Assembly: GCA_964460975.1 (NCBI GenBank)
Contig: CAYWTN010000001.1
Span: forward strand, 61,202-125,201
DNA: 64,000 nucleotides
Source of the DNA: an uncultured Pseudomonadales bacterium
GTDB taxonomy: Bacteria; Patescibacteriota; Microgenomatia; UBA1400; UBA1396
Reading direction: 5' to 3'
In this document: one piece after another, positions 1 through 64,000 of the stretch
Numbering within the stretch: position 1 is the first letter of the stretch
Layout of the letters: each line of letters starts with the position of its first letter
Notes under the pieces: model-generated
What the model was told of the DNA's origin: nothing
Databases searched by the model: none
Seen by the model: only the letters and a program-made list of their open reading frames with translations
Translations under genes and position numbers: made by a program

Positions 1-69
1 ATGACTGGACTCGAACCAGCGACCTTACGCACCCCATGCGTACGCTCTAGCCATCTGAGCTACATCCCG
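1..69 (-). tRNA. tRNA-Pro (anticodon GGG), 3' end truncated by the window edge
   Basis: Reverse complement reads CGGGATG-TA-GCTCAGATGGCTAGAGC-G-TACGC-ATGGGGT-GCGTA-AGGTC-GCTGG-TTCGAGT-CCAGT-CAT..., a cloverleaf with anticodon loop AUGGGGU. The acceptor 3' strand runs off the window. Confidence 0.75.
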
Positions 70-515
70 TTGCGAATGAATCGCTCGACCGCTTTGCGGG
101 GACGTGAAAGCGGAAGAACTGCATTATAGCGCTCCAGGAGAAAAAACACAGCACTGGAACCAAGCGCGTCAATAAAAATATCACTAAGGCGAGCTTGCCT
201 TCCAGGAATGAAAGACTGATGCCATTCGTCAATCGTAGCTAAGAGGATAAGAGACAAGAACGAGAGAGAAAAAAGAATATTACCGCTCCAGTGTTTTTCC
301 TTGACCACTGAGAACACCCAAACACCAAAGAAAATACTTAAAAGAAGAATGCTGTACACAAGGACATGCGCCGACTTAAACCAGAGGAAATCAAACACTC
401 CTTGATCCCCCGGCCCAGGAAGTTTGGACTGATGCGAAAGATAGGTAATCATCCCATACCAGAAAAGAGCCGGGAGGAAAGAAAAAATACTTAGAAGCCA
501 ACGTCGAGAAGACAC
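60..515 (-). CDS. VanZ family membrane protein
   Basis: 151-aa ORF. Contains DEWHQSFIPGRQARLSDIFIDALGSS, which is VanZ-like, and is multi-TM. Its 3' end overlaps the tRNA-Pro 5' end by about 10 nt. The start may be an internal Met. Confidence 0.5.
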   Translation of the reverse strand: MSSRRWLLSIFSFLPALFWYGMITYLSHQSKLPGPGDQGVFDFLWFKSAHVLVYSILLLSIFFGVWVFSVVKEKHWSGNILFSLSFLSLILLATIDEWHQSFIPGRQARLSDIFIDALGSSAVFFLLERYNAVLPLSRPRKAVERFIRNGM

Positions 516-1402
516 ACACCATTATAACAATCCCACAGTTTAGGAAAACACAGAAAAAAGCTCATCCCAGACAACACCAACGCTACGAGACTCCAAAGGA
601 GAACGTTCTGCTTCCAGCGCTCAACCTCCTGCCACTCTTGAGTGTAATCTGCTGGCTCACGCTCCCATATGGGTACTTCCTGAACACTTGACGACACGGC
701 TTGAAGAGTTCCTAATCTTGGGACAAGAACATACTTCCACCAAGTGGGTGGTGGATCATCTGGAGGTTCGTTACTCACCAATGGAAGAGATTGCGACGTA
801 TGTTGCGGGGAAGCGCTTGGTGTCGGCACCGGAGTGTTTTTGGGGAGAACAGCTTTCGTTATGGTGGGGGATGGCGCTCCTGCGCCATCCCCCACCAACT
901 CGTCCAGAACTTCCTCGGTAACCTCATCCTGCCAGATTGTCCAGTCTCGTCTTGGCCAGCGCTCTTCCCACTCTTCCAAACTCATAGCTTGCCAACCATC
1001 ATCCAGAAGCACCCAGACTGCGTCAGGCGCAAGAGTGCCATACAATCCACTTTCCTCAAAGAGTACCCCTTGAAAAAGAAGTTGGACTTGATCGCCAGTA
1101 TTATTGAGACTGATTTTTGTTTGCGTAGCAGGAAATATTTTGAGTTCATTCGGTGCCATATCTGGCAAAATCCATGTCTTGGTACTACCAACCGTATCTT
1201 TTATACTCCAAAGCTTTCCAGAAATCGTGGCGTCATGAGGATTTTCGACCACAATCCACTCCGAACCTGATGACGGCACAGGAAAAAGAGCGCGGAGGGA
1301 GGGCGCCGGCTCGCTTGCGCGAGCCGGCGCCCACCCAATCCCCAACAATCCCACAAACACCACTATCCCAACAAGAAGCTTCGTCTTTACATCCATGACC
1401 AA
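491..1402 (-). CDS. Membrane-anchored protein with a lamin-tail-like (LTD) domain and a Pro-rich linker
   Basis: 303 aa. N-terminal TM helix. EWIVVENPHDATISGKLWSIKD...LKIFPA resembles an LTD. There is a C-terminal TM helix. Confidence 0.4.
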   Translation of the reverse strand: MVMDVKTKLLVGIVVFVGLLGIGWAPARASEPAPSLRALFPVPSSGSEWIVVENPHDATISGKLWSIKDTVGSTKTWILPDMAPNELKIFPATQTKISLNNTGDQVQLLFQGVLFEESGLYGTLAPDAVWVLLDDGWQAMSLEEWEERWPRRDWTIWQDEVTEEVLDELVGDGAGAPSPTITKAVLPKNTPVPTPSASPQHTSQSLPLVSNEPPDDPPPTWWKYVLVPRLGTLQAVSSSVQEVPIWEREPADYTQEWQEVERWKQNVLLWSLVALVLSGMSFFLCFPKLWDCYNGVCLLDVGF

Positions 1403-1437
1403 AGACTACCGCTCAAAACAAACAAAATACCAACAAA

Positions 1438-2631
1438 CTAGTAATTGACGTGCAAATAGTAACTGGAAACGGAATCTCCATGATCCACACGAACATAGCG
1501 CAGATTTCCACGGCCGCAGCGCACCGATCCACGATAGAGTGTTCCTTCTTTCACAGCTTTCACTGTCAAGCTCGAGGACTTACTCACCATATCAATCCCT
1601 GTATGGGGTTGTCCGCCATAATAACCGGTTCGCGACCAACTCGTATATCCGTAACCCTGTGTGATAATAGCGGGATCATTGAGCGGCCACTCCCAAGAAC
1701 CTGAGAAAGAGAAGGAAGAATCACGCCAAACAATTCCCGCTTCCTTAAGGAAGGAAGAAGGATTCTGTAGTGATCCATTTTTGCGCACCTCAAAATGCAA
1801 ATGCGTACCCGTAGAACAGGTTGAGGCACCATAAATAATACTGGCAATCGTCTCACCACTCGATACTTCACGAACCTTCGTTTCGCTTCCCGCACCAGCG
1901 GCAATGCTCTGAATAGCGTTATATTCTTCCAACGTTTTGGCCAACTGATCCTGATAGGTCTTCTCATCATTTCTCGTGGTTTCCAGCAAACGGTTTTTGT
2001 CCTGCTTTTGCTGCTGAAGATCCTTCTGCTGCCCCTCTAACTTTGACTTAAGCGCCACCATTTCTCGCTGCACTTGTTCTTTGCTTCTCTTCTGCGCATC
2101 ATAGTCTTGACGCTTCTCTTCGGTACCAATAAGAAGTTCCTGCGTATGCGCGCGAACTTGTGCCAAATACTTGGCTTCCTTAAAAAGATTTGAGATACCG
2201 GTCGTGGCAAACATTCGGGCCAAGCCATCGGTATTACTCTTTTTATACTGGTTTTGCACGCGCTCGATGAGTGAAGCTGAAAGATCATGCAAAGAAAGCT
2301 CCAGTCCCTCGATGCGCTGGCCAAGATCGTTCACTTGTGCCTCGAGAGTGCGAATCTCTATTTGTGTTTTCTCAATTTCCTTTTCATTGAGACGAATTTT
2401 GGCATCAAGGTAGGCTACCGTACTGGCCAATGACTGTCTTTCCTGCTGAACGGCAGAAAGTTTTCCCCGCAGATCTTCAATCGTTTTTTTAATCTCATCC
2501 AAATCAATATTGTTGTTCTGAGATGCTGTTGGGCTTGGTGTGGGAGAAGGCGATGCCGATTGAGCCAAGGCAGAGGGCGCTAAAAACAGAGCCAACCATC
2601 CTATAAACGCTAACAATACAAAATATCTCAT
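1438..2631 (-). CDS. M23 family metallopeptidase with N-terminal coiled coil (EnvC-like FtsEX-associated murein hydrolase activator)
   Basis: Signal peptide and a long coiled coil. C-terminal LytM motifs HTGIDM and HLHFEV. Immediately downstream of ftsX. Confidence 0.75.
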   Translation of the reverse strand: MRYFVLLAFIGWLALFLAPSALAQSASPSPTPSPTASQNNNIDLDEIKKTIEDLRGKLSAVQQERQSLASTVAYLDAKIRLNEKEIEKTQIEIRTLEAQVNDLGQRIEGLELSLHDLSASLIERVQNQYKKSNTDGLARMFATTGISNLFKEAKYLAQVRAHTQELLIGTEEKRQDYDAQKRSKEQVQREMVALKSKLEGQQKDLQQQKQDKNRLLETTRNDEKTYQDQLAKTLEEYNAIQSIAAGAGSETKVREVSSGETIASIIYGASTCSTGTHLHFEVRKNGSLQNPSSFLKEAGIVWRDSSFSFSGSWEWPLNDPAIITQGYGYTSWSRTGYYGGQPHTGIDMVSKSSSLTVKAVKEGTLYRGSVRCGRGNLRYVRVDHGDSVSSYYLHVNY

Positions 2632-2645
2632 TCCTGCTTTCTCGT

Positions 2646-3518
2646 TTAGGTTCGGAAAAGACGACGCGTGCTAAAAACACTCGCCACCGCACCTAAGAAT
2701 ACTCCCGCTAAAATGCCACCACCAAGCGTTATCGCCAAAACTTCTGGAGGGACTGGAAGCAGCTGCACTTCACCAAAAAACTGCTGGATCGTTGGCGTGG
2801 CATACAAAATAGTAAGATACACGCCCATCCACGCGAAGAGCGAACCAACCATGCCGTAAAGGACGCCTTCGAGAATAAAAGGAAGCTGGATATACCACTT
2901 CGTTGCTCCCATCAAGCGAAGAATACGAATCTCATGCTTCTTACTGGCAATACGGATACTCGTAATCACAAGAATGACGAGCAAACTCGTGGTGAGGAAA
3001 ACAGCTAAAACGCCAAAACCAATTTGGCGCAAAAGCGCTGTCCAGTAACGCAAGCTCTCCACAACATCCTTTTGATAGACAACCTCATCAATACCCTCAA
3101 GTTTGGAAAGCTTCTCTGCTGCAAGTGAAAGATCTTCTAAACGATAGGTAGAAACCTCCAAGGAGGGCGGCAAAATATCGGCTGTGACCAGCTCCATAAG
3201 CAAGGGATCGTTCCCACTTTGCTGCTGATAAATCGTGAGCGCCTCTTCCTGAGAAATAAAACGAACTTCTTTGATAGCAGCGTCTGAAGAAAGATCTTTT
3301 TGATACTTCTCGAGTGTTTCTTGCGAGGTAACCTGTTTAAAGAAAGCGGTTACTTGCGGACGTGACTCAAAAAACTGCAGGACTTTATGAGATCCCAGCA
3401 TGAAAAAAACGAGACTGTAGCCAATAAAAAAAGTGAGGAACAAGATAAGTCCAGCCGCAGCAGCCTGATAGGGCGAACGGCGAATACTCTTAAGCGCTTG
3501 AGAAAAAGCCGAACTCAT
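2646..3518 (-). CDS. ftsX: Cell division ABC transporter permease FtsX
   Basis: 290 aa with 4 TM helices and a periplasmic loop. FtsX-like C-terminus. Overlaps ftsE by 4 nt. Confidence 0.8.
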   Translation of the reverse strand: MSSAFSQALKSIRRSPYQAAAAGLILFLTFFIGYSLVFFMLGSHKVLQFFESRPQVTAFFKQVTSQETLEKYQKDLSSDAAIKEVRFISQEEALTIYQQQSGNDPLLMELVTADILPPSLEVSTYRLEDLSLAAEKLSKLEGIDEVVYQKDVVESLRYWTALLRQIGFGVLAVFLTTSLLVILVITSIRIASKKHEIRILRLMGATKWYIQLPFILEGVLYGMVGSLFAWMGVYLTILYATPTIQQFFGEVQLLPVPPEVLAITLGGGILAGVFLGAVASVFSTRRLFRT

Positions 3519-4273
3519 ACTTCCACTTTCTCCTTACTTTCTTTTTCTGGGGAAGCGTCCTTGTCGGACTTTTCACTCTTTTTTTCTTTCTTTTTCTTAG
3601 CAGACTCTTTGACCGGGCGATCCTCAACCAGCTTCCCTTGATGCAGGTGCAGTTCACGTGCCGGCTGATTCTTCAGTAAATTCTGATCATGAGTAGCAAT
3701 GAGAACGGTCGTGCCCAGATCCGCAATGGTCTGCAAAAGTTGACCGATCGCACTTCCTGTAACCGGATCAAGGTTGCCTGTTGGTTCGTCGGCAAAAAGA
3801 ACTTTTGGGCGCATCGCCAGCGCGCGCGCGATGGCGATGCGCTGGAGCTCACCACCAGAAAGCTGTGCGGGGAACATGTCTTTACGATCTGCCAGGCCAA
3901 CAAGATCAAGGACATCGAGCACTGACTTCATCTTTTCTTCACGGGAAGCGCCGATAATTTCGAGGGCGAGTGAGACATTTTCCTCAATAGTTCGTTCGGA
4001 AAGCAGTTTATAATCCTGAAAAACGACCGCCACTTGGCGTCGCAAAAACGGAATGTGATGGGACTTGAGATCGCCCAAAGGCTCATCATCAAGGTATATT
4101 TCACCAGAACTTGGGATAAGGTCGCGAATAAGCAGTCGCATGAGCGTGGTCTTGCCTGCTCCAGACTCACCAACCACGTAATTCACCGATCCGGGCTCCA
4201 CCAGAAAGCTCACATCCTCCAGACCAATATATCCGTTAGAAAAAACTTTACCGACGTTTTCGAATCGAATCAC
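3515..4273 (-). CDS. ftsE: Cell division ATP-binding protein FtsE
   Basis: Walker [13 protein letters not shown] signature [15 protein letters not shown] and Walker B. Lys/Glu-rich C-terminal tail. Confidence 0.85.
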
Positions 4274-4285
4274 GAGTCCTACCTT

Positions 4286-4750
4286 TTAGTTTTCCTTGTA
4301 CCATGATGGTTTTTCACCATCAACCTTTGCCACTTCCAACCGACCAACATCCATCAGCCAGCCAGCTTTTTGTCCTTTAAAGGTTTCACCCCAAACACGA
4401 ACCTGCATATTCTCAAACTGATCAAGGTCAACAACCGATGAAGTGAGGTAAACGTTTTGGGAAACCCCTCCGTCGCGCAGCAAGGTGTGAGACCCTTCGC
4501 CAGCAATACCACCTTTAATGAGAACTCCCGTGACTTCATCGCGGAAAGTTTTTTCGTCTGGAACGCCGAAAACAGCTCCTGCTTTGACAGCGGCCCCGAC
4601 CTCTTCTGCGGTTTTGTCTTGTTCAACCGCCACAGGAGTGCCAGATGAGGATTGGGAGGCAAAACTCAACGCGATACCGGTTCCTGCCCCAGCAAGAAGC
4701 ACCAAAGTGAGCACACCGGCCACCATTTTTCGTGAAATACTCATTTTCAT
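4286..4750 (-). CDS. Hypothetical membrane-anchored (N-terminal TM) protein
   Basis: The ORF track extends to 4966. The likely start is MKMSISRKMVAGVLTLVLLAG. No recognisable domain. Confidence 0.4.
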   Translation of the reverse strand: MKMSISRKMVAGVLTLVLLAGAGTGIALSFASQSSSGTPVAVEQDKTAEEVGAAVKAGAVFGVPDEKTFRDEVTGVLIKGGIAGEGSHTLLRDGGVSQNVYLTSSVVDLDQFENMQVRVWGETFKGQKAGWLMDVGRLEVAKVDGEKPSWYKEN

Positions 4751-4948
4751 GCCTTTTTCCTTTGTAAATTCGCGTTTTTTCTCTGGATTCTCCAGGCCAA
4801 CTGTCACGGTGTTTGGTCGAGCAGGAATACTGGAAGACGACTCTTCCGCTTCTGGTTGACGAAACTGAACTCGATCAAATGACATATGAGGGCTCCTTAA
4901 GCAATCTGTGCGTTCACTGTAACAAATTTTGCTCCAAAATTGAAGATC

Positions 4949-5032
4949 GGAATCGTTCCGCCGCATTGCTTCCTCAAGGGGAATCGACCCGGGTCGATTC
5001 CCCTTGAGGTGATGTACTGGCGGAACGATTCC
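4949..5032 (-). terminator. Compound perfect palindrome immediately after the prfB stop codon (putative terminator or protein-binding site)
   Basis: The outer 14-bp arms are GGAATCGTTCCGCC and GGCGGAACGATTCC. They flank an inner perfect 38-nt palindrome, CCTCAAGGGGAATCGACCCGGGTCGATTCCCCTTGAGG. The downstream U-tract is weak. Confidence 0.4.
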
Positions 5033-5034
5033 GG

Positions 5035-6141
5035 TTAGGAAGAAAGAAGTGAAATCTCGGCAAAGATAAAATCTGCGAGATCACCGTCCAAAACGGCGTC
5101 CGAATCGGTAGTTTCCACTTCCGTTCGTGTGTCTTTTACCAGGTGATAAGGATGCAAAACATAGTTTCGGATTTGGTTTCCCCAGGAAGCCATCTTGTGC
5201 TCGCCGCGAACTCGTGAAAGCTCTGCTCGACGATCAAGCTCTTTACGCTCAGCCAACTTGGCCTTAAGAATAGCCAGAGCCAACTTTTTATTCTGCTCCT
5301 GACTGCGTTCCTGGCGCGTATCCACCACAATCCCCGTAGGAATGTGGGTAAGATGCACCGCACTGTTCACCTTGTTTACGTTTTGCCCACCGGCTCCACC
5401 AGCGCGAGTAAAATGCCATTCAAGCTCGTCAGGCTTGAGCTCAATGGTCTTGTCGTCTTCGGGAATGAGCGGAAGAACCTCAACACCAGAGAAAGAAGTT
5501 TGTCTTAATCCATCCGCATTAAAAGGACTTTGCCGAACAAGACGATGCGTCCCAGCCTCACCCTTGAGATAGCCATAAGCATACGCGCCATGCACCAAAT
5601 ACGTAGCAGACTTAATACCTGCCTCTTCTCCACGACTTTCTTCAACAAGCTCCATTTTCCAACCCTGACGTTGAAAAAAACGCTCATACATACGCTGAAC
5701 CATACTGGCCCAGTCCATGGCTTCGGTACCACCTTGCCCGGCATGGATCGAGAGAATAGCATTCATACTGTCATACGGTCCAGAAAGGTATGTCTGCAAC
5801 TCAATTGTTTTATTGAGTTGACGCAGTCGCAGCAACAAAGCGTGGAACTCAGACTCTAAACTGAGATCATCACTTTCCGCCACCAGCTCTGCAACAGCTT
5901 GGAGATCATTGAGAAGCTGTATCTGCTCATCCAACTGATCCAACTGTTGGCCAATCGCACTCATTTCTTGGTTCACGGACTGTGCTTTTTCCTGGTCGGA
6001 CCAAAAATCGGGCTGCATGGTTTGTGTCTCAAGTTCTGAACGTCGCTGCTCAACGGCACTGCGATCAATACTGCGCGCCAAATCTTGCGCCTTTTCGCGC
6101 GATTCTTGCCACTGATCTTGCAGTGCTTTGGAAAGTATCAT
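5035..6141 (-). CDS. prfB: Peptide chain release factor 2
   Basis: GGQ motif ([23 protein letters not shown]) and the RF2-specific SPF motif (RQSPFNADG). Uninterrupted 368-aa ORF. Confidence 0.9.
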
Positions 6142-6153
6142 GGCGTAAGTATA

Positions 6154-6621
6154 TCAGGGACGAGAAAAATTCGGTGAGGACTCGTAGGCAGAAACCACAC
6201 CTTTGCAGTACTGATAACGCGCCTCATTCACCACATCAACCGAAACGGCCCCTGCCTGAAGTTGCGCTTGCGTGAGAACTTCTCCTACCGCTTCCTGGGC
6301 CCCACGCTCTCGAACACTCTGCCAGAATTCTTTGGGTGTTGTAGAAAATGTAGCCGAAAGCGTCGTGCTGGCAGCACTTTGCACCATTTCTGGCAGGGAA
6401 AAATCCATACTTCCAGAACGCCACTGCGGAGAACGAATCATCTGAGCAACTTGTTCATCAAGTGACTGAACCGATGAGCGCCAATCTGGTTGGGAAAAGG
6501 AAAGGTTCATAGCCGCTGCGTTTGAGGCCCCACCACCAAAGACTTGCACACCCCACAAAAGAGCAGCTCCAATAACGAGAAGAAGCAAAAAGAAGACAAA
6601 CCGAAAGCGTCCAAACTGCAT
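6154..6621 (-). CDS. Hypothetical protein with N-terminal TM helix
   Basis: 155 aa. Hydrophobic N-terminus. No recognisable domain. Confidence 0.4.
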   Translation of the reverse strand: MQFGRFRFVFFLLLLVIGAALLWGVQVFGGGASNAAAMNLSFSQPDWRSSVQSLDEQVAQMIRSPQWRSGSMDFSLPEMVQSAASTTLSATFSTTPKEFWQSVRERGAQEAVGEVLTQAQLQAGAVSVDVVNEARYQYCKGVVSAYESSPNFSRP

Positions 6622-6639
6622 ACCACAAACAGTATACCG

Positions 6640-7869
6640 CTATTCCGAACGAAGCGCTTCGATGGGTGAAAGTCGGCTAGCCTTCCGAGCTGGGGCAACA
6701 CCAAAAACGATACCCACTCCAAGAGAAACGCCAAATGCCAAAAGTATGGCTCCAAACGTAATAACGGAAGGAAAATCAACCAAAGTGTTGAGAGCAAGAG
6801 AGCCTAAAGCCGCTATGAGCACACCAATCGAACCGCCGAACACTGAAAGCAGCGAAGCCTCAACAAGAAACTGGATGAGAATTTCGTTCGGAGTTGCACC
6901 CAGAGCCTTGCGCAATCCAATCTCACGAGTGCGCTCCGTCACAGAGACCAGCATAATGTTCATGATGCCAATACCACCCACGACCAGAGAAATGGCTGCA
7001 ATGCCGCCAAGTCCAAGAGTAAGAATACCTAAAACGCTATTAATGGTCTCTAGGATCTGGCGCTGATCAAAAACATCGTATTCGTCCTCTTCCCTTTTCT
7101 GCACGTCACGCATGTAGCGGTCGAGCTCATCAACCACCGTTTGAATATCGTCTTTTTTCTTCACTTGAACAGAAATGGACTGAATATCACGTGTGTCGAA
7201 AGCGCGAAAAGCTGCTTCGAGAGGAATAATAATGTAACTATCAAATGATGGTCCGCCAAAAGAGCTTCCTTTTTCTTCTGCTACACCAACAACTTTGAAT
7301 GTCTGAGAACCCAAACGAAAATTCTTATTGACTGGATCGATCGTTCCAAAAAGATCCTGTGCTATTTTATGACCCAAAACAGCCACGCGTTCACCAGCAC
7401 TTTCCTCAGCAGAAGTGAAAAATCTCCCTGCCGCTGCTTGGGTATTGCGAACCTGTACATAATCCACGCTTGTCCCCACAACCGTAGCATTCTTGGTTTC
7501 AGTCTGGAAACTTACCGAAGACGACTGCTGAACTTCCGGCAGCACAGCCGCAATCCTTGAGCGATCGATTCGGCGCACGTCATTGAGAATACGAGTATCA
7601 AGCTGTTTGTTCCCCATTCCAGAAACCTGCTCGTCTTGGCTAGAAAAACCACCACCCTCGGAAAAAACTCGCATAGGAAGGATGACAACCGTATTGGCTC
7701 CTAGGTCATCAAACTGCTGCTCTATATACTGCTGAATTCCGGTTCCAATAGAAGTGAGCAGAATCACCGAACCAACACCAATAATTACTCCCAACATCGT
7801 GAGAAGTGAGCGCGATTTATTGGTCCAGATTGCTTGAGCGGCAACCTTGGTCGTAGCCCCAACGTTCAT
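6640..7869 (-). CDS. ABC transporter permease, MacB-like (FtsX domain)
   Basis: 409 aa. N-terminal TM helix, large periplasmic domain and a C-terminal 3-TM FtsX-like domain. Overlaps the ATPase gene by 4 nt. Confidence 0.8.
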   Translation of the reverse strand: MNVGATTKVAAQAIWTNKSRSLLTMLGVIIGVGSVILLTSIGTGIQQYIEQQFDDLGANTVVILPMRVFSEGGGFSSQDEQVSGMGNKQLDTRILNDVRRIDRSRIAAVLPEVQQSSSVSFQTETKNATVVGTSVDYVQVRNTQAAAGRFFTSAEESAGERVAVLGHKIAQDLFGTIDPVNKNFRLGSQTFKVVGVAEEKGSSFGGPSFDSYIIIPLEAAFRAFDTRDIQSISVQVKKKDDIQTVVDELDRYMRDVQKREEDEYDVFDQRQILETINSVLGILTLGLGGIAAISLVVGGIGIMNIMLVSVTERTREIGLRKALGATPNEILIQFLVEASLLSVFGGSIGVLIAALGSLALNTLVDFPSVITFGAILLAFGVSLGVGIVFGVAPARKASRLSPIEALRSE

Positions 7870-8594
7870 GTTTGCTTCTTCCTGCGGTACCCTTTAGTAT
7901 TGACGGCCTTCTTGCGAACGTCTTCAACAATAACACCATCTTTGACACGCAAAACGCGATTGGCAAAGGCGGCAATTTCTGGTTCATGAGTCACCAAAAT
8001 GATAGTGCGGCCGTCTTTGTTGAGCTGAGTAAACATCTGCATGATCTCTTCACCCGAAGCAGAGTCGAGGTTTCCCGTTGGTTCATCGGCAAAAAGCAAT
8101 GTGGGATCGTTGATGAGCGCGCGCGCAATGGCAACGCGTTGCTGTTGCCCTCCTGAGAGCTGCGCGCGCGTATTATTCAAACGATCGCCCAAGCCTACTT
8201 TCTCAAGCATCGAGACGGCTCGTTTCTTGCGCTGAGGACCAGAAACACCGGCATAAACAAGCGGCAGCGCTACATTCTCCCAAGCCGAAGTCTTGGGCAA
8301 AAGGTTAAACTGCTGAAACACAAAACCAATTTCTCGATTACGAACACGAGCCAAACGAGACTCACTGAGCTGCGAAACATCTTCACCAGAAAGCACAACC
8401 TTGCCAGAGGTAGGATTATCCAAAAGGGAAGCAATCTGCAAAAGGGTAGACTTTCCGGCACCAGACGGGCCCATAATCGCCACAAACTCTCCCCGCTCAA
8501 TCTCAAGATCAACGCCACGCAAAGCCTGAATCGTCTCTTCTCCCAGGCGGTAACTTTTCTTCACCTTTTGGAGGCTTAAAACAATATCACTCAT
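7866..8594 (-). CDS. ABC transporter ATP-binding protein (MacB/LolD-like)
   Basis: Walker [12 protein letters not shown], signature [15 protein letters not shown] and [10 protein letters not shown]. Confidence 0.85.
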
Positions 8595-9598
8595 GGAAGA
8601 ACCACATGATCCTCAAGTGAGAGACCAGATTTTATCTCCGAAACCGTATCATCTTCTAAACCAACTTCAACCTGACGCTCTTCTTGCTTGCCGTCTTTGA
8701 GGACACGAACAAACTGCTTGCCGTCAGTGGTGTACACAGCAGCCAGAGGCACCGTCATCACGTTTTCGGCTTGCTCAAGAAGGAGCTCCGCATCACCATT
8801 CATACCAACGCGCTGATTCTCAATACTCACCGAATCCAGGAAGCGAATATCGACGGGAAAAACCGTTCCCAAAGCAGAATCGATACTTTGATACGCAATT
8901 TTTTCTACAACACCACTCAGTGCTTCACCAGAGCGAGCATCCAAACGGACCGTGCTTTCTTGTCCCACAAAGATCTGATCGACATCGACTTCATCCACGT
9001 ACAAGCGGAAATATAAGGTTTCTGGATTCACGACATCAAAACGATCGGTTGGTCCCACTTGACCACCAATCACTCGAACTGGAGCCGCAACCAGAACACC
9101 AGCAATAGGTGTGCTCAAACGGGTATCCTCAATAGCCAGTGAATGCAGTTCTACATCAATAATGGAACGATCGAGGCTGTTCTGCTTTTGCTGAGCAACC
9201 CGCTGCTCTTCCTGATCCAGCACGCGATCTTTACGATCATCGAGATCATTTTCAAAACCGAGCCGCTCGGTGTCATACAGATTGAGCGTACGCTCAAGCG
9301 TTTTTTGAACACTGCGACTATCGATACTGGCAAGAGTCTGCCATTTCTTTACGAGATCACCCTCTTTTGCACCCAAATACGTGAGCTTACCGCCACCCGC
9401 GAAATACATACTCACCCGCTCTTTGGCATCAACTCGCCCAGAGAAAGAAAGTGTTTGACGTACATCAGACATCTGTGGCTGAACCGTTTTCACTTCAGCT
9501 TTATCTTGTGAACGGGAGTACCAGAACCAGGCTGCTGCTCCAAGCAGGATTATCCCTCCAGCTATGAGCCACCATCGTCGTTTCAAAAACTTCAACAT
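8591..9598 (-). CDS. Periplasmic adaptor (HlyD/MacA family membrane fusion protein)
   Basis: N-terminal TM helix, coiled-coil region and beta-barrel-like C-terminus. First gene of a 3-gene efflux operon. Confidence 0.7.
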   Translation of the reverse strand: MLKFLKRRWWLIAGGIILLGAAAWFWYSRSQDKAEVKTVQPQMSDVRQTLSFSGRVDAKERVSMYFAGGGKLTYLGAKEGDLVKKWQTLASIDSRSVQKTLERTLNLYDTERLGFENDLDDRKDRVLDQEEQRVAQQKQNSLDRSIIDVELHSLAIEDTRLSTPIAGVLVAAPVRVIGGQVGPTDRFDVVNPETLYFRLYVDEVDVDQIFVGQESTVRLDARSGEALSGVVEKIAYQSIDSALGTVFPVDIRFLDSVSIENQRVGMNGDAELLLEQAENVMTVPLAAVYTTDGKQFVRVLKDGKQEERQVEVGLEDDTVSEIKSGLSLEDHVVLP

Positions 9599-9650
9599 AA
9601 GCCTCTTATTGTAATACGAGAAAAGATTTCCAGCTAGAGTCTGTCTGGTT

Positions 9651-10445
9651 TTGCGCTACACTAATGCTATGCCTCGCGTTGCGATTAGCGGTCTTGAGAC
9701 CAATTATCAGCTTATTGGCAAAAAGCCAGAAACACTCCTCTTACTGCACGGTTGGGGGAATGATTGGCAGGCTTGGAGCCCACTCATTCCAGAACTCAGT
9801 AAACAGTACCGCCTTCTCATTCCCGATCTTCCAGGATTCGGTGCCTCTGATTCGCCCAAACGTGGTTGGGAAACAAAAGATTACGTTGCTTGGCTTGAGC
9901 AATTCCTTCAAGAACTTGGTATTCAAGAACTCAGTGCCGTCATTGGGCATTCATATGGTGGAAAAATTGCCACTTTTGCATGGAAAAGTGAAAATGCTCT
10001 TCCGCAACTCAAGCAGGGAGCACTTCTCATTAGTCCCTCAGGTATTCCTGCACGCCTTTCCTGGAAGCGGCAACTTCTTTCCAGTATTTTACCGTTGTTT
10101 CCAAGCTTTATACGCAGAGGCCTTTTTTCATCCTGGCGAACTTTTTTTTACACGAGACTTCTACACGAAGAAGACTATCTCCAAGCCTCACCGTTTCAGG
10201 AACAAACGTTGAACAGAATTCTGTTGGAGGATGTACGAAAAATTGACCAAAAAACCAATACACCCTTCTTCTTTTGTTGGGGGGAAAATGATCAGGCTGT
10301 TCCTCTTTGGATGGCCTACGAATATGCTCGCTCAACACGGCACAGTGAAGTTTTTGTTGTTCCGCAAGCTGGGCACTTCCCTCATCACTCGCACACGGAA
10401 CTCACTGTGCGTTGGATAAAAACACTCCTTACATCACATCTATGA
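9651..10445 (+). CDS. Alpha/beta hydrolase fold protein
   Basis: LLLHGWGNDW and nucleophile elbow GHSYGG. Confidence 0.7.
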   Translation: MRYTNAMPRVAISGLETNYQLIGKKPETLLLLHGWGNDWQAWSPLIPELSKQYRLLIPDLPGFGASDSPKRGWETKDYVAWLEQFLQELGIQELSAVIGHSYGGKIATFAWKSENALPQLKQGALLISPSGIPARLSWKRQLLSSILPLFPSFIRRGLFSSWRTFFYTRLLHEEDYLQASPFQEQTLNRILLEDVRKIDQKTNTPFFFCWGENDQAVPLWMAYEYARSTRHSEVFVVPQAGHFPHHSHTELTVRWIKTLLTSHL

Positions 10446-11794
10446 AGTACCCTCTTTCCACCCATCTCGCGATTCTGCAGCAAGCTGAGTATGACTTAGG
10501 AATATACTCTCGTTGGCTACGCTCAACGCATGTTTTCCCAAAAGAGACACTCCAGTCTTTGGAACCAGAGAACTGGACCACAAAGCTCAAGCTTGTCAAA
10601 AATGCATCCTCTATTTTCACTCTTTTCACTGCCAGGGAAAAAGCTATTTCTCTTGCAGTAAAGTCACTTGAACCCCTTGAATGGTTGGCGCGCGCGAGCA
10701 AGCTCGCGCGCGCCAAACGGCACCTGCGCCAACTTCAAAAAAATGGCCTTACAGTGATTGCGGTTGCTGGTAGCTATGGAAAAACATCAGTCAAACATTC
10801 TGTGCGGCATTTACTGAGCACTCAATACATGACCGCCATGAGCCCAGCCAGTTTTAACACTCCCCTTGGCTTAGCTCACTCTATTCTTCAACTCACTTCC
10901 GATCATAACTTTTTTGTAGCAGAGCTCGGTGAGTACCAAAAAGGCGATATTGAGCAGCTCTTAGCTTTCCTCAAACCAAATATTGGTATTCTCACACCTG
11001 TAGGATTTGCTCATGGTGAACGATTCCAATCATCGGAGGAACATTTTTCTCTTTTCCATGAACTCTGGGATTCTGAGGACGCTCCAGAGTTTCTTTTTAT
11101 TGATGATGCCAATCGTAAAATATTTTCCTCAACCGCCAATATTCCCACCCATGCCTTTTGGTATGGGCAGGACAAGAAGAGTGATCTTCAACTCAAAGAC
11201 TCTCACTTTTCCCTTGAGAGAGGATCGGGAAATCTTCTCTTCTACGATGGCACGGCATTATCATTTACTACCAACCTTTCCCAGACTTCTCAACTTCGAA
11301 ACACGCTTCCAGCTTTTCTCATTCAGCAGAGCATGGGACAGCCTATCGATACATTCATTCGTGCCCTCTCCTATGCCCCCGCCGTTCCAAGACGATTAGA
11401 AGTGCTACATAATCTCAACGGGACAGTAGTAATCGATAACAGCTACAATACCAACCCAGGAGCCTGGAAAGCAAACCTGCCACTCATCACTTCACTTTGC
11501 AAAAGTGGTCTTGTTCTTCTCACTCCTGGATTTGTTGAGCTTTCTCAAACAGAAAATTCCTCAGCGCATCTTGCTCTGGCAAATGACCTCCTTAAACTTG
11601 ATGTTCCTGTTGGGATTATCAGAACGCGCTTCAATGAGTTCCTCATTGAAGCGCTCATGAAGAGTCACTCACAAGAAAAAACATCACTCTTCATCGGCGA
11701 CTCATACGATGATCTCCTCAAGCAACTCTCGCAAAAATCGATCCGTTTCACCTATCTTTGGCTTGAGGGTGGAGTGAGGGAACTCTACCAATAA
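10412..11794 (+). CDS. murF: Mur ligase family protein, MurF-like (UDP-MurNAc-tripeptide--D-Ala-D-Ala ligase)
   Basis: AVAGSYGKTSVKHSV P-loop, typical of MurF. Length of about 450 aa fits. The real start may be the ATG at 10442 (ATGA overlap with the upstream stop). Confidence 0.6.
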   Translation: MDKNTPYITSMKYPLSTHLAILQQAEYDLGIYSRWLRSTHVFPKETLQSLEPENWTTKLKLVKNASSIFTLFTAREKAISLAVKSLEPLEWLARASKLARAKRHLRQLQKNGLTVIAVAGSYGKTSVKHSVRHLLSTQYMTAMSPASFNTPLGLAHSILQLTSDHNFFVAELGEYQKGDIEQLLAFLKPNIGILTPVGFAHGERFQSSEEHFSLFHELWDSEDAPEFLFIDDANRKIFSSTANIPTHAFWYGQDKKSDLQLKDSHFSLERGSGNLLFYDGTALSFTTNLSQTSQLRNTLPAFLIQQSMGQPIDTFIRALSYAPAVPRRLEVLHNLNGTVVIDNSYNTNPGAWKANLPLITSLCKSGLVLLTPGFVELSQTENSSAHLALANDLLKLDVPVGIIRTRFNEFLIEALMKSHSQEKTSLFIGDSYDDLLKQLSQKSIRFTYLWLEGGVRELYQ

Positions 11795-11796
11795 CG

Positions 11797-14700
11797 CTAC
11801 TCACTCAGAATACGCTGAGAAAAAGCTTGCACATCTGCCGACCAATCAACCGTATATGGAAGTTTCATTTTGGTTGGTTCGGAGCTACCATTCGGGATGA
11901 GAAGGGTGATCGGAGTATTACCAGGGCTACGCTTGAGCAACTTACCAAGCTCAACCAATTTTTCTTTCGTTGTCCCTCGAGGAATTGCCAGTTCTACACC
12001 TGCTACCAAACTCTGTTCATCTTCACCCGCATCTATATGCGGAGACCAAACTTTTTCGGCAATAATTTGCGGCTCTTCATCTCGGGCATCGAGCTTACCA
12101 CGTACTAAAACGGCCAGGTCATTCTGAAAATACTTATCGCTCGTAGCATAGGTTTTGGGAAAACAAACGACTCGGATCGACCCACTCTGATCTTCGAGCG
12201 TGCCAAAAGCCATTCGTTCATTTTTGGCTTTGGTGCGAACTTCACGAATATTTTGCAAAATACCACCCAGAACAAAAGTTTGTTCCTTATGAATATCAGG
12301 ATCGATTTCAGCAATTTTTTTATCAGCCAGTTTGGTGATTTTTGTGAGCACTTTCGACATAGGATGATCGGTAAGATAAAAGCCTAACAACTCCTTTTCG
12401 TATGACAAAAGCTCTGCTTGAGGATACTCTTCAAGCTGCGGAAAAGTATCGCGAACCTGCTGCGACGACTGCGTGGCCACCGCTGCAAAAAGCGTGTCTT
12501 GTCCTTCTACAGCACTCTGGAATTGACTCGCCTGCGCTCGAATTTCCTCAAGATTTTCGAGGATACTTGAACGTGTAGAGAAGAGATCAAAAGCTCCAAC
12601 GCGAACAAGACTTTCGATAACTTTTTTATTCACTTTTCGACCATCGATTCGTTGCAAAAAGTCTGTAAAACAGCTAAACGGACCATCTTTGCGAATCTCC
12701 ATAATGTTCTCAATCGCCGCCGTACCGACGTTTTTAATAGCACCGAGCCCATAACGAACGCCCTGCTCGTTGAGAGAATCCTTATACTCCTCAATCGTGA
12801 AACCTACTTCCGACTTATTAATATCCGGCGGCAAAATAACAATTTTCATTTCACGCGAGGCCTCAACCGCCTGCATGACTTTTTCCTCACGCTTCTGGCT
12901 ATGAGAAAGCGATTCTACAGAAAGCAGCGCTGTCATGTACTCCACTGGGTACTTCACCTTCATGTAGGCGGTGCGGTAGGCAACCATGGCATAACTGGCA
13001 GCGTGCGCTTTATTAAAGCCATATCCAGCAAATTTCTCGATGTAGCTCCATACTTCTTCGGCAACTTTTTTGGTATATCCATGTTCCTCTGAGCGACGGA
13101 CAAACTCCGCTTTCTGCTCCATCATGATCTCAATTTTTTTCTTGCCAATCGCTTTGCGCAAAATATCGGCTTCACCGAGCGTATAACCAGCCATAACGTT
13201 CGCCACCGCCAACGCTTGCTCTTGGTACACCATGTAACCGTAGGTTTCTTCAAAAATGGGCTCGAGATCTGGATGAGGATATACGATCTTCTCAGGATTG
13301 TGCTTGGCTTCCACAAAACCCGGAATAAGATCCATTGGCCCAGGGCGATACAACGCGACCATAGCGGTAATATCCGAGAATTTGTTTGGCTGCAGTGTGC
13401 GCGCCACTCTTCGCATTCCAGCGGATTCGAGTTGGAAAACACCGGTGGTATCTCCACGTCCAAGCATGGCAAAAACTTCCTTGTCATCAATGGGAATCTT
13501 ATCCAGATTGACTTCAATACCGCGCGTTTTCTTCACATTTTCGATGGCTTCACCAAGAATGGAAAGGTTGCGCAAACCCAAAAAATCGAACTTGAGCAAA
13601 CCAATGGCATCATCACCCGAAACGTTGGCATCGAGTGCGTACATATCGTACTGCGTGATAATTTTTCCTTCTTTGTTTTCGCGTTGAATGGGACAGTATT
13701 TGGTGATATCGTCGTCGGCTACCACCACTGCTGCCGCGTGCACACTCGAGTGACGAATCGAACCTTCAACTTTGAGAGCAAGATCAAAAAGCTTTTTGTA
13801 TTTGGGAAGATCGCGGTACTGGGCCAATTCTGGAACCGTCTCAATGGCTTCCTGCAATCCAGTGAACTGCGGAATAAGCTTGGCAATGCGATCAGGATCG
13901 GAGTATGGCAGTCCAAGCACACGGCCAATATCACGAATCGCAACACGGGCTTCCATACGTCCAAACGTAATAACGTTGGCCACACGATCAACACCATACT
14001 TTTTGGTAACGTACTCCAAAACTTCTTCACGACGAGTATCGGCAAAATCCATATCGATATCTGGAGGCGAAGGACGCTGTGGATTGAGAAAGCGTTCAAA
14101 CTTAAGGTCATGCTCTAATGGATTCACCGTAGTAATTCCGAGCGCGTAGGACACGAGCGAACCAGCGGCACTGCCACGACCTGGCCCCACATAAATCCCA
14201 TTCTCTTTGGCCCATCCCACAAAGTCCTGCACAATCAGGAAGTAGGAAGCGTACCCTTTGGTATTAATCACTTCGAGTTCATAATCAAGACGCTTTTGCA
14301 CATCTTCATCAACGGTATCCACCACATCTGGAAGGCGATCATTAGCAAGTTGAATAAGATATGACGTATCCGACTCACCCGCTGGAACAGGAAATTTAGG
14401 CAGCACCCATTGACCAGTAGGAATAACATCTGGATCACACATCTCGGCAATCTTGAGTGTGTTCTCAACAGCGTCAGGATACTGCGCAAAAAGTTCATGC
14501 ATTTCTTCGCTACTGCGCAAATAAAAATCTGGAGAGTTGAGCATGGTCATGCGGTCCGTGTCCGAAACGAGCCGTCTCGTGGAAACACACAACAAGGCGT
14601 CTTGCGCTTCTGCATCATCTTTATCGACATAGTGCACATCATTTGTGGCTACAAGTGGTACTCCTGTTTCACGCGAAATTTTCACCATCTGGGCAGCCAC

Positions 14701-15252
14701 TTCTTGCACTTCTGGAATGGCATCATGGCGTTGAATCTCAATGTAGAAATCCCCTTCAAAAAGTTCATAGTATTTCTTGATCTTGGCTTTGGCACCATCA
14801 TAATCACCGGCCATGATCATTTTGGAAAAAATACTTGCCAGACAGCCACTGGTCGCAATCACTCCTTCGTGATACTTTTCGAGCAGCTCCTCATCAATGC
14901 GAGGCTTATAGGAAAAACCTTCCAAATGAGCCAAGGAAGTGAGCTTCATGAGATTTTGGTATCCCTGAAAATTCTTCGCAAGAAGCGTAATGTGGTATGA
15001 ATCTGATCCCATCTTGACCTGTTTCTCAAGGCGAGAACCAGAAGACATGTAGGCTTCCAAGCCAATAATGGGTTTTATTCCTGCTTTGCGCGCGCGTGTA
15101 AAAAAATGCACAGCTCCATACATGGCGCCATGATCGGTAAGGGCAACCGCTGGTTGATTAAACTCCTTAGCGCGCGCAAAAAGCTTATCAATCTTACTCA
15201 GGCCATCGAGAAGTGAATACTCAGTATGAACGTGAAGGTGTGCAAATGACAT
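11797..15252 (-). CDS. dnaE: DNA polymerase III alpha subunit
   Basis: 1151 aa. PHP domain MSFAHLHVHTEYSLLDG and conserved polymerase core motifs. Confidence 0.95.
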   Translation of the reverse strand: MSFAHLHVHTEYSLLDGLSKIDKLFARAKEFNQPAVALTDHGAMYGAVHFFTRARKAGIKPIIGLEAYMSSGSRLEKQVKMGSDSYHITLLAKNFQGYQNLMKLTSLAHLEGFSYKPRIDEELLEKYHEGVIATSGCLASIFSKMIMAGDYDGAKAKIKKYYELFEGDFYIEIQRHDAIPEVQEVAAQMVKISRETGVPLVATNDVHYVDKDDAEAQDALLCVSTRRLVSDTDRMTMLNSPDFYLRSSEEMHELFAQYPDAVENTLKIAEMCDPDVIPTGQWVLPKFPVPAGESDTSYLIQLANDRLPDVVDTVDEDVQKRLDYELEVINTKGYASYFLIVQDFVGWAKENGIYVGPGRGSAAGSLVSYALGITTVNPLEHDLKFERFLNPQRPSPPDIDMDFADTRREEVLEYVTKKYGVDRVANVITFGRMEARVAIRDIGRVLGLPYSDPDRIAKLIPQFTGLQEAIETVPELAQYRDLPKYKKLFDLALKVEGSIRHSSVHAAAVVVADDDITKYCPIQRENKEGKIITQYDMYALDANVSGDDAIGLLKFDFLGLRNLSILGEAIENVKKTRGIEVNLDKIPIDDKEVFAMLGRGDTTGVFQLESAGMRRVARTLQPNKFSDITAMVALYRPGPMDLIPGFVEAKHNPEKIVYPHPDLEPIFEETYGYMVYQEQALAVANVMAGYTLGEADILRKAIGKKKIEIMMEQKAEFVRRSEEHGYTKKVAEEVWSYIEKFAGYGFNKAHAASYAMVAYRTAYMKVKYPVEYMTALLSVESLSHSQKREEKVMQAVEASREMKIVILPPDINKSEVGFTIEEYKDSLNEQGVRYGLGAIKNVGTAAIENIMEIRKDGPFSCFTDFLQRIDGRKVNKKVIESLVRVGAFDLFSTRSSILENLEEIRAQASQFQSAVEGQDTLFAAVATQSSQQVRDTFPQLEEYPQAELLSYEKELLGFYLTDHPMSKVLTKITKLADKKIAEIDPDIHKEQTFVLGGILQNIREVRTKAKNERMAFGTLEDQSGSIRVVCFPKTYATSDKYFQNDLAVLVRGKLDARDEEPQIIAEKVWSPHIDAGEDEQSLVAGVELAIPRGTTKEKLVELGKLLKRSPGNTPITLLIPNGSSEPTKMKLPYTVDWSADVQAFSQRILSE

Positions 15253-15281
15253 GTAGGGCTACTCTAACACAAGACAAGGGT

Positions 15282-16688
15282 CTATGCCGAGAGTTGGCGC
15301 ACAAGTTCTTTGGTTACTACCGCACCATCCAGCTTTTTCCCTGCCGAACGCATCACTTGCCCCATGAGGAAACCAACAACTTGGGTTTTCCCTGAGCGAT
15401 ACTTTTCCACGGCATCAGGGTTGTCTGTCAAAACTTTTGCAACAACTTCAGAGAGGAACGTCTCATCGACATCATCAACGGCGTACAACTTGAGTGCTTC
15501 ATCGAGAACATCGTCCACTTTCCTTTGCAAAAGTGCTTCATTTTCGACGAGTATATCAGCCTCTTCCAAAAGATTAGTTTCAATCTTGTGATTAATAACC
15601 GCATTGACTATTTTTTGTACGTCGAGCTTCTTTTCCTGAGAACGAGTGAGTAATTTCTCAGCTACAGCTGCAGACTGAGGAGAACTCACCAACGTTTCGG
15701 CACTCTGGGCAGACAGACCAAAGGACTGTACCCAACGATCCATTTTTGCTGTTGGCAACTCGGGGATATCGGCAGCGATTTGTGCAAAGAAAGCCTCATC
15801 GAAATACATGGGAGGCAGATCGGGATCTGGGAAGTAGCGGTAGTCTTGAGCATCCTCTTTAGAGCGCTGACTATAGGTTTCGCCTTTGGCATCATTCCAA
15901 CCACGAGTTTCCTGCTTTGGGATCTCACCCTTTTCACGCATTTCACTATGGCGTGCGATCTCGTATCGAATGGATCGTTCAACAAAACGGAAAGAGTTCA
16001 GGTTCTTCACTTCAACTTTATAAGGTGGCAACACCCCAACCGCTTTTTCTTCTTCGGTCTGAACAGAAATGTTGGCCTCGAGGCGCAAGGATCCCTTTTC
16101 CATATCACAGTCGGAAACGCCAAGAAAACGCAGAATCTGTACAAGATTCTTGCCATACTCTCGCGCCTGTTCGGGCGAATGAATATCGGGCTTTGTCACC
16201 AACTCAACCAAACCCACACCGGAACGGTTAAAATCGATCAAAGAAGCCTCTGCGTGAGATACCCCAGCTTCCTGCTGTTCCCTCGCAGTCAATGTGACGT
16301 GCTGAAGCTTGGCCGTGTCCTCTTCCAAATGGATACGTTCCAGACGCACAGGGCCAAAACTGGTTGCTATCTCTCCACCAACACATAAAGGCTGATCATA
16401 CTGAGAAATCTGATATCCCTTTGGCAGATCTGGATAGAAGTAGTTCTTGCGATCAAACTTACTTTCACGCGCTAACTCACTTCCCAGAGCCATTCCAATC
16501 CGAAAGGTTCGACGGATGCCTTCGACGTTCGCTACGGGCAATGCTCCAGGCAAACCAAGACAGACTGGGCAAGTTTGGGTGTTGGGAGCAACATCAAAGT
16601 GCTGAGCAGGACAGCCACAAAACATTTTCGTTTGCATCAAGTTGAGCTCCACGTGGATCTCTAAACCAATCACTGGATAGAACTTCAT
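15282..16688 (-). CDS. gatB: Asp-tRNA(Asn)/Glu-tRNA(Gln) amidotransferase subunit B
   Basis: MKFYPVIGLEIHVELN...KMFCGCP. The start overlaps the gatA stop (ATGA). Confidence 0.9.
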   Translation of the reverse strand: MKFYPVIGLEIHVELNLMQTKMFCGCPAQHFDVAPNTQTCPVCLGLPGALPVANVEGIRRTFRIGMALGSELARESKFDRKNYFYPDLPKGYQISQYDQPLCVGGEIATSFGPVRLERIHLEEDTAKLQHVTLTAREQQEAGVSHAEASLIDFNRSGVGLVELVTKPDIHSPEQAREYGKNLVQILRFLGVSDCDMEKGSLRLEANISVQTEEEKAVGVLPPYKVEVKNLNSFRFVERSIRYEIARHSEMREKGEIPKQETRGWNDAKGETYSQRSKEDAQDYRYFPDPDLPPMYFDEAFFAQIAADIPELPTAKMDRWVQSFGLSAQSAETLVSSPQSAAVAEKLLTRSQEKKLDVQKIVNAVINHKIETNLLEEADILVENEALLQRKVDDVLDEALKLYAVDDVDETFLSEVVAKVLTDNPDAVEKYRSGKTQVVGFLMGQVMRSAGKKLDGAVVTKELVRQLSA

Positions 16689-18091
16689 CGCTGCTCCTTT
16701 GCTTCTCGGATACGTTTTGCCCAGGTATTCCAATCGGTAGCCTGTTCATACGCATGAGCCACCTGCAAAGCTTTTGCTTCCTGCCAAGCAGGAGACATAA
16801 CATGCAAACCAAGGGAAAGATTCGTTTCTGGATCGGTATAACATGGCACACTTACGCCAGGGAGGCCAGCTGTAGAACATGGCTCAATGAGCATATCTAC
16901 CATCTCACCAAAGAAAGGATGCTTCTCGCTCTCACCAACCTTGAGGGCAAAACCAGGAGCGGTTGGGGCAACCAACACATCATACTGCGCAAAAAGACGA
17001 GCAAAATCTTCAATATAAAGAGTGCGAACACGCTGTGCCTTCTGATAATGTTTTGCCGAAACACCCTTACTCAAAATGTACGTTCCCATCATAATCCGTC
17101 TTTTAGCTTCCTTGCCAAAGAAAGATCGGTCTTTACCATAGCGAATTCCGTCATAGCGAGCAAGATTACTACTCACTTCACTTCGCTGAATCACGGCATA
17201 CAAACCAATGGCATACTCTGGACTCATAGCTTGCGTAATCTCAACTTCGGCGCCAAGGCTACGTAGTACTTCAAATGCCTTTTCATATTTTTCACGAACA
17301 TCGTCCAAGCCAGGAATATCCATGTAGATAACACCAATCTTCATACTTCTAATGGACTTCCCCAACAGTGCCCGAAAATCTTCCGTTTCTCTTGGAGAAG
17401 TTGTGGCATCAAAAGGATCTTTACCAGAGAGAATATTCAGCAAAAGAGCTCCATCTTCCACCGTTTTCGTCATTGGGCCAGGGCAGTCGAGTGACGAACC
17501 CATTGCCACCACACCAGAGCGAGATACCCGACCATAGGTTGGCTTCACACCAACAATGCCGCACCAAGCAGCTGGAGTGCGAATCGAACCAGAAGTCTCT
17601 GTTCCGATGGCCGCCAAACAAAGATCACCAGCCACTGCTGCCGCACTTCCACCAGATGAACCACCAGGTGTGTACTCGGGGTTTCGTGGATTGCGAGTCG
17701 GGCCAAAATCTGATGTCTCGGTGCTTGAACCATGTGCCCAAGCATCAAGATTGGTTTTGCCTACCAACCACGCACCAGCCTGGCGCAGTTTCTCTACCAA
17801 AGTAGCGTCATACTGGGGGACATACCCCTCGAGAAGCTTGGACGAGGCAGTCGTTACGAGATCGGTCGTGAGAATATTGTCCTTAACTGCAATAGGCAAG
17901 CCACGTAGCTCACCAGAAAGATCCCCTGCAGGCTCCGATTGACGAGCCAAATACGCCCGAATCTGAGGATCTAAAACCTCGATTTGCGAAAGGACGGCTT
18001 CCTGAATCTGCTGTGCGGTAAACTTCCCTGCCTCGATTCCCTCGAGTGCCTCCGTTAATGTGAGGGCATGCAGTGGTGTGCTCATACTCAT
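16685..18091 (-). CDS. gatA: Glu-tRNA(Gln) amidotransferase subunit A (amidase signature)
   Basis: Amidase signature GGSSGGSAAAVA. 468 aa. Confidence 0.9.
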   Translation of the reverse strand: MSMSTPLHALTLTEALEGIEAGKFTAQQIQEAVLSQIEVLDPQIRAYLARQSEPAGDLSGELRGLPIAVKDNILTTDLVTTASSKLLEGYVPQYDATLVEKLRQAGAWLVGKTNLDAWAHGSSTETSDFGPTRNPRNPEYTPGGSSGGSAAAVAGDLCLAAIGTETSGSIRTPAAWCGIVGVKPTYGRVSRSGVVAMGSSLDCPGPMTKTVEDGALLLNILSGKDPFDATTSPRETEDFRALLGKSIRSMKIGVIYMDIPGLDDVREKYEKAFEVLRSLGAEVEITQAMSPEYAIGLYAVIQRSEVSSNLARYDGIRYGKDRSFFGKEAKRRIMMGTYILSKGVSAKHYQKAQRVRTLYIEDFARLFAQYDVLVAPTAPGFALKVGESEKHPFFGEMVDMLIEPCSTAGLPGVSVPCYTDPETNLSLGLHVMSPAWQEAKALQVAHAYEQATDWNTWAKRIREAKEQR

Positions 18092-18100
18092 ATATTTCCC

Positions 18101-18406
18101 TTATTCTTCAAACAGAACTCGATCAACAACCACATAGCCACGCAGCGTATGTGGCGCACCAGAAAGCGCTTGTTCTTGGGTGAGCACTCTTTCCTCAAGG
18201 ACAACGTCATCACGCCAGACATTAGAAAGTCCTGTTACATGATGGGTTGGCTGCGTTTGATCCGTATTGAGAGAAGCAAGCTTCTCAATTTCATGGAGGG
18301 TATCGGAAAAAGCTTGTGGAAACGACTCAAGTTCTTGCTCAGTGAGCGGAAGATTAGCTAGCTCTGCGATGTGTGCAACCGTCTGCGCGGTGATATCCTT
18401 ACTCAT
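18101..18406 (-). CDS. gatC: Asp/Glu-tRNA amidotransferase subunit C
   Basis: Roughly 100-aa protein, MSKDITAQTVAHIAELANLPLTEQELE..., immediately upstream of gatA. Confidence 0.75.
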   Translation of the reverse strand: MSKDITAQTVAHIAELANLPLTEQELESFPQAFSDTLHEIEKLASLNTDQTQPTHHVTGLSNVWRDDVVLEERVLTQEQALSGAPHTLRGYVVVDRVLFEE

Positions 18407-18433
18407 GGGCGTAGTGTACCGCAGGAGCGACAA

Positions 18434-19528
18434 TTACAAAATAGTTATTTGTGGGCACAAATACACATCTTGAACAGCATTGAGGAGTGCCACTCCTTCA
18501 CGGAAAGGACGCTGAAAAGCCTTACGACCAGCAATCACACCCATACCACCGGCCCGTTTGTTGATCACTGCCGTGCGCACAGCATCTTGGAAATCATTTT
18601 GTGTTGATGGACCACCAGAAGACAGCATTCCCACCTTGCCAGCGAATCCGTTGAGCACTTGGTAACGCGTAAGATCAAAAATATGATCGCTGGCGAGTTG
18701 TGTGTACTGACGCTCGTCCAACTTGCCATAAGTTGAGTTACCGCTGTTGAGCGCTCGATAGCCGCCGTTTCTCTCGGGCAGTTTTTGCTTCACGATGTCG
18801 GCCTGGATCGTTGCCCCAAGGTAGTTTGCCTGACCGGTTATATCTGCCGCCGCCTCGTAGTTCACACCATCTGCCGTAAAGGCGCTGTTTCGTACGTAGC
18901 ACCAGAGAATAGTGGCGAGACCGAGTTCGTGGGCGCGAGCGAAAGCGAGCGCCACCTCAGAGATTTGGCGACGGCTTTCGGCGGAGCCGAAGTAGACCGT
19001 CGCCCCCACGGCCACAGCGCCCATAGCGCTGGCCTGCTCCACTTGTCCGTACAGCGTTTGATCATGCTTGTTGGGATAACTGAGCAGCTCATTATGATTG
19101 ATTTTTACAATAAAAGGGATTTTATCGGCATAACGACCAGCCACCATCCCAAGTGTTCCAAAAGTAGAGGCCACACCATTACAGCCAGCCTCAAGCGCTA
19201 AACGGACAATGTTTTCTGGATCAAAGTAGAGTGGATTCGCCGCAAAAGCACTTCCTGCCGAGTGTTCAACTCCCTGATCAACCGGCAAAATGGAAAGATA
19301 TCCGGTGTTAGCCAAACGGCCAGAACCAAAGAGACGTTCCAAGTTGGCAATGACGGCTTCACTACGATCGGAAGGCAAAAAAACCTCATCCACAAAACTT
19401 GGGGAAGGAACCGTGAGCAGCGAACGCGGGACCCTGGGTGTGAAATCGCCCAACAACTCTTGGGCGTGATCCCCCAAAATGAGCTCAAAATCTTGCAACG
19501 TGTAGTGTGGATGGGCAGTTCCAGACAT
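18434..19528 (-). CDS. fbaB: Class I fructose-bisphosphate aldolase (FbaB/DhnA type)
   Basis: Very close to E. coli FbaB across the whole protein, e.g. [34 protein letters not shown] and [14 protein letters not shown]. Confidence 0.9.
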
Positions 19529-19533
19529 AGTTT

Positions 19534-21684
19534 TTACTTCATTGCCTCCAACTTGAGGCCATCTTGATCGACTTGCGCACGAACGTGCAAAGTCTGATCC
19601 TCATTATGACGTTCCAGCATGAGAATTGCTAGGGGATCCAAAATTTCTGTTTGAATGAGCCGGCGCAGTGGACGTGCCCCAAAGGCAGGATCATAGCCGT
19701 TGCTGGCCAACCACCGACGTGCATCGTCATTGACTTCAAGATTGACAGCAAGTTCGCGTAGTTCCTCTTGCATTCCCTGGAGCTGGACTTCAACAATTTT
19801 GGCAAGCTGCTCCTCACTCAGAGGTTCATAGAGAATGATGTGGTCGATGCGATTGAGAAACTCAGGCTTAAAGGTCTGTCGCAGCCGCTCCCAAACCACA
19901 TCTTGCACCTCATCCACTGGCTGCTGTTTTTCCGCTTGTTCGAGCAAAATATCGGAACCAACATTCGAGGTCATCACAATAACCGTATTGGTAAAGTCAA
20001 TCGTTCGACCTTGCCCATCGGTGAGACGACCATCATCAAAAACTTGCAAAAAGGCGTTGAAAATCTGGGCATCCGCTTTCTCGATCTCATCCAATAAAAC
20101 CACACTGTAAGGGCGGCGACGAATCGCTTCGGTGAGTTGACCACCAGCCTCAAAACCCACGTATCCAGGGGGCGCGCCTATCAGGCGCGCCAACGTATGC
20201 GGCTCACTATACTCACTCATGTCCAGGCGAACCATCGCCCGTTCATCGGCAAACATAAGCTCAGCCAGAGCCTTGGCGGTCTCAGTTTTCCCCACACCAG
20301 TTGGACCTAAAAACAGGAAGCTCGCCAAAGGGCGGTTACGTGGAGAAATCCCAATACGTGAGCGACGAATGGCATTTGCCACAGCCTTGAGCGCATCTTC
20401 CTGACCCACCACACGCTTGGCAAGCTCGTCTTCCAGATGAAGTAAACGCTCTGTTTCTTTTTTCACCAACTGCGTTACCGGAACACCCGTCCAGTTAGCC
20501 ACGACGCGGGCAATATCTTCTTCGGTAACCTCTTCTTTGAGAAGGCGATCCGCCGGAGCAATGGCTGCCCACTGCTCAAGAGCTTCATCCAAGCGTTTCT
20601 GAAGTTCAGGCAGCTGACCATATTTTATTTCGGCTGCCTTCTCCAGTTCCACGGCGCGTTCAACACGCTCAAGCTCAACTTTCTTCTGTTCGAGCTGTGT
20701 TCGCGCTTCTTGCACGGTTGTGAGCAAGGATTTTTGCTCCTGCCAGCGCTTCTGGAGCGCATCGAGCTCCCCACTCAGTGTCTCAAGCTCTGCACGCACT
20801 TCTTCTCGACGCTCTTTAGACTCGGCAGAGGATTCTTTGCTGAGCGCTTTTTCTTCGATCTCAAGTTGGGTTTTTCGACGCTTGAGACTATCAATAATGA
20901 CGGGATCCGATTCGGTTTCAATCTTGAGCGAAGAGGCCGCCTCATCAACAAGATCAATCGCCTTATCAGGCAAAAAGCGAGCCGTAATATAGCGATCGGA
21001 AAGTTGAGCGGCCGACACGAGCGCATCGTCAGTAATCCGTACTCCATGGTGGAGTTCATAGCGCTCTTTGAGGCCGCGCAAAATAGAAATGGCATCTTCC
21101 ACGCTTGGCGGCTCCACAAAAACTGGCTGAAAACGCCGTTCCAGAGCAGAGTCCTTCTCAATGTACTGACGATACTCATTGAGTGTGGTGGAGCCAATCA
21201 GTCGCAGTGCTCCACGCGCCAACGCGGGCTTGAGCATATTGCCAGCATCCACAGCACCTTCAGAAGAACCAGCGCCAACAATAGTGTGCAGTTCATCAAC
21301 AAAAAGAATAATCTCCCCATCCGAGGCCAAAACTTCCTCAATCACTCCCTTAAAACGCTCCTCAAACTCGCCACGATACTTGGCACCCGCCAGCAGAGAA
21401 GCCATCTCCAAGGAGAGAATTCGCTTGCGGCGCAGTGAACTGGGGACATCATCGGTAATAATTCGCTGAGCCAATCCTTCAACCACCGCTGTTTTTCCAA
21501 CACCAGGCTCACCAACCAAAACAGGATTATTTTTGGTTCGTCGAGAAAGCACTTGAATCACCCGACGAATTTCTGTTTCGCGGCCAATAACAGGATCAAG
21601 CTTCCCTTCACGGGCGAGCTGAGTAATGTCGGTCGTAAAATCGGCCAGACCCTTCTTTTCTGGAGGCGCTTGGTACATCTGCAT
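19534..21684 (-). CDS. clpB: ClpB-type AAA+ disaggregase lacking the N-terminal domain
   Basis: Two AAA modules ([14 protein letters not shown] and [20 protein letters not shown]) and a long coiled-coil M-domain. 716 aa; the ORF begins right at D1. Confidence 0.85.
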
Positions 21685-21744
21685 ACTTTTTTAAGAATAC
21701 CGCAGATTATCACTCAATGCAAGAGAGTGCTAAGAAAGTGCCAT

Positions 21745-22641
21745 TTACATTGATTTTAGCCTGGAAATTCTTTCCGGAATAGGCGGATGCGTTGCAAACA
21801 GACCTGCAAACCAGCCCACCGCATCGTGGTGATTTTTAAGCGGGTTGGCAATATAAAGATGCGCGGTGGCTTTATTGGCAGCCTCCAGGGGTTCTTTGTC
21901 CGCATCTAACTTGGCGAGAGCGCTGGCCAATCCTTGAGGGTAGCCAGTCATCTTGGCGCCAGTAGCATCAGCCAAATACTCGCGATTGCGTGAAACGGCC
22001 AACTGAATCATTTGCGCTACAAAAGGAGATAACAGCGCCAAAACAATTCCCACCAGGAAAAAGACGGCACCCATGTTTCCTTCTTTCTCTTCACTACTCT
22101 TTCTCCCCCCGCCAAAACGCAGGAAGAAATCGGCAAGCAAGGCAATCATGCCCACCATGACCGAGACAACCGTCATGAGTCGGATATCATAGTTCTTAAT
22201 GTGAGCCAGTTCATGCGCCATCACTCCTTCGATCTCGGTACGGTCTAAACGAGCTAATAAACCAGTTGTAGCGCAAACCGCCGCATGATTGGGATCGCGC
22301 CCGGTAGCAAAAGCATTCATGGCTGTATCCTCGATGACATAGAGTTTTGGCATGGGCATCCTCGTTGCTAAACAAAGATTTTCCATGACGGTGAAAAACG
22401 TGAAATCTTTTTTTCGATCCGCTGGACGAGCTCCAGAAAGACTCAAAACGAGCGAGTCTGAGGTCCAGTACCCAACCACCGAGCCAAAACTCGAAAAGAC
22501 GAGTGCGGCGATCCATGCCTCAGGCCCATAACCCAATGCGCGCGCAAAGACATACAGAACGGCAAAAACAAAGGCAAAAAAGCCTGCCAAGATGAACCAT
22601 GTTCGGCGCTTATTCTGGGCAATAGACTGATACGTTGACAC
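21745..22641 (-). CDS. htpX: M48 family protease HtpX
   Basis: HEXXH motif (HELAHIKNYD). TM helices. Confidence 0.85.
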   Translation of the reverse strand: MSTYQSIAQNKRRTWFILAGFFAFVFAVLYVFARALGYGPEAWIAALVFSSFGSVVGYWTSDSLVLSLSGARPADRKKDFTFFTVMENLCLATRMPMPKLYVIEDTAMNAFATGRDPNHAAVCATTGLLARLDRTEIEGVMAHELAHIKNYDIRLMTVVSVMVGMIALLADFFLRFGGGRKSSEEKEGNMGAVFFLVGIVLALLSPFVAQMIQLAVSRNREYLADATGAKMTGYPQGLASALAKLDADKEPLEAANKATAHLYIANPLKNHHDAVGWFAGLFATHPPIPERISRLKSM

Positions 22642-22674
22642 CGTTCTTGTCCTCCTGTCTTAAAGAATCAAGCC

Positions 22675-23262
22675 CTAGAGCGAGACTTTGTGATCGTGCG
22701 TTTCATCCTGAGAAACCTCAAGATGCGCACCCGTATTGGGAGTAGCAATTCCTGCCTGCTTGCGGAAGCCAAAGAGGCGAGCCACAAGATTAGAAGGGAA
22801 AACAACCAATTTTTCATTAAACTGTTGCGTAAGATCGATCACGGCACGGCGCGAATAAGTGAGCTTATCCGCGGTATCACGCAGCTCAGCCATAAATTGC
22901 TGCACCGTCTCATTACTCTTGAGTTCAGGATTATCCTCAACCAGAACCTGTAATTTTGGCAGAACAGCATTGAGTTGAGCTTGTGCTTCCTCGATAGCGG
23001 CACCAGAATGAGAAGTATTCGCGGCTTCTACAGCTTTACGAGCATCGGAGAGCTGGGTAAAGATCTCCTTTTCCTGCTTCATGAAAGCCTTCACCGAAGA
23101 CTCGAGGTTGGGAATCAAGCTGGCTTGACGCTTCAGCTGGTTACCAATTTCTTGGATAGCGGCTTCAATCTGGGTGAGCAGTGATTGCAAACCGTTGTAC
23201 ACCATAACGACATACACGCCGGCAATAACAACAACTCCGAGAAGAATAAATAGTGGTTCCAT
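22675..23262 (-). CDS. lemA: LemA family protein
   Basis: N-terminal TM helix plus LemA-like sequence (YNGLQSLLTQIEAAIQEIGNQLKRQASLIPNLESSV). The start is taken at MEPLF. Classic LemA-HtpX pair. Confidence 0.75.
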   Translation of the reverse strand: MEPLFILLGVVVIAGVYVVMVYNGLQSLLTQIEAAIQEIGNQLKRQASLIPNLESSVKAFMKQEKEIFTQLSDARKAVEAANTSHSGAAIEEAQAQLNAVLPKLQVLVEDNPELKSNETVQQFMAELRDTADKLTYSRRAVIDLTQQFNEKLVVFPSNLVARLFGFRKQAGIATPNTGAHLEVSQDETHDHKVSL

Positions 23263-23325
23263 ACTGGGACTCCTTCTTATGTGTTTAGTATAGCAAAACG
23301 AAACAAACAAAAAACGAACAATTTT

Positions 23326-23399
23326 GCGGCCGCGACCGGACTCGAACCGGCGATCTGCTCTGTGACAGAGAGCTATGTTAACCGGCTACACCACGCGAC
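23326..23399 (-). tRNA. tRNA-Asp (GTC)
   Basis: Cloverleaf on the minus strand: GGTCGCG-TG-GTGT-AGCCGGTTAA-CAT-A-GCTCT-CTGTCAC-AGAGC-AGATC-GCCGG-TTCGAGT-CCGGT-CGCGGCC-G. CCA is not encoded. Confidence 0.8.
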
Positions 23400-23566
23400 C
23401 CGGAATGAACAGAGCTTTATTGTACCCTTTTTTTGGCTTCTGGCAAGAACGAAGAGAGGTACACCACCCAATGCCATAACTCCCTCTTGCCTCTCGGCGC
23501 GAATTCCTATAGGTTGAGTAATTAACCCGAAAGAGAGCTTGCCCACTCAAGAAAAAGAGGAGAAAT

Positions 23567-24109
23567 ATGGCTGAGAAACCAGTTGTGAAAGTACAAACCG
23601 ATAGTGAATCCCTTATTAGTATGGTGCTGGGAGCCATGGTTGTTTTGGTGATTGGAGCGCTCCTTTTCTCCTACGTCCGTGACTGGCGCGCCAAGAACAA
23701 AACGGCTCAAAACACTGAAACCGAACAAACCGCTTCTCCACTCCCTGTTGTGGTGGAAGAGCTGCCCAAAGAAGGTGAAGTCACTTTTGAACAAAATGAC
23801 GAAGGCCAAGACGTGCCTACCAACCTGCCTGCGCAGTACACCGTCCAAGCTGGTGATTCCACCTGGAAAATCGCTCAGGCTTTCTACGGCTCGGGCTTTA
23901 ACTATGTGGATGTCGAAAAGGAAAATGGATTGGCTGCTGATCAAGGTTTGATCGTGGGTCAGGAACTTGTTATTCCTAAAGTGGCTGTCCGCACGGCTGA
24001 ATCGGCAGGTGCAACTGTCCGAGTCACCGGCCAGGCAACCACGGCTCCAGCAGGAACAGGCTCTGCCAAGGGTGATGACTCTGCAGCTCAGGAAGCAACT
24101 CAAGAGTAG
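23567..24109 (+). CDS. LysM domain protein with N-terminal TM helix
   Basis: YTVQAGDSTWKIAQAFYG...GQELVIP LysM motif. Confidence 0.7.
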   Translation: MAEKPVVKVQTDSESLISMVLGAMVVLVIGALLFSYVRDWRAKNKTAQNTETEQTASPLPVVVEELPKEGEVTFEQNDEGQDVPTNLPAQYTVQAGDSTWKIAQAFYGSGFNYVDVEKENGLAADQGLIVGQELVIPKVAVRTAESAGATVRVTGQATTAPAGTGSAKGDDSAAQEATQE

Positions 24110-24137
24110 TTTCCTTGCTCCAATGAAGTATTGATAT

Positions 24138-24165
24138 GCGCGCCGCCCCATTCGGGGCGGCGCGC
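24138..24165 (+). terminator. GC-rich hairpin (12-bp stem, tetraloop) downstream of the LysM gene; possible terminator lacking a U-tract
   Basis: GCGCGCCGCCCC-ATTC-GGGGCGGCGCGC followed by TATAAT rather than a T-run. Confidence 0.35.
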
Positions 24166-24178
24166 TATAATCCTCCCT

Positions 24179-24739
24179 ATGGCTGATTCCAATATCACAC
24201 TTATTGCTCTCGATGGGCGCGGTGGCTCAGGCAAGTCAACCTTAGCAAAAATGCTCTCCCAAAAGCTCGAAGCAGAGATTCTCCATATTGATGATTTCTC
24301 TGGGTTAGAAAACCCCACAAATTGGCATGAAAAAATCATTGCGAACATTCTCGAGCCAATAAAAAGTGGTGTCAAAGTACTCAGTTACCCTCGAGCCAAA
24401 TGGTGGCAAACGCACTATCCAGAACCAGTCGTGAATCAACCAGTCACTCCAATCATGATTTTGGAAGGAATTGGCGCACTTCGCCCAGAGTTAAAGCCCT
24501 ATATCGATTTTGGGATATTTGTAAACACCCCTCAAGACATTTGCTTTGAGAGAGGATTCCTGCGCGATCGAGGTCAGGACAATAAGACTGATCAGGAAAT
24601 CAAACAGATCTGGCAAGATTGGCAAAAAAAGGAAGAAGTATTTATGCAATCGTATAATCCTCTCGCTTCTGCCAATCAAGTTGTGGATGGCACACAACCA
24701 TTTGAGAATCAAGGAGACTTTACAAAATGGGACAAATAA
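24179..24739 (+). CDS. P-loop nucleoside/nucleotide kinase (uridine kinase/PRK family-like)
   Basis: LIALDGRGGSGKSTLAKMLS Walker A. ILEGIGAL resembles Udk. A second, Udk-like kinase in the window. Confidence 0.55.
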   Translation: MADSNITLIALDGRGGSGKSTLAKMLSQKLEAEILHIDDFSGLENPTNWHEKIIANILEPIKSGVKVLSYPRAKWWQTHYPEPVVNQPVTPIMILEGIGALRPELKPYIDFGIFVNTPQDICFERGFLRDRGQDNKTDQEIKQIWQDWQKKEEVFMQSYNPLASANQVVDGTQPFENQGDFTKWDK

Positions 24740-24753
24740 CAGAAGATCTCTCT

Positions 24754-24829
24754 TGGAGCCGACGATGGGACTTGAACCCATGACCTGCGGTTTACGATAC
24801 CGCCGCTCTACCAACTGAGCTACATCGGC
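24754..24829 (-). tRNA. tRNA-Thr (CGT) with encoded CCA
   Basis: GCCGATG-TA-GCTCAGTTGGTAGAGC-G-GCGGT-ATCGTAA-ACCGC-AGGTC-ATGGG-TTCAAGT-CCCAT-CGTCGGC-T-CCA. Confidence 0.85.
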
Positions 24830-24874
24830 AAGAAATTGATTGTACCATGTATAATAGAGAACTCGCCGCCTCTC

Positions 24875-24945
24875 TACCGGATGGTGAAATGGCATCACAG
24901 AGGCCTTTGAAGCCTTTATTCTAGGTTCGAGTCCTAGTCCGGTAA
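24875..24945 (+). tRNA. tRNA-Gln (TTG)
   Basis: TACCGGA-TG-GTGA-AATGGCA-TCAC-A-GAGGC-CTTTGAA-GCCTT-TATT-CTAGG-TTCGAGT-CCTAG-TCCGGTA-A. The U1-A72 pair is typical of bacterial tRNA-Gln. No encoded CCA. Convergent with tRNA-Thr. Confidence 0.6.
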
Positions 24946-25079
24946 CATAGCATTATCGAGAACCGTAGGTTCCGAGCCAAAACCTGAGCGTACTGGAAGC
25001 GAATGAAGTGAGCGAGCAGTAAATCCTCGTCCGGTAGCGAACCCTGGATAACAATTCACTCTCCCCAATAGTTCCTTCC

Positions 25080-25910
25080 CTATCTCAAATCACCATTCGC
25101 ATCGCGCTTGGCATAGAATTCGTTCGAATCGGACCAAGCATCCCCGGCCAAAGGCTGGGTTTTACCAGGTCTGTCCTTAAAGTTTATTGGGAGAAAAGCC
25201 TCAATATCAAACACTTCCAGGTATCGAACTCCACAACCATCCAGAAAAAGGACGAGTTTGTGATAATCTTTGTATTGCTTTCCTTCTAATCCCAGAACTA
25301 CCTGCTCAAAAAACTCCCGCACCTCCCGAAGTAACTCGGTTCTATCTTTACTTGAAAATGTGAATGACGCTCGTGCCTCTTCTGGGAGAAGAGCAAGGAG
25401 TTCTCTCTTGCGCTTCTTAAAATCCTGGAAGAACTGCCTCTCTTCATTTGCATCGATCATATACTCAACCAAAAAACGATCCCAACGATAACGAGGATCC
25501 AGCGTTCGCCCTATGCGGAAATAATGATAATGCTCTAAATCCCTAGCCTCTTCTTCTCTTTTTCCAAAACCTGCCAACCTTTGTACATCAGCAAGGAGGT
25601 CTTCAAAGAGATGAAAATTCTCATCTTTTATAGAGGCTATTGCGGCATCAATAAGTGCAATCCTCTCAGAGTGAGAGGGTAGAAAATAGGAAGCACGTAT
25701 GTTTGTAAAATCCTGCCGTTTTGCTTCTGGTATGAGCGCAATGAAACGATCAAACTCTAATGCTATAAAGCGATAGAGCTTATGCACCTCTTCTTTGGAG
25801 GAACCGTACCTATCGAGAAATCCCGTTGACTCAGCAATGATTGCATTCATTTGATCAATAGATCGAACCGCATCTTCTTGAGTTCTTCTTTCTCGCTCAG
25901 ATCTCGACAT
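25080..25910 (-). CDS. Hypothetical protein (276 aa, no recognisable domain)
   Basis: Long ORF with good coding look and charged residues. No motif recognised. Confidence 0.5.
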   Translation of the reverse strand: MSRSERERRTQEDAVRSIDQMNAIIAESTGFLDRYGSSKEEVHKLYRFIALEFDRFIALIPEAKRQDFTNIRASYFLPSHSERIALIDAAIASIKDENFHLFEDLLADVQRLAGFGKREEEARDLEHYHYFRIGRTLDPRYRWDRFLVEYMIDANEERQFFQDFKKRKRELLALLPEEARASFTFSSKDRTELLREVREFFEQVVLGLEGKQYKDYHKLVLFLDGCGVRYLEVFDIEAFLPINFKDRPGKTQPLAGDAWSDSNEFYAKRDANGDLR

Positions 25911-25955
25911 ACGCCCCCTGTGTTTTTCTCTGGTGATAATACATTATATCTTTAT

Positions 25956-26495
25956 TTAGTCTGCATTCAGCCATGGATCAGGCAAAAGTGCGCGCTGTTC
26001 ACGAGAAACTTCTGCTTCTTGCAAACCAATATACAGCCGATCGCCCGCCTGAAACGGCCAATCACTTGAGAAAGTTTCTTGTTCCCCGTTGCGAGAAACC
26101 CAAATTTTCTCCCCCTCTTGGGCACAGTACGTTTCTTCCTGGAATGTAAGGCAATTTTCAATAAGGGAAATACCGTGATCGGCAAAAAAATCGCCCCAAG
26201 TGGCGTCTGTGTCAAAAAACAAAATACTATTGGGATACTCTGGCATGAGAAAGGCGCGCTCACTGCGAAACTGCAGTTCTGGCGTACTCAGAGAAAGAAC
26301 TTTACCGCGAACAGAAATGAGCAAAGCGGCGCGCATGGGAGCAAGCAGCACTTTTTCCGTCTGTTCTTCAGAAGCGATTGCCAAGGGTTGAGAAACAGGT
26401 AATGGCTCAAATGACTGTTGGCTTCTCAAGCAACCACTGAGCAAAAACGTGGCTACCAAGAGAAAAAGAGAAGCAAGTCGCATGACGACAAGCAT
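25956..26495 (-). CDS. Putative lipoprotein
   Basis: N-terminal signal with LSGC lipobox. Confidence 0.5.
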   Translation of the reverse strand: MLVVMRLASLFLLVATFLLSGCLRSQQSFEPLPVSQPLAIASEEQTEKVLLAPMRAALLISVRGKVLSLSTPELQFRSERAFLMPEYPNSILFFDTDATWGDFFADHGISLIENCLTFQEETYCAQEGEKIWVSRNGEQETFSSDWPFQAGDRLYIGLQEAEVSREQRALLPDPWLNAD

Positions 26496-26545
26496 AGCAT
26501 CTTGACGCTTGTTCGCCTAGGATCTCTTCGATATAATGGCCATGT

Positions 26546-28054
26546 ATGTGGAATATTTTGCGCCGATCATTTACCCAAGCCATCACCGCTTGTCTTTTAG
26601 CCGCTGCCTTCTTCTTTCAAGCCAGCGCACCGGCTCTCGCCATTAATTACGCTGGTGGCACCTACACAAACCTCTGTGGAAGTGGTTACAGTGCCAACTC
26701 CCACAGCTGCAATGGCGGTTGTAACACCGGTTCTGGGAGTTGTAGTGCTGGCGGCAATTTTGTCGTGAAGTTTGTTTGTGATGGAAGACAGGGCGAATGT
26801 AGAAGCAACGAAAGCAGTTTCTCTACCAGCCAATCGGTGAGTGGCGTCGGTTGTGGTAAAACCGTTCAGATCGACGTTTTTAACAAAACCTGCCGTATGT
26901 CTAATGGCAGTTGGACTTGTGGCGACGGTGATCTCAAAGACTACATCGTTTGGTACTCTGGAGACTGTTCCAATAACAACCCTCCGCCAAGCAATCCTCA
27001 GCCCAAGCCAGATCCCACACCAACCCCTCCGGCCGATTCTTGTTCCAACTGGATGCCAATTGATGTGCAGTTCCGCAAGTCTGGAGAGACAAGCTGGACT
27101 ACCGGCTCACAGCTCACCAGGCAAGAACTCAAGGTAAACGATAAAGTTGATGCCTACTGTTTTGCCAAAAATGCTACCGCGAGTCTCAAAGACGCTAACA
27201 TGGAAATTCGCAAACCTGATGGCACAACCGAAAAGGTCAGTGGCGCACGGGTGAACGGCTACACGATTGCTCAAAACGGAGCCTACGTCTTCACCTGTAC
27301 TTCAAGCTCGCTGCGTCTCTGCTATGACAGTGATATGTTCAGCGTTCACGACAACCAAGTCAGCAGCTGTAGCGAACTTTCGGTGCTCAGTGGAAACGAT
27401 CAAACCGTGCCAGCCACCGTCAAGTTCCGAGCCGCTGGCAGAGATAATAAAGGTGATATCAAACAATACCGCTTCTTCTTTGGAGATGGCCAGCGAGTAG
27501 AAACGAGCCAAGCTGAAGTTGAGCACCGCTACGAAACATCGGGGAACTTCTGGGCCAAAGTTGAGGTAAAGGACACCAACGGCACCTGGAAAACCAGCAC
27601 GGCTTGTGAGGCCAGTGTTCGCCTCAAGTCATCCTCAATAGAGTCACACCGCTCTGGCTGCAGTGATGTCTTCATCCTGGAAGGCAATAATGCCGAAGCA
27701 CCAACCACGACTAAGTTCCGTATTACCGGCTTCGACAACAAAGGCGGCGTACAACAGTTCCGTTTAGATTTTGGCAACGGAATTGTCAAAGAACAATCTG
27801 GTGAGTACTTTGAGCAAACCTTTGATCAAGCTGGAACCTACAGTATCAAAGGCTACGTGAAAGATAGTCAAGGCAACTGGAAAGGTGGCGAAGGAAGCTG
27901 CGCCCCAACACTCTATGTGAAGACCAAGCCTCTCACCACGCAGCCCAAGACCGGAACGCCAACCAATATCTCCATCTTTGCTATTACGAGTGGATTTATT
28001 GGAACAGTGATGCTCATGCGCCACTTGAGAGTTGCCAAGAAGCACACCCGCTAA
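26546..28054 (+). CDS. Secreted surface protein with Cys-rich N-terminal region, two PKD-like repeats and a C-terminal sortase-type sorting signal
   Basis: Signal peptide. Repeats ...VKFRAAGRDNKGDIKQYRFFFGDGQ...HRYETSGNFWAKVEVKDTNG and ...TKFRITGFDNKGGVQQFRLDFGNG...GTYSIKGYVKDSQG are PKD-like. The C-terminus is LTTQPKTG + hydrophobic helix + RHLRVAKKHTR. Confidence 0.7.
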   Translation: MWNILRRSFTQAITACLLAAAFFFQASAPALAINYAGGTYTNLCGSGYSANSHSCNGGCNTGSGSCSAGGNFVVKFVCDGRQGECRSNESSFSTSQSVSGVGCGKTVQIDVFNKTCRMSNGSWTCGDGDLKDYIVWYSGDCSNNNPPPSNPQPKPDPTPTPPADSCSNWMPIDVQFRKSGETSWTTGSQLTRQELKVNDKVDAYCFAKNATASLKDANMEIRKPDGTTEKVSGARVNGYTIAQNGAYVFTCTSSSLRLCYDSDMFSVHDNQVSSCSELSVLSGNDQTVPATVKFRAAGRDNKGDIKQYRFFFGDGQRVETSQAEVEHRYETSGNFWAKVEVKDTNGTWKTSTACEASVRLKSSSIESHRSGCSDVFILEGNNAEAPTTTKFRITGFDNKGGVQQFRLDFGNGIVKEQSGEYFEQTFDQAGTYSIKGYVKDSQGNWKGGEGSCAPTLYVKTKPLTTQPKTGTPTNISIFAITSGFIGTVMLMRHLRVAKKHTR

Positions 28055-28067
28055 CAGAAAGGAACGC

Positions 28068-28775
28068 ATGGCTGCCCACCATGCTCAAGCACAGATTCCT
28101 CGACGTCGATTCCTCCCCTCTTTTGGGATCGCCTCGGCTGTGTTTGTTGCAATAGCGGTTGGTCTCCTCCTCTTTTTCCTCTGGTGGCTTCTCTTTGTGA
28201 TTGGCCCCGTGGTGGGTATCGAGGTGAAATACCGGCTCACAACGCTTAGCCGAAACGTTTTCGGCACCACCGAGGTGGCGAGCATCTTTTTCCCAAACCT
28301 CAAAGTAGATCTCCGAGGCTACGAAAGCGAACATCGCGAAAATGGCATCACAATCCCCAAAATTTTTGTTGACGAACCAGTTATTTATAACGTCGATCCC
28401 AATAATGCTGATATCTACAACGCCGCGCTCAAACAAGGCATAGCCCATGCCTCGGGGACATCATTCCCAGACAATGGAAATCTTGGCTACTACTTTGCGC
28501 ACTCCAGCGCGCCAGAGTTCCGCAGCCAATACAACGCAATTTTCTATCTTCTGGGAAAGTTGGAATCTGGCGACAGTATCTTTCTCTGGCATCACGGGAA
28601 ACGCTACGAGTATGAGGTTGCCTGGACACTCGAGACCACACCAGAAAACGTGAGCTTCCTGCATGATACCTACGACAAAGAAACGATCGTTCTGCAGACC
28701 TGCTGGCCAGCGGGTACAACCAGAGGCCGTCTCCTTGTTTTTGCCCAGCGCGTGGAAGACTCCTCAGACAAGTAA
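28068..28775 (+). CDS. Sortase family transpeptidase
   Basis: N-terminal TM helix. Conserved VLQTCWP (TLXTC-type catalytic Cys motif) and a His-containing region. Immediately downstream of, and overlapping, the putative substrate gene. Confidence 0.65.
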   Translation: MAAHHAQAQIPRRRFLPSFGIASAVFVAIAVGLLLFFLWWLLFVIGPVVGIEVKYRLTTLSRNVFGTTEVASIFFPNLKVDLRGYESEHRENGITIPKIFVDEPVIYNVDPNNADIYNAALKQGIAHASGTSFPDNGNLGYYFAHSSAPEFRSQYNAIFYLLGKLESGDSIFLWHHGKRYEYEVAWTLETTPENVSFLHDTYDKETIVLQTCWPAGTTRGRLLVFAQRVEDSSDK

Positions 28776-28779
28776 AAAA

Positions 28780-29100
28780 ATGGTATCATTGCCATATATG
28801 CGTGGATTTATAGATTTTATTCGTGAACAAGGTGTTGTGGGTCTGGCCGTGGGTTTTATCCTCGGTGGCTCCGTTTCTAAAGTGGTAAGTTCCATTGTGA
28901 ACGACCTCATCAACCCAATTGTGGGAATTGCCCTGGGAGCCGCCGGAGATCTGTCTGATGCTTCTCTCAAAGTGGGATCCGCAGAGATTCTCTATGGCAA
29001 CTTTATTAATACCGCTATCGATTTTCTTATCATTGCAGCCGTGGTGTACTTTGGTGTCCGTTTGCTCAAGCTGGACAAACTCGATCGTAAAAAGAACTAA
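28780..29100 (+). CDS. mscL: Large-conductance mechanosensitive channel
   Basis: MRGFIDFIREQGVVGLAVGFILGGSVSKVVSSIVNDLINP... is typical MscL. About 105-135 aa depending on start. Confidence 0.8.
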   Translation: MVSLPYMRGFIDFIREQGVVGLAVGFILGGSVSKVVSSIVNDLINPIVGIALGAAGDLSDASLKVGSAEILYGNFINTAIDFLIIAAVVYFGVRLLKLDKLDRKKN

Positions 29101-29106
29101 CCTGCT

Positions 29107-29553
29107 ATGAAAATTGAACGTATCCGCACCGGCGTGAAGGCTTTTATTGTGCACGAAGGGAAAATCCTTGTGCTCAAGGAGCGTGTTCGTCGCCATGGCG
29201 TTGAGACCATTATTCATGATCTACCAGGCGGAGGTATTGAGCTTGGCGAGACCTTGCACGAGGCACTGATCCGCGAAGTGCAGGAAGAAGTTGGTTTGCA
29301 GATTGCCATCGAACGGCCGGTAGGAAGCTGGGAGTTTCTTATCGATAATCCAGAAGGTGGCGTCCACATTGTCTGCCTTGGCTTTCAGTGCAGCCTCGTT
29401 GGCAAACCAGAGATCGACCTCACACGTAATCCAGCACAAGAAGATATCTTTGAAACCTTTTGGGCAACCAAAGAAGAGCTCATGCAATCTGGCGAAATAT
29501 TTCCAAAACAAGATCTCCAACTCACTCTGGCAAATCTTCAGATACCCAACTAG
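29107..29553 (+). CDS. NUDIX hydrolase
   Basis: Nudix box GGGIELGETLHEALIREVQEEVGL. Confidence 0.8.
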   Translation: MKIERIRTGVKAFIVHEGKILVLKERVRRHGVETIIHDLPGGGIELGETLHEALIREVQEEVGLQIAIERPVGSWEFLIDNPEGGVHIVCLGFQCSLVGKPEIDLTRNPAQEDIFETFWATKEELMQSGEIFPKQDLQLTLANLQIPN

Positions 29554-29558
29554 CTTCC

Positions 29559-30155
29559 CTACTCCGTCACCGCGCTCAGGTGATCGACAAAATTGAGATG
29601 CTGGGGAGTGAGTTGTGGCTCAAGCTCCAAAGTAGTGATTGAACAGTTATACACGGAGAACTCTCTTCCTTCTTGGTACTCTTTATAGAGCGGAACAAGC
29701 TCATCATCTGGGAAGAAATTTCGGAGAAAATCGGCAATCGTACCGCCGTGCGTTACAAAAACAACATGCTCTTGAGGGCGAGAGGGCAGCTGCGCCAGCA
29801 GCTGCTCGACACGCTTGCCCGTTTGCCGGGAAGAATCGCCAAAACGAGGTACATACTCACGATTGCGCGTTGAAGCAATCCACTCGTCAATAAACTCCTC
29901 TCGAGAAATACTGTCATCACCCCAATTCATACGCTCCAAAAGAAGCGGTGATTCCTGGAACTCCAGACCAAGCTCCTGGGCAATACCTTGTGCCGTCTGA
30001 GCGGTACGAGCCAGCGGACTACTCCAAATCTCCGCAATAGGAAAACGTTGCAGATACACACCTGTTTCTTTAGATTGCTGCTTGCCAAGATCGGTGAGTC
30101 CAGGGTCACCAACGTGCTCAAATTTCTGTCCATGACGAATAAGGTGGAGGGTCAT
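29559..30155 (-). CDS. Histidine phosphatase family protein (phosphoglycerate mutase-like)
   Basis: N-terminal LIRHGQ (RHG motif). Confidence 0.7.
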   Translation of the reverse strand: MTLHLIRHGQKFEHVGDPGLTDLGKQQSKETGVYLQRFPIAEIWSSPLARTAQTAQGIAQELGLEFQESPLLLERMNWGDDSISREEFIDEWIASTRNREYVPRFGDSSRQTGKRVEQLLAQLPSRPQEHVVFVTHGGTIADFLRNFFPDDELVPLYKEYQEGREFSVYNCSITTLELEPQLTPQHLNFVDHLSAVTE

Positions 30156-30178
30156 AAGCTGCAGTGTAACACAGCACT

Positions 30179-30826
30179 CTACACCGACTCCAAAAGCCTC
30201 TGAACGAGCTGGAGTGCCTGGGGATTTTGGCCACCTTCGGGGATGATAACGTCGGCAAAGCGCTTGCTGGGCTCCACAAACTGCTCATGCATAGGCTTGG
30301 TAAACGTCAGATACTGCTCAAGACCAAACTCGAAAGTTCTGCCACGCTCAGCCACATCGCGCGCCAAACGTCGCGCCAGGCGAATGTCTGGTTGTGTGTC
30401 TATAAAAATCTTGAGATCAAGGAGGTCTCGCAGTTGCGGATCGGTAAAAATGAGGATCCCTTCCAGCAAAATAACTGGCTGTGGAAGAGCACGATCCGTG
30501 CGCTTCATGCGGGTATGTTCAGAAAAATCGTAGACAGGCAGATCAACGGGTTTTCCACTCACGAGTGCATGGAGATGCTCAACGAGGAGATCGGTCTGCA
30601 GAGAATCCGGATGATCATAGTTGGTCTGCACGCGCTCCGCCATTGGCAGATGGGTTTGATCGCGGTAGTAGGAATCATGCTTGAGGTGCAAAATGCCTTT
30701 TGGCGCCAAGCGGGTGGCAATTTCCTGCGCAAAGGTCGTCTTACCCGAGCCGCTGCCACCACAAACGCCAATGAGGAACGGCTTTTGTAAAAAGGTTGAA
30801 GGGTTTTTGCGCAAAGGTGCCATCAA
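30179..30826 (-). CDS. udk: Uridine kinase
   Basis: Strong similarity to E. coli Udk: GVCGGSGSGKTT, NYDHPDSL, DLPVYDFSEHTR, ILLEGILIF and RDVAERGR. Confidence 0.9.
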   Translation of the reverse strand: MMAPLRKNPSTFLQKPFLIGVCGGSGSGKTTFAQEIATRLAPKGILHLKHDSYYRDQTHLPMAERVQTNYDHPDSLQTDLLVEHLHALVSGKPVDLPVYDFSEHTRMKRTDRALPQPVILLEGILIFTDPQLRDLLDLKIFIDTQPDIRLARRLARDVAERGRTFEFGLEQYLTFTKPMHEQFVEPSKRFADVIIPEGGQNPQALQLVQRLLESV

Positions 30827-30851
30827 AAATTGAGTGTAACACAGCAGCCTG

Positions 30852-31727
30852 CTATTTTCTTCTCAAGACAATGTGGGCAATATGATCACGAAAAGCACCC
30901 ATAAAACCACATTTTGCCACGAGCTCTTCCCCTTCTGCATCAAGAACATACTGACGCAAAGAAAGGTTGAGCGCTGCCACTTTGTCTTCGGCATGTAAGA
31001 GTGCAGTCAAGAGATGTGCGTAATTGAGAGAATTCACTGGAGAGGTTTGTATGAGAGCATTCCGCGCATCGTTACTGGGTGGGCGATGTTCCATTCTTGT
31101 ACCAATAAATGCTTCAAAATCGGGAACGGGCGTGTTCTGCTCCTGCGCCAGCTCGATAACATATTGGTAAGCTGCCAGCGTAAGCATGGCAACGTACTCA
31201 AAGAAATTCTCGGCAAGCTTATCCTTCCCCTGAACCTTCTGCAACGCCTCCACATAAAAATGTTTAGGAAGCTCCACTCGCGAGCCAGATTGGGCTAACT
31301 CTTTTCGGCGCTTCTCATGCAGAGAAAGTGATTCTATACGAAGATGAGATGTATCCTTTTCGTCATAGTATTGAACTATATATCCGAGACTTCTAAGAAT
31401 CTTTTCTTTGGCAACTTCTCTTACTCGCTGCACACGATCGTCAAACTGAAACTCCAAAACATAAATGGAAGGAAAAAGTTCTTGGAACGCACTCTGCGCA
31501 TAACGGTTAAAAGCATTATAGGCCTCCGCCTGGAAAGGAAAATCATTTTGCGCGCTTGTACCCAAGTTTGCTGGGTAGGAAGGCGTGAGGAGAAGATGAT
31601 AATGCACTCTATGATTTTGGATAAGATCTGCCAGAGCTTCCTCGTAAATACGTTGATACTCCCTTGCCTGTTCTTGGCTAAAACCGGTATAACCCGGGCT
31701 CGATGGCCGTTCATGATATCTGCTCAC
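30852..31727 (-). CDS. Hypothetical protein (291 aa)
   Basis: Long ORF. No motif recognised. Confidence 0.5.
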   Translation of the reverse strand: MSRYHERPSSPGYTGFSQEQAREYQRIYEEALADLIQNHRVHYHLLLTPSYPANLGTSAQNDFPFQAEAYNAFNRYAQSAFQELFPSIYVLEFQFDDRVQRVREVAKEKILRSLGYIVQYYDEKDTSHLRIESLSLHEKRRKELAQSGSRVELPKHFYVEALQKVQGKDKLAENFFEYVAMLTLAAYQYVIELAQEQNTPVPDFEAFIGTRMEHRPPSNDARNALIQTSPVNSLNYAHLLTALLHAEDKVAALNLSLRQYVLDAEGEELVAKCGFMGAFRDHIAHIVLRRK

Positions 31728-31756
31728 ATCCTATAATTATACAACAAAAACATATT

Positions 31757-32581
31757 TTAGTCATCTTTTGCAGAAGTTTCTTCCTGGTAGGCCCATTGTT
31801 TCTCGGTAATAGAATGCCCCAGATTCTGCGCTTTGGAGCGCAAGTCGCTCGCAATAATCTCGTTATCTGGTGCTATGTGAATCTCCACGGGTTCCACAGG
31901 AATACCAGCTTGGGTGAGCCCGGCAATTTTCTGAGGATTATTGGTGAGCAAACGCACGGACTTGACGCCAACTTTCTTGAGAAGCTCGGCGGCAATGGAA
32001 AAATCTCGGCACTCGGAGGGATAGCCAGCGGATTTGTAGGCACGATCAGTATCGATTCGCTCTCCCGTATCCTGATCGCGCCGCTGCACAATCTTTCCGT
32101 TTTCCCAGGTAAACATCCAATCGAGCTGTGACATTTTCCCCGCAATACCGGTTCCACGACCCTCTTGTTCGAGGTAAACAATAATGCCTCGCCCCTCGCG
32201 CTGGATCATCTGCATAGCCTCCTGAAGTTCCTTGCGGCACTCACAGTTCACGGCATGATAGACCTCGTTGGTTCGGCACGCGGAGTGCAGCCGCACGAGT
32301 ACTTTCTCGCCGTTTCCTAGGCTATGTTCACGAATATTTCCGTACACCAAAAGTTCGTGGTGTAAGCCGCTGGACCAATCGCCATACGTGGCGTAGGTCC
32401 AGTCCCCAAACTCGGTGGGCAAAGGCGCCAAACCGAGCTCCTGAAGCATGGGCTTGCCTTCTTGCTCCCGCGCCAATTTCATGAGAGAAACGGCTAGCCA
32501 TGGCTCAAACCAGGCTTGTAAAAGACGCTCTTCCACTACCTTCAAATGGTTGAGATACTCAGGTTGGTGATTATTGAGCAC
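31757..32581 (-). CDS. ribA: GTP cyclohydrolase II family protein
   Basis: VLVRLHSACRTNEVYHAVNCECRKEL, YLEQEGRGTGI and VRLLTNNPQK match RibA motifs. Confidence 0.75.
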   Translation of the reverse strand: MLNNHQPEYLNHLKVVEERLLQAWFEPWLAVSLMKLAREQEGKPMLQELGLAPLPTEFGDWTYATYGDWSSGLHHELLVYGNIREHSLGNGEKVLVRLHSACRTNEVYHAVNCECRKELQEAMQMIQREGRGIIVYLEQEGRGTGIAGKMSQLDWMFTWENGKIVQRRDQDTGERIDTDRAYKSAGYPSECRDFSIAAELLKKVGVKSVRLLTNNPQKIAGLTQAGIPVEPVEIHIAPDNEIIASDLRSKAQNLGHSITEKQWAYQEETSAKDD

Positions 32582-32679
32582 AGTGCCTCCTCTGCAATTT
32601 GGAGATTTTTATCATGAATACAAATTCTTGTCAAGAAAGATTTTGTCTTGTAATATAAGTAAGCAGTAGAAGGGAAAAG

Positions 32680-33042
32680 ATGCCAAACCTCACATTTACC
32701 AAGGACTCCTACCAGGAAACTCGAGGGGCTTGGAGCCGATGGAAAGAACTTTCTTGCCGAAAATGCCAAGCCATTGTGGGTATTTACCAAAAAGACGGTC
32801 CTGGCCTTCTGTATCGCTCCTATGTAGATCGTTTTGCTTGGTCAGCCTTTCCTTTTGAAAAACTCTCTCATACCCAAAAGCCGATACTGTCCTGCCCTGG
32901 CTGCCAAAGAGAGCTTGGTATCCTGAGCAAATATCGAGATGAAGACCGTCCTGCCCTCCTCTGGCTGGCTGGTGCTGTGGTGATGAAGACGCTTTCTATA
33001 AAAATTGCCACCCACCAAGTAAAGGCTCTTTCTCAGCATTAG
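32680..33042 (+). CDS. Hypothetical zinc-ribbon protein (CxxC...CxxC)
   Basis: CRKC and CPGC pairs. 120 aa. Confidence 0.4.
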   Translation: MPNLTFTKDSYQETRGAWSRWKELSCRKCQAIVGIYQKDGPGLLYRSYVDRFAWSAFPFEKLSHTQKPILSCPGCQRELGILSKYRDEDRPALLWLAGAVVMKTLSIKIATHQVKALSQH

Positions 33043-33169
33043 TCTCTTTTTGTGAGATAAATTCTTTTCATTGTTGACACACTTTCCGGCAGATGATATA
33101 AACCACTCATCTTGTTTTAAAAGACATTGACTTTCCTTGCAAGATTTTTAGAGAGTCAGAGAGGTAGCC

Positions 33170-34894
33170 GTGGGAAAAATGCCACACTATAAACCTTCTC
33201 AAAGAGCGATTTCTGTAATGCGCTCGGGAAAGATTTTGTCTCCCAACGAAACTCCTCAAGAACTCTTTGATCGCGTTATTGCTACCATTGCAAGCATCGA
33301 ACAAACCTGGAATACCCCTCATAACCAAACAGCTCTCTTTGCCAACACTTTTGCGGACTTATGGAATAGGCGTGTTTTTACGCTTGGAACGCCAACCTTA
33401 ACAAACGCTGGAAGAGCTGATCATAAACAATCGGCGCTTTCATCTTGTGTTGTTATTCCCGTTGATCTGGCTAACAAAACTAAGGCCAAAGAGAAAATTC
33501 TGTCGTACTACAAGCAAAATATGGGCTCAGGCTTTGATTTCACACCATACCAAAACCCTGTAGAACTCCTTATTTGGCTCAACGACCTCGCGGCGACCGA
33601 GACAGCTACCGGAAAATATGACCGCTACATTGGCAATATGGGCAACCTCCACGTTACACACCCCAAGGTACGCGAGTTTATCCAAGCCAAAAAAGATCGA
33701 AAACTGCCTCACTTTAATATTTCTATCGATGTAACCGATACGTTCATGCAAGCAGCGTTCACTGGCCAATCATTTGCGCTCTCTGATGGGACGATGATCG
33801 ATGCCAATGAACTCCTCAGGTTTATGGCTGAGTGTTCCTGGGTAAATGGCGATCCAGGCATTATCTCTTTGGAGAGAATGAATCATGATAATCCTGTAAG
33901 TGATATCTCGGCCTATACTTCCACCCCACCTTGCTCTGAGATGGGCTTGGCACCAGGAGAAACCTGTCAGTTTGGTTACATTAATGTGGCGAGTGTTATT
34001 CGGGAAGATAAAAGCATCGACTGGCCGCTCCTCGAGCAAGCAACAAAAATCCTCACCCGAGCGCTCGATAACGCTATCGAGGTGAGTTTAGCAGGCTTCC
34101 CCGACAAAGAATCCGCACGCCTCGCCAAACTCAAGCGGAAAATTGGGATCGGCATTTGTGGTGTAGCCGATGCTCTCATTCAGGCAGAGCTTCCCTACAA
34201 TACACAGCAAGCAAGAACAGTGATCCGAGATATCCTTTCATATATCAACTTTACCTCCAAGCAGGCATCCATAGAACTCGCTCGGGAAAGAGGAAGCTGT
34301 GAAGCGATGAATAACTCCGAAGGGAACAAATACTACGATCATTTTCTCCAAAATCGCTACCAACACGGGTGCAATGCTGTTAGTACTCAGGATTGGAAAA
34401 ATTTGGATGCAGAGATTGCCCAAAATAAACTCCTGCGTAATATTCTTACAACAGCGTTGCCGCCAACGGGGCGCGCTTCTATTTTGCTCGAAGTAACATC
34501 AAGTATTGAACCTCTTTTTTCTGCATCTGGATGGAATGATGATACCGAACGAACTATTCGCCAGTTCCTCATAAAACATGCTGGAGAGGAGCACGTTGAA
34601 CATATTCTCCAAAAAGCCCATGAGCAACAGAGTTTTCTGGGTCTTGGTATTGCTCAGGAGGATGTTCTCAAAACGGCAAAGGAGATTCTCCCAGCAGACC
34701 ATATCGCCATGATGGCTGCCTTGGCTGGCAAGCATGGTGTCTGCGACGAAACGATCTCCAAAACCGTCAATCTTCCTCATCAAGCGTCGGTTGAAGATGT
34801 CTATGAGATTTTTGTCACATCCTACCAAGCTGGACTCAAAAATATCTCTGTTTATCGAGACGGGACGCACGAGAATCAACCGCAAAAACTCTAG
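33170..34894 (+). CDS. Ribonucleotide reductase, class II (adenosylcobalamin-dependent, NrdJ-like)
   Basis: SSCVV (first Cys), TPPCSEMG (NPCGE-like active site) and C-terminal KTVNLP...YRDGT motif. 574 aa. Confidence 0.65.
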   Translation: MGKMPHYKPSQRAISVMRSGKILSPNETPQELFDRVIATIASIEQTWNTPHNQTALFANTFADLWNRRVFTLGTPTLTNAGRADHKQSALSSCVVIPVDLANKTKAKEKILSYYKQNMGSGFDFTPYQNPVELLIWLNDLAATETATGKYDRYIGNMGNLHVTHPKVREFIQAKKDRKLPHFNISIDVTDTFMQAAFTGQSFALSDGTMIDANELLRFMAECSWVNGDPGIISLERMNHDNPVSDISAYTSTPPCSEMGLAPGETCQFGYINVASVIREDKSIDWPLLEQATKILTRALDNAIEVSLAGFPDKESARLAKLKRKIGIGICGVADALIQAELPYNTQQARTVIRDILSYINFTSKQASIELARERGSCEAMNNSEGNKYYDHFLQNRYQHGCNAVSTQDWKNLDAEIAQNKLLRNILTTALPPTGRASILLEVTSSIEPLFSASGWNDDTERTIRQFLIKHAGEEHVEHILQKAHEQQSFLGLGIAQEDVLKTAKEILPADHIAMMAALAGKHGVCDETISKTVNLPHQASVEDVYEIFVTSYQAGLKNISVYRDGTHENQPQKL

Positions 34895-34901
34895 GAGAAA
34901 T

Positions 34902-35717
34902 ATGTCACAGAAACACCACGAAATTCCTCTTGCTCTGATTGGCGATATTGCCTTTAACGAAGACCGCACTCCGCATGGCAACAAAGTTTCTGTTGGCGGC
35001 GCTGCCTACTACGCGCTCATTGGCGCTTCCCTTTTTTGCGAAAATGTTGGTTTGGTAGCAAAAGTTGGCACAGATTTTGACCTTCATCACCTCGATCCAA
35101 CACATGCCAATACCCGTGGGATCCAAGTCGAAGACGGGGAAACCTGTCGCTTTGTGCTCACCCAGCACGCCAACAATACCCGAGACTTTACGGCAGAAAG
35201 AGGCGTGGCCGCTACCGTAGATACCGCACACTTTCCTCCTGAGTACAAGACGGCACGCTTTCTACACTTGGCTACTCAGCTCCCACAGCACGCACTGGAA
35301 TGGCTCAAATACCTTTCTGGCCACGGTAGTGTTTCAGTTGATGCTTTTGAGAGTTTCGTTTTGCAGCATCCTGAGGAGACAAAACTCATGCTCAACCAAG
35401 CCGACATAATTTTCCTCAATGAGGCAGAATATGAACAGCTTGGTGCTACCTATGTTCGGACACTCAATAAACCAATCGTCCTCAAACGCGGCGATCAGGG
35501 AGCAACAATGAGATTGCATGGTGAAAACATTTCCGTCAATGCCCCGCAAGTTCTCGCTGTAGAAACCACGGGCGCCGGCGATGTTCTCGCCGGCGCCCTC
35601 CTCGCCCAACTGGCACTGGGAGTCTCTCCCGGGCAAGCACTCCATGAGGCTGTACAGATTGCCTCAAAATCTGTCACCGATTTTGGCGTCGAGCACATAA
35701 GAAAGGAAAGAGCATGA
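34902..35717 (+). CDS. PfkB family carbohydrate/nucleoside kinase
   Basis: VETTGAGDVLAGALLAQLALG (PfkB motif 2). The start is placed at MSQKHHE after the RNR stop. Confidence 0.75.
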   Translation: MSQKHHEIPLALIGDIAFNEDRTPHGNKVSVGGAAYYALIGASLFCENVGLVAKVGTDFDLHHLDPTHANTRGIQVEDGETCRFVLTQHANNTRDFTAERGVAATVDTAHFPPEYKTARFLHLATQLPQHALEWLKYLSGHGSVSVDAFESFVLQHPEETKLMLNQADIIFLNEAEYEQLGATYVRTLNKPIVLKRGDQGATMRLHGENISVNAPQVLAVETTGAGDVLAGALLAQLALGVSPGQALHEAVQIASKSVTDFGVEHIRKERA

Positions 35718-36169
35718 GCCACGAACATACACCCATCCTGGTCTCTGCGGCTGTGGTGGTAAATCCTCAGGGTGAAGTCTTCCTTGGACGCGCGCCTAAG
35801 TTCCAGTCGGCTTGGATTGCCCCAGGTGGCCACATTGATCCTGGCGAAACACCAGAACAGGCTATTGTTCGCGAACTCTCAGAGGAGCTTGGAGTCGTCG
35901 TCAAGAAACTCATTTATTTGCAATTTCATAAATGGTTTGCACCAGATTATCATGACACAGGTGCGCTTTTTCACTGCTACAACTACCTAGCTTTCATTGG
36001 AGCAGAAGAAATTACGCTCAATGATGAATATGATAAACATGGTTTCTTTTCGCTCGATGAAGCATTTGCACAGGAGAAGCTCCATCCCTCCGCACAGAAA
36101 ATTTTGGAATACTACCAAGACTATCTCAAACAAGAAGCTACAAAAAACACAACGGGAACACCCCGGTAA
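35714..36169 (+). CDS. NUDIX hydrolase
   Basis: Nudix box GGHIDPGETPEQAIVRELSEELGV. ATGA overlap with the upstream gene. Confidence 0.75.
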   Translation: MSHEHTPILVSAAVVVNPQGEVFLGRAPKFQSAWIAPGGHIDPGETPEQAIVRELSEELGVVVKKLIYLQFHKWFAPDYHDTGALFHCYNYLAFIGAEEITLNDEYDKHGFFSLDEAFAQEKLHPSAQKILEYYQDYLKQEATKNTTGTPR

Positions 36170-36178
36170 AGGACAGAT

Positions 36179-36904
36179 ATGACAGAAAAATACCGACGAG
36201 TACTCCTCAAACTTTCTGGTGAAGCCATGAAGGGCAACAGCGATTCAATCCTCGATCCTGCCTTCTTGCGATATCTCGCTCTTGAGATCAAACAGGCGGT
36301 AGATGACGGCGTGCAAGTGGCGATTGTCCCTGGCGGAGGCAATATCCTACGCGGAGCAACTGCCAGCCGAGAAAGTGGACTCGAGCGAGCCAATGCGGAC
36401 TACATGGGTATGCTGGCCACGGCGATCAACGCGTTAGCACTACAAGGGGCACTAGAAAAAGAAGCGCTGCAAACTCGAGTGATGTCGGCAATCCCTATGG
36501 ATCAGGTGGCAGAACCGTTTATCCGCCGTCGAGCAATCCGCCACTTAGAAAAAGGCCGCGTGGTTATTTTGGCAGCAGGCACCGGACTTCCATTCGTGAC
36601 GACCGATTCAGGCGCCGCCTTGCGTGGCCTTGAGCTCAACTGTGATGCTATCCTCAAGGCAACCCAAGTTGATGGCGTCTACACCGATGATCCCAAAAAA
36701 AACAAGGCCGCCACAAAAATCGATGTGGTTGATTTCCAAGAAGCTCTCACCAATCCCAAGATTCGCGTCATGGACTCGGCGGCGCTGGCTCTGTGCCAAG
36801 AAAATGGCATCGATATCGTAGTCTTTGATCTCCACCAAAAAGGTAACCTTCAAAGAGTGCTCTCTGGTGAAAAGATTGGTACAACGGTGACGAATATCAG
36901 CTAG
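36179..36904 (+). CDS. pyrH: UMP kinase
   Basis: RVLLKLSGEAM and typical amino-acid-kinase fold motifs. Confidence 0.9.
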   Translation: MTEKYRRVLLKLSGEAMKGNSDSILDPAFLRYLALEIKQAVDDGVQVAIVPGGGNILRGATASRESGLERANADYMGMLATAINALALQGALEKEALQTRVMSAIPMDQVAEPFIRRRAIRHLEKGRVVILAAGTGLPFVTTDSGAALRGLELNCDAILKATQVDGVYTDDPKKNKAATKIDVVDFQEALTNPKIRVMDSAALALCQENGIDIVVFDLHQKGNLQRVLSGEKIGTTVTNIS

Positions 36905-36907
36905 CCA

Positions 36908-37903
36908 TTACTGCTGGTACTCCTTGAGAGCACGCTCGTACATTATTACCGCAGCCTCTAGGTCAGCCTTCTTTACTCGCTCCCCAGAGGTGTGAGCATC
37001 GGCAATAGCACCTGGTCCATACACAAAACCCTTCTTGAGAAAGGTGAGTTCTGTGCAGTACTTTACTTGTTCGCCTTTGCCAAAGAAGGCAAGAGACTTG
37101 GGAACAACGGATGCCACGGGGGGCAGACTCTGCGTTGCTTCAACAACTCCCTGACTTCCTACCAGCGACTGCATTTGCTCGGCATAGTTATTGTTATCAC
37201 CAGGAGCAATACGGAAACTCAAAAGCGCCTCCGCGCGATCTGGAATGATGTTGTCGGCTCTACCGCCAGACAAAGACACGATACTCATAAGAGTTCCTGG
37301 GTGAAGTTTGAGTTTCTTTACCGAATCAGAAAGGAGCAGTACCAGTTTGTCGATCGCGTTTTCACCACGATCTGGCTCACTGCTATGCGCTGCCTTCCCG
37401 GTACATACCAGAGAAAAAACCAAGATACCAAAGTGGGCCACAACTGGCTTGAGCTCTGTTGGTTCACCCACAATAAGGAATGCATCCAGATCTTCCATGA
37501 AGGATTGTGCCTGCTTCGCCCCTGAAAAATCCACTTCCTCCCCCACGGTAAACAGCAAACCGAAATCGCTCACTCCCTGAGACAACGCATTCTGTGCCGC
37601 TACCATCATGCTGGCGATGGAGCCTTTGGTATCACATGACCCTCGACCGTAAATGAACGCCTCATCCTCACGCGCTTCCAAATGTGGCGGAACCACATCC
37701 ATATGCGCCTGCAGAATAATTTTAGGCTGACCAACTTTGGCAAAAACGTTGATCCGTTCTCCAGCCACTGGCATCCGCATCACCTCAAAGCCAGCCTTTT
37801 CTAAATACTGTGCCAAAAAATTACCCACAGCCGCCTCATCCCCTGTGATAGAGGGAATATCGATGAGCTTCTTAAGCAGAGCGCTCACTTTCGTTTTTTC
37901 CAT
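36908..37903 (-). CDS. M20 family peptidase (ArgE/DapE-like deacylase)
   Basis: LQAHMDVVP, GRGSCDTKGS and GEEVDFSGA motifs. Confidence 0.8.
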   Translation of the reverse strand: MEKTKVSALLKKLIDIPSITGDEAAVGNFLAQYLEKAGFEVMRMPVAGERINVFAKVGQPKIILQAHMDVVPPHLEAREDEAFIYGRGSCDTKGSIASMMVAAQNALSQGVSDFGLLFTVGEEVDFSGAKQAQSFMEDLDAFLIVGEPTELKPVVAHFGILVFSLVCTGKAAHSSEPDRGENAIDKLVLLLSDSVKKLKLHPGTLMSIVSLSGGRADNIIPDRAEALLSFRIAPGDNNNYAEQMQSLVGSQGVVEATQSLPPVASVVPKSLAFFGKGEQVKYCTELTFLKKGFVYGPGAIADAHTSGERVKKADLEAAVIMYERALKEYQQ

Positions 37904-37944
37904 ATTTCCTTTCTTTTTAAAACACTCAGTTTACGCATAAAAAA

Positions 37945-37960
37945 ACCCCTGACCCGGGGT
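37945..37960 (-). terminator. Short hairpin preceded by A7 on the plus strand (T7 after it on the minus strand), inside a larger 8-bp inverted repeat
   Basis: ACCCC-TGACCC-GGGGT with AAAAAAA upstream. The outer arms are AACACTCA and TGAGTGTT. Confidence 0.3.
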
Positions 37961-38139
37961 TGAAGTGAGTGTTCTGTTCTGCTTTTTCTACAACATCTCT
38001 CCAACCCCGACTGTATGTGAGGTATGACGGACATGCCAGTATGCACGACTGCAAAACATTGCAGTGATTGTAACACATTGACAAAAAGATGGGATCGCCA
38101 TAGAATTCCTTCCAATCCGTTATGAGTAGGAGTCGCGTC

Positions 38140-38340
38140 CTGCCATCTTGATTGCTCAAGAACGGTATCTCGCAAAATCGAGATCGGCTAGAAACCGTTA
38201 TCTTTCTCAACCTGTGTCACTCGCCAGAGAAACGGAGCAGGTTACCAAGCATGTGCTGGGAACAGCAGATGGAAAAAGGGTGGTACCGCGTCTTTCAAGC
38301 GCCCCTTTATCTACAAAAACGTAGATAAAGGGGCGCTTTT
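38140..38340 (+). promoter_or_regulatory. T-box riboswitch leader (Stem I-like helices, GNRA-capped stem III, antiterminator with UGGUACC bulge, terminator)
   Basis: T-box sequence AGGGTGGTACCGCG at 38277-38290. Antiterminator: A1 is AGGG/CCCT, the 7-nt bulge is TGGTACC, and A2 is GCG/CGC. The A1 3' strand overlaps the 5' strand of the terminator, so the two folds are mutually exclusive. CCGTTA (F-box-like) occurs at 38195-38200. Confidence 0.6.
38299..38340 (+). terminator. Rho-independent terminator (16-bp stem + T-tract), the terminator arm of the T-box
   Basis: GCGCCCCTTTATCTAC-AAAAAC-GTAGATAAAGGGGCGC-TTTT. Confidence 0.7.
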
Positions 38341-38367
38341 CTGTTCCTTTTCTACCAGAAAGGAAAC

Positions 38368-38883
38368 ATGATGAGCGAATCATCATACGAAATCATCTTT
38401 GCAAAGGAGGACGATACTGCCTTGCTCCTCATGGCACAAGCTCTCATTGGCCGCTACGCCGAACAAGGCCTTATGCTCGCTGTTACGCTCAAGCAACTCG
38501 AGTCTATTGCCGCACAAGGCCTACTCGCTTTGGCGCTTAGCCATGATCGAAACACGATTGGTGTGGCGGGCATTACTTTTGAACATCCGGATGGGAAGAA
38601 AGAATTTGGTGGCTGGGCAGTAGATCCAGCCTGGAAGCATTCTGGCGTTGGTAAACAACTCCTCCAAGCCGTTATTGGTAGCACCAGTGGCACGGTTATT
38701 GCCTTTGGCAACCACAATTCTGGCCCAATTTTTACCAAACTGGGAGCAACCATTTTGGATCAAAAATCGATGCACCCCAGTGCCTTCGACCCGTGTCGAA
38801 ACTGCAAATGCCAAGGAAAAGAAAAACTCCCCGAGGGCACTTTGTGTGTGGACAGTATTTATGATCTTACCAATCTCAAATGA
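38368..38883 (+). CDS. GNAT family N-acetyltransferase (size and fold compatible with a short ArgA-like amino-acid acetyltransferase)
   Basis: GGWAVDPAWKHSGVGKQLLQAVI is a GNAT motif A. 171 aa. Good SD sequence AAAGGAAA. Confidence 0.5.
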   Translation: MMSESSYEIIFAKEDDTALLLMAQALIGRYAEQGLMLAVTLKQLESIAAQGLLALALSHDRNTIGVAGITFEHPDGKKEFGGWAVDPAWKHSGVGKQLLQAVIGSTSGTVIAFGNHNSGPIFTKLGATILDQKSMHPSAFDPCRNCKCQGKEKLPEGTLCVDSIYDLTNLK

Positions 38884-38912
38884 AAGTCTAGGCTGGAAAT
38901 ACGCTATGAATC

Positions 38913-40010
38913 CTAGGTTACAGACATTGTATCTTTTTGAGATCGCACCACAAGCTCTTCAACGATATTGCGAATGAGTTGCTTTGACATATCTCGATTA
39001 ACTTTTTTGTTATCGTTCCAGTCTATTCCTGGACCAATGTTTCCTTCAAGAAAATAGATATTGCCGGCATTACTCACAACAAAGTCTAAAGCAAAAAGCA
39101 TGTTTTTCTTATCAATTTTGGCGACAATCTTTTTGGCAATCGAGAGAACTTGTGAAGGAATATCTTCTGAAGTGACATAGCACAACTCTCCTCCTTGATG
39201 TTCGTTGCAGCGGAAATCGCCACTTTTTGCCATACGAAAGTAACATTGCAACAAGGCATCATGCTGAAAGATGAGGCGAATATCGGTTGCCGTTTGCCTA
39301 CCTTGATAGGAAAAACCAGAATCGAAAGTGAGGAAAGGCTGAAAGACAAAAGCTATCTCGGGGAACTGCCGAAGAGTATTTTGCACTTCCTCTACCAGAG
39401 TGGCGCGCTGAATCTTGTAAACAAAATTCCCACCAGCGCCAAATCGATCTTTCATAATAATATCTTGTGAAAAATCCGAGCGATACTTGTGCTGAGAAAG
39501 CAGTTGATCGAGCTCTCGCAGAGCCAAAAGAATGTCCGCTTTTTTGTCTGAAGGCACGCTCACCGTTGGGACGGCATACTCTGGCAACTTTGTGAAGGTT
39601 TGGAGCTTATCAAAAAAAGTGAAAAAAAGTTCTGGGTCGTTGAAAGGAACAACTTTTTTATCGGAAAAAAGGAGCTCTCTTTCTAATGATCTTCTTTCTG
39701 ATGTTGGCGAGATTTTATCAAAAACCTGATGCGCTACTGCGGGCTGCAATTCTTTATTCCAACGCCCATCGGAGTGTGTCCAGTAGCTTTGGCAAAGACC
39801 TGGGCCAATAATGTCTGATGATGTCGTAAATCCAGCTTTGAGATTTCTTTTTTGGCAAGTTTCCAAAAAATAAGCATACGAACGGTTATACACACCTTGA
39901 GGAGAAGTGAGGAGAAAAGGAAACTGAGAAACGGAGTCGGAAGCAGAGGAACTGATGGCCAAGCTGGCAGAATATACTACCAGTACATCGAGATTCACTA
40001 CTTTTTTCAT
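38913..40010 (-). CDS. ATP-grasp fold-like protein of unknown specificity
   Basis: IIMKDRFGAGGNFVYKI and LFALDFVVSNAGNIYFLEGNIGPG resemble ATP-grasp B/C-domain motifs. Confidence 0.45.
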   Translation of the reverse strand: MKKVVNLDVLVVYSASLAISSSASDSVSQFPFLLTSPQGVYNRSYAYFLETCQKRNLKAGFTTSSDIIGPGLCQSYWTHSDGRWNKELQPAVAHQVFDKISPTSERRSLERELLFSDKKVVPFNDPELFFTFFDKLQTFTKLPEYAVPTVSVPSDKKADILLALRELDQLLSQHKYRSDFSQDIIMKDRFGAGGNFVYKIQRATLVEEVQNTLRQFPEIAFVFQPFLTFDSGFSYQGRQTATDIRLIFQHDALLQCYFRMAKSGDFRCNEHQGGELCYVTSEDIPSQVLSIAKKIVAKIDKKNMLFALDFVVSNAGNIYFLEGNIGPGIDWNDNKKVNRDMSKQLIRNIVEELVVRSQKDTMSVT

Positions 40011-40143
40011 AAAATTTATTTATAAATCAATATTTAATTATACACGAAGAAAGAGCAAAAGGCTATGATCTTCCCTGGTAACAAAAACGGGCAAGAAACC
40101 TTTGTGCCTTACACGCTAAAATTGAAGTCTAGGCTGGAAATAT

Positions 40144-41238
40144 ATGAATCGAAAATTTCTCTCCTCCTTCTTTTTCTTCACAGTGGTTGTTGCAGCGGTT
40201 TTCATGGGCACCTTTCTGCTCCTTCAGCAAAAAAAGAATCCCACGACTCGCTCCGACTCTCCAGCAAAAAGATCTGGCAATCTGCTTTCTCAGCTGCTCC
40301 CCAACTCACCTGCGCCATCGCCATCACCTGATCCTTTTGCCGGGCTCACTCTTCCGTATCTCCAGCAGCGAATCTATCAAAGCAACCTTGGGGAGATGCA
40401 AAAGATCAGCGAAACCGCAACGCACATAAACTTCCTCACGAGCTACACTTCAGACGGCCTCACCATTCATGGGCTGCTCACTCAACCCAAGGGGGAAATG
40501 CCAGAGGGTGGCTGGCCGGCGGTGGTTTTTATTCACGGCTATATTCCTCCAACCCAGTACCGAACTCAAGAAAAGTATCAGGAGTTTGTGAACTATCTGG
40601 CCCGTAATGATCTGGTGGTTTTCAAAATTGATTTGCGAGGACACGGAAACTCTGAGGGCGAGCCTGGCGGCGCCTACTACTCGAGCGATTATGTCATCGA
40701 TGCTCTCAACGCCAGGGCCGCTTTGCAAAACGCAGAGTTTGTTCACCCAGACAAGATTGGCTTGTGGGGGCACAGTATGGCAGGCAATATTGTTCTGCGC
40801 GCTCTAGCGGCCCAACCAGAGATTCGTGCTGGCGTTATCTGGGCTGGCGCCGTTTATACCTACCAGGATATGCAAGATTTTGGCATTCAGGATAGCTCGT
40901 ATCAGGCACCTCGTTCTGGTGTGCCACAGCAGCAGCGACGGGCGAAACTTTTTGAAAGCCATGGTTCCTTCGAGAAGGATAATCCTTTCTGGCGGCAAGT
41001 GCCCGCAACCAACTACCTACAGGACGTTTCTGGTGCGGTACAGATCCATCATGCGGTAAACGATGATGTAGTGAGCATTGAGTACAGCCGCAACCTTGCT
41101 CCTCTCCTCGAAACCGCTGATGTAGCGTACGAACTCCATGAGTACCCCAGTGGGGGGCACAACCTCACTGGTGCCGCGTTTAGCCAAGCAATGCAGAGAA
41201 CCGTGGAGTTTCTGCAGGTACATTTAACAGGAAATTAA
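40144..41238 (+). CDS. Secreted alpha/beta hydrolase (S9 peptidase/dienelactone hydrolase-like)
   Basis: Signal/TM N-terminus. GLWGHSMAG nucleophile elbow. Confidence 0.7.
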   Translation: MNRKFLSSFFFFTVVVAAVFMGTFLLLQQKKNPTTRSDSPAKRSGNLLSQLLPNSPAPSPSPDPFAGLTLPYLQQRIYQSNLGEMQKISETATHINFLTSYTSDGLTIHGLLTQPKGEMPEGGWPAVVFIHGYIPPTQYRTQEKYQEFVNYLARNDLVVFKIDLRGHGNSEGEPGGAYYSSDYVIDALNARAALQNAEFVHPDKIGLWGHSMAGNIVLRALAAQPEIRAGVIWAGAVYTYQDMQDFGIQDSSYQAPRSGVPQQQRRAKLFESHGSFEKDNPFWRQVPATNYLQDVSGAVQIHHAVNDDVVSIEYSRNLAPLLETADVAYELHEYPSGGHNLTGAAFSQAMQRTVEFLQVHLTGN

Positions 41239-41250
41239 AATTCTTCTCTT

Positions 41251-41328
41251 CCGCCATGGGCATACTCGAGAAGAGTCCCTTTTTTGCGGCGATGAGTGAG
41301 TATGCCCATGGCGGAGAGGGCGAGATTC
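41251..41328. repeat. Repeat R1: 17-bp inverted repeat hairpin (CCGCCATGGGCATACTC ... GAGTATGCCCATGGCGG) fused to a 20-nt copy of the tRNA-Ser 3' end
   Basis: TGGCGGAGAGGGCGAGATTC at 41309-41328 duplicates 41446-41465. A second copy of the roughly 62-nt hairpin core occurs at 52998-53064, at about 92% identity. Confidence 0.6.
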
Positions 41329-41445
41329 ACCCCAGGAGTATTTCTCAGGTTCGCTCGGCTAACGCCTCGCAAACTTGATGAGCACGAACTCTGCTCGTCC
41401 TTGCCAACACCACTTCCGCCACGCCCATGCCTAACGGCATCAGCG

Positions 41446-41535
41446 TGGCGGAGAGGGCGAGATTCGAACTCGCGGTGCCATTGCTGACACGGAGGTTTAG
41501 TAAACCTCTGCACTCGGCCACTATGCGACCTCTCC
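41446..41535 (-). tRNA. tRNA-Ser, type II with long variable arm and encoded CCA; anticodon loop UUACUAA gives apparent anticodon ACU
   Basis: GGAGAGG-TC-GCA-TAGTGGCCGAG-TGC-A-GAGGT-TTACTAA-ACCTC-CGTGTCAGCAATGGCACC-GCGAG-TTCGAAT-CTCGC-CCTCTCC-G-CCA. Confidence 0.8.
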
Positions 41536-41568
41536 AACTGCCTCGATTGTACCAAACAAGGAAAGAAA

Positions 41569-43428
41569 TTATTCGTCGAGAGTAGAAGTGTCCCCCACAT
41601 CAAAACCGAGATACTGTGCCTTGAGGAGACGTCGTACGATTTTACCGCTCCGTGTTTTGGGCAGCGAAGCACGGGATTGAATCACCGAGGGCACCGCTAT
41701 GTAACCGATGGCGTCTTTGACCCAGCGCTTGAGCGACAGCTCAAGCGCTGGTGAAAATGTTTCGTTATAGGCAAGCACAACAAAAGCTACAATCGCCTCT
41801 CCGCGCAGTTCATCTGGAACAGCAATCACGGCTGCTTCTACTACGGCATCATGTGAGACCAGCGCACTTTCTACTTCGGCCGTACCAACCCGCATACCAG
41901 CTACGTTCACCACATCATCGGCTCGCCCCAAGAACGTCATCCTTCCTTGCTCATCCCATTGCGCCATATCACCAGTAGCAAAAAGTGTTCGTCCATTGAT
42001 AATTTGCCAATACTGTAAGAAACGCTCATGGTTATTCCAGCAATCAAGCAACGCTCCTGGCCAAGGTTGCCCCAGGAAAACCTGTCCAATTGTATTTGGC
42101 TCAGTGACGATTTGATTCTGCTCATCCAACAAAATAAGCTCTACACCATAGTATGGCCAGCCAGCGGTTCCCGCCTTTTGCGGCATACCAGGAAGCGTTA
42201 CCACCATGTGCCCGCCTGTTTCGGTTTGCCACCAAGTATCTACAATCGGAAGACGCCCCTTCCCCACAACACGGCTGTACCATTCCCAGGCGGCTGGGTT
42301 GATTGGTTCGCCCACGCTCCCCAGAATCTGTAGCGATGAGAGATCATACTTCTCAAGAGGCGCATCGCCCTCTCGCATGAGGAGACGAAGGGCCGTGGGA
42401 GAGGTGTAGAAACTCTGCACTTTGTAGCGCTCGATAAGCTCCCAGTATCTCCCAACATGCGGAAACACCGGCGAACCCTCATATATTATTGAGGTAATAC
42501 CATTGGAAAGCGCTCCATACACCACATAACTATGGCCAGTGATCCAGCCGATATCGGCGGTCGTCCAGTGAATACTTTCCTCGTGCAGAGCAAAAACATC
42601 TCTCATCGTGACATGCGCGTAGAGACTATACCCTCCATGTCCGTGCACAATCCCCTTGGGTGAGCCAGTTGTGCCCGAAGTGTAGAGAATAAAAAGAGGA
42701 TGAGAACTTTCCACCCAAACTGGCGAAAAATCGGCTGGTTCTTGCTCGAAAAGCTCCATGTCAATCTCATTCGGTTGCCAATGTGGACGATGATCGGTGG
42801 GGCGGCGGGCGACGACCACTTGAAGGGTAAAAGGCAGTCGCTCCGCCGCCCCCCGAACTACCGACAAAAGATCATGTTTTTTTCCACTTTTCTGTGTAGA
42901 AGTGGTCGTGAAAACCATTTTTGCTCCAGCGTCTTCGATTCGAGCCGCCAAAGCTTGAGCACTCAATCCAGCATAAACCAAAGAATGAATCGCCCCCATT
43001 CGAGCGCAAGCAAGCATAACTATAATCGCCTCGATACTTGTTGGCATGTAAAGCGCTACCCGATCACCTTGCTGCACTCCCCGTTTCTGCAAAAAATTTG
43101 CCATCTGTTGCACTTTGCTCAAAAGCTGGCGGAAAGAGATGCGGACCTCTTCATCGCGCTCATTAACAAAAATATAGGCAGTATGATCACCTCTCCCAGA
43201 CAAAACATGACGATCCAAACAGTTGTACGTGATATTAAGCTCGCCCTCAACAAACCACCGATACTCTGGAGCCTCCCAAACGAGTGTCTGAGTATACGGC
43301 TTATGCCAAAAAAGCTCTTTTTGTGCTTCGTTATCCCAAAAAATCCCCGACTCATGTATGGAAGACTGATAACGTTCATGATACTTCTGGGAAGAAATCA
43401 TAATCTCTATCATAACCCCTTGTGGCAA
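41569..43428 (-). CDS. acs: Acetyl-CoA synthetase (AMP-forming)
   Basis: TSGTTGSPKGIVHGHGGY, WWQTETGG and a C-terminal PKTRSGKIVRR-like motif. 619 aa. Confidence 0.9.
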   Translation of the reverse strand: MPQGVMIEIMISSQKYHERYQSSIHESGIFWDNEAQKELFWHKPYTQTLVWEAPEYRWFVEGELNITYNCLDRHVLSGRGDHTAYIFVNERDEEVRISFRQLLSKVQQMANFLQKRGVQQGDRVALYMPTSIEAIIVMLACARMGAIHSLVYAGLSAQALAARIEDAGAKMVFTTTSTQKSGKKHDLLSVVRGAAERLPFTLQVVVARRPTDHRPHWQPNEIDMELFEQEPADFSPVWVESSHPLFILYTSGTTGSPKGIVHGHGGYSLYAHVTMRDVFALHEESIHWTTADIGWITGHSYVVYGALSNGITSIIYEGSPVFPHVGRYWELIERYKVQSFYTSPTALRLLMREGDAPLEKYDLSSLQILGSVGEPINPAAWEWYSRVVGKGRLPIVDTWWQTETGGHMVVTLPGMPQKAGTAGWPYYGVELILLDEQNQIVTEPNTIGQVFLGQPWPGALLDCWNNHERFLQYWQIINGRTLFATGDMAQWDEQGRMTFLGRADDVVNVAGMRVGTAEVESALVSHDAVVEAAVIAVPDELRGEAIVAFVVLAYNETFSPALELSLKRWVKDAIGYIAVPSVIQSRASLPKTRSGKIVRRLLKAQYLGFDVGDTSTLDE

Positions 43429-43473
43429 AACTTGATAATTGTCCTTGCGCTCATTTTTTTCTAAGATAGAGAT

Positions 43474-46011
43474 GTGTCCAATCTCCCATCTTCATCCCAC
43501 ACCTACCAAACAATGAGCACCGCTTCACAGGAAGCTGTTTGGCAAAAGCTCCAATCGAGCGAAGAAGGACTTTCCCAAAGTGAAGCACTCAAAAGGCACT
43601 CTGTGCATGGCGCCAACACGCTCAAGCTTACACAAATGAGTGGGCTCAGCATTCTTGTCCGCCAGTTCAAGTCACCTTTTGTCTACATTCTCTTCATTGC
43701 TGGCGTGCTGGCAGTCGGGTTGGGCGAATTCATCGATGGTGGAATGATTTTTCTTTTCATCATCATCAATGCCGCCCTTGGCTTCTTCCAGGAGTTTCGC
43801 TCGGAACAAGCGGTGCAACTCCTCAACCGATTCACCACACCAAAAGCGAGCGTGCTCAGAGACGGCAAGACACAAGAAGTCCCTACTCCCGAACTCGTTC
43901 CTGGTGATGTAGTTCAACTTCTGCCTGGAGATATCATCCCCGCAGATCTACGCCTTTTTCACGCTCACCATTTAGCACTCGATGAATCTCTCCTCACTGG
44001 CGAAAGTGAGCCGAGCAGTAAAAAAACATTGCCAGTAAAGATGTCTTCGCCTGCTGTACATGAAGCAAGTAATATTGCCTTTTCTGGAACAACCGTTGTG
44101 AGTGGCCAGGGAAGTGGTGTGGTCATCGCAACCGGCTCGCAGGCATACTTGGGAAGTATTGCCAAACTCACCGTAGAAACGAATAAAGTGAGTAGCTTTG
44201 AAAAAGGCATGCAGAGCTTTAGCCATTTTATCCTCAAGCTTGTTTCGGTCACGCTTGTGCTTGTTTTTCTGGCTAACCTTCTCATAAAAGGTGGCGATGC
44301 CAGTTTGAGTGAGATGATTCTTTTTGTGATTGCACTCTCCGCTGCCGTCATTCCTGAGGCACTGCCACTTGTTATTACGTTTAGCCTTTCACGCGGCGCC
44401 ATGCGACTTTCCAAACATAAAGTGGTGGTCAAGCGTCTTTCAGCAATCGAAGACCTGGGAGGAATCCAGATCCTCTGTACCGATAAAACCGGGACCATCA
44501 CCGAAAATAAACTTACCGTGAATGAAGTTTATGGCAAAGAAAAGGAAGTCCTTTTCCAGGCTCATGCGGCTATTTTCCACAAATCTCTCCAACTTGATCC
44601 CCTAGATGCAGCCATAGAAAATGCCTACCACAAAACTGGTGCAGATACTCCTTTTAACGTTCTTTCCGAACTTCCATTTGACCCCGAAAGAAAGCGTAGC
44701 AGTGCCATTATTGAGCAAAACGGCAAATACCATCTTTTTGTTCGAGGTGCTGCCGACACTATCTTGCCGCACCTTACAACCGCACCAGAAAAATCCTTCA
44801 CTGAGTGGATCGAGAAACAAGAAATGGCTGGGAGACGAGTCATTCTGGTTGCCCACAAAAACACAACTGAGAGCAAAGAATACAGCAAAAAACTTGAGGA
44901 AAAGGATCTCATTCTTACTGGAGCCATTTCTCTCGCTGACCCTCTCAAAAAAAGCGCTGCGGCTGCCGTGCAAAAAGCAAAAAAACTGGGCATTGAGATT
45001 AAAATTATTACTGGTGATAGCGCCGTCGTTGCCAAACATATCGCCACAGAAGTTGGTCTTATTGCACCAGAGGAGGAAGTGCTCACTGGATCACAGTTTT
45101 TTGCGCTCACTGCAAAACAGCAGGAAGTTGCTGCTCACAAAGTACGAGTTTTTGCCCGCTTCTCTCCTTCGCAAAAATACCAACTCATTGAGATTCTCCA
45201 ACAGAAAAAAGAGGTTGGTTTTATAGGAGACGGAATCAATGATGCTCCCGCTCTCAAACTCGCAAATGTGGCCGTGGCCGTAGAAGGGGCAACCGATATT
45301 GCCCGAGAAGCGGCCGATGTGATCCTCCTCAATCCAAGCTTGAATGTCATTATCAACGGCATCGAGGAAGGCCGTGAGGTTTTTGCCAACACCATTAAGT
45401 ACATCAAAATGACTTTGGCCTCCAACTTTGGGAACTTCTACGCCATTGCCATTGTGACGCTTTTTATCCCCTTCTTACCGATGCTTCCTATCCAGATATT
45501 GCTTGTGAACTTGCTCTCAGACTTTCCCCTGATTGCCGTGGCGACCGACTCTGTTGATTCGAGCGAAATCCGCCAACCAGAAAGTTACAATATCAAAGAC
45601 TTTGCTATTGCCACGACTGTTTTCGGTATTTTGAGCAGCGCCTTTGACTTTCTCTTCTTCGCCCTTTTCTTTCGAATCTCTCCAGAAGTTCTTCAGACCA
45701 ACTGGTTTATTGGCAGCATTCTCACCGAATTAGCGCTTTTGTATTCACTGCGAACACATCTTCCCTTTTTCCGAGCCAGCGTGCCATCAAAAACTATTAT
45801 TATCCTTACCATCTTGGCCGCAGCCACGACGCTGGCCATTCCCTTCACTTCCTTTGGCCAGAATGTCTTCCGCTTTGTTGCGCCAAGCAGCCAGCACCTC
45901 TTTGTCATTTTTGCTGTAGTAGTGGTGTATTTCATACTCAACGAAGTGCTCAAACTGGTGTACTATCGCTTTCTTGGTAATAGAAATACAAGGGAAAATG
46001 CGATAGCATAG
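43474..46011 (+). CDS. Cation-transporting P-type ATPase (type II/III, Mg2+/Ca2+-like)
   Basis: DKTGTITENK phosphorylation motif, GDGINDAPALKLANVAVAV and about 10 TM helices. 845 aa. Confidence 0.9.
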   Translation: MSNLPSSSHTYQTMSTASQEAVWQKLQSSEEGLSQSEALKRHSVHGANTLKLTQMSGLSILVRQFKSPFVYILFIAGVLAVGLGEFIDGGMIFLFIIINAALGFFQEFRSEQAVQLLNRFTTPKASVLRDGKTQEVPTPELVPGDVVQLLPGDIIPADLRLFHAHHLALDESLLTGESEPSSKKTLPVKMSSPAVHEASNIAFSGTTVVSGQGSGVVIATGSQAYLGSIAKLTVETNKVSSFEKGMQSFSHFILKLVSVTLVLVFLANLLIKGGDASLSEMILFVIALSAAVIPEALPLVITFSLSRGAMRLSKHKVVVKRLSAIEDLGGIQILCTDKTGTITENKLTVNEVYGKEKEVLFQAHAAIFHKSLQLDPLDAAIENAYHKTGADTPFNVLSELPFDPERKRSSAIIEQNGKYHLFVRGAADTILPHLTTAPEKSFTEWIEKQEMAGRRVILVAHKNTTESKEYSKKLEEKDLILTGAISLADPLKKSAAAAVQKAKKLGIEIKIITGDSAVVAKHIATEVGLIAPEEEVLTGSQFFALTAKQQEVAAHKVRVFARFSPSQKYQLIEILQQKKEVGFIGDGINDAPALKLANVAVAVEGATDIAREAADVILLNPSLNVIINGIEEGREVFANTIKYIKMTLASNFGNFYAIAIVTLFIPFLPMLPIQILLVNLLSDFPLIAVATDSVDSSEIRQPESYNIKDFAIATTVFGILSSAFDFLFFALFFRISPEVLQTNWFIGSILTELALLYSLRTHLPFFRASVPSKTIIILTILAAATTLAIPFTSFGQNVFRFVAPSSQHLFVIFAVVVVYFILNEVLKLVYYRFLGNRNTRENAIA

Positions 46012-46018
46012 AAAATAT

Positions 46019-46720
46019 ATGCTCAAGAAACTCCAAAAGTTTTGTGAACAAAATACCTTCTTTTCTCGTTACCTTGACCGATTTTTGGGTCTTGGACTTT
46101 TCTTTCAGTCGCTTCTTATTTTTTACCTTTTCTTGCTCCATCTCAATTTTGGATTCTTTGGTTTATACCCACTCTGGCTCTCTCCGTTATTGCTCCTTGG
46201 TATTTTTGCACTTGGGACAACACTCTACACACTTCTCACAACCCGAGCCCTGAACAAAAAGACACTCAAAGGGAAAAAAGAAAAAAGACCAGCCACTAAC
46301 ATACTGCAAATGCTAGCAATTATCATGAGTACCATGAGTATTCTGGTTACCGCAGCCATTGCCTACTCACTCCTCAATGAACAACCGCCAAAATTCTTTC
46401 CCTTTGATGATCCGCAAGCACAATACACCGTTACCAAACGTGGAAAAAACTACTTCGTTCGCTATCAATCTGTTGGAGATATGAACACAAAGACCTTCTG
46501 TGGGCAACACCGTGGACGAGTTGTTTGCCGCAACAGAGTGGACGATGATATTGAAGTCATGGTTGGTAAGAGCCCTGTTGACTTGGCTCCTCTTGTTGGC
46601 AAATCCGTTCAGCTTGAGGGCATATTCCGCTACAGTGATAAGCAATGTATCCTCGATTCTTGCCATGATATTGGCCGCTGGGCAGTTCTCCATATTAGGA
46701 ATCTGCAGCTTTCTCAGTAA
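46019..46720 (+). CDS. Hypothetical membrane protein (3 N-terminal TM helices, Cys-containing C-terminal domain)
   Basis: Hydrophobic N-terminus. No motif recognised. Confidence 0.45.
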   Translation: MLKKLQKFCEQNTFFSRYLDRFLGLGLFFQSLLIFYLFLLHLNFGFFGLYPLWLSPLLLLGIFALGTTLYTLLTTRALNKKTLKGKKEKRPATNILQMLAIIMSTMSILVTAAIAYSLLNEQPPKFFPFDDPQAQYTVTKRGKNYFVRYQSVGDMNTKTFCGQHRGRVVCRNRVDDDIEVMVGKSPVDLAPLVGKSVQLEGIFRYSDKQCILDSCHDIGRWAVLHIRNLQLSQ

Positions 46721-46784
46721 ATGTCAGGAAAATGTCTTGTGATCGTCAAGCGGTCAGAGAGTGTTTGCGTAGACTCAGAGATCT

Positions 46785-47852
46785 ATGAAACACTTTCATT
46801 CCGTGGAGCGCGGTTATCGCTCACAACCAGAAAAGCGAGCAAAACTCGAGAGAAAAGTCACCGCAGAAACGCTGGCCTATACAGGGAGGAAGGCTACGGA
46901 ACATGCCGTCTTTGCCGCTTTACGAACCATTGAGGAGCGTTATAACGGACGCGGCGTACTCACCAAAGAAGAAATTGCCAAACTCAAAATTGATCTAGAT
47001 AGTGCTGCCGTCTCTGCTATGGAAGCAGTATTCTGGGAGCAGAATCTTGGTTGTATCGTTTCGGTAGGAAGTGAAGGAGCCAAGGAAGTCCTCCATGCAG
47101 GCAGCGCGGCCCCAAGTGTTCAGGGGTATTTTGGTGAAAATAAGCAAGCGTATATTGACTGCGTGAGCGACCCGGTAGAAGGCACATCTGCCGCTTCACA
47201 ACGCCAACCCGGCGCTGTTTCTGTCATCGCTTTTGGAGAGAAAGGTGGCCTTTTGGCCTCAAGAGAACAGGTCTACTATATGGAAAAACTCTTTGCCAGC
47301 GAGCAACTGCGAGGAGTGCTGTCACTTCATAACTCTCCTCTAGAAAACATTCAAGCTGCCCTTGCGCATCTTGGTATTCCGCCACAAGAACTTCATGTTG
47401 TTATGCTTGACCGACCGCGTAATAACGAACATAAATGGGCAGCGCAAAAAATGGGTGTTTCACTGCATTTGCTGGAAGGAGGAGATCTCATGCCTGGCCT
47501 GCTTGCCGTGAGCAATTTGTCGGAAAAACCGGTGATCCTCATGGGCAGCGGCGGATATGAGGAAGGCGTCATTGTTGCCGCCGCTGCCAAAGCTCTCGGT
47601 GGTTTTGCACAAGGGCGTGTACTCAATCAAGATCCCAATCTTCCGCAAAATGGTGTCTTAGAACTCCAGGATCTTGTGCCAGGTAAAAAGGAACATTGTG
47701 TTGTTACCGCTACGGCGATTACGCAGGATCCTTGGTTTGGTTTGCAAGCAGCAACCAGAAAAGTACGTGGAGATATGGAGCGATTTGCTGTTGAGTCCAT
47801 CACTTTTACTCATCATGGTGTGCAAGTGTATCATCCTGAGAAGACACGATAG
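46785..47852 (+). CDS. glpX: Fructose-1,6-bisphosphatase class II (GlpX-like)
   Basis: DPVEGT, YMEKL and ILMGSGGYEEGVIVAAAAKALGG match the GlpX family. Confidence 0.8.
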   Translation: MKHFHSVERGYRSQPEKRAKLERKVTAETLAYTGRKATEHAVFAALRTIEERYNGRGVLTKEEIAKLKIDLDSAAVSAMEAVFWEQNLGCIVSVGSEGAKEVLHAGSAAPSVQGYFGENKQAYIDCVSDPVEGTSAASQRQPGAVSVIAFGEKGGLLASREQVYYMEKLFASEQLRGVLSLHNSPLENIQAALAHLGIPPQELHVVMLDRPRNNEHKWAAQKMGVSLHLLEGGDLMPGLLAVSNLSEKPVILMGSGGYEEGVIVAAAAKALGGFAQGRVLNQDPNLPQNGVLELQDLVPGKKEHCVVTATAITQDPWFGLQAATRKVRGDMERFAVESITFTHHGVQVYHPEKTR

Positions 47853-49122
47853 AAAGCAACTTATATCCACGACTCACAACTGTTTGGAGTTGGTAGGGGC
47901 TGCGCTGGGCGAGAAGTTTTCTTCTCACCCGCGCAGCCAATCTATCCACAGCCCAATCGGAAACACCTAACTCACTCTCTTCTTGCCAAACGGCTTCGAT
48001 AATGGCATTGCGAGTAACAAGATTCCCTTTTTCTCCCAGCAAGCAATCAAAAAATCTTTGTTCTTTTTTGGTAAACTCGCTCAAATCCTTTTTATTTGTA
48101 CGCATGCTGTGGTGAATACTCCAAAAAAAGAGTGGTGAAAAAATATCGCCCTGGGCATTGAGTATGCCAGACTGCTGCAGATAATCGGGAGCCAGCTCGT
48201 TACTTTGAGAAAGGTTCTTAAGATACTTTTGTTCGTCGGCTGTGAGACTCGTAAAAATCTCCTCGCTCAATAACATGATATTTTCGTCAGTTCGTAAAGA
48301 TGTCTCCAGACGAGCTGCTTCTTCCCACAAATCGGGTGTATTTTTGAGATGAAGTGTCGCCAGCTGAAGATACTGCACATGTCCGCCACATAAGCGCTTG
48401 AGTTCCTGCATTACCTGAGGAGAACAACTCACTTCATGAGCCTTGTGCAGACGAGGCAAAAAAGATTCCTGCTCTTCTTGGTTGAGCGGAAGAATAAACT
48501 GTTGGGCAAAAAAACTCTGAGCAGAACTCTGTGGAAAAACATGCGGAACAAGCTCGTGAAGTGGTCGATAGCTTGTCACGACATACGATAGACTTGGCAA
48601 GCGATCCTTAAGCCCGTGGAGATTAAAAATGAACTCATTGGTGATGACCTGTTGCAATCGATCGAAACGTAAGAAAAAAAGTGTCACTGGACGGCCATTT
48701 TCACTCAGATGGTCGAGCAGCCGCTGAACAGCATGCGTAGCAAAGAAAACGTCACGCAACTGGATAGACTGGGTAAAGAGGGCTTCGCTTTGCTCTCGAA
48801 CACTTTGGTTTTCCAAATGTTCATGAACACTATCTAAAAGGGTTTTGAGGGTGAGCGTCCAAAGGGCGTAGAGATTGCGTTCCACAAGGTTGTTGAGATC
48901 GATTGGGATAAGGAGTGGTGGGCGCGGCGCAGTATGCGCCGCGCCCACCCTCAAAACACCTTCATTTTTCCTTCTTCTTAGGTACTGCCGTAAGAATGCA
49001 TTGATTCCCACGCGTTTCATTCCAATGAAAGCCACCGATTTTCTCTGTTCCAAAAAAGCGGTCAGTGACTCGTCGGCACGTAGCGAAAAATCAGAACTGC
49101 TAACAATGTCAAAAGGATGCAT
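47806..49122 (-). CDS. OmpR/PhoB-type winged-helix DNA-binding protein with a large non-receiver N-terminal domain (possible ATPase)
   Basis: C-terminal LVTRNAIIEAVWQEESELGVSDWAVDRLAARVRRKL...VVSRGYKL is a trans_reg_C-like wHTH. No receiver domain. N-terminal VAFIGMKRVGINAFLRQYL resembles a deviant P-loop. Confidence 0.6.
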   Translation of the reverse strand: MHPFDIVSSSDFSLRADESLTAFLEQRKSVAFIGMKRVGINAFLRQYLRRRKNEGVLRVGAAHTAPRPPLLIPIDLNNLVERNLYALWTLTLKTLLDSVHEHLENQSVREQSEALFTQSIQLRDVFFATHAVQRLLDHLSENGRPVTLFFLRFDRLQQVITNEFIFNLHGLKDRLPSLSYVVTSYRPLHELVPHVFPQSSAQSFFAQQFILPLNQEEQESFLPRLHKAHEVSCSPQVMQELKRLCGGHVQYLQLATLHLKNTPDLWEEAARLETSLRTDENIMLLSEEIFTSLTADEQKYLKNLSQSNELAPDYLQQSGILNAQGDIFSPLFFWSIHHSMRTNKKDLSEFTKKEQRFFDCLLGEKGNLVTRNAIIEAVWQEESELGVSDWAVDRLAARVRRKLLAQRSPYQLQTVVSRGYKLLSIVSSQDDTLAHHDE

Positions 49123-49312
49123 CCATATCTTTCTCTGTTACCATCTGGAAAACGCTATTGTAACAAATGATCCTGAGGCAAAAAATCCAGAGGAGATTCT
49201 TGTACATTCGGTAAGGATCTTTCACCACGAGGAATAATTGTCATACCTCTATTATAAACCTTGTATCTTCAAGCAAAATCGTGCATACTAAGAAAAATAG
49301 TAAAGGAGCTTT

Positions 49313-49657
49313 ATGCAGGTTCTACTTTCCCTCATTCTCAGCGGTATCGCGGTTCTCATCAGCGCGTACGTCATTCCAGGCGTAAGTGTCAACGGATTTT
49401 TTGACGCCGTAGTAGTGGCCGTCATTCTTTCTGTCGTGAACGCCGTCATCCGACCAGTGCTCTCACTGCTCACACTGCCAGTGAATATCCTCACGCTCGG
49501 TCTCTTCAGCTTTGTGCTCTCTGCACTCATGGTGATGGTTACCGGTGCTATCGTCCCTGGATTCACCGTAACGGGCTTTGTAGCCGCTCTCTTGTTTGCC
49601 ATCGTCCTCTCGTTGGTAAACGGTTTGCTCGGTGCGATTGCTCCTGAGAAGAAGTAA
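49313..49657 (+). CDS. Phage holin family 4 (PF04020/YvlD-like) small membrane protein
   Basis: 114 aa with 4 TM helices. The YVIPGVSVNGFFDAVVVAVILSVVNAVIRPVL pattern is typical of this family. Confidence 0.55.
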   Translation: MQVLLSLILSGIAVLISAYVIPGVSVNGFFDAVVVAVILSVVNAVIRPVLSLLTLPVNILTLGLFSFVLSALMVMVTGAIVPGFTVTGFVAALLFAIVLSLVNGLLGAIAPEKK

Positions 49658-49687
49658 TAATTCTAACAAGAAAACTCCTCCAGATAC

Positions 49688-51034
49688 TTAAAAAAGTTCT
49701 GGGGGAGTTTTTGTATCTTCCTCTTTTTTTCCAGCCGCATCAAACTTCTGCTGCATGGTGGGGTTTCCGCGGGTGAGTTTCTTAATGGTGAGGTCTTCTA
49801 TCTTATTATTTGCCAAGCGGAGATTGTCATCAGAGCGCAGCAGATTCTCTTTAGTTTTCTGAAGCTGCGCGATAGAGTTGTCGATGTGCTTAATCGCATC
49901 CGAGAAACGCTCCGAAGCAAGGCGGTAGTTTCTCCCAAAGGTGGTACGGAAATCTTCAAGCTGTTCTTCAAAATTGGAGACGTCAATGTTTTGTGCCTTT
50001 ACGAGAGCCAGCTCCGATTTGTACTGCAAGCTGTTGAGCGCCGCATTGCGCAGCAGCGTGATCATAGGAATAAAAAACTGGGGACGAATGACATACATTT
50101 TTGGATAACGATGGGACATATCAACAATGCCAGAATTGTAGAGCTCATTCTCCGACTCCAAAAGTGAGACGAGCACAGCATACTCGCAGCCTTTTTCCTG
50201 ACGATCTTTATCGAGCTCTTTGAGGAAATCCTCGTTGCGTTTTTTGGTAGCGGTTTCGTCGCCCTCATTTTTCATCTCGAACATGATGCTGATAATTTCG
50301 GTGCCATTTTCGTCCGACTCGCGGAAAATATAGTCGCCCTTACTCCCGGTTTTGGCGTCGTTATCCTTTTCAAAATAGGCACTGCGAAAAGCCGTTGGAC
50401 GGAGCTTGTTAAACTCGATTTCGCAGTGCTGTTCCAATGTTTCTCCAAGCATTTTGGTAGAAAGTTTGGACTTGAGGTCTTTGTAGTACTGAATCATCTC
50501 CTCTTTGGTTTTGAGCTCATGTTCATACTTTTCCTTGAGAGAAGTGACATGCAACTGGGACTCCGTGTCTTTGCTCGCGAGTTTATGGGCAAGCTCATCA
50601 CGCTCTTTTTCCACAACCTTGAGCGCTTCCGTTACGGCCAATTTCTTTTCGGTTGCCGCGGCATCCAGTTGTGATTGGAGCTTGAGAAGCTGGGTCTCTT
50701 TCTTAGCCAATTCTTCTTGAGAAAGGGTTTTGGTTTGGGCCGCCGCCAGTTTGGCGGCGGCCTCCTTTTCCTGTTCCAATAATCGGATTTTCTCTTGTAA
50801 AGCCTGTTCGCGAATTTTAGCCTCGAGTGTCTTTTCGCGCTCAAGAGCGGCCCGCACTTTGGCTACTTCTGCCTCAAAGGCATCCTTTTTAATAGACGCC
50901 ACCACACTCTTCACCGTGGACTGATCAATATCCTGTTCGTGCAAGGAAGTGAGATCAATAAGGTCCCCCCTCTGCCCGTCTTCCTGCAAAACCAGAGTGT
51001 GCTCATCTTGAATAGATACTTTGAGTGTTTTCAT
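49688..51034 (-). CDS. Coiled-coil protein with C-terminal PD-(D/E)xK-like domain (DUF2130-like)
   Basis: Long E/K-rich coiled coil. C-terminal GDYIFRES...[11 protein letters not shown] has a D...ExK arrangement. Confidence 0.5.
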
Positions 51035-51065
51035 GAGAATCGTTCCTTGGTTTTCATTATAGCTA

Positions 51066-51668
51066 ATGAATGGTAAAGTCAAAGATCATATGGATAAAGA
51101 ACAGACAGAATCACAAAGAATAAATCAAGGACTCAACCTGTATTCAGAACGCGAAAAGGTTCCCTACAATAATATTGACTCATTATCACCGAAAAGCCAA
51201 AGTATTTGTCGAGTTACCCTTGTTCCTTTTTTTACAGAAAATAAACAAACTTTTTCTGAAGTTGTAGACGCTCTGAAAAAACTCAAAAATGAGCAAGAAA
51301 TTGACTTTGATCCCATCCAAATCTTCCGTGAAAAACTTCTTCCAATGGGTGCACAACTTGAACTTGATTTATTTGACAACTACACAAACGATGAGAATCC
51401 CGCCAGCCTATTTTACGAAAACGGAAAAATCGTTTTATATGTAAATGTTTCACTTAATAGGCGATCTGAGTATAAAAATCTTCTTTCTGAATTATTCCAT
51501 GAATTTTCGGCACTTTTCCTTATGCAAAAAAAGGCTGAAGGACTCGGGAGAGAAATTCAGAGCGCTGCTGATTTAGCTCTTTACAAGCAAATGCTCAAGT
51601 TAGAAGAAGGTATCCATCTCACCCACATTGCCGATGCGGCTCTCATAAGCGCAACAAGAAATTCTTAA
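51066..51668 (+). CDS. Hypothetical protein (200 aa)
   Basis: Divergent from the DUF2130-like gene. No motif recognised. Confidence 0.4.
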
Positions 51669-51677
51669 AAAGAAAAT

Positions 51678-52556
51678 CTATACCACCAGCATCTCACAGC
51701 CTTCGCTGCAGGCGCCATGATGTTCTTCTTGGCAGGACTGGCAACAGATAAAGAGTGAGTTGCAGCTCACTACGGAGCAATCAATGTAGCGCGAAATTGG
51801 AGACGCGCAGTATTGGCACTCTGTCACCACGGTAGGGTTCTCAGTGTTCACAGGAACATGTAAACGTTTATCGAAGACAAACATTTCGCCCTCAAAAAAT
51901 TTGCCACCTGTTTTTTCGCCATACTCGTGAATACCACCATGCAACTGGCGCACATTGGCAAAACCCTGCTCACGCAAATACGCCGAGGCTTTCTCACAAC
52001 GCACGCCGCCGGTGCAGTACGTTACCACATTCTTGTCTTTATATTTCGTAATACTCTCCACGAAGGCTGGAAAATCACGGAAGTTGCGGATATCGGGCGT
52101 GAGCGCGTTCTTAAACTTCCCAATCTTGGCCTCGTAGTTATTGCGGGCATCGATAATGATAAAATCCTCTTCTTTTTCGTAGAGGTCACGCAGCTCCTGT
52201 GGCTCGATATAATCGGCTTTGCTGCTTATTGCCACATCATCACCAGACTTGGCGAGGCCCAAAGTTACTATTTCATCACGCACAACCACGCGAAGTTTGG
52301 GAAAAACCTGTTCATCTGCCCAGGAGACTTTCCATTCCAGATCGGCAAACTCCGAACGGCGCATGGTCTCCTCCATGTACGCGTCCATACTTTCCTCAGT
52401 TCCCGCTGCCGTACCGTTTATCCCCTCATGCGAAAGAAGAATACGGCCACGAATACCCAAGCGCTGACACATCTCTCGCTGCCAAACCTTGAGCTCCTCA
52501 ACATTGGCGAGGGGAACATATTTGTAATACAGCAATATCTTGACCGGTTGCGACAT
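51678..52556 (-). CDS. trhO: Rhodanese-domain tRNA U34 hydroxylase TrhO (YceA/UPF0176)
   Basis: ILLYYKYVPLANVEEL...ILLSHEGINGT and YCTGGVRCEKASAYL match E. coli YceA. C-terminal Cys cluster. Confidence 0.85.
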   Translation of the reverse strand: MSQPVKILLYYKYVPLANVEELKVWQREMCQRLGIRGRILLSHEGINGTAAGTEESMDAYMEETMRRSEFADLEWKVSWADEQVFPKLRVVVRDEIVTLGLAKSGDDVAISSKADYIEPQELRDLYEKEEDFIIIDARNNYEAKIGKFKNALTPDIRNFRDFPAFVESITKYKDKNVVTYCTGGVRCEKASAYLREQGFANVRQLHGGIHEYGEKTGGKFFEGEMFVFDKRLHVPVNTENPTVVTECQYCASPISRYIDCSVVSCNSLFICCQSCQEEHHGACSEGCEMLVV

Positions 52557-52655
52557 AGCAGGGGTATTTTAGCATTGAAGGCCAAAGTATCGATACAAAA
52601 CGAACTCAAAGGACAGAACAGGAATCAGGGTAACGAATTGAACGAAAACAAAGAC

Positions 52656-52898
52656 TTATGAACGTCTGTGATGAGCAATCCAGGCGACAATCTGCACATC
52701 TGTATACATCGCTGTCCCCTTCATACCAAGATCTTTAGCAAACTTCTGTAGTCCTGCAAAGGAATCACCTGCCTCTTTTCGTATAGCATCATAAGTCCCA
52801 GGACCAAACTCCTCATCAATTTGCTCTGGTTCTCGTGTGTGATATTCCATCAAATCAAACTTTCCTTCTGATGACCGGTCGAAAGATTCCATAGACAC
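52656..52898 (-). CDS. Small hypothetical acidic protein (80 aa)
   Basis: ORF only. Confidence 0.3.
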   Translation of the reverse strand: MSMESFDRSSEGKFDLMEYHTREPEQIDEEFGPGTYDAIRKEAGDSFAGLQKFAKDLGMKGTAMYTDVQIVAWIAHHRRS

Positions 52899-52997
52899 TC
52901 CTTTGCTTACGAATTATTAGTAATATCTAACAACAAAATTCCCCTGTCAAGTGTTGAGCTGGGTAGATAGCATAATTCAAAACTTTCCAGCTCTGTT

Positions 52998-53087
52998 GCC
53001 GCCTTGGGCATACTCACGAAGAGTCCCTTTTTTGCGGCGATGAGTAAGTGTGCCCATGGCGGAGCACCCGGGTCTGGAACCCGTGCG
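52998..53087. repeat. Repeat R2: second copy of the R1 hairpin core followed by a different tRNA-like 3' fragment ending in CCA
   Basis: GCCTTGGGCATACTCACGAAGAGTCCCTTTTTTGCGGCGATGAGTAAGTGTGCCCATGGCGGAG, then CACCCGGGTCTGGAACCCGTGCG. The reverse complement is a T-arm/acceptor-like ...GGTTCCAGACCCGGGTGCTCCGCCA. Confidence 0.55.
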
Positions 53088-53257
53088 TCGTTATAAGTGT
53101 TATACATTTTGGCAAAGTAGTAAATAGCCATTAAACCTCCTTTATCCATTTGGGTAAGTAGTGTAGCTGGATGGGTCATAAGGTAGTTTTTAGTACTTTT
53201 CCCGTTCTTTTTGGGCATTTGTTTCAAACAAACTAGTCATGTATTATTATTTCTAAT

Positions 53258-54385
53258 ATGCCTGATATTATTGAAAATGTGGCCCGTTTAACTAACTCTG
53301 AAGAAATCAATCACAAGAGATTTGATGAACATTTGGATATAGCGCAAGAAATAGAAGTTCCTGTAACTGTTGTTGAAAGTGCTGCTAGGTGGGTTTCAGG
53401 CAGAGGTAAGAGCGATATTCGTTACCTAGTGACACCTACTTCAGGCAGGAACACTTCGATGGCTTTGGCTGAAGGAATTAGCTTTAAACAAGAAAAATAT
53501 TTTTGGGTATACGCAAAAGGCAATGGCTCGCCGTTATCCGCTTTAGAATCTGATTCTCCTTACCGTACAGATGATAGATTTGAAGGTGAAGGAGGCTCTG
53601 TTTCAGGGCATCTTTCCGTAAGCGAGGCACGAAAAGACGCGGAAGCAACCCTAAAAGCAATAAATATGGGTGTGAGAACGAGGGTTCCCATTGCGGGTTT
53701 TTTGTTGGATGAAGTTATGGTAAATGGGCAAGTAATATCTAGCGAAGAATTTATTCATCAATTTAGGACTCCAAAGATAAAAGAGTCTCAAAACATATAT
53801 CTAAAGGATGGAGCCCATGCTGAACACCCATATCTTATTGAATATCTGACACGTAATCCTTTTAAGAACCTTGATATTTTATTTCTTTTACAAAAAGCAA
53901 TTACTCAAAGATTTATTAACCCAGAGTTAATGCTAGCCTTAATGGTTGGTGTTAAAACTTGGCAAAGTGATAACCTGAAACAGTATAGGGATTTGGGAAA
54001 CAAGTGGAAAGAACCACTAGAAAAAAGGAGACTTTCACCCCAGGAAACATATTTCATTGTTGTTGATGCAATTATTGCACAACAACAGGTTATGGCGGAG
54101 AATTTAGCTAGACTTCATGGAAATAACTTACATCATGGAAATCTGCATGGTCAAAATATCAGTTTTTTTTCTGGAGAATTAAGTGATTTTGTTACGATGA
54201 ATAAGGGCAATTTGCTTGGAGAAATGGATGATGATGTGGATATATATGCTGAGGACATTGAGAGATTTAAAGAAATTTTAATTCAGTTTAGTGGAACTTT
54301 TGGAATTAGTGATCATGGACCATTGTCGAATATTCTAAATAGAAGTAGTTTTAAAATAAAAAAAGAGAGTTTGAAAGTATACTGA
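53258..54385 (+). CDS. AT-rich hypothetical protein (375 aa) with possible protein-kinase-like catalytic loop
   Basis: The sampled region is about 35% GC, against about 50% estimated for the flanks. LHHGNLHGQNISF resembles the APH/kinase HGDLHxxNI loop with Asp replaced by Asn. LSDFV is DFG-like. Confidence 0.5.
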   Translation: MPDIIENVARLTNSEEINHKRFDEHLDIAQEIEVPVTVVESAARWVSGRGKSDIRYLVTPTSGRNTSMALAEGISFKQEKYFWVYAKGNGSPLSALESDSPYRTDDRFEGEGGSVSGHLSVSEARKDAEATLKAINMGVRTRVPIAGFLLDEVMVNGQVISSEEFIHQFRTPKIKESQNIYLKDGAHAEHPYLIEYLTRNPFKNLDILFLLQKAITQRFINPELMLALMVGVKTWQSDNLKQYRDLGNKWKEPLEKRRLSPQETYFIVVDAIIAQQQVMAENLARLHGNNLHHGNLHGQNISFFSGELSDFVTMNKGNLLGEMDDDVDIYAEDIERFKEILIQFSGTFGISDHGPLSNILNRSSFKIKKESLKVY

Positions 54386-54595
54386 GTGTGTCAAGCACCC
54401 CTTGGCCTATTTAGGCAAGTAGATTGGACTGTCAGAACCTTTTAACTGTTGCGGAAGCGATGGGCAGAATTATTTTAAGCTCTAAGTGAATATTCTGCAT
54501 CTTCGGGCTTTCAGCCCTCGAGATTCTTGCTGCGCAGGATATCTTCACACAAACCAGTTATAAAAAAGTTCCAGCGATGCTGGATTTTTTACAAG

Positions 54596-54682
54596 CGGAG
54601 AGGGCGAGATTCGAACTCGCGGTGAGCTTGCACCCACAGTAGTTTTCAAGACTACCGCACTAGACCACTATGCGACCTCTCC
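54596..54682 (-). tRNA. tRNA-Ser (TGA), type II, no encoded CCA
   Basis: GGAGAGG-TC-GCA-TAGTGGTCTAG-TGC-G-GTAGT-CTTGAAA-ACTAC-TGTGGGTGCAAGCTCACC-GCGAG-TTCGAAT-CTCGC-CCTCTCC-G. The acceptor and T-arm are identical to the tRNA-Ser at 41446. Confidence 0.85.
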
Positions 54683-54744
54683 AAGTAACCATATTGTATC
54701 AGGGTGTTAGCTTTTTGTTTGTTTTCTTTGAAAGAATAGCTTGT

Positions 54745-55368
54745 ATGAAAAGACTCCTCTCGCTCCTTGCTCCAGCGAACTGTTATATTTGCCAGAGAAT
54801 AGGGAGTTGGCTCTGTTCGGGCTGCCTCGAAAACCTCACTTGGTATCAAGGAGCAGCGCTTTCGCAACTTGTTGTGCATCCGGGCATTGAACGTATTTTG
54901 AGTGTCGTGGAATACCGAGATAGTGTAGAAACCCTCATGACCTTGGTAAAAAAAGGCAACTATTTCTCTTTGGTTGAACTTTGGTCGCAGCTCACCTATA
55001 TTGCCTATCCTAGACTTCTTTCCAAAAATGATGTTCTTTTGCCGGTTCCCACCACTTGGCAAAGAGAGTGGGAACGTGGATTTTCTCCCACGCTCGTTTA
55101 TGCCAAGCACCTCGCCAAACATTTTGGCGCCAAGATTCATACCACCACGCTTATTCGCACCAAGGATGATGGACACCAAGCACAAAAATCACGATCACAA
55201 AGACAAGAGACAGAAAATATGTATGCGGTGTATAACTCGCCGCCAGAAGGAAGGCTTTGGATTATTGATGATGTGATTACCACTGGAGCAACGGTGAGTG
55301 CTTGTGCGCGCGCGCTGTCCGGCCTAGGCCGGACAGCGCGCGTCCTCACCTTCGCGGCAACCGTATAA
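54745..55368 (+). CDS. ComF family protein (phosphoribosyltransferase domain with N-terminal double Cys pairs)
   Basis: CYICQRIGSWLCSGC zinc-finger-like region and a PRTase motif, LWIIDDVITTGATV. Confidence 0.75.
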   Translation: MKRLLSLLAPANCYICQRIGSWLCSGCLENLTWYQGAALSQLVVHPGIERILSVVEYRDSVETLMTLVKKGNYFSLVELWSQLTYIAYPRLLSKNDVLLPVPTTWQREWERGFSPTLVYAKHLAKHFGAKIHTTTLIRTKDDGHQAQKSRSQRQETENMYAVYNSPPEGRLWIIDDVITTGATVSACARALSGLGRTARVLTFAATV

Positions 55369-55896
55369 AAACAGAAAAGCAAAAACATGCACCAGCCGCG
55401 CCGGTGAGGAAAAAGTGGAGATGCCGGGGAACGACCCCGGGTCCGAAAAAGAAACATCAACAAGGACTACGCGTGTAGAAGCATTTTGGCTCGAAGCAGA
55501 AAACGAGAAATGATCAAAACTGTTTTCTGCGCCAATGGAAGGTCTTAGCAGATTGGAGTCATTGCGCCCCAAACCTGAGCATATTTTCTGTGTTTACACC
55601 TTTGCACCCACGAAAATAAGATGAGATACAAAGGCGCCTTTTACGCAAAAACGTAAGAAGGAGCAGTGAAAGTGGAAGCCACTTCGCGAGCGAAGGACTT
55701 AGCAGCTGTCACAGCTTTGCCGAATGAATTGGCATGTATTGTTTTGACCCATAACGAAGGTCAATCGACGCGCCCATGTTCACGATCTCTCCCGTCAAAT
55801 CAGTACATCCCCAATTTGCTTAAGAAGCTCTACCCTCTATTATAGCAAAACAGCCCTTGCCAGTCACGTGAGTGGTTCGCTACACTAACCCCAAGC

Positions 55897-57480
55897 ATGA
55901 CACAAAAAGCCACGCCTTGGCAAAAACTCCAGACTTGGGCAAACAAACACGAGTTCCTTTTTGCTCTCTGGACGTTACTTATTTTCCTGCTACTCCCCGA
56001 TCTCGTGGAACCGTACTGGTACGGCGACGAAGCCATCTACCTTACCATTGGAACCGGACTGCGCAACGGGCTCAAGCTTTACGCCGAGATCATCGATCAT
56101 AAAACCCCCCTCATCTACTATCTGGCAGCGGTTCCCAATCAGTTGAGCTTCCGATTTCTGCTCATTTTTTGGATGATCCTCAGCACTGGATTTTTCTACC
56201 ATCTTGCCAAGAGATTGCTCCCAGCTTTTTGGGCTTTTGCGGCCAGCATCGCTTTCGTTCTCCTTACCAGTTTGCCCACCTTTGAAGGGCACATCCCCAA
56301 CGGAGAACTCTTTGTCATGGGTTTTATCCTGGCAAGCCTCTGGCTCCTTGATAAGTCACCCTGGCTGCGCTGGCTCACTCAAGAAAAAACCCCTCAATGG
56401 AAACTTGCACGCAAAGATTTGTACTGGATAGCCGCTGCTGGTGGAGTTGCCGGACTGGGAATCCTCACCAAAGTGCCAGCCGTCCTGGACGTTGGAGTCA
56501 TTGGGGCGCTCATGCTCTTTGCCGCTGTTCGTCATTATCACAAAAAATCGTGGCGTCCTCTGGGCGGCGCACTCATTATGAGTTGGTTGATCTTTGGTGG
56601 CGCCGCCCTCCTCACCATCCTCGCTTCCCTTTTTTACTACTGGCTCCGTGGCTCTCTCGGCGCTTACATCGACTTTGGGCTCCTTTATAATTTTCATTAC
56701 ACCAGCAACTGGACCCTCCCTTTTTCCGACACAGCGCTCTTGGCTCTCTTCACACTTCCAGGAAAAGCCGTTGTCTTGGCTGTCTCCTTCTTTGCCACAC
56801 TCGCCCTCAGTTGGTACAAGAAAAAAGAGACTCCTATTCTCTGGGCACTGTTCTGGGTCTGGGCAAGTACGTTTGCCGCTTTACTTTCCAACAGACCCTA
56901 TCCACATTACTTCCAGCAAGTCGTACCCGCGTTTTCCTTCGTGGTCGTTGCCCTTTTTATGAAAAATCGAGCTTTTACAACACGTTTTTCCATAGGCATA
57001 AGCATTATTCTTCTCTACATTACGCTTACACTTCTGCACTTTCGTCCCTATGCCGTTTGGGAGTATTACCAAAAATACTTCCAGCTCGTGACTGGGCAAC
57101 AATCAATCGAAAACTACCACAACAGTTTTAACGGCCTCGTGAGCCAAAATAATCAGATCGTACCAATCATTCAAGAAGCAACCCCAAAATCTGATCGCAT
57201 TTTTATCTGGGGAACCAATCCCATGCTCTATGCTCAAGCACAACGCAGCCCAGCCACTCGATTCACTGTTGCTTTCCATATTCATGATCTCAAGGTATAT
57301 GAGCAAACAATGCAGGAGGTGACGCAACATGAGCCGCCATTTATCGTGGTTATGAAAAAGGAATCCCCACTGGCTGGTTTGAGCAGTTACCTTAGCGAAC
57401 ACTATATTTGGAGCTACGAAACTGCAGATATGACTCTCTACCGACGCCGCTCGCTCAGCGCCACACAGTTGGTACAATAG
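55897..57480 (+). CDS. GT-C membrane glycosyltransferase (GT39/GT83, PMT/ArnT-like)
   Basis: 527 aa, polytopic. The N-terminal YWYGDEAIYLTIGTGLRNGLKLY...DHKTPLIYYL loop is typical of the ArnT/PMT family. Confidence 0.7.
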   Translation: MTQKATPWQKLQTWANKHEFLFALWTLLIFLLLPDLVEPYWYGDEAIYLTIGTGLRNGLKLYAEIIDHKTPLIYYLAAVPNQLSFRFLLIFWMILSTGFFYHLAKRLLPAFWAFAASIAFVLLTSLPTFEGHIPNGELFVMGFILASLWLLDKSPWLRWLTQEKTPQWKLARKDLYWIAAAGGVAGLGILTKVPAVLDVGVIGALMLFAAVRHYHKKSWRPLGGALIMSWLIFGGAALLTILASLFYYWLRGSLGAYIDFGLLYNFHYTSNWTLPFSDTALLALFTLPGKAVVLAVSFFATLALSWYKKKETPILWALFWVWASTFAALLSNRPYPHYFQQVVPAFSFVVVALFMKNRAFTTRFSIGISIILLYITLTLLHFRPYAVWEYYQKYFQLVTGQQSIENYHNSFNGLVSQNNQIVPIIQEATPKSDRIFIWGTNPMLYAQAQRSPATRFTVAFHIHDLKVYEQTMQEVTQHEPPFIVVMKKESPLAGLSSYLSEHYIWSYETADMTLYRRRSLSATQLVQ

Positions 57481-57484
57481 GGCT

Positions 57485-57832
57485 ATGCGCATTGCTTCGC
57501 CGTTTCATCCACATCATGCCAGGTTGCTCTGGGTTCTCACCGCGCTCTGGGGAGCTGTTGGTGTTTTTTCTCTTTCCCTGTGGTTTTTTGGACCGCCATT
57601 CCTCCCACTTTGGCTCTCACTGGTTGAACCCTCAGAACAACTCGCTCCTAAGATTGCCATTTGGGTATTTCCGGCTATCACCACGCCCCTCTACTTTCTC
57701 ACCCTCTGGTTTTCTCGGAAAAACTCACTCGAACACGAAGAATATCTGGCAACGCTTTCCCTCTGGTCCGGGATTATCCTGCTGTCGCTTTTCCTCTTTG
57801 CCATCATTCGCATCATGAAGGTCATTCTATGA
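57485..57832 (+). CDS. Small hypothetical membrane protein (3 TM helices)
   Basis: 115 aa, hydrophobic. Sits between two glycosyltransferase genes. Confidence 0.3.
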   Translation: MRIASPFHPHHARLLWVLTALWGAVGVFSLSLWFFGPPFLPLWLSLVEPSEQLAPKIAIWVFPAITTPLYFLTLWFSRKNSLEHEEYLATLSLWSGIILLSLFLFAIIRIMKVIL

Positions 57833-58920
57833 GTAGCAATGCCTTTTTGGCGTTTTTGCTCTCCTTTGCTACCGCTGCGGCTAGCGCACCGATCATCATT
57901 GCGCTCTATAAACGCTTTGGCTGGGTAGACGACCCTCAATCCAACCCCCAACCAAAAACGGTCCACACCAAGCCTGTTCCTCGGGGCGGCGGCCTCGTGG
58001 CCGCCGCCGGAATCCTCGCTTCCTTTATTGCATTCATACCCTTTACGCAACCAATGATTGGCGTTCTGGCTGGCGCAACGATTCTCCTCATAAGTGGGAC
58101 GCTGGACGATCGTTACGACATCAATCCTTATATTCGCTATGGACTCAATATTTTGGCAGCGTTGTGTGTAATCGGATCTGGCATAGATATTGATTACGTC
58201 ACCAACCCTTTTGGCAGTGGAGTGATTCATCTAGACACCATTGGACCAAGCCTCAAAATTGGCTCACAGGAATACTCCCTGTTTGCCGACGGCCTCGCTC
58301 TCCTCTGGATTGTCTGGAACATGAACGCCGTAAACTGGTCTAAGGGCGTGGACGGACAGATGCCTGGTTTTGTGGCTATCGCCGCTTTTTTCATCGCACT
58401 CCTCAGTCTGCGCTTCCAGGGAGATCAAACTCAGGGAGTAGTCACGCTGCTTTCCTTAGCGGTGAGTGGCGCTTTTGCTGGCCTTCTTCTCTGGAATGCC
58501 TATCCGCAAAAAATGATGCCTGGCTATGCCGGCGGATCACTAGCCGGATTTTTCCTTTCGGTTTTGGCCATTCTCTCTGGCGCCAAAATTGCCACAGCGC
58601 TGCTGCTTTTGGCTCTTCCCACCGTGGATGGTATCTATACCGTTGCTCGCCGTTTGGCCGCTGGCCGATCACCTTTCTGGGGTGACCGAGGGCACCTGCA
58701 CCACACCATGCTCGATGCTGGTTGGGGCAAGCGACGAATCGCTTTTTTCTACTGGATCACGACTTTTTTCTTTGGTGTTGCTGCCCTTCAGCTGGACAGC
58801 CGATCCAAAGCGTATGCTATGATGGCCTCAGGAATTCTATTTATCTTACTGGTCTTATGGCTCAAACGCTCTACAACATTCTTAAAGCTGCTCGGCCTCG
58901 ACAGTGGCTCAAAAACGTAG
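57829..58920 (+). CDS. Polyprenyl-phosphate sugar-1-phosphate transferase (GT4 MraY/WecA family)
   Basis: NMNAVNWSKGVDGQMPG (the NAVN..DG.DG motif) and about 10 TM helices. The start is taken at MSSNAF. Confidence 0.8.
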   Translation: MSSNAFLAFLLSFATAAASAPIIIALYKRFGWVDDPQSNPQPKTVHTKPVPRGGGLVAAAGILASFIAFIPFTQPMIGVLAGATILLISGTLDDRYDINPYIRYGLNILAALCVIGSGIDIDYVTNPFGSGVIHLDTIGPSLKIGSQEYSLFADGLALLWIVWNMNAVNWSKGVDGQMPGFVAIAAFFIALLSLRFQGDQTQGVVTLLSLAVSGAFAGLLLWNAYPQKMMPGYAGGSLAGFFLSVLAILSGAKIATALLLLALPTVDGIYTVARRLAAGRSPFWGDRGHLHHTMLDAGWGKRRIAFFYWITTFFFGVAALQLDSRSKAYAMMASGILFILLVLWLKRSTTFLKLLGLDSGSKT

Positions 58921-59807
58921 CGGTTTTTGCCTCTCTCGTTTTCTCAGGCTTCTTTTTCCAAGATTTTCCTCTCTATTTTGTCCGAGTGACACTCACGTTC
59001 TTTGTCTTTTGTGTTTTGTCTTCTTCTGTATATCTTATAAATGACATCGTTGACCGCGAGTCCGATCGGCAACACCCTTTCAAAAAGAAGCGACCCATTG
59101 CTTCGGGAGCACTCTCGGTCTGGGTGGCCGCCTTCGCTGCTTCTCTCGGAATTGTGTTTTCTCTAGCTGCTGGTTTTTCTCTCTCGCCATTTTTGTTTGT
59201 TCTTCTCCTCAGTTATCTGGGACTTCAAGTCTCATACTCATTGGCACTCAAACACATCTCCATTCTTGACGTCTTAAGCATTGCAGCAGGTTTTATTATC
59301 CGCGTCTATGCTGGCGCCGTGGTGGTAAACCTCCACATGAGTGTTTGGTTTTTGCTCACGGTTATCTCGGCTTCACTGTTCTTAGCCGTAGGGAAACGCC
59401 AAAGCGAACGAACGCTCCTCAGTAAAGAGGAAGCAACGGGACGCGGCTTTTCTACTCGCCGCTCACTCGAAAAATACTCGACGAGGCTTTTGGATATTTA
59501 CACAGGAATGTTCGCCAACGCCACTTGGCTTACGTATGCGCTCTTTGCCTTCCAACAAGAAACACAGATCCCCGCAGCGCCACTGCCAACTCTTTTTGCC
59601 TTTATCCCCAGGGCATTTTCGGCACAAAAATGGCTCATGCTCACTGTCCCCATCGTTATTTATGGAGTTATGCGGTATCTCCAACTTGTGTACGAAAGCA
59701 ACCAAGGGGAATCACCAGAGCGCGTTCTGCTTCAGGATAAACCACTCCTCATTACCGCTGGCGTTTTTGGCGTGATGGTGCTCTTTATTATTTACGTTCT
59801 GGGCTAA
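58857..59807 (+). CDS. UbiA-family prenyl-phosphate phosphoribosyltransferase (decaprenyl-phosphate 5-phosphoribosyltransferase-like)
   Basis: YLINDIVDRESDRQHPFKKKRPIASGAL closely parallels the DPPR synthase (Rv3806c-type) motif. About 9 TM helices. Confidence 0.75.
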   Translation: MAQTLYNILKAARPRQWLKNVAVFASLVFSGFFFQDFPLYFVRVTLTFFVFCVLSSSVYLINDIVDRESDRQHPFKKKRPIASGALSVWVAAFAASLGIVFSLAAGFSLSPFLFVLLLSYLGLQVSYSLALKHISILDVLSIAAGFIIRVYAGAVVVNLHMSVWFLLTVISASLFLAVGKRQSERTLLSKEEATGRGFSTRRSLEKYSTRLLDIYTGMFANATWLTYALFAFQQETQIPAAPLPTLFAFIPRAFSAQKWLMLTVPIVIYGVMRYLQLVYESNQGESPERVLLQDKPLLITAGVFGVMVLFIIYVLG

Positions 59808-61006
59808 ACGCGTGAACGATTCTTCCACCAGGTAATGACCCCAGCGACCGCGCCCGTAGCCGTAATGGCCTTTTGCAAAGCAAGGATTTCTGGGCTGTAC
59901 TCAAGCCTTGCGTCCAACCATGGCAAGTACCGTAGCAAGGAAGACACACTCAACCCAAGAAGGATGGCGCGCACGAGTGAAGAACGAACAAGTGGCAAAA
60001 AACAGAGTGCCCATACCAGGTACCAAGGATGGAACTGTTGGGAACGAGCGGTGAGGAGTGGCGCGAGCAGAGCGAGCGCCGCCAAATCTGGCCAGTAGCG
60101 CCTCCCAAAAGCCACAAGATTATCGAGAAACGGCCACCGCTGCCAAATCACGTTGAGCGGTAAAAAAAGTGGCACAAGAGGGAGCAAAACGACCGTCACA
60201 AATTTTTGATAAATTGATGCTCCCAGAAGCCCACCAGCAACAAACAGTGACAAAATTGATGACCAGCGCACCGTAATGATCGGAAGAAGAAGGGCCAGCG
60301 CTACAAGCGCTGGCCACATCATCCAAACATCATTGTGACCATTGAGCGCTACTTCCAGCAGCACGAGTGGATTCCAGGCAAAAAGCCAAAAACGATTTGT
60401 TGTTCCCCAGACCTTTTTCTCCAGCCAGGCAAGGGAGAGAACGGTAGCGATGAGCCCAAGCACCATCCAGAGTTTCATGACCAGATAAGCTAGGGCAAAT
60501 TTCCCCAGCCCAAGTGAGTACGGCACGAGCGAAAGCAGCGTCCAACCCCAACCGTAGGGAGCGGGCGTATGCGTGTTGTGCATAAAACGTGTCCAGGGAT
60601 CCTGGGCAAAATCGAGTGCTGTTTGCACATGCGGATTGGAGCCATACTCGAGCACCATCTTGGCATTAAAAAGGTAGTTGAAAATATCATGGGAAAGGGC
60701 ATTATGTCCCAAGACAAGGATTCCTAAGACGCTTCCCCACGCTATCCAGCGCGCAAAGGGAGAAAACTCGCCTATTTTCATCATCCAAGAGCGGTAGACC
60801 GAAAACCAACTCAGGACAAGGAGCAGGAAAATAGGCGCTCCAGACCAAGGATTACCCTGCCAGGCGTGCATCGTCTCCTGAAACCGCACATACCAGGGAT
60901 GAGCCACGAGTAAAAAGTTTGGGTCAGCAAAAATGTATGACCATAATGAAGTCAAAACGGCCAAAGCAATGGTGACGAACCAGAGCTGAGCGGCACGCAC
61001 GGTCAT
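59804..61006 (-). CDS. Polytopic membrane protein, GT-C-like (DUF2029/GT87-like glycosyltransferase)
   Basis: About 11 TM helices. Conserved acidic and aromatic loop near the N-terminus. No cytosolic domain. Confidence 0.5.
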   Translation of the reverse strand: MTVRAAQLWFVTIALAVLTSLWSYIFADPNFLLVAHPWYVRFQETMHAWQGNPWSGAPIFLLLVLSWFSVYRSWMMKIGEFSPFARWIAWGSVLGILVLGHNALSHDIFNYLFNAKMVLEYGSNPHVQTALDFAQDPWTRFMHNTHTPAPYGWGWTLLSLVPYSLGLGKFALAYLVMKLWMVLGLIATVLSLAWLEKKVWGTTNRFWLFAWNPLVLLEVALNGHNDVWMMWPALVALALLLPIITVRWSSILSLFVAGGLLGASIYQKFVTVVLLPLVPLFLPLNVIWQRWPFLDNLVAFGRRYWPDLAALALLAPLLTARSQQFHPWYLVWALCFLPLVRSSLVRAILLGLSVSSLLRYLPWLDARLEYSPEILALQKAITATGAVAGVITWWKNRSRV

Positions 61007-61007
61007 A

Positions 61008-61763
61008 CTAGTTTTTGTATTTTTGAAAAACGTCGGTGAGTCGAATTTTGACGATATCCGCAAACATGCGCACGGAGTCCTTGAGAGGGTTCACCCGCTC
61101 TGTCTCATTGTGCTCCCAAAGAACAGGGACTTCGGCAATCTGGAACTTGTAACGCCTCGCCAAGAGCAAAAGCTCAACATCAAAGGCACCAGTGAAGGCA
61201 TCTGTTCGCTCCTTACCCTGGTAAACAACGAGTTTAGGGAAAAGTGACTCTGTAGCCGCCGCCGTGAACATCTTGAAACCACACTGAGTATCTTGAATAC
61301 CGGGGACCGCAATCGCTTGCACGAGCATGTTAAACACCAGTCCCATGACATGTCTGTGGAGAGGCTCTTTTTCCCGACGAGCACCTTCCAGCGCCCGAGA
61401 ACCGATCACCACATCATACCCATCATCAATAAAAGGCAAGAATTTTTCAAACTCAGAAAGCGGTGTTGACTGATCAAAGTCGGTAAAGAGGCGATACTTC
61501 CCTTTTGCCGCCAGCATACCAGAACTCACGGTGGGTCCTTTGCCCTTGTGAGGATTTTCTACCACACGAACATTAGAATGCTTCTTAGAAAAAGCGTGAA
61601 GCAGCGCTACCGTTTTGTCGGAAGAACCATCGTCGGTGAGAACAACTTCCCAGGCGTAGCTCTGCTTTTGCAGATACTCAATAACGGCATCCAAAACCCC
61701 ACGAGAAAAATTTTTCTCCTCGTTGTAGGAAGGAATGACTACAGAAAGATATGGCTCAGACAT
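61008..61763 (-). CDS. GT2 polyprenyl-phosphate sugar synthase (Dpm1/ArnC/GtrB-like)
   Basis: LSVVIPSYNEE, VVLTDDGSSDKT and a DXD-containing GT2 core. Confidence 0.85.
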   Translation of the reverse strand: MSEPYLSVVIPSYNEEKNFSRGVLDAVIEYLQKQSYAWEVVLTDDGSSDKTVALLHAFSKKHSNVRVVENPHKGKGPTVSSGMLAAKGKYRLFTDFDQSTPLSEFEKFLPFIDDGYDVVIGSRALEGARREKEPLHRHVMGLVFNMLVQAIAVPGIQDTQCGFKMFTAAATESLFPKLVVYQGKERTDAFTGAFDVELLLLARRYKFQIAEVPVLWEHNETERVNPLKDSVRMFADIVKIRLTDVFQKYKN

Positions 61764-61767
61764 ATTC

Positions 61768-63393
61768 CTACTCTATCACGTCTGAAGGCGCGATGCTTTC
61801 TTCACTTTTTCTCTTCACAATATACACTCTCGGTCCGTTCTCTATCTCGAAAGTACGGTACTCGCCTTTGGGAAAAACTACAATCTCATACACAGGGGAG
61901 CCGAGCACTTCAGCCGGTTCTCGAGGAGTTTCGGCAATGATAACCAAATAATCAGAATCAGAAAATGCTTCTTGAGCAATAGGAGGGCGATCTGACGTTT
62001 GCAAAAAGTATCGGTAGTTGAGGCCTCGATAATCACGGATCTCAGAGAGTAAGGCCAAATTATAGGTTCCTTCATCTGGAAGTTCTTCGAGAATACGCTC
62101 AGCGGTGCCTCGCATATCGGCAGCAGTCCAACCAAGTGGCTGCAAATAGAGCATCTGGACTGGTTGGGCAGCCAGCCAGAAAATATAACCAGTAAACACA
62201 GCCGCGGTAATCTTTCCAGGCCAACCACCAAATTTTGCCAAAGTATAAACAGCCAGGCCATGAAGTAAGTAGGCCACTGGGAAAAAGTAGGTAATATAGT
62301 GGAAGAAAACGGTGGATTTATAAAATGACAAACCAAAAACAGAAGTCACTGCCGTAATAATGAGCAAAAAGTATCCCATTGGACGCGGGCTTTTTCGGTA
62401 GAAAAAGCCCGCCCAGCCAATAACACCAGCAAGAGCGACAAGCAAAAATGTATTGAGCTGGCGGTAATAACCGAACCACTCTCGGCCAAGAATTTCGAAA
62501 AATACCTGGAGGGCGCGACCGTGCTGTTCACGGAAAATATCCCAAACCTGCTGACCAGGGCTGATAGCAGTTATCCCTCGCTCCTTAGAGAAAAAATCGG
62601 CAAAGCCGCCGGCAATGAGGTTATCGAATCGCCAGTTAAAGAGAACCAGAGGAGTAAAAGAAAGGAGGATCACTGCAGCAGAGGCCAAGCTCGAAAAAAG
62701 AAGTTCTTTTTGTTCGTTTCTCCCTCTTTGGAATCTTCGGTAAACATCAGCTGCCCAGAAAATACCGGCTGGAGCGGCAATAAGAAGCGCCACATAATGC
62801 AGCTGGATAATCACCGCAAACCAAAAAGCGACCCACACCCACCAACGAGCTGATCCATACCAAGCACGCCAAATACCATACAGAATGGCCAAAGTCACAA
62901 TAGGCGCTGGATTGGGGTTCCAGGAGAATCGAGTGTATTCGTTGACATAGGTGCCTACGGCAAAAAAGAGTGTGGCAAAAAAAGCTGGCCAACCACCGAT
63001 AAGACGTTTGCCCACCCAGTACAGGAGTGGGATCGTGGCGAGGCCAAGAAACGCTACGGCATAGGCTGGGCCAACCGGTTCATTGCCAAAAAGGAAAATG
63101 AAGGGAGCCATAAAATAGTAGTACAGAGGGCCAAGATACATCTTGCCCACACTGGTTGATGGTCCAACAAGTGCCACGTCAAAATGCAGAATTCCCCAAG
63201 CAATAAGAGCGTCTCTCCCTTGATCAGCGAGAAACTGCATCGTGGTGGGCAAGTTGAGGAAACGATACACCGAGCCAAAAACCGTGGCCAATGCCACTCC
63301 AAAAACCTGAGTGCGCTCAGAAGATGACGATTGCTCCCACCAGGAACAGTAACGCTGCCAAACCTGAGCCAGCATGCCTATTTCTTTCTCCAA
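61768..63393 (-). CDS. GT-C membrane glycosyltransferase (GT39/GT83 ArnT/PMT-like)
   Basis: 541 aa, polytopic. The YLGPLYYYFMAPFIFLFGNEPVGPAYAVAFLG region is typical of the family. Confidence 0.7.
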   Translation of the reverse strand: MEKEIGMLAQVWQRYCSWWEQSSSSERTQVFGVALATVFGSVYRFLNLPTTMQFLADQGRDALIAWGILHFDVALVGPSTSVGKMYLGPLYYYFMAPFIFLFGNEPVGPAYAVAFLGLATIPLLYWVGKRLIGGWPAFFATLFFAVGTYVNEYTRFSWNPNPAPIVTLAILYGIWRAWYGSARWWVWVAFWFAVIIQLHYVALLIAAPAGIFWAADVYRRFQRGRNEQKELLFSSLASAAVILLSFTPLVLFNWRFDNLIAGGFADFFSKERGITAISPGQQVWDIFREQHGRALQVFFEILGREWFGYYRQLNTFLLVALAGVIGWAGFFYRKSPRPMGYFLLIITAVTSVFGLSFYKSTVFFHYITYFFPVAYLLHGLAVYTLAKFGGWPGKITAAVFTGYIFWLAAQPVQMLYLQPLGWTAADMRGTAERILEELPDEGTYNLALLSEIRDYRGLNYRYFLQTSDRPPIAQEAFSDSDYLVIIAETPREPAEVLGSPVYEIVVFPKGEYRTFEIENGPRVYIVKRKSEESIAPSDVIE

Positions 63394-64000
63394 ATGACTT
63401 TACTGTACACAGTGAAGTTCCAAACCATACCGATAAGCACACCAGCTGCTAAGTAAAAATCATCACTCATAACACGGAGTCCCAAAATCTGCAGTACCGT
63501 AAATACTCCGAGCAGTGCTAAGCCTACCTGCATCGTGAAGTACTGAATGATAATCGACCCCAAAGACCCAACATTGAACTGCAAAAACTTATTGATATGT
63601 GCCAAAGCACCAGCAATCTGGCGATCCTTGAACGTCCAGAAGTTGTTGAGAAGATAGTTAGAGATAATGGCTACTTCAGCTCCCAACACAACAGCCAGTC
63701 CGCGATCAGAAAAAGCGTGGCCAAGATAAGGAATCTCAGTGAAACCAGGAATGGCTTCAAAAAGACGACTCAACTCTAAGGCCGTAAAGACACGAAAAGC
63801 GATGAGGTTCACGATAAAGCCAATACCGCCAACCACCACAAAGCGGAACAAACGGTGTCGCAGGATTTCTTGGATACGGACAGAAAGCAAGTAACGCAGC
63901 GTATTTATAATGTATTCTGTCCCCAACTTGGACTCGCCAATCGTACGGTCAACAAAGTGGAAGGGAACTTCTTTGACCACAAAGCCCGCACGCAACGCCT
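63378..64000 (-). CDS. GT2 glycosyltransferase with C-terminal GtrA-like domain (5' end runs off the window)
   Basis: Only the C-terminus is visible: the end of the GT2 domain (VVKEVPFHFVDRTIGESKLG), then a 4-TM GtrA-like region ending NFWTFK. Confidence 0.7.
   Translation of the reverse strand, partial: ALRAGFVVKEVPFHFVDRTIGESKLGTEYIINTLRYLLSVRIQEILRHRLFRFVVVGGIGFIVNLIAFRVFTALELSRLFEAIPGFTEIPYLGHAFSDRGLAVVLGAEVAIISNYLLNNFWTFKDRQIAGALAHINKFLQFNVGSLGSIIIQYFTMQVGLALLGVFTVLQILGLRVMSDDFYLAAGVLIGMVWNFTVYSKVIWRKK

Follow-up and report, generated by a model that had tools for sequence, protein, structure and literature searches.

In mycobacteria, the decaprenyl-phospho-arabinose (DPA) pathway comprises Rv3806c (DPPRS), the phosphatase Rv3807c, DprE1/DprE2, Rv3789 and AftA-D/EmbA-C. 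There, arabinogalactan is primed by a PNPT, WecA, and lipoarabinomannan combines an MptA/B mannan with DPA-derived arabinan. The preliminary description of the present locus held that such chemistry is best known from Corynebacteriales. However, the use of lipid-linked pentofuranose by GT-C enzymes is known outside that order, since Und-P-Ribf/Xylf systems with GT-C enzymes have been characterized in Gram-negative bacteria (PMC11127046). Citrobacter youngae O1/O2 adds pentofuranose with a three-component system: ORF15 (PPPRS-PRP), ORF14 (MATE flippase) and ORF12 (GT-C/GT136), with ORF13 as an SDR epimerase (Kelly et al. 2024, PMC11127046). A GT-C enzyme drawing directly on PPPRS-made Und-P-Ribf has precedent (PMC11127046).

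Here, we analyzed a locus at the end of a 64-kb stretch of DNA (the window). The best explanation of the whole, to which we give a probability of roughly 60%, is that operon A (defined below) would carry out PRPP-fed pentofuranose addition outside the cytoplasm, with operon B as a lineage-specific hexose/deoxyhexose add-on. Together, the two operons most likely serve membrane glycosylation in a Patescibacteria (CPR, Microgenomates-type) bacterium, delivering sugars that would include PRPP-derived ribose via a lipid carrier to surface molecules.

Gene content and conservation

The region holds eight genes (Table 1) in two convergent operons, the 3′ ends of which share 4 nt at 59804-59807. Operon A reads g1 (GT-C), gS, g2 (PNPT-like) and g3 (UbiA), and operon B reads g7 (GT2-GtrA), g6 (PMT_2 GT-C), g5 (GT2) and g4 (MptA/B-family GT-C). 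The seven genes of the preliminary description are all in place, each in the family assigned to it; it overlooked gS, however, and its title counted four GT-C enzymes where there are three (g1, g4 and g6).

Table 1. Genes of the two convergent operons, with coordinates in the window.
Gene	Product and length	Coordinates	Strand	Remark
g1	GT-C glycosyltransferase, 527 aa	55897..57480	+	distantly PMT (GT39)-like
gS	small membrane protein, 115 aa	57485..57832	+	three transmembrane segments inferred
g2	PNPT (MraY/WecA) superfamily, 364 aa	57826..58920	+	Pfam Glycos_transf_4
g3	UbiA-fold polyprenyl-phosphate 5-phosphoribosyltransferase (PPPRS/DPPR synthase type), 318 aa	58851..59807	+	NF008978, Rv3806c match
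g4	MptA/MptB-family GT-C, 400 aa	59804..61006	-	last gene of operon B
g5	soluble-type GT2, 251 aa	61008..61763	-	Pfam Glycos_transf_2
g6	PMT_2 (ArnT/PMT-like) GT-C, 541 aa	61768..63393	-	PMT_2
g7	GT2 + GtrA/DPMS-TM fusion, C-terminal ~206 aa	63378..64000, beyond window end	-	GtrA_DPMS_TM

The genes are real rather than chance open reading frames, given their colinear orthologues in related genomes (40-84% identity) and the AlphaFold models of g1 and g4, with pLDDT up to 94. All named homologues come from Patescibacteria, Woesebacteria or Pacebacteria MAGs, which bears out the earlier suggestion of a non-mycobacterial host. The literature describes Patescibacteria as monoderm and lacking LPS. 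The window also holds a sortase gene, which fits a Gram-positive-type wall.

Of 80 related loci, nearly all show operon A in colinear order. The g2 and g3 genes are adjacent in every one of them, g1 accompanies the UbiA gene in about 74, and a positional orthologue of gS lies between g1 and g2 in 73, always in this order and on one strand. Its genes overlap or almost abut at their starts and ends, with the 3′ end of g2 running 70 nt into g3, and the flanking genes vary from genome to genome. By its predicted organization, operon A is one unit, a module conserved among related Patescibacteria genomes. The g4-g7 block, in contrast, occurs in no relatives but the nine closest that were recovered, and the seven genes listed earlier are neither a single unit nor all in one direction. 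In about 70 of the 80 loci operon A occurs without operon B, next to other flanking genes (a Glyco_trans_2_3-like membrane GT2, a true PMT). This argues that operon B is a lineage-specific add-on that behaves as a swappable accessory block.

Within operon B, the compact, all-helical g4 belongs to the MptA_B family and is related to PimE/GT87, ALG3 and PIG-M, in agreement with the DUF2029/GT87-like protein noted before; its reading frame could extend to 61063. The GT2 protein g5 matches Pfam Glycos_transf_2 (E = 1.1e-24) and, in the PDB, best matches P. furiosus DPMS (5mlz, 1.5e-13), ArnC (3e-11) and GtrB (1e-8), with every NCBIfam match far under its cutoff. It resembles polyprenyl-phosphate sugar synthases (DPMS, ArnC, GtrB), much as the Dpm1/ArnC-like label given to the GT2 enzymes had it. 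The g6 protein, which starts at TTG 63393 or ATG 63375 and is 73% identical to its counterpart in the closest relative (L082), scores 27.1 bits against PMT_2 (cutoff 26.1), and all nine of its orthologues match this family (best E = 1.5e-10). The GtrA-like tail ascribed to one GT2 enzyme is that of g7 (GtrA_DPMS_TM, E = 7.6e-14; 76% identity to L082), a four-helix membrane domain; the N-terminal ~200 residues fall past the window end, and full-length orthologues of 407-429 aa carry both Glycos_transf_2 and GtrA_DPMS_TM. Upstream of operon B, the closest relatives have genes for Gmd (TIGR01472, 453 bits, cutoff 415), another SDR and an NDP-sugar dehydrogenase. The SDR in the relatives' operon B could in principle epimerize a lipid-linked pentose.

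The UbiA-fold protein and its operon A partners

The g3 protein contains the motif NDIVDRESDRQHPFKKKRPIASG, quoted in the preliminary description, and its designation there as DPPR-synthase-like is well borne out. It passes the NCBIfam DPPR-transferase model NF008978 (225.5 bits, cutoff 207) and falls below the cutoff of NF008977 (227.2 bits, cutoff 234). Its match to the HAD-fused model NF006088 is confined to profile positions 191-477; g3 is a single domain without the fused HAD phosphatase. In a PDB search, Rv3806c was the sole strong match (E = 3.7e-44, 154.7 bits). In Rv3806c numbering, R22, K28, Y70, N73, D74, D77, D81, K87, R90, Y138 and K143 are kept in 81 of 81 g3 orthologues and Q135 in 65 of 81, the window protein among them, and the Y157 position is Phe in g3. 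The roles of the PRPP/Mg2+ site residues have been described for Rv3806c (PMC10994848, PMC11127046). The phosphoribose-binding set K28, Y70, Q135 and Y157/F, which is not conserved superfamily-wide among UbiA proteins (PMC10994848), is found in g3. By prediction, g3 is an Rv3806c-type polyprenyl-phosphate 5-phosphoribosyltransferase, not a quinone or haem prenyltransferase.

The adjacent g2 belongs with the PNPT superfamily (MraY, WecA/TagO, DPAGT1): it has a Glycos_transf_4 domain (E = 8.9e-22) with DD, NxxN...DG and HxHH motifs, keeps D176 and H290/H292/H293, can be aligned to MraY structures along almost the whole protein (5jnq, E = 1.7e-12), and its family profile matches MraY and DPAGT1. 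Unlike MraY and WecA, however, it has Lys (K173) at the first Asp of DGxDG and Tyr (Y234) at the Asp aligned with the Mg2+-site D265 of AaMraY, both substitutions being shared by 90% or more of family members, and it stays far under the equivalog cutoffs (WecA TIGR02380, 90.7 bits, cutoff 326; MraY model, 38.6 bits). The two substituted positions correspond to D174 and D231 of BsMraY, which are counted as essential (PMC5039524). The earlier assignment to a WecA/MraY-like family stands, whereas a priming role is uncertain because two canonical catalytic aspartates are replaced.

The first gene, g1, is a candidate pentofuranosyltransferase. An invariant EPYWYGDE motif follows its first predicted helix, with the DE aligning with that of PMT, and an alpha/beta domain occupies the C-terminus (about residues 430-527); no specific similarity to AftA, AftB, AftD or Emb was found. 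The gS protein, possibly an accessory subunit, has no Pfam match. In its family alignment, from the hydrophobic blocks of which the transmembrane segments were deduced, a loop of the QPxIPLxYSL type is conserved and the C-terminal Arg hardly varies. The protein is 74% identical to its L082 counterpart, and an NCBI record has a gene called with the identical sequence.

Proposed pathway and alternative explanations

The conserved PRPP/Mg2+ site suggests that g3 moves ribose-5-phosphate from PRPP onto polyprenyl phosphate at the cytoplasmic face. The 5-phosphate would then be removed by a phosphatase, for which the cluster offers no candidate, and the donor, probably still ribo-configured as polyprenyl-P-Ribf, would be flipped across the membrane before GT-C transfer. 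The PMT-like g1 may move the pentofuranose to an extracytoplasmic acceptor, which could equally be a glycopolymer of the wall or a Ser/Thr residue on a surface protein. Obligatorily coupled to g3 through the overlapping genes, g2 might prime a lipid-linked acceptor or otherwise handle lipid-linked ribose. Operon B would make polyprenyl-P-hexose/deoxyhexose donors that are spent outside the membrane, as by mycobacterial Ppm1 with MptA/B or by Gtr/Arn; it may work with operon A on one glycan.

A lipid-linked pentofuranose donor used by GT-C enzymes, as proposed in the preliminary description, is the best reading in view of the UbiA/GT-C synteny and the experimental precedent (PMC11127046). Its claim that every step is encoded fails, as neither the window nor any conserved neighborhood yielded a 5-phosphate phosphatase, a DprE1-type epimerase or a recognizable flippase for the ribose donor. 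With a DprE1 query verified against the PDB, tblastn gave no match at E ≤ 10 in the window and the 80 loci (1.39 Mb in total), nor in L082/L083, and no FAD oxidase or SDR turned up when the larger ORFs of the window were scanned with Pfam. Polyprenyl-P-ribofuranose is therefore the likelier donor, and the arabinose-like option offered earlier the less likely. The search took in 64 kb of the source genome and ±10 kb around the relatives' loci; DprE1/E2-like or ORF13-like epimerases could sit elsewhere in the genome.

That g3 is an ordinary UbiA prenyltransferase (for quinone, haem O or archaeal-type lipid) amid unrelated glycosyltransferases is hardly credible. A Pfam UbiA match alone cannot tell these functions apart; however, g3 scores at most 47 bits against the MenA, UbiA, CyoE, chlorophyll-synthase and GGGP models, against ~226 for the DPPR models, the next UbiA structure in the PDB (ApUbiA) reaches 18.4 bits, and both the phosphoribose-binding set and the strict synteny with the GT-C gene speak against it. 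It is unlikely that the GT-C genes are generic ArnT lipid A modifiers, because the homologues are from Patescibacteria, a group described as lacking LPS.

A mycobacterial-type D-arabinofuranose pathway, wherein polyprenyl-P-ribose-5-P from g3 is dephosphorylated and then epimerized to polyprenyl-P-arabinofuranose by enzymes from elsewhere in the genome, whether DprE1/DprE2-like or non-orthologous, and the GT-C enzymes assemble a polymer resembling arabinan or, in the manner of TfpW on Pseudomonas pilin, attach arabinose to proteins, seems improbable. It would share its entry step with known non-actinobacterial Araf systems (PMC11127046) and draws on the Rv3806c type of g3, on the actinobacterial character that MptA/B-family and PMT-family GT-C enzymes lend the locus, and on the small part of each genome searched. 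Against it are the negative searches for DprE1 in the window and related loci and for FAD oxidases and SDRs in the larger window ORFs, the lack of specific similarity of g1 to AftA, AftB, AftD or Emb, and the DprE1/E2 homologues present in the candidate Araf-adding modification systems of Kelly et al. (PMC11127046). Possible but doubtful is a single pathway, along the lines of the preliminary description, in which all eight genes build one glycan, for instance with g2 priming, g5/g7 and g4/g6 making a backbone akin to mannan on the outer side of the membrane, and g3 and g1 adding pentofuranose side chains. The tail-to-tail overlap, the pairing of the operons in the nine closest relatives recovered and the composition of mycobacterial lipoarabinomannan favor it, whereas operon A mostly occurs without operon B, beside other flanking genes, and nothing binds the two operons to one acceptor.

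Comparison with known systems

The comparators for operon B are Ppm1/DPMS with MptA/MptB/PimE and Pmt in Actinobacteria, GtrA/B/C, and ArnC/ArnT. As in these polyprenyl-phosphate hexose systems, GT2 enzymes of the DPMS/ArnC/GtrB type (g5, g7) stand with an MptA_B protein (g4) and a PMT_2 protein (g6), and g7 shares the GtrA/DPMS membrane domain of P. furiosus DPMS. Unlike them, operon B proteins meet no equivalog threshold, and lipid A, the acceptor of ArnT, is not expected in Patescibacteria per the literature.

Operon A resembles the mycobacterial DPA pathway in the homology of g3 to Rv3806c, with a matching PRPP site, and in the GT-C gene adjoining g3; in H37Rv, Rv3806c presumably lies next to AftB. 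It also recalls the D-Araf O-glycosylation of group IV pilin in Pseudomonas aeruginosa (PsPA7_6246-6249, TfpW), where a stand-alone PPPRS homologue and a GT-C enzyme serve a protein acceptor; g1 is PMT-like, and PMT is a protein O-glycosyltransferase family. That system, however, includes DprE1/E2 homologues, and no link to a pilin gene was seen at operon A.

The closest working precedent is the C. youngae system. Both cluster a UbiA-fold PRPP:polyprenyl-phosphate phosphoribosyltransferase with a GT-C enzyme bearing an extra C-terminal extracytoplasmic domain, both conserve the NDxxDxxxD and GKRxxE motifs, and in both Ribf could be used directly, with no epimerase needed. In contrast to that system, g3 lacks a fused HAD phosphatase, no MATE flippase was recognized for operon A, and the module includes the PNPT-like g2 and the small gS, neither of which is described for those systems. 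Furthermore, operon A is conserved across a CPR clade whose members are, per the literature, monoderm without LPS, as opposed to a serotype-variable O-antigen accessory. Operon A would thus be a variant, predicted from sequence only, on a pathway known from mycobacteria and Citrobacter O-antigens.

Gene layout and synteny

From g1 to the end of the window, ORF listing and translation give eight tightly packed genes, which are listed below with the other features discussed here. The plus-strand genes g1 (GT-C), gS (small membrane protein), g2 (PNPT-like) and g3 (UbiA family) make up operon A. The minus-strand genes g7 (GT2-GtrA), g6 (PMT_2 GT-C), g5 (GT2) and g4 (MptA/B-family GT-C) make up operon B, which converges on g3 with a 4-nt overlap.

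Features of the window, in window positions
Feature	Positions	Strand	Length	Assignment or remark
PKD-domain protein gene, then sortase gene	26546-28775
Amino-acid kinase, M20 peptidase, GNAT and RimK-type ATP-grasp cluster	36179-40010
tRNA-Ser, anticodon ACT (A34)	41446-41535	-		ARAGORN; loop TTACTAA, long variable arm, encoded CCA end
tRNA-Ser	54595-54682			5' of the cluster, alongside unrelated genes
ORF upstream of g1	54670-55368	+		no Pfam match at E <= 0.001
g1	55897-57480	+	527 aa	no Pfam/NCBIfam match
gS	57485-57832	+	115 aa	no Pfam/NCBIfam match
g2	57826-58920	+	364 aa	Glycos_transf_4
g3	58851-59807	+	318 aa	UbiA; 70-nt overlap with g2
g4	59804-61006	-	400 aa	no Pfam/NCBIfam match
g5	61008-61763	-	251 aa	Glycos_transf_2
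g6	61768-63393	-	541 aa	PMT_2, just over threshold
g7	63378 to beyond 64000	-		GtrA_DPMS_TM

The preliminary description had taken seven of these genes for a single pathway unit, and this has to be revised, as synteny separates them into the two operons. A scan of GTDB species representatives yielded 80 loci, and tblastn with ORF clustering over these showed g2 and g3 adjoining in all of them (80/80). An equivalent of gS, a small membrane protein of ~120 aa, lies between g1 and g2 in 73/80 (alignment A6), and the four genes keep one order and one strand in these loci. With g1 upstream in ~74/80 loci, a polyprenyl-phosphate 5-phosphoribosyltransferase (PPPRS, g3) and a GT-C are thus encoded together in one operon. 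The g4-g5-g6-g7 block, however, is found beside the UbiA gene in just nine genomes, the closest relatives recovered (L002-L009 and L082); the closest, L082, is colinear with window positions 55412-63977 at protein identities of 62-84%. More distant loci have other flanks, with a 501-aa membrane GT2 upstream in 54 and a true PMT downstream of UbiA in 43.

These flanks deserve a description of their own. The 501-aa protein is encoded ~1.5 kb upstream of the g1 orthologues among L010-L081 and L083 (for instance L049:5342-6844 and L083:4987-6492), its gene preceding the GT-C gene in most Microgenomates loci. It matches Glyco_trans_2_3 weakly and, by eye, carries TYKEP, EDAD and QLKRW motifs of the sort seen in processive GT2 synthases; it is a possible source of the acceptor polymer. 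The true PMT (family c7, PMT plus PMT_4TMC) is encoded immediately 3' of UbiA among L010-L079 (e.g. L044:2426-3808). Both are absent from the window, where the convergent block g4-g7 occupies the place of the c7 PMT.

A promoter and terminator scan found promoter-like sites at chance level (11 against 10.1 expected) and terminator-like sites that failed to track the operon ends. Over 56000-64000 the AT skew runs at about -0.15 to -0.18 across the plus-strand genes and flips sharply to +0.18 to +0.29 across the minus-strand genes, which likely reflects how rich in T the coding strands for such hydrophobic membrane proteins are, rather than a replication feature. The ORF upstream of g1 is kept in that place in six close loci; by eye it resembles a ComFC-like type I phosphoribosyltransferase, with two CxxC pairs and the PRPP-binding loop IIDDVITTGAT. 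Because the 5' end of the ORF overlaps the neighbouring tRNA-Ser gene, translation probably begins at codon 26, a Met.

The UbiA-family protein and its constant partners

The central question for operon A was whether g3 is a decaprenyl-phosphate 5-phosphoribosyltransferase (DPPR synthase), as its motif NDIVDRESDRQHPFKKKRPIASG, which is indeed present, had suggested, or a prenyltransferase of the MenA, UbiA or CyoE clades. The UbiA fold itself is plain (Pfam PF01040, E = 1.2e-20). Among the NCBIfam models, NF008978 ('decaprenyl-phosphate phosphoribosyltransferase') is passed with 225.5 bits over a cutoff of 207, while NF008977 (227.2 bits) falls slightly below its cutoff of 234 and NF008976 (180.7 bits) below its cutoff of 474; models for quinone, haem O, chlorophyll and GGGP prenyltransferases give at most 47 bits. 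The sole strong PDB match is Rv3806c of M. tuberculosis, with 154.7 bits (E = 3.7e-44), against 18.4 bits for ApUbiA, the UbiA structure that comes next.

The active site leads the same way. In Rv3806c, PRPP, its 5-phosphate and Mg2+ are bound by R22, K28, Y70, N73, D77, K87, R90, Q135, Y138, K143 and Y157, and the sites for phosphoribose are not shared throughout the UbiA superfamily (PMC10994848). The window protein has every one of these residues but Y157, for which it has Phe, as do some mycobacteria. When the window protein was aligned with 80 orthologues (n = 81), ten of the listed ligand positions were invariant in 81/81, likewise D74 and D81 of the NDxxDxxxD motif, and the Q135 position was Gln in 65/81, the window included. 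Taken together, the NCBIfam and PDB scores and the conservation of the PRPP site favour PPPRS over the MenA/UbiA/CyoE clades. Judged by its sequence, g3 is therefore a PPPRS/DPPR-synthase-type enzyme, and it very probably makes polyprenyl-P-ribose-5-P from PRPP. The protein is single-domain, and the HAD-fused model NF006088 was matched over positions 191-477 only. We would note that the NCBI/Logan gene call (P0001) is 273 aa long, its start lying 45 codons beyond the one in the orthologues (316-319 aa). This short start drops R15 and K21, the equivalents of Rv3806c R22 and K28, which bind PRPP and polyprenyl phosphate.

The gene for g2 overlaps the start of the PPPRS gene in every case, in the window and in the orthologous loci of L002-L083. 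Its product had been read as a WecA/MraY-like primer transferase, and that reading holds for the fold but falters at the active site. On the one hand, g2 carries the PNPT domain (PF00953 Glycos_transf_4, E = 8.9e-22), aligns with MraY structures over almost its whole length and, through its family profile, with DPAGT1 as well, and retains an invariant DD motif (D94 and D95), the second Asp of DGxDG (D176) and the HxHH motif. On the other hand, it scores far under the WecA and MraY cutoffs, and at least 90% of orthologues depart from the canonical site at two aspartates, with Lys for the first Asp of DGxDG (K173, in NWSKGVDG) and Tyr for the Asp at AaMraY D265/BsMraY D231 (Y234, in PGYAGGS). 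D265 is the catalytic residue at the Mg2+ site of AaMraY, and BsMraY D174 and D231 are listed among the essential residues (PMC5039524). Thus the catalytic set of a PNPT, namely the Mg2+-site Asp with both DGxDG aspartates, is incomplete in g2. A literature search for the WecA VFMGD motif returned nothing. For gS, a GtrA/Rv3789-like flippase was considered and rejected, as the alignment shows three hydrophobic segments instead of four and there is no Pfam match.

The GT-C enzymes, operon B and the host

Four GT-C enzymes had been claimed; the total is three, g1, g4 and g6, each with the multi-helix membrane fold of the class and with conserved acidic residues, placed for g1 and g4 in the first extracytoplasmic loop. 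The g1 family has an invariant EPYWYGDE motif, which includes D44-E45, directly after the first predicted helix. Pfam PMT matches 10 of 42 family members; window g1 has no such match and does not bring the PMT and PMT_4TMC pair that marks a GT39 PMT over threshold. In a profile-profile comparison, however, the family aligned with the bona fide bacterial PMT family of the related loci (88% probability, E = 2.8e-6, 327 columns), D44-E45 falling on the PMT DE motif. On this alignment g1 is distantly PMT-like. In g4, a near-invariant D28 (P0121 numbering) lies in a DPN motif after the first helix; since its homologues are assigned to PF26314 (MptA_B_family) in precomputed Pfam and the L083 relative matches GT87 weakly, the earlier label 'DUF2029/GT87-like' came close. 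In g6, D57 and D61 near the N-terminus are invariant, and PMT_2 is matched by 9/9 orthologues. Sequence and profile searches of the three against the PDB gave no meaningful match, hhalign found no relationship between g1 and g6 (probability 0.6%), and none of the three is specifically close to the mycobacterial arabinofuranosyltransferases.

The two GT2 polyprenyl-P-sugar synthases, one with a GtrA tail, are as first described. The PDB entries that g5 (PF00535) matches best are polyprenyl-phosphate glycosyl synthases, namely P. furiosus DPMS, ArnC and GtrB, and full-length g7 orthologues combine PF00535 with PF04138 (GT2 and GtrA/DPMS-TM); no equivalog cutoff that would indicate a sugar is reached by either. 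Upstream of g7 in the nine relatives, the minus-strand operon goes on (L082:15743-18984; L002-L009) with a GDP-mannose 4,6-dehydratase (Gmd; TIGR01472, 453 bits over a cutoff of 415), a second SDR without clear specificity and a nucleotide-sugar dehydrogenase. In this genome these genes probably lie just past position 64000. The two SDRs might be taken for lipid-pentose epimerases; since one of the pair is a genuine Gmd, we consider this less likely. Operon B looks like a polyprenyl-P-hexose system of the Ppm1-MptA/B-Pmt, Gtr or Arn kind, and we somewhat prefer to see it as a separate, lineage-specific block for polyprenyl-P-hexose/deoxyhexose glycosylation. That it acts on the same glycan as operon A is doubtful.

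A further alternative is that the GT-C genes are generic ArnT modifiers of lipid A in a host with LPS. It is unlikely in view of the host, which is Patescibacterial, and of published descriptions of the group, which present Patescibacteria as lacking LPS. The best homologues of g3, g4 and g1 come from uncultured Patescibacteria, the named ones being Woesebacteria, Pacebacteria or Microgenomates, and the 80 GTDB-representative loci are titled as Patescibacteria MAGs or are mislabelled. Many of the L002-L081 MAG records bear the title 'uncultured Pseudomonadales bacterium' and one 'Vitreimonas sp.'; these labels look wrong, since gene content and homologues point to Patescibacteria. Proteins 100% identical to g1, gS, g3, g4 and g5 are found on a 147,850-bp NCBI contig.

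Elsewhere in the window, the larger ORFs scanned with Pfam encode only housekeeping and unrelated proteins, among them FtsEX, RF2, DnaE, GatAB, ClpB, a Mur ligase, ribonucleotide reductase and a sortase. The PKD/sortase pair is consistent with a Gram-positive-type wall, and anchored surface proteins are possible substrates of glycosylation. The amino-acid kinase/ATP-grasp cluster looks like a LysW-type set for lysine/arginine biosynthesis, and in a reduced CPR (Patescibacteria) genome such a set would be noteworthy. The tRNA-Ser with anticodon ACT also stands out, as A34 tRNAs other than tRNA-Arg(ACG) are unusual in bacteria.

A candidate pentofuranosylation module and its known counterparts

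Overall, the preliminary observation is confirmed with the corrections given, and its interpretation is supported in part. The family and fold assignments, the g3 active-site conservation, the operon structure and the synteny are computed results. Beyond them, we lean towards g1 as the GT-C that uses, on the outer side of the membrane, the lipid-linked pentofuranose derived from the g3 product. The acceptor may be protein Ser/Thr, as the PMT-like nature of g1 suggests, or a wall glycopolymer, for which g2 may act as the primer; we favour neither.

Which pentose is transferred depends on the steps that follow g3. With a DprE1 query confirmed as identical to PDB entries, tblastn gave no hit at E <= 10 in the window and the 80 loci (1.39 Mb, covering part of each genome), nor in L082 and L083. 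DprE2 was likewise without a match in the window and the 80 loci, a result of little weight given an unconfirmed query sequence. At the level of the neighbourhood, Pfam detected no FAD oxidase, SDR, PAP2/HAD phosphatase, PRPP synthetase or MATE protein in the larger window ORFs. A dedicated DPPR 5-phosphatase, whether of the Rv3807c PAP2 type or a fused HAD PRP, is missing from the cluster and its conserved neighbours, and a MATE flippase from the cluster genes and the scanned conserved neighbours (those other than families c8, c10 and c12). If the pathway is active, its sugar would be Ribf rather than Araf or Xylf on a modest balance of likelihood.

The most far-reaching reading is that Microgenomates-type Patescibacteria possess a four-component pentofuranosylation machine in which g2 and gS cover the missing steps and g1 ribofuranosylates; we put its probability at roughly one in eight. 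In such a machine g2, with two catalytic aspartates lost and its translation coupled to that of the PPPRS, would have given up HexNAc-1-P transfer; with gS as its partner, it would instead handle, dephosphorylate or flip polyprenyl-P-ribose(-5-P). From there, the PMT-like g1 would O-ribofuranosylate surface proteins or assemble an envelope polymer containing ribofuranose, and this polymer would be a core feature of the lineage.

The envelope chemistry of CPR bacteria is almost entirely unknown and probably underlies their attachment to host cells. Where genomes are as strongly reduced as these, a module that many of them retain likely matters for the cell surface, and operon A is such a module, one predicted to spend PRPP on a lipid-linked pentose. 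If this prediction is borne out, PRPP-derived extracytoplasmic pentofuranosylation would reach CPR, beyond Actinobacteria and Gram-negative O-antigens and pilins, a PNPT subfamily with a rewired active site would be defined, and a compact PPPRS/GT-C pair would become available for glycoengineering.

The annotation 'decaprenyl-phosphate phosphoribosyltransferase' is already attached to individual genes in public records, and the general mechanism is published; no earlier description appears to exist of the Patescibacterial module architecture or of the rewired PNPT. Our literature search found nothing tying CPR/Patescibacteria to DPPR synthase, UbiA, DprE1, arabinofuranose or GT-C. The closest counterpart is the three-component system of Citrobacter youngae (Kelly et al. 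2024, PMC11127046), in a report that does not mention Patescibacteria. There, the PPPRS ORF15, with its fused HAD phosphatase, was shown by experiment to give Und-P-Ribf from PRPP, a MATE protein has been put forward as the flippase, and ORF12, the GT-C founding GT136, transfers Ribf to the O-antigen. Furthermore, the SDR ORF13 converts the donor to Xylf, and candidate Araf systems are accompanied by DprE1/E2 homologues (PMC11127046). Operon A shares with this system the common logic of a PPPRS paired with a GT-C. It differs in that its PPPRS stands alone, with no recognisable phosphatase or flippase, and in having an atypical PNPT and a small membrane protein as constant partners. Finally, whereas the system of Kelly et al. 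is a variable accessory, operon A is kept across many related genomes.
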